Source of the DNA: Candidatus Hermodarchaeota archaeon
Lineage (GTDB): Archaea; Asgardarchaeota; Heimdallarchaeia; Hodarchaeales; Hodarchaeaceae
NCBI GenBank assembly: GCA_048886185.1
Contig: JBHLKY010000013.1
Location: 114,787 to 124,705 of the forward strand
DNA length: 9,919 bases
Direction of reading: 5' to 3'
Shown: positions 1-9,919 of the stretch, in pieces
Position numbering within the stretch: position 1 is the first letter of the stretch
How the letters are laid out: each line of letters begins with the position of its first letter
Notes under the pieces: generated by a model
What the model was told of the DNA's origin: nothing
Seen by the model: the letters and a program-made list of their open reading frames with translations, nothing else
Databases searched by the model: none
Position numbers and translations under genes: made by a program

Positions 1-396
1 TAAATCATGTATTACAGGGAAGAGGTTTGCAGGAGTTAAAGCAATACAACCAAATAGTGCAGCATTCAATATACCTAAAATAGAGATGATCTTAATCTCT
101 TTTAGATTATTATCAAGAATCCCAGGAATGGCAATGAAATAAGCTGCAAAAGCAAAACTTGAGAACATTAATGTAATGAAGAATAAAATAGCTGAAACAG
201 TATTAGGGTTACCAAATGATTGTGTTCTTCCAAGATCCGAAAAATAATTTAAGAAAAAGGTGTACCCTGTAGTATTCGAATTGATAAGTGTCCCTCCTCC
301 ATAGGTCCACATTGCTAGTGTTGAAAGAAATATGAATTGAACACTTCCCAAGATTGTAAAAAGAAAAGCCCCTTGTCTCCAAGTTATTTTAGTCAC
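1..396 (-). CDS. DUF998-like multi-pass membrane protein, 3' end beyond the left edge (not in the ORF track)
   Basis: Manual translation from GTG at 396 is open to base 1: MTKITWRQGAFLFTILGSVQFIFLSTLAMWTYGGGTLINSNTTGYTFFLNYFSDLGRTQSFGNPNTVSAILFFITLMFSSFAFAAYFIAIPG...TPANLFPVIHDL. It has several hydrophobic helices and a GY-x-F-x2-NYFSDLG motif typical of DUF998-like proteins. A GGTGA RBS lies 6 nt upstream. Confidence 0.8.
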   Translation of the reverse strand, partial: MTKITWRQGAFLFTILGSVQFIFLSTLAMWTYGGGTLINSNTTGYTFFLNYFSDLGRTQSFGNPNTVSAILFFITLMFSSFAFAAYFIAIPGILDNNLKEIKIISILGILNAALFGCIALTPANLFPVIHDL

Positions 397-402
397 TCTT
401 AT

Positions 403-407
403 TCACC
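403..407 (-). promoter_or_regulatory. Archaeal-type ribosome-binding site GGTGA
   Basis: tcacc at 403-407 reads GGTGA on the minus strand, 6 nt before GTG at 396. Confidence 0.7.
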
Positions 408-671
408 AAAAGTCATTTAACAAATTTTGCTAATTGATTATGCCAGCAAAAACCTACATCTTTCCCTTTCATTTTTAAGCGAAGATTCCAGAAAGATTTC
501 TTGATGTGAATTTGTTTATAGGAGATTTGATTACTCAAACAAGCCACACGTAATTAGAAAACAAATAGACATTAATAAGTATTCTGATGAATAATTGATT
601 AGAAGCTGTACTAGAGTTTTATAAAGATAAAAATTATTGTATATTCAATTTTTAAAAGAATAATCTGTTAA

Positions 672-824
672 ATGACCGATATAGATGATTTAAAGTCAAT
701 AACACAACTAATAGTTCGAGGATAGTAAAACACCGCCCTTTCAGAAATAGAAGATTTGGAAAGCAAAATTAAACTGGAGAATTGGTTGAAGAATGAGAAA
801 AAGAAGAATAAAGCTCTTAATTGA
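672..824 (+). pseudogene. Possible decayed gene fragment
   Basis: ATG at 672 gives MTDIDDLKSITQLIVRG, then tandem TAG TAA (723-728), then NTALSEIEDLESKIKLENWLKNEKKKNKALN and TGA at 822-824. It looks helical and protein-like on both sides of the stops. No homology evidence. Confidence 0.25.
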
Positions 825-888
825 AGTAGTATTATGCTAAATTAAATAGTATAAATTTCTTCCATTGTATTTGCTAAGTGATATTAAA

Positions 889-1599
889 ATGGACGAAAAA
901 GAATCAACAAAGAATATTCATGAAATGATAAAAAATTCTACAGAAAAAATATTCAAAGAATGGGAATCACTAGATAGAATAGAGGAACCCAGCCAAGAAA
1001 CCTTGGAATTTTCGAAGAATATCGAAAAATTAGTTAAAGAAGAAGTTGGAATCGGAGAAGACGAGATCAAGGTAAAAAAATCTATTCAACAGATGATTCG
1101 AAGAAGAAAAGATATTGGGGAAATTATCTATGGAAATAACGTAATTAAGAGAATTGAGATTATCGATGAATATAAAGGCTATGTTAGACCTTTAAGGTCA
1201 GTTGCTTATTATCAATTATTGCCCATTATGGATGCCAGAACACCAATAGCTAGAGTACTTGAGTGGAACGTTAGTCATCATCCTTGTTGGGTTATTTGGT
1301 TTACTAGTCCAGTAGCAAAAGGGATCCAAACCAGGACAGAAGGTGAATATTTGGTGGTCCACAGTTTGAATGAAAAGGAATCTGAAGATTATGATTTACT
1401 CTTAAAATTTAGTAAATATCCATGTTTTGGGAGAAGTGATGGCATTGATATCCTCCTTGGATACACGGAAATTGATAATGCCGTTGAATTTGTCGAAAAA
1501 TTCATACATACAATTCTGGTGCGAAATTTGTATGGAGATTCTGATTTTCTACGATTTCTGCAAAATTACAGACAGACTGTATTGAAAATTATGAGCTAA
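889..1599 (+). CDS. Hypothetical soluble protein (~236 aa)
   Basis: Long ORF. ATG at 889, with AGTGA at 877-881, is preferred over the track's TTG at 865. Charged helical N-terminus, alpha/beta-like C-terminus, no recognised motif. Confidence 0.8.
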   Translation: MDEKESTKNIHEMIKNSTEKIFKEWESLDRIEEPSQETLEFSKNIEKLVKEEVGIGEDEIKVKKSIQQMIRRRKDIGEIIYGNNVIKRIEIIDEYKGYVRPLRSVAYYQLLPIMDARTPIARVLEWNVSHHPCWVIWFTSPVAKGIQTRTEGEYLVVHSLNEKESEDYDLLLKFSKYPCFGRSDGIDILLGYTEIDNAVEFVEKFIHTILVRNLYGDSDFLRFLQNYRQTVLKIMS

Positions 1600-1793
1600 A
1601 GAAGAATATTTCTATTAAAATGTTCATGATTAAGCCAACCTCTTTATTTTTTTTATGATAACACAGTAAATATTTTCCTCTTGTCTTTCTGCCACTACAA
1701 AAAAGCTTTTATTCTGCTTCTCCTATTAATTAAACGTCATTACAGAGGAAATTCTATCTTGAATAAACTTGGGAATATCTAAAAGCATTTGTT

Positions 1794-2456
1794 GTGGAAA
1801 AATTGCTCAAAAACCAAAAAATACTTTGGCCAAAAGACGAACTTGTGTCGTTTAAAAACAGATGGCGAGCTGTAACCATTCCAGTCAATATCAAGATTGA
1901 TTTCCAGCAGTCCGCTCTACATTTAGATCATGTGAAGGATATAATTCACTCTGCTAAAAAACATGCAGTAATGAATTGTTTTTGTAGAATGAATCTTCAA
2001 AATTGTAATTTTCAGTTGGAAGTATGTCTTTCACTTGATGTTTACGCAACAAAGCTTGTAAAAGATGGTAAAGCGAAATTCATTTCTGTAGCTGAAGCAG
2101 AAAAGATAGTTTTGGAGACACATGAAAAAGGACTTGTTCACTTTGCCTTACATCGACCAGGGGAACCTGAACAGAACATTCAAATAATATGTAGTTGCTG
2201 TTCCTGTTGTTGTCATGCCTTTCAAGGGCTTCTCCTAATGAATATGAAAGGTTTAGTAAAACCAAGTAAGTATATTTCAACTCACGATCAAGAAAAATGC
2301 ATAGGTTGCGGAGAATGTAGTTCTTTATGTCATTTTGAAGCTAGAACTCTAGATCAGGGAGGGATTTTGGCTTATAATGTGTTAAAATGCTTTGGTTGTG
2401 GCCTCTGTATCACTCAATGCCCACAAGATGCAATAAAAATGATAAGACGTCATTAA
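1794..2456 (+). CDS. Cys-rich 4Fe-4S binding protein with a C-terminal 2x[4Fe-4S] ferredoxin domain
   Basis: Ferredoxin motifs CIGCGECSSLC and CFGCGLCITQCP, plus N-terminal CFCR-x5-C-x6-C and ICSCCSCCCH clusters (18 Cys in total). The GTG start is uncertain because there is no clear RBS. Confidence 0.88.
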   Translation: MEKLLKNQKILWPKDELVSFKNRWRAVTIPVNIKIDFQQSALHLDHVKDIIHSAKKHAVMNCFCRMNLQNCNFQLEVCLSLDVYATKLVKDGKAKFISVAEAEKIVLETHEKGLVHFALHRPGEPEQNIQIICSCCSCCCHAFQGLLLMNMKGLVKPSKYISTHDQEKCIGCGECSSLCHFEARTLDQGGILAYNVLKCFGCGLCITQCPQDAIKMIRRH

Positions 2457-2484
2457 TAAAGTTTTGATACAAAAGGGAAGTAAA

Positions 2485-3057
2485 ATGACTAAGGAAAAGA
2501 TTATTGTTGTTAAAGGTAGCCCGAGAAGAAAGGGAAACAGTTGTTTATTAGCTGAATCTTTGATTAAAGGGGCGAGAGACAATGGTGCTAATGTAGAGGA
2601 ATTTTTCCTCCACGATATGGACATAAAACCTTGTAACGCCTGTAATGTTTGTATAAAAAAGCCTGAAAAGGGCTGTATTATTGATGATGATATGCAAGAA
2701 ATTTATACGTCTCTTTATACCGCAGATTCAATTGTAATCGCAAGTCCAGTATACTGGTTTAATATGAGTGCCCAAACTAAGTTATTTATTGACCGATTGT
2801 ATGGTTTAGTAGAGCCAAAAAAGCATTCTTTGAAGGGAAAAAGAATAGGAATAATTCTAACTTATGGAGATACAAATGAGGTTTCTTCGGGTGCAATAAA
2901 TGCGATAAATTCATTTAAAGATACCTTTAGGTATATTGGTTGTGAAATCACAGGCATCATCCAAGGAAGCGCGATGGACGTAGGCCAAATAAAACAGAAT
3001 CAAAAGGTGATGGATGAAGCGTATAAATTGGGTCAAACATTAAGCTTTAAGAAATAA
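2485..3057 (+). CDS. isf: Iron-sulfur flavoprotein (Isf-type flavodoxin / NADPH-dependent FMN reductase family)
   Basis: GSPRRKGNS FMN phosphate-binding loop, compact CNACNVC-x7-C Fe-S motif, and ASPVYWFNMSAQTKLFIDR. ATG at 2485, after GGGAAG, is preferred over TTG at 2464. Confidence 0.9.
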   Translation: MTKEKIIVVKGSPRRKGNSCLLAESLIKGARDNGANVEEFFLHDMDIKPCNACNVCIKKPEKGCIIDDDMQEIYTSLYTADSIVIASPVYWFNMSAQTKLFIDRLYGLVEPKKHSLKGKRIGIILTYGDTNEVSSGAINAINSFKDTFRYIGCEITGIIQGSAMDVGQIKQNQKVMDEAYKLGQTLSFKK

Positions 3058-3125
3058 CGCCAAAGAGATTATAAAAAAAGAATTAGTTACGTAGAATATT
3101 AAGACATATTGTAGTAAATATTTGA

Positions 3126-3440
3126 TTAATGATAGATGGCCTGGTCTTCAAATAAATAGGGAAATCCGCCCTTTTTCTTTATCCGCTCAAGTACCTTTCT
3201 TGACCAGATTAACACTGGATTTTTAGAACACGGTTGTTTGAATACTCTTTGAATTCTAAATATCGAATCAGTTTCTTGCTTTTCCGTCTTCCAGAAAGAT
3301 GCTAGGGCCTCAGTGAGATCCCAAGCTTCAGCAGCAGAAGATGCAGAAATAAACGCGCAATTATCCATTTTTTTGTTATCAAAGATAAGTGTATATTTAG
3401 CGCAATAAATTTTCTCTCTCAATTCGTTTGTAGACATCAT
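3126..3440 (-). CDS. Hypothetical protein (~103-104 aa)
   Basis: ORF with AAGGA RBS (3449-3445) before tandem ATG ATG; spacing favours the ATG at 3437. It converges on isf. No recognised domain. Confidence 0.7.
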   Translation of the reverse strand: MMSTNELREKIYCAKYTLIFDNKKMDNCAFISASSAAEAWDLTEALASFWKTEKQETDSIFRIQRVFKQPCSKNPVLIWSRKVLERIKKKGGFPYLFEDQAIYH

Positions 3441-3704
3441 TCATTCCTTAAGAAATCTCTTCTCTAGTTTTTTTTAATACTAACATGATTCAACTAACAC
3501 ATGATAGGCGATTTGATTGTTTACCTAAAGTTTCATCTTATAAAATTGTGCACGAAAAAAAAAAATGGTTATTCAGTCAGTACTTGGGATTCACTTCTTC
3601 AATTTACCAAAAAGAGAATCTATGCATGTACTTAAATTTATTATCATTATTATCCAGAATAAATCTCTGTTGTTGAAGCCTCGTTAATATTCTGACATTT
3701 TTGA

Positions 3705-3723
3705 TAAGAAATGAGTATATAAA
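3705..3723 (+). promoter_or_regulatory. Candidate BRE/TATA promoter for the HD gene
   Basis: Purine-rich aagaaa followed by TATATAAA at 3716-3723, about 55 nt upstream of ATG 3777. A GGTGA RBS lies at 3767-3771. Confidence 0.4.
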
Positions 3724-3776
3724 TAAAACCTGCAATAAGAGATATAACTCCTCTAATCCTTTTATTGGTGATCTAC

Positions 3777-4460
3777 ATGTTCCTAAGAGTACTAACAAAG
3801 AAAGAACAACAAATTCTGTTGAGAATCCAAGAATTCGTAAGGAGGTGCCATGCCAGAAGCGACTCCCATGACTATTCCCATGTCTTTATGGTTACACGAA
3901 CAGCTATACAAATTGGTAAAAGTATAAGTGACCAAGTAGACCCTTTTATAGTTATTGCAGGCTCATTGCTTCACGACATTGGAAAAACAACTTCTAATTT
4001 TGCGGGGTTTCACGGATTGTTTGGAGGTAGCATTGCTGAGGAATTCTTAGAAGGATTGGAAATAGATGATAAAACAAGTAACAAGATCTGTCGTGTAGTG
4101 ATACGACATACACCTACATCGGGCATACCTCCTGAAACACCAGAGGAGAAAGTGGTTTATGATGCTGACACACTTGATCGGTTAGGATTAATGGGATTAT
4201 TACGAGGATTTATCGGGAAAGAAGGATCAATGCAGGATATCCTTGAAACCTATATGAATCGGCGCCAATTAGACTATGAAAAACTTAATTATGAATATTC
4301 ACGCGAATTAGGAATGATGGGAGCCCAAGAATTAGAGGGATTTTCTCATGTCATCCAAAAGCGCCTTGATGATCGGATGAGTTCAATTGAGGGCATTTTT
4401 GAGAAGGAAGGGCTTCTAGAGAAACATCAAACAGTAAAAACTAGAAAAAAGAGTAAGTAA
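3777..4460 (+). CDS. HD-domain metal-dependent phosphohydrolase
   Basis: SHDYSHV (first His), LLHDIGK (HD), IRH and YDADTLD (terminal Asp) motifs. ATG at 3777 follows GGTGA. Confidence 0.9.
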   Translation: MFLRVLTKKEQQILLRIQEFVRRCHARSDSHDYSHVFMVTRTAIQIGKSISDQVDPFIVIAGSLLHDIGKTTSNFAGFHGLFGGSIAEEFLEGLEIDDKTSNKICRVVIRHTPTSGIPPETPEEKVVYDADTLDRLGLMGLLRGFIGKEGSMQDILETYMNRRQLDYEKLNYEYSRELGMMGAQELEGFSHVIQKRLDDRMSSIEGIFEKEGLLEKHQTVKTRKKSK

Positions 4461-4486
4461 AAATAAATTTAACAAGAAAATATAAT

Positions 4487-4663
4487 ATGCCAAAGAATTT
4501 TACAAATACTTTAAAGAGAATGAAAATGACTGGAAAGATTGTAGATAGAAGAACCAAGGTTGCTCCCAATATTATAAGAGGGCTTGTCATCTTAATATTG
4601 CTTTATATTATCTTTTTTCTAACTCTAACAGTTTTAACAAAAGCAGGACTACTTAAAACTTAG
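4487..4663 (+). CDS. Small single-pass, tail-anchored-like membrane protein (58 aa, or 45-47 aa from ATG 4526/4520; not in the ORF track)
   Basis: MPKNFTNTLKRMKMTGKIVDRRTKVAPNIIRGLVILILLYIIFFLTLTVLTKAGLLKT*. Basic N-terminus, an 18-residue hydrophobic stretch and a short tail. It fills the gap between the HD gene and the convergent chlD-like gene. Confidence 0.6.
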   Translation: MPKNFTNTLKRMKMTGKIVDRRTKVAPNIIRGLVILILLYIIFFLTLTVLTKAGLLKT

Positions 4664-4703
4664 ATTAGTAATCACTCAATCAAAATGTGAATGATTCATC
4701 AAG

Positions 4704-7085
4704 TTAATGCCACACATTGGTTTCTGATAAAGGAATACCTTTCGCAATTTTTCTTTGATCTTCACTGATTCCTTTAAACATCTCCTCAACTAGCTCTTCT
4801 CCTACACTTATTCTACTAATTTGATGGTGGCTTCCATTTGTTGTAGAGGAGATAATTTTAGTTACAGCGAAACCATAAGTTTCCCTTCCAGCATAGTGAG
4901 GATTTGTATTCACTACTGTAGTGTGAATTCCCTCCTTTTTAATTAATTTTGAAACAGAGATAACATCTTTAACGGCTAAATCCTCAAATTGTCTTAGTGC
5001 TATACCTACATCTTTAAACTGACGGACTTCTCCAGTCTCTAGACTTCGGTAAAGTGGCACGTTCGCGTTACCATCAGTTACGATAACCATTACTGGTATT
5101 GTTGCTTTATCTCTACGTCTAGCCTCTCTTAAAACTTCGCGTGCTTTCAACATACCAGCTGCCAAAGGAGTAAAACCACTAATTTTCAATCCTAACAATT
5201 TATTTGCCACCACTCCAAGATTGGTAATGGGATGTTGAACTACGACAGCTCTGGTGTCTTTAAGGGCCACGATTCCTACTTTATCTCGGTATCGATAGGC
5301 ATCTCTGTGTAATTTCAATAAAGCTTCTTTACTAGCCTCAATACTGAACATCATAGATCCACTTAGATCAATGACGAAAACAAATGTTAAAGGGGCTTTA
5401 TAGATCCTAAATTTCTCTCGAACATCCAGTAGGGATATAGAAAGAGTTGTTTCAAGAGATGGTTCACGATATCTTTGTTTTTTCGCTGCAGCCCTGATAG
5501 TCGCTGGTAAATGGATATCCGCTGGTTTGCCTTTCGGAATTTTCCAGCCCCATGGGCGACCTCGATGAAGAGTCGTTAATGTCTCCGCTCGTTTTCCTGG
5601 TAGACTACTAACTCCTCTAATAGATGATTTTTTAATATCAGGAGGTTTGAACGGTGATAAAATACTGTCTTTAATCTTTGAAAGTAACGTGTTACCTTTA
5701 GTCATTTCTGAGGATTTTAGTGCCAAACTAGTTGTAGGAATTCCCTTTAAATCACCTTTATCATGCTTTTCGGAAGTTTCACCTCTTATGCTGTCAGATC
5801 CCTTTGTATAACCATCAAGTAGGGGAGCATCACTAGGGCTTTTCTTCATTTTTTTCCCAAGGGCAAAACTTGGACTAATTCTACTAAAAAACTGAAAAAT
5901 CCTGGCTCGTGCCTTACTTACTTTTTTCTCTACTATTTTCTCTTCTTTATCAGTTGCATCTTCTGTAGCCCAAATTACAGTTCTACCTTTTGGTTTATTT
6001 CGCTTTTTTTTTTTATCTGTCTCTGATGATTCGATCTTTTCTACGTATTTTACTTCTTTTATTTTTGCTTTGAGTACCTCTGAGATTTCCTGTGGAGTGG
6101 CAGGATCTAAAAATCCTCCCTCTCTCGTTCTGTGACTCAACGTAAGCTCGGAAGCGATTAGAATATCGTTCGGAGTAACTATTGTTCTATTTTCGAATGC
6201 AGCTAATGTACAGGCAGTTTTACTGATTACTATGTCTGGTCTCATTCCGTCGACTTTAAGATCTAGACAGGTTCGACATATTGATTCTAGAAGTTTTTCT
6301 GGCATTTCCACGTTAGGTAGAATCTCTCTCGCCTGAACAATACGTTTTTTTAGCTCTTCCTGACTTCTTGTAATTTTTTCGATAAAACTCTGGGGATTAG
6401 CCTCAAACTCCAGACTTCTTCTAACTACTTCCATTCGATCTTCAACTGTCAGAATTCTTTCAACACTCACTGATAATGAAAAGCGATCTAAGAGTTGTGG
6501 GCGTAGTTGTCCCTCCTCTGGGTTCATTGTACCAATAAAAACAAACCTAGATGGATGACGAACTGATATTCCTTCCCTTTCAACTACATTCCATCCTGTT
6601 GCAGCAGCATCTAATAAGTCATCAGCGACATGATCAGGTAGTAGATTGACTTCATCTACATATAAAATATTCTGATTGGCCTCTGCAAGAATCCCTGGTT
6701 CTAGAGCACCTATTCCATGTTTGATTGCTTTTTCAACATTTAAACTACCAACGACACGATCCTCTGTCGCTCCGAGGGGAAGATCCACAACAACCATTTC
6801 CCGTTCTTCTGTTTTAAGTTGTCCATTTTGGTATTGTTCAATACACTTTTCACACATATTGGTGAGGTCATGTGGATTACAATTAAAAGAGCATCCTTTC
6901 ACAATTTCCAGCTTTGGGAGAATATCCGTTAATCCTCTTGCAACAGTTGTTTTTCCAGAGCCTTTAGGCCCTTGGATTAGAACTCCTCCTATTTTGGGAT
7001 TAATAGCATTAACTAGGATAGCTAATTTTAGCTCATCCATTGCTACGATAGCCGCGAATGGAAAAGAAACTCTTTTTTTTAGCAT
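4704..7085 (-). CDS. chlD: ChlI/ChlD-family chelatase subunit: N-terminal AAA+ ATPase, linker, C-terminal vWA domain
   Basis: FPFAAIV...[14 protein letters not shown] (Walker A), [23 protein letters not shown] (Walker B), [13 protein letters not shown] (Arg finger), HR at the end of the ChlI-like domain. vWA MIDAS motifs [13 protein letters not shown] and VTDG. AGGGA RBS at 7098-7094. Confidence 0.92.
6004..6014 (-). other. A11 homopolymer containing A_AAA_AAG, a candidate recoding site in chlD
   Basis: mRNA reads GAT AAA AAA AAA AAG CGA AAT (D357-K358-K361-R362). The -1 frame stops at TAA 5997-5995 and the +1 frame at TAA 5977-5975. Confidence 0.55.
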
Positions 7086-7340
7086 AGAATATTTCCCTGA
7101 AAAACACCCCCTTACAGTTCATTATTATTCCTTTTGTTATATGAAAGAAAAAGAAATCTTATTCTATTATTTTCAAATCCCCAAAATAAAATGCTAAAAG
7201 ATCATAAACATTGCCATATTAACTAGCCTTATTTGTGCAATTGGATATTTTCTAGTATTGATTTATGGGCCATCCAAATTCACGTTAATCCTTCAAGCAG
7301 TGAAAAAATCAAGCCAACCATCCCAAATGAGGATCACAAA

Positions 7341-8552
7341 ATGGAAATCCGTCAGCTTACTTCTGAAGACCGAGAAGCTTTTGCTCGCTTAACACGATAT
7401 GCATTTGAGCCAGCACGAAATACCTATGAAGGTGTTGTCCCAGAAGATTATGAAGAAACTCAGCCACATCTTAAAGATATGAGTCAAGTTTACGGGTGTT
7501 TTGACAAGGATAAATTGGTTTCTTCCTGCGCATTTTTTACCTCAACAGTCGTAATTAGAAAAAAAGAATTTCCAATGTCAGGTCTATGGGGAGTAGCGAC
7601 CGCGCCTCACTATCGTAATCAAGGCCTTGTTCAGAAAACCCTACATAAGATGATGAAAGAAATGAAAGACACAGGAATTCTAATCTCCTGTTTGTATCCT
7701 TTCAAGTTTTCATTTTATGAAAAATATGGCTGGAAACTTGCAAATATAAATCATCGTTACCATATTGAACTAGATAAATTCATTTCGCGACCTATTCTCG
7801 ATAGAACAGTTCGCGAAGTGAACTCTCTTGATGATATAAAATTAGTCTACTCAAACATTGCAGGCATTAAGTACAACTATATGGTGAAACGCAGGGAGGA
7901 GGATTGGCGCCGAAAGGTCAATCCCAAAGAACCAGGTTATTTATTTGTGTGCTATGATGCCAATGATGACCCCTGTGGGTATTTGATTGCAAGATTCTTG
8001 GAACACCAACCACCAAGTGATGAAGGAGTGGAACACAGTGCTCAAACAATTTATTTATCAGAGATTTTTTGGTATGATCGGAAAACCAAACAGGCTTTGT
8101 TTAACTTCCTTAGAAGACATGTAGATCATCGAAAATATGTTGTATTTTCCACACCTGACCCCAATGTTTTGAATTCGCTCATTGAAGCTAGGATTGAAGC
8201 CAATGAAGTCTTCCCCGCTTCTATGATGCGAATTGTAGATATAAAAGCTGTTTTTGAAGCTCTAGATTACTCTGAGAATTTAGAATTTATTTTGAAGGTA
8301 AAAGATCAATTCTGTACTTGGAATGATAAAACCTTTAAAGTAAATATTTGGGGGGGGAAAGCTAAACTTGAGGAAACAACGAAATCTTCGGATATTACTA
8401 TTGATATTGGTTCTCTATCACAAATGGTTGTGGGTTTCAGAACTGCTTCTCAATTATATGATTCATGGGAGATAGACTGTCCAGAAGAGATCCTTCCAGT
8501 ACTCAATCAACTATATCCTGCACAAACAAACTTTTATCGAGACTTCTTCTGA
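7341..8552 (+). CDS. eis: Eis-family acetyltransferase (GNAT-GNAT-SCP2)
   Basis: VATAPHYRNQGL acetyl-CoA motif A, LYPFKFSFYEKYGW, MMRIVD, an SCP2-like C-terminus and terminal RDFF. ATG at 7341, after GAGGA (7329-7333), is preferred over the track start at 7233. Confidence 0.92.
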   Translation: MEIRQLTSEDREAFARLTRYAFEPARNTYEGVVPEDYEETQPHLKDMSQVYGCFDKDKLVSSCAFFTSTVVIRKKEFPMSGLWGVATAPHYRNQGLVQKTLHKMMKEMKDTGILISCLYPFKFSFYEKYGWKLANINHRYHIELDKFISRPILDRTVREVNSLDDIKLVYSNIAGIKYNYMVKRREEDWRRKVNPKEPGYLFVCYDANDDPCGYLIARFLEHQPPSDEGVEHSAQTIYLSEIFWYDRKTKQALFNFLRRHVDHRKYVVFSTPDPNVLNSLIEARIEANEVFPASMMRIVDIKAVFEALDYSENLEFILKVKDQFCTWNDKTFKVNIWGGKAKLEETTKSSDITIDIGSLSQMVVGFRTASQLYDSWEIDCPEEILPVLNQLYPAQTNFYRDFF

Positions 8553-8689
8553 TAAAATAGAAATAAGTGTTGGGACAGACAAATAATACTATTCATTCTT
8601 ATTGTACCTCGAAATCCTGCAGTTATTGAAGGATTTTTCAAGCAACTGGTAGAATGAAAAACAATCATTTTCTAAGGAGATCTTCGTAA

Positions 8690-8986
8690 ATGATAGATTC
8701 TAAGGAGAATATACGTCAAGTTGGAATCTGTATTGTTGATTTTAAGCCTGCCATGTTAATTTGCTCCCTTTTACTTATATCAATTGGAATGGGGGTAATT
8801 GTAAGATCATTCTATCCCCAAACTATGCCTCTAAATTATTCTGAATTATTAGACATACTCCCACCAATTTTCTTCTTTATGCACATAACTTCACAAATAT
8901 TATCATTCATAACGATTTTTTTAGCAGGTTATTTTATCGCGAGCTATCGAAATGGAAGAAAACTTAAGAGATGCCAACTTGGCTAA
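8690..8986 (+). CDS. Small hypothetical membrane protein (about 2 TM)
   Basis: AGGAG at 8675-8679 upstream. Two hydrophobic segments (MLICSLLLISIGMGVIV and ILSFITIFLAGYFIA region) and a basic C-terminal tail. Confidence 0.6.
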   Translation: MIDSKENIRQVGICIVDFKPAMLICSLLLISIGMGVIVRSFYPQTMPLNYSELLDILPPIFFFMHITSQILSFITIFLAGYFIASYRNGRKLKRCQLG

Positions 8987-9046
8987 AGTACTCCCCAAAC
9001 TTTAGACTGAAGTATAAGACCTCACTTTAATACATTTAAATGACCA

Positions 9047-9919
9047 CTATGCAGTTATCTTGACTCCTTTTTCCCACAACCTTTGAATGATCTTCTCAGA
9101 TTTTTTATTCAATTGATTCAACCCCACATCTAAATAATGGAGTTTAGATAGTTTCAGGAGAGTAATAGGAAGAGATATTAGCTGATTATCACGTAAAATT
9201 AATTCTCGAAGATTTTCAAGATTTCCTATTGTGTAAGGAAGAGAGGTTAAGTTATTTGACCTCATATAAAGAACTCGTAACGATTTAAGATTACCTAAAG
9301 AGCTTGGTAGCGATATTAATTGGTTATGATATAGGTCAAAAAACCAAAGTTTCCAAAGGGACCCAATAGAGTCAGGAAGAGTTGTTAACTGATTATCACG
9401 AATACTCAGTTTCTCAAGATTGGTGAGATTTCCAATGCTTTCTGGCAAGAGTGATAACTTATTATCAGAAAGATTTAATTCAATTAATCTTGTAAACTCT
9501 TGAAATGGTATCCCTGACAGAGATTCCAATTGATTATGTTCTAAATTTAATTTCTTTAAATTTTTTAGCCTTTTGAATGTTTCAGGGAGTGAATGTAAGT
9601 AATTAAAGCCTAAAGAAAGTGATTCAAGATGCTTCAAACCTCCAATAGTAGTAGGCAGTGATGTCAATCGATTAACATCTAATTTGAGTACTCTTATGTT
9701 TATAAATTTATCAATGCTTTCAGGAATTGAGGTTAATTCATTATTGGTTAAATACAATTGTTCTAGGAGTTCACATCGGTTAATATCAGGAAATTTCACT
9801 AAATTCCTACCAATTAAATTTATTTTCAATGTGTTCAGAATCCTGAAAAACAATAATGCATCTTTCCATTCTTTCTTAAGAATAATTACTAAATTTTGTG
9901 AGAAACTTCCACTATCAAA
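9047..9919 (-). CDS. Leucine-rich repeat protein, 5' end beyond the right edge
   Basis: About 10 tandem 23-aa repeats LxxLxLxxNxLxxLPxxIGxL. The frame stays open for 22 more codons upstream of the track's TTG 9853 (FDSGSFSQNLVIILKKEWKDAL), to the window end, so 9853 is probably not the start. Confidence 0.92.
   Translation of the reverse strand, partial: FDSGSFSQNLVIILKKEWKDALLFFRILNTLKINLIGRNLVKFPDINRCELLEQLYLTNNELTSIPESIDKFINIRVLKLDVNRLTSLPTTIGGLKHLESLSLGFNYLHSLPETFKRLKNLKKLNLEHNQLESLSGIPFQEFTRLIELNLSDNKLSLLPESIGNLTNLEKLSIRDNQLTTLPDSIGSLWKLWFFDLYHNQLISLPSSLGNLKSLRVLYMRSNNLTSLPYTIGNLENLRELILRDNQLISLPITLLKLSKLHYLDVGLNQLNKKSEKIIQRLWEKGVKITA

Follow-up and report, generated by a model that had tools for sequence, protein, structure and literature searches.

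An in-frame chlD-like gene of an Asgard archaeon with a conserved poly-A run and a probable second, ChlI-sized product

The window analyzed here, a stretch of 9,919 nucleotides from a Candidatus Hermodarchaeota archaeon, carries a gene with ChlD-type architecture, in which a ChlI-like AAA+ module at the N-terminal end and a vWA domain at the C-terminal end are encoded by one locus, and in which a run of eleven A's follows the ChlI-like part. The gene is probably an in-frame allele belonging to the family of frameshifted chlD genes (fs-chlD), with slippage at the conserved A run giving a short ATPase beside the long AAA+/vWA protein. Standard decoding would produce the 793-aa AAA+/linker/vWA (ChlD-like) protein, while after a one-base slip on the run either of the other frames would meet a stop within 2 to 9 codons, leaving a ChlI-sized ATPase. 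RNA polymerase could make the slip by inserting or omitting one A, or the ribosome could do so by moving -1 on A_AAA_AAG; a -1 ribosomal slip or one extra A would give the 363-aa product, and an mRNA with one A fewer (A10), which has the run length and frame arrangement of the split orthologs' gene, would give the 369-aa one. Most relatives appear to work in reverse, the genome encoding the short form and slippage making the long form, and, on the analogy of the rings of ChlI and ChlD, an identical pair of proteins is expected from both types of allele, though in different proportions.

The gene and its A11 run

The preliminary description of this DNA took the long product as the default frame, and a single 793-aa ORF is indeed present. 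It is laid out as a ChlI-type AAA+ module, a long Lys/Glu-rich linker and a vWA domain (Table 1), and the Pfam families it matches are AAA_5, Mg_chelatase, AAA_lid_2 (residues 267-334) and VWA_2. ChlI/BchI chains in the PDB match residues 4-330 (E 1e-84 to 1e-99), and the BchD vWA chain 2x31_A matches residues 567-679. The motifs visible in the AAA+ module include Walker A (GPKGSGKT), Walker B (YVDE), TMNPEEG and LLDRF, with a Cys4 insert between Walker A and Walker B. In the alignment of 120 homologs the linker starts with a conserved KR-x-KPKGR-x-x-IW and contains a further conserved 15-residue motif; Pfam PF26791, 'AAPxQ', is annotated on the C-terminal halves of homologs. The best model is NCBIfam TIGR02442, 'putative cobaltochelatase', at 601 bits, under its 779-bit cut-off; TIGR02030 (BchI-ChlI) scores 388 bits, under a cut-off of 467, and a third chelatase equivalog model 344 bits against a cut-off of 500, all of the equivalog cut-offs (BchI-ChlI, BchD-ChlD, cobaltochelatase subunit) being missed.

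Table 1. Features of the chlD-like gene, in positions of the window
Feature	Position	Strand	Basis
Full-length ChlD-like ORF, 793 aa, single frame	4704..7085	(-)	ORF list and translation
ChlI-type AAA+ ATPase module, residues 1 to ~345	6051..7085	(-)	translation, Pfam, PDB chains
A11 homopolymer on the mRNA strand, codons 358-361, proposed slippage site	6004..6014	(-)	sequence
Heptamer A_AAA_AAG, in zero-frame phase for a tandem -1 ribosomal slip	6003..6009	(-)	sequence and frame
TAA in the -1 frame, would end the 363-aa product (...KKKKAK)	5995..5997	(-)	sequence
TAA in the +1 frame, would end the 369-aa product	5975..5977	(-)	sequence
Linker from run to vWA, residues 362-568	5382..6002	(-)	protein alignment of 120 homologs
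vWA domain, residues 569-681	5043..5381	(-)	Pfam VWA_2 (E 5.6e-12); 2x31_A

The run lies at the place and in the codons first given for it (AAA AAA AAA AAG, encoding K358-K361), about 24 residues beyond the AAA lid domain (Pfam AAA_lid_2), and the slippery heptamer A_AAA_AAG that had been pointed out there is in the right phase for a -1 slip. Beyond the run, the -1 frame reads GCG AAA TAA, for a product of 363 aa, and the +1 frame reads S-E-I-N-Q-K-V-E-L and then TAA, for a product of 369 aa. The frames thus agree with the two lengths originally proposed, and both short products would be ChlI-sized, since solved ChlI chains (350-380 aa) match residues 4-330. In frame, the 369-aa product agrees with the zero-frame ChlI-like products that the split orthologs discussed below encode, and its tail is almost identical to theirs (the tails compared are those of P0125 and P0130, the latter ending ...KKKSEINRKAEP). 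The +1-frame stop itself is partly a by-product of protein conservation, because it is made by the conserved (M/V/L)-I-W codons. The A11 is exact in the per-run assemblies of three sequencing runs, at a depth of 19-33, where the runs may be source samples, and the exact window protein was found on 5 contigs. A small correction to the preliminary description is that the window holds a second A11, at 3555-3565, which is intergenic.

Such runs are rare in the coding sequence of this genome (4.84 Mb, 35% GC, 96%-complete). It contains 45 A/T runs that reach at least 10 nt, almost all of them between genes, and only three sense A runs of at least 10 in ORFs of at least 200 aa. In a baseline set of 2,682 long ORFs, 73% of Lys codons are AAA, but KKK is encoded entirely by AAA in just 19 of 392 cases (4.8%) vs. 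the 39% expected, an eight-fold depletion; among the 47 KKKK motifs of the same set, AAA-AAA-AAA-AAG occurs once, in the window gene, and four AAA codons never. In bacterial coding regions, selection against A/T runs begins at about 9 nt (PMC1088944). The window gene thus has what is looked for in a polymerase-slippage site, a homopolymeric A/T run of at least about 9 nt in a coding region that is kept despite genome-wide avoidance, and the A11 run is well beyond chance and not incidental.

The run and its reading frames in relatives

Of particular interest is the comparison with the 13 clade members that were read as DNA (G000, the window gene, with G010, G021, G014, G008, G011, G016, L099, L120, L121, L122, L123 and L126). 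The preliminary description had allowed that orthologs might break the run or lack it; what was found is A10 or A11 at the ChlI/linker boundary in all 13, which are separated from each other by pairwise dS values of 1.1 to above 3. The left edge of the run varies, with GAT in front of A11 and GACC, GAAG or ACTC in front of A10, and the run is found at either of two sites, which lie about 28 codons from each other; it is therefore the length that has been kept, rather than identity by descent. Among the metagenome relatives, 79 of 80 are single-frame and have no run of 10 or more A's, and the sole split one, L099, has A10. P0028 encodes its KKKK in mixed AAA/AAG codons, with a longest run of A6. 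The wider family, largely labelled Bathyarchaeia, consists mostly of single-frame fusions that have no run at all, so that this type of protein need not be accompanied by a separate ChlI-like subunit.

Three of the run-bearing genes are in frame, those of G000, G010 and G021, the last two sharing the in-phase A_AAA_AAG with the window gene; dS among the three is at least 1.3. The other 10 of the 13 are split: past the run, the vWA half continues in the -1 frame, always -1 and never +1. They have a zero-frame stop about 9-14 codons past the run and, in every one checked, a -1-frame stop at the run or no more than about 8 codons upstream of it. Further split forms are known as proteins (P0121, P0125, P0127, P0128 and P0153), and P0131 is identical on 10 contigs. 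On the tree, G000 is in-frame, P0121 split, G010 in-frame, and G014, P0125 and P0130 split, with supports of 98/96 and 100/99, which forces at least two changes of frame state.

The downstream halves of the split orthologs are intact over 396-434 codons, with dN/dS of 0.06-0.17; this C-terminal half, like the ChlI-like half, is under purifying selection, and the possibility that the split orthologs are pseudogenes was rejected. Substitution patterns show that, in the split relatives, it is the -1 frame that is read past the run. In the 8 codons that separate the run from the candidate restart in the site-1 split orthologs, the ratio of synonymous to non-synonymous substitutions is 17:11 in the -1 frame vs. 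4:27 in the zero frame, counts that come from non-independent pairs and few codons, and at site 2 a conserved RFFRFLSRISPVFG motif lies ahead of any start codon. Since 10 of the 13 clade members are split at the run, with their conserved vWA half shifted into the -1 frame, those relatives require slippage there.

The split relatives are currently annotated as two genes, 'ATP-binding protein' and 'VWA domain-containing protein'. In the site-1 split orthologs, the second gene is called as beginning at an NTGA overlap of 4 nt; in L122 and L124, which have no start codon near the junction, gene callers skip 63-96 nt of conserved frame. Translational coupling between separate ChlI-like and vWA genes through the NTGA overlap was rejected as the main route, because of the substitutions upstream of the NTGA codon, the lack of site-2 start codons and the retention of the run.

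The probable slipping enzyme and alternative explanations

Folding of seven single sequences and of one alignment revealed no stimulatory RNA structure downstream of the run that was significant or conserved. The MFE z-scores range from -0.19, for the window gene, to -1.7, and the consensus fold (-4.55 kcal/mol, with a positive covariation term) contains no convincing covarying helix; nor is a conserved SD-like element visible upstream of the run in the clade sequences. These results agree with the earlier remarks that the stems downstream were only weak and that no internal SD lay upstream. Polymerase slippage, which had been called at least as likely as a ribosomal shift, now seems slightly favored, because no downstream RNA structure was found, with the ribosome a nearly equal candidate. 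Poly-A cassettes from the Mg-chelatase fs-genes gave frameshifting of 63% for A11, 40% for A9 and 10% for A7 in E. coli (PMC3711429), and A_AAA_AAR in these fs-genes is under purifying selection (PMC5009743).

We expect that the in-frame allele yields a useful amount of the short form, and that short and long products may assemble together, as their analogs do. Since no slip is needed for the full-length protein of the in-frame allele, the short form might here be tolerated noise. This consideration leads to the strongest of the alternatives, which is still unlikely: that the site is a relic, an ancestral split having been repaired by the gain of one A (A10 to A11), with only the full-length protein now of importance, the short products unused, and the run persisting through lack of time or through weak constraint on the Lys residues. 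Such a history would fit the nesting of the in-frame run-bearing genes among split ones on the tree, as expected for split ancestors, as well as the intact frame of the window gene and the predominance of single-frame fusions lacking the run in the wider family. It fits poorly with the three in-frame genes, which are separately placed (dS of at least 1.3) and which all keep an A10 or A11 with the in-phase A_AAA_AAG, in the case of the window gene within a genome that otherwise purges such runs from its coding sequence. Moreover, the run would be costly to keep if the short form were useless, since a run of A11 length gave 63% shifted product in the E. coli reporters (PMC3711429).

The changes of frame state among close relatives, at least two on the tree, could also reflect phase variation at the DNA level, replication slippage at a contingency locus heritably switching between the fused gene and a split ChlI-like and vWA pair, with no need for recoding; the NTGA overlap of the site-1 split orthologs would permit coupled re-initiation in the split state. 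A 249-nt contig from another study, with one substitution, does have a run 2 nt shorter, but its depth is 2.2, it may be an error and it is not counted as evidence, while the three per-run assemblies agree on A11 and P0131 is the same on all 10 of its contigs. The rapid switching of a contingency locus is not seen, because dS exceeds 1 in the pairs with unlike frame states. All 10 of the split genes are in the -1 relation and none in the +1; selection on the -1 frame is seen upstream of the NTGA codon (the 17:11 vs. 4:27 counts above, from few codons in non-independent pairs); and L122 and L124 offer no start codon near a junction where 63-96 nt of conserved frame would be skipped. Phase variation is accordingly quite improbable, somewhat more so than a relic site. 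An incidental Lys-codon run, or a homopolymer assembly error, with off-frame stops that are simply AT-rich background, is the most improbable by far and already contradicted by the data: the 35% GC, the 73% AAA among Lys codons, the Lys/Glu-rich linker and the origin of the +1-frame stop in the (M/V/L)-I-W codons would all suit it, but it is opposed by the strong avoidance of such runs in ORFs genome-wide, by the occurrence of A10/A11 in 13/13 clade members vs. 0/79 outside the clade, and by the recurrence of A11 in three assemblies and of the exact protein on 5 contigs.

A broader version of the preferred reading, slippage at a retained run, can be offered for the clade as a whole, although with confidence somewhat short of even. 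The frame at the ChlI/vWA boundary may be evolutionarily fluid in these Asgard archaea, buffered by one-base slippage on A10/A11; polymerase slippage would interconvert the A11 and A10 alleles at the RNA level, leading to the same two proteins, and lineages would adjust the balance of short and long product by flipping their state repeatedly and even by moving the run, in a non-chelatase motor that works without an H/N subunit.

Relation to known systems and significance

No standalone chlI was found in the 96%-complete genome, where searches with residues 1-345 and with TIGR02030 pick out the window gene alone (391 bits in the genome search, with the next best at 20 bits); the original observation that the window has no separate chlI thus extends to the genome as assembled. 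The large-subunit family cobN/chlH (PF02514) has no match in G000 or in any of the 22 genomes of the genus, with controls matched in 5 known genomes. The products had initially been described as chelatase AAA+ subunits; the family likeness stands, but 'chelatase subunits' names a family rather than a demonstrated function, because the genus has no CobN/ChlH gene. The window protein is probably not a true chelatase, and its cellular role is one other than metal chelation with an H/N subunit. When it is set beside the class I Mg-chelatase pair ChlI/BchI and ChlD/BchD, or CobS/CobT or ChlI/ChlD with CobN, its N-terminal module matches solved ChlI/BchI from end to end and its vWA domain matches BchD; the differences are that its scores lie under every equivalog cut-off, that none of the 22 genus genomes has an H/N large subunit, and that the AAA+ motifs of the long window protein are intact, whereas those of ChlD are generally regarded as degenerate.

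A recoding family of frameshifted chlD genes was reportedly also treated by Antonov in Molecular Biology and Evolution in 2020. The fs-chlD genes form the 'magnesium chelatase' recoding cluster of Antonov et al. 2013 (NAR; PMC3711429) and Kuznetsov et al. 2022 (PMC9227772), reviewed by Atkins et al. 2016 (PMC5009743), and the archaeal members already known are from Methanocaldococcus and Methanococcus. As in the window gene, a ChlI-type AAA+ module is followed by vWA, the signal, A_AAA_AAR or poly-A up to A11, is found at the end of the ChlI-like part, and the genome lacks a separate chlI gene; the split Asgard relatives also share the -1 relation of the two frames. The 'stage 1' genomes of Kuznetsov et al. 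likewise have no chlH or cobN, and the function there is unknown (PMC9227772). In-frame alleles with a retained slippery site were not found described in the supplement of Kuznetsov et al. 2022 or in the papers citing Antonov 2020 that were consulted. By the published definition, an fs-gene has a genomic frame transition, with two overlapping ORFs of which the downstream one is in the -1 or +1 frame; this is present in 10 of the 13 relatives and absent in the window gene; because the latter is a single 793-aa ORF, it is an in-frame allele within an fs-chlD clade and not an fs-gene in the published sense. The long protein is its default, and it is the short one that slippage would give. The published signals 'usually' include downstream structure, unlike the window gene, for which none was found, and the Asgard clade differs further in its alternation of in-frame and split alleles and in having the run at two positions.

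The other close parallel is dnaX, whose shift in E. coli is stimulated by a stem-loop and an internal SD, neither of which is seen in the window gene. The E. coli gene makes tau and gamma by a -1 shift on A_AAA_AAG in one ORF, that of Thermus thermophilus relies on slippage during transcription at an A9, and dnaX also exists as two ORFs with an A10 (PMC3711429). The likeness is that one AAA+ gene gives, or in the present case would give, a full-length and a truncated product at a poly-A or A_AAA_AAG site with immediate off-frame stops, and that the relatives include both single-ORF and two-ORF configurations. Both dnaX products enter one complex, and by analogy those of the window gene might do the same. 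The gene families are unrelated, as are their functions, that of dnaX being in the clamp loader.

We know of no tested case of recoding in Asgard archaea, and in archaea generally it has been demonstrated for very few genes (PMC8211752). The recoding device itself is not new, having been published between 2013 and 2022, and the in-frame Asgard alleles are a twist on that published trick. The clade nonetheless provides a natural experiment, in which 3 lineages carry the same A10/A11 run with the gene in frame and at least 10 carry it with the gene out of frame. The conservation of the run, in both frame states and at two positions, together with the repeated flips, argues that slippage is efficient enough for either state to be viable, and the paired alleles offer a means of measuring polymerase against ribosomal slippage. 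For annotation, it follows that in-frame genes like the one described here hide a probable second product. Kuznetsov et al. 2022 (PMC9227772) asked what role a ChlI/ChlD-type motor has in genomes that lack a large chelatase subunit, and the gene brings an Asgard example to that question.

The A11 run and the protein that carries it

The minus strand of the window, when its sequence was re-read, has eleven consecutive A's within the sole long ORF of the region, where they form codons 358-361 (AAA AAA AAA AAG) and include an A_AAA_AAG in the phase that fits a tandem -1 slip. After the run the -1 frame reads GCG AAA TAA, for a product of 363 aa, and the +1 frame reads S-E-I-N-Q-K-V-E-L before TAA, for a product of 369 aa; the numbers given in the preliminary description for the run, the codons and the shifted products were all correct. 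Its statement that both products would be ChlI-sized agrees with the Pfam matches and with the solved ChlI/BchI chains of 350-380 aa, which align with residues 4-330 of the window protein; the BchD vWA domain aligns to residues 567-679. The best NCBIfam model is TIGR02442, a ChlI-ChlD-type 'putative cobaltochelatase', with a score under its cut-off, and the protein also falls under the cut-offs of the BchI and BchD models. The Cys4 insert of the AAA+ module may be a zinc-binding element.

Features of the window and of the ChlD-like protein
Feature	Window position (strand)	Residues	Description
ChlD-like ORF	4704..7085 (-)		793 aa
A11 run	6014-6004 (-)		11 A's on the minus strand
ChlI-type AAA+ module		last match ends at 334	Pfam AAA_5, Mg_chelatase, AAA_lid_2
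Cys4 insert	6843-6896 (-)	about 64-81	C-x4-C ... C-x2-C, between Walker A and Walker B
vWA domain		569-681	Pfam
Divergent neighbour	7233-8552 (+)		GNAT-type ORF, 439 aa
Convergent neighbour	3765-4460 (+)		HD-domain-like ORF
Another A11	3555-3565 (C13:118341-118351)		intergenic, between ORFs 3126-3440 (-) and 3765-4460 (+)
Leucine-rich-repeat protein	9047-9853 (-)		

Exactly A11 is present, at a depth of 19-33, in each of the per-run assemblies from three sequencing runs, which may be the source samples and so gauge the reproducibility of the assembly, not independence; the identical protein is recorded on five contigs. A 249-nt mangrove-metagenome contig from a different study (run X5), covering window 5880-6130, has one substitution and a run 2 nt shorter (A9), which would place the downstream half in the +1 frame; its depth is 2.2 and it may be an error.

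The gene is monocistronic within the window. On the contig of the split relative P0121, the same divergent position is occupied by a protein of 403 aa that has Acetyltransf_9, Acetyltransf_17 and SCP2_2 hits (Eis-like GNAT), and in split locus L121 by a NUDIX gene, the neighbourhood being conserved only partly. The leucine-rich-repeat protein of the window and an Arf/Ras/Roc-type small GTPase adjoining a split ortholog (L123:3253-3780) belong to the 'eukaryote-like' genes typical of Asgard archaea, in agreement with the taxonomic placement.

No other ChlI-like gene was found in the window's own genome (G000), the search for a separate chlI that the preliminary description had called for: residues 1-345 match the window gene only, TIGR02030 scores 391 bits there and 20 bits at the next best, and PF01078 matches elsewhere are weak and lie in larger or unrelated AAA+ ORFs. 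CobN/ChlH (PF02514) was found neither in this genome nor in any of 22 genus genomes, while control genomes matched. Sister species without an ortholog of the window gene (G002, G004, G006, G012, G018, G019) carry a different pair (L017-L023, L028-L039), namely a standalone ChlI-like ORF (about 350 aa, 47-50% identity) and, 10-15 kb off on the same contig, a larger protein with AAA+ and vWA matches (about 990 aa, 28-39% identity). One genome, G011, has both systems, a split ortholog and the different pair (contig C12).

Poly-A runs in the genome and in the relatives

The G000 assembly (4.84 Mb, 75 contigs, 96% complete, 35% GC) contains 45 A/T runs of at least 10 nt, almost all of them intergenic, and within its 2,682 ORFs of at least 200 aa just three A runs of 10 or more lie on the sense strand. 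AAA makes up 73% of lysine codons, a usage from which 39% of Lys-Lys-Lys would be expected as all-AAA, vs. 19 of 392 (4.8%) in these ORFs; among 47 KKKK motifs none is coded by four AAA, and the one coded AAA-AAA-AAA-AAG is that of the window gene. These counts show that the organism purges long A runs from coding sequence, with the window gene as the exception, and that its A11 is more than chance. The same avoidance signature in bacteria, from about 9 nt, was read by Baranov et al. as selection against transcriptional slippage (PMC1088944). That Lys runs are so seldom written in poly-A suggests that this Asgard archaeon, too, is at real risk from slippage on A runs. Apart from the window gene, a single long ORF of the genome has a sense-strand A11: this run lies outside the window in a 353-aa ORF (G000:C14:94883-95941(-)), encodes ...QEKKKEIKE... 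in frame and may mark a second coding site prone to slippage.

A search of the genomes of 60 relatives yielded six orthologs, 62-80% identical and all from the same genus as G000, an Asgard lineage to judge from the source names (Heimdallarchaeota, Promethearchaeota) of close homologs. Two of them are single-frame (G010, G021); the other four (G014, G008, G011, G016) are split into two frames, and the break falls exactly at query positions of about 349-391. Read as DNA, all seven genes, that of the window included, have exactly one A10 or A11 run each, always at the ChlI/linker boundary, either at codon about 358 (site 1: G000, G010, G021, G014, G008) or about 28 codons beyond (site 2: G011, G016). 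Because the left edges at site 1 vary (GAT|A11, GACC|A10, GAAG|A10, GAT|A10, ACTC|A10) and G008 is without the G that follows the run in the other genes, the aligned sequences indicate that what is conserved is length, not a shared string. Six further split genes from metagenomes and other assemblies (L099, L120, L121, L122, L123, L126) all have A10 at the junction, as does L124, from the G011 species, and more split forms that share these tails are known from protein sequences (P0121, P0125, P0127, P0128, P0153). Conservation of the run, one of the checks named in the preliminary description, is seen in all seven genus genes. Four wider-family short forms (P0136, P0139, P0140, P0147) end in long aberrant tails with no preceding poly-Lys run; these may be frame breaks elsewhere or assembly errors.

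Reading of the second half in the split genes

Ten split genes were read as DNA, and in all of them the second half lies in the -1 frame. The zero frame ends in a stop about 9-14 codons past the run. Since every gene checked also has a -1-frame stop either at the run or no more than about 8 codons before it, the run is the only place where the frame can change. The downstream frames are intact over 396-434 codons, with a dN/dS of 0.06-0.17, in line with the in-frame genes. The split loci might instead be two translationally coupled genes, the second restarting at a 4-nt NTGA overlap, which is where gene callers begin it in site-1 genes. However, in the eight codons from the run to the NTG of the split orthologs, synonymous to non-synonymous codon changes, counted over pairs that are not independent, number 17:11 in the -1 frame vs. 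4:27 in the zero frame; G014 and G008, for instance, differ by three third-position changes in -1-frame codons for P, G and R. At site 2, moreover, it is the -1 frame that codes, right past the run, for RFFRFLSRISPVFG, a motif found throughout the family; in L122 and L124 this motif precedes any ATG, GTG or TTG, so that callers are forced to skip 63-96 nt of it. Finally, if the run did no more than cause the split, it should have decayed at the saturated synonymous divergence found for all pairs (dS 1.1 to above 3), yet it is kept everywhere. By the -1-frame codon changes, the position of the site-2 motif and the retention of the run, the split relatives are judged to be genuine frameshift-dependent genes.

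In the tree of the N-domain, the 16 run-less single-frame genes form one supported clade (97/94), with every run-bearing gene outside it. One supported clade holds, in this order, G000 (in-frame), P0121 (split), G010 (in-frame) and G014/P0125/P0130 (split), and at least two changes of frame state are forced by the starred branches. Of 80 wider-family metagenome loci, 79 keep a single frame, the longest A-run in their linkers being 4-9; L099 is the sole split locus. In P0028, of the run-less clade, KKKK at the same place is coded AAA AAG AAA AAA, and no run there is longer than A6. Run-less single-frame homologs (P0003-P0120, L040-L119) are abundant, 60-75% identical and labelled mostly Bathyarchaeia, whereas the run-bearing copies carry Asgard labels, which suggests that the gene was transferred between these archaeal groups or that bins were mislabelled.

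Mechanism and relation to the published recoding family

The window gene belongs to the 'magnesium chelatase' recoding cluster of Antonov et al. 2013, comprising 23 genes with a -1 shift, including those of Methanocaldococcus and Methanococcus; in the same work, cassettes gave frameshifting in E. coli of 63% for A11, 40% for A9 and 10% for A7 (PMC3711429). The A_AAA_AAR of these genes is under purifying selection (Atkins et al. 2016, PMC5009743), and the set was enlarged to 169 frameshifted chlD genes by Kuznetsov et al. 2022 (PMC9227772) and, reportedly, Antonov 2020. The 'stage 1' genomes of the former carry a frameshifted chlD of unknown function and no chlH/cobN; the genus of G000 is like them. 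In contrast to the genes of Antonov et al. 2013 and Kuznetsov et al. 2022, the window gene is in frame, with the polarity of E. coli dnaX, and has no genomic frame transition, the feature by which such genes are operationally defined. This clade differs from them further in that in-frame and split alleles alternate within it, the run occurs at two positions, and downstream structure is lacking. The preliminary description proposed that one gene may make both chelatase AAA+ subunits. The recoding part of that proposal is supported by the conserved run and the lack of a chlI; the 'chelatase' label, with no CobN/ChlH, is without functional support.

Folding of the 100 nt that follow the run gave nothing significant for any of seven genes (z of -0.19 for the window gene, -1.7 at best), no convincing covarying helix is common to the five site-1 sequences, and no conserved SD-like element is visible upstream in the aligned run-bearing genes, in keeping with the missing internal SD and weak downstream stems first described. 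Ribosomes slipping by -1 on the in-phase A_AAA_AAG may be responsible, which would give the tail ...KKKKAK. Since 10-11 A's are conserved where such a slip needs only seven, and stimulators are absent, we lean slightly to RNA-polymerase slippage. Under polymerase slippage, one A dropped from the window-gene mRNA would give the run length and frame of the split relatives (compare the tails of P0125 and P0130), and one A added to their mRNA would restore the single frame of the window gene; in-frame and split alleles would then make the same two proteins, in differing proportions. The in-frame allele of the window probably yields two proteins. The A11 site is real, selected and mechanistically interpretable, a variant of the published device.
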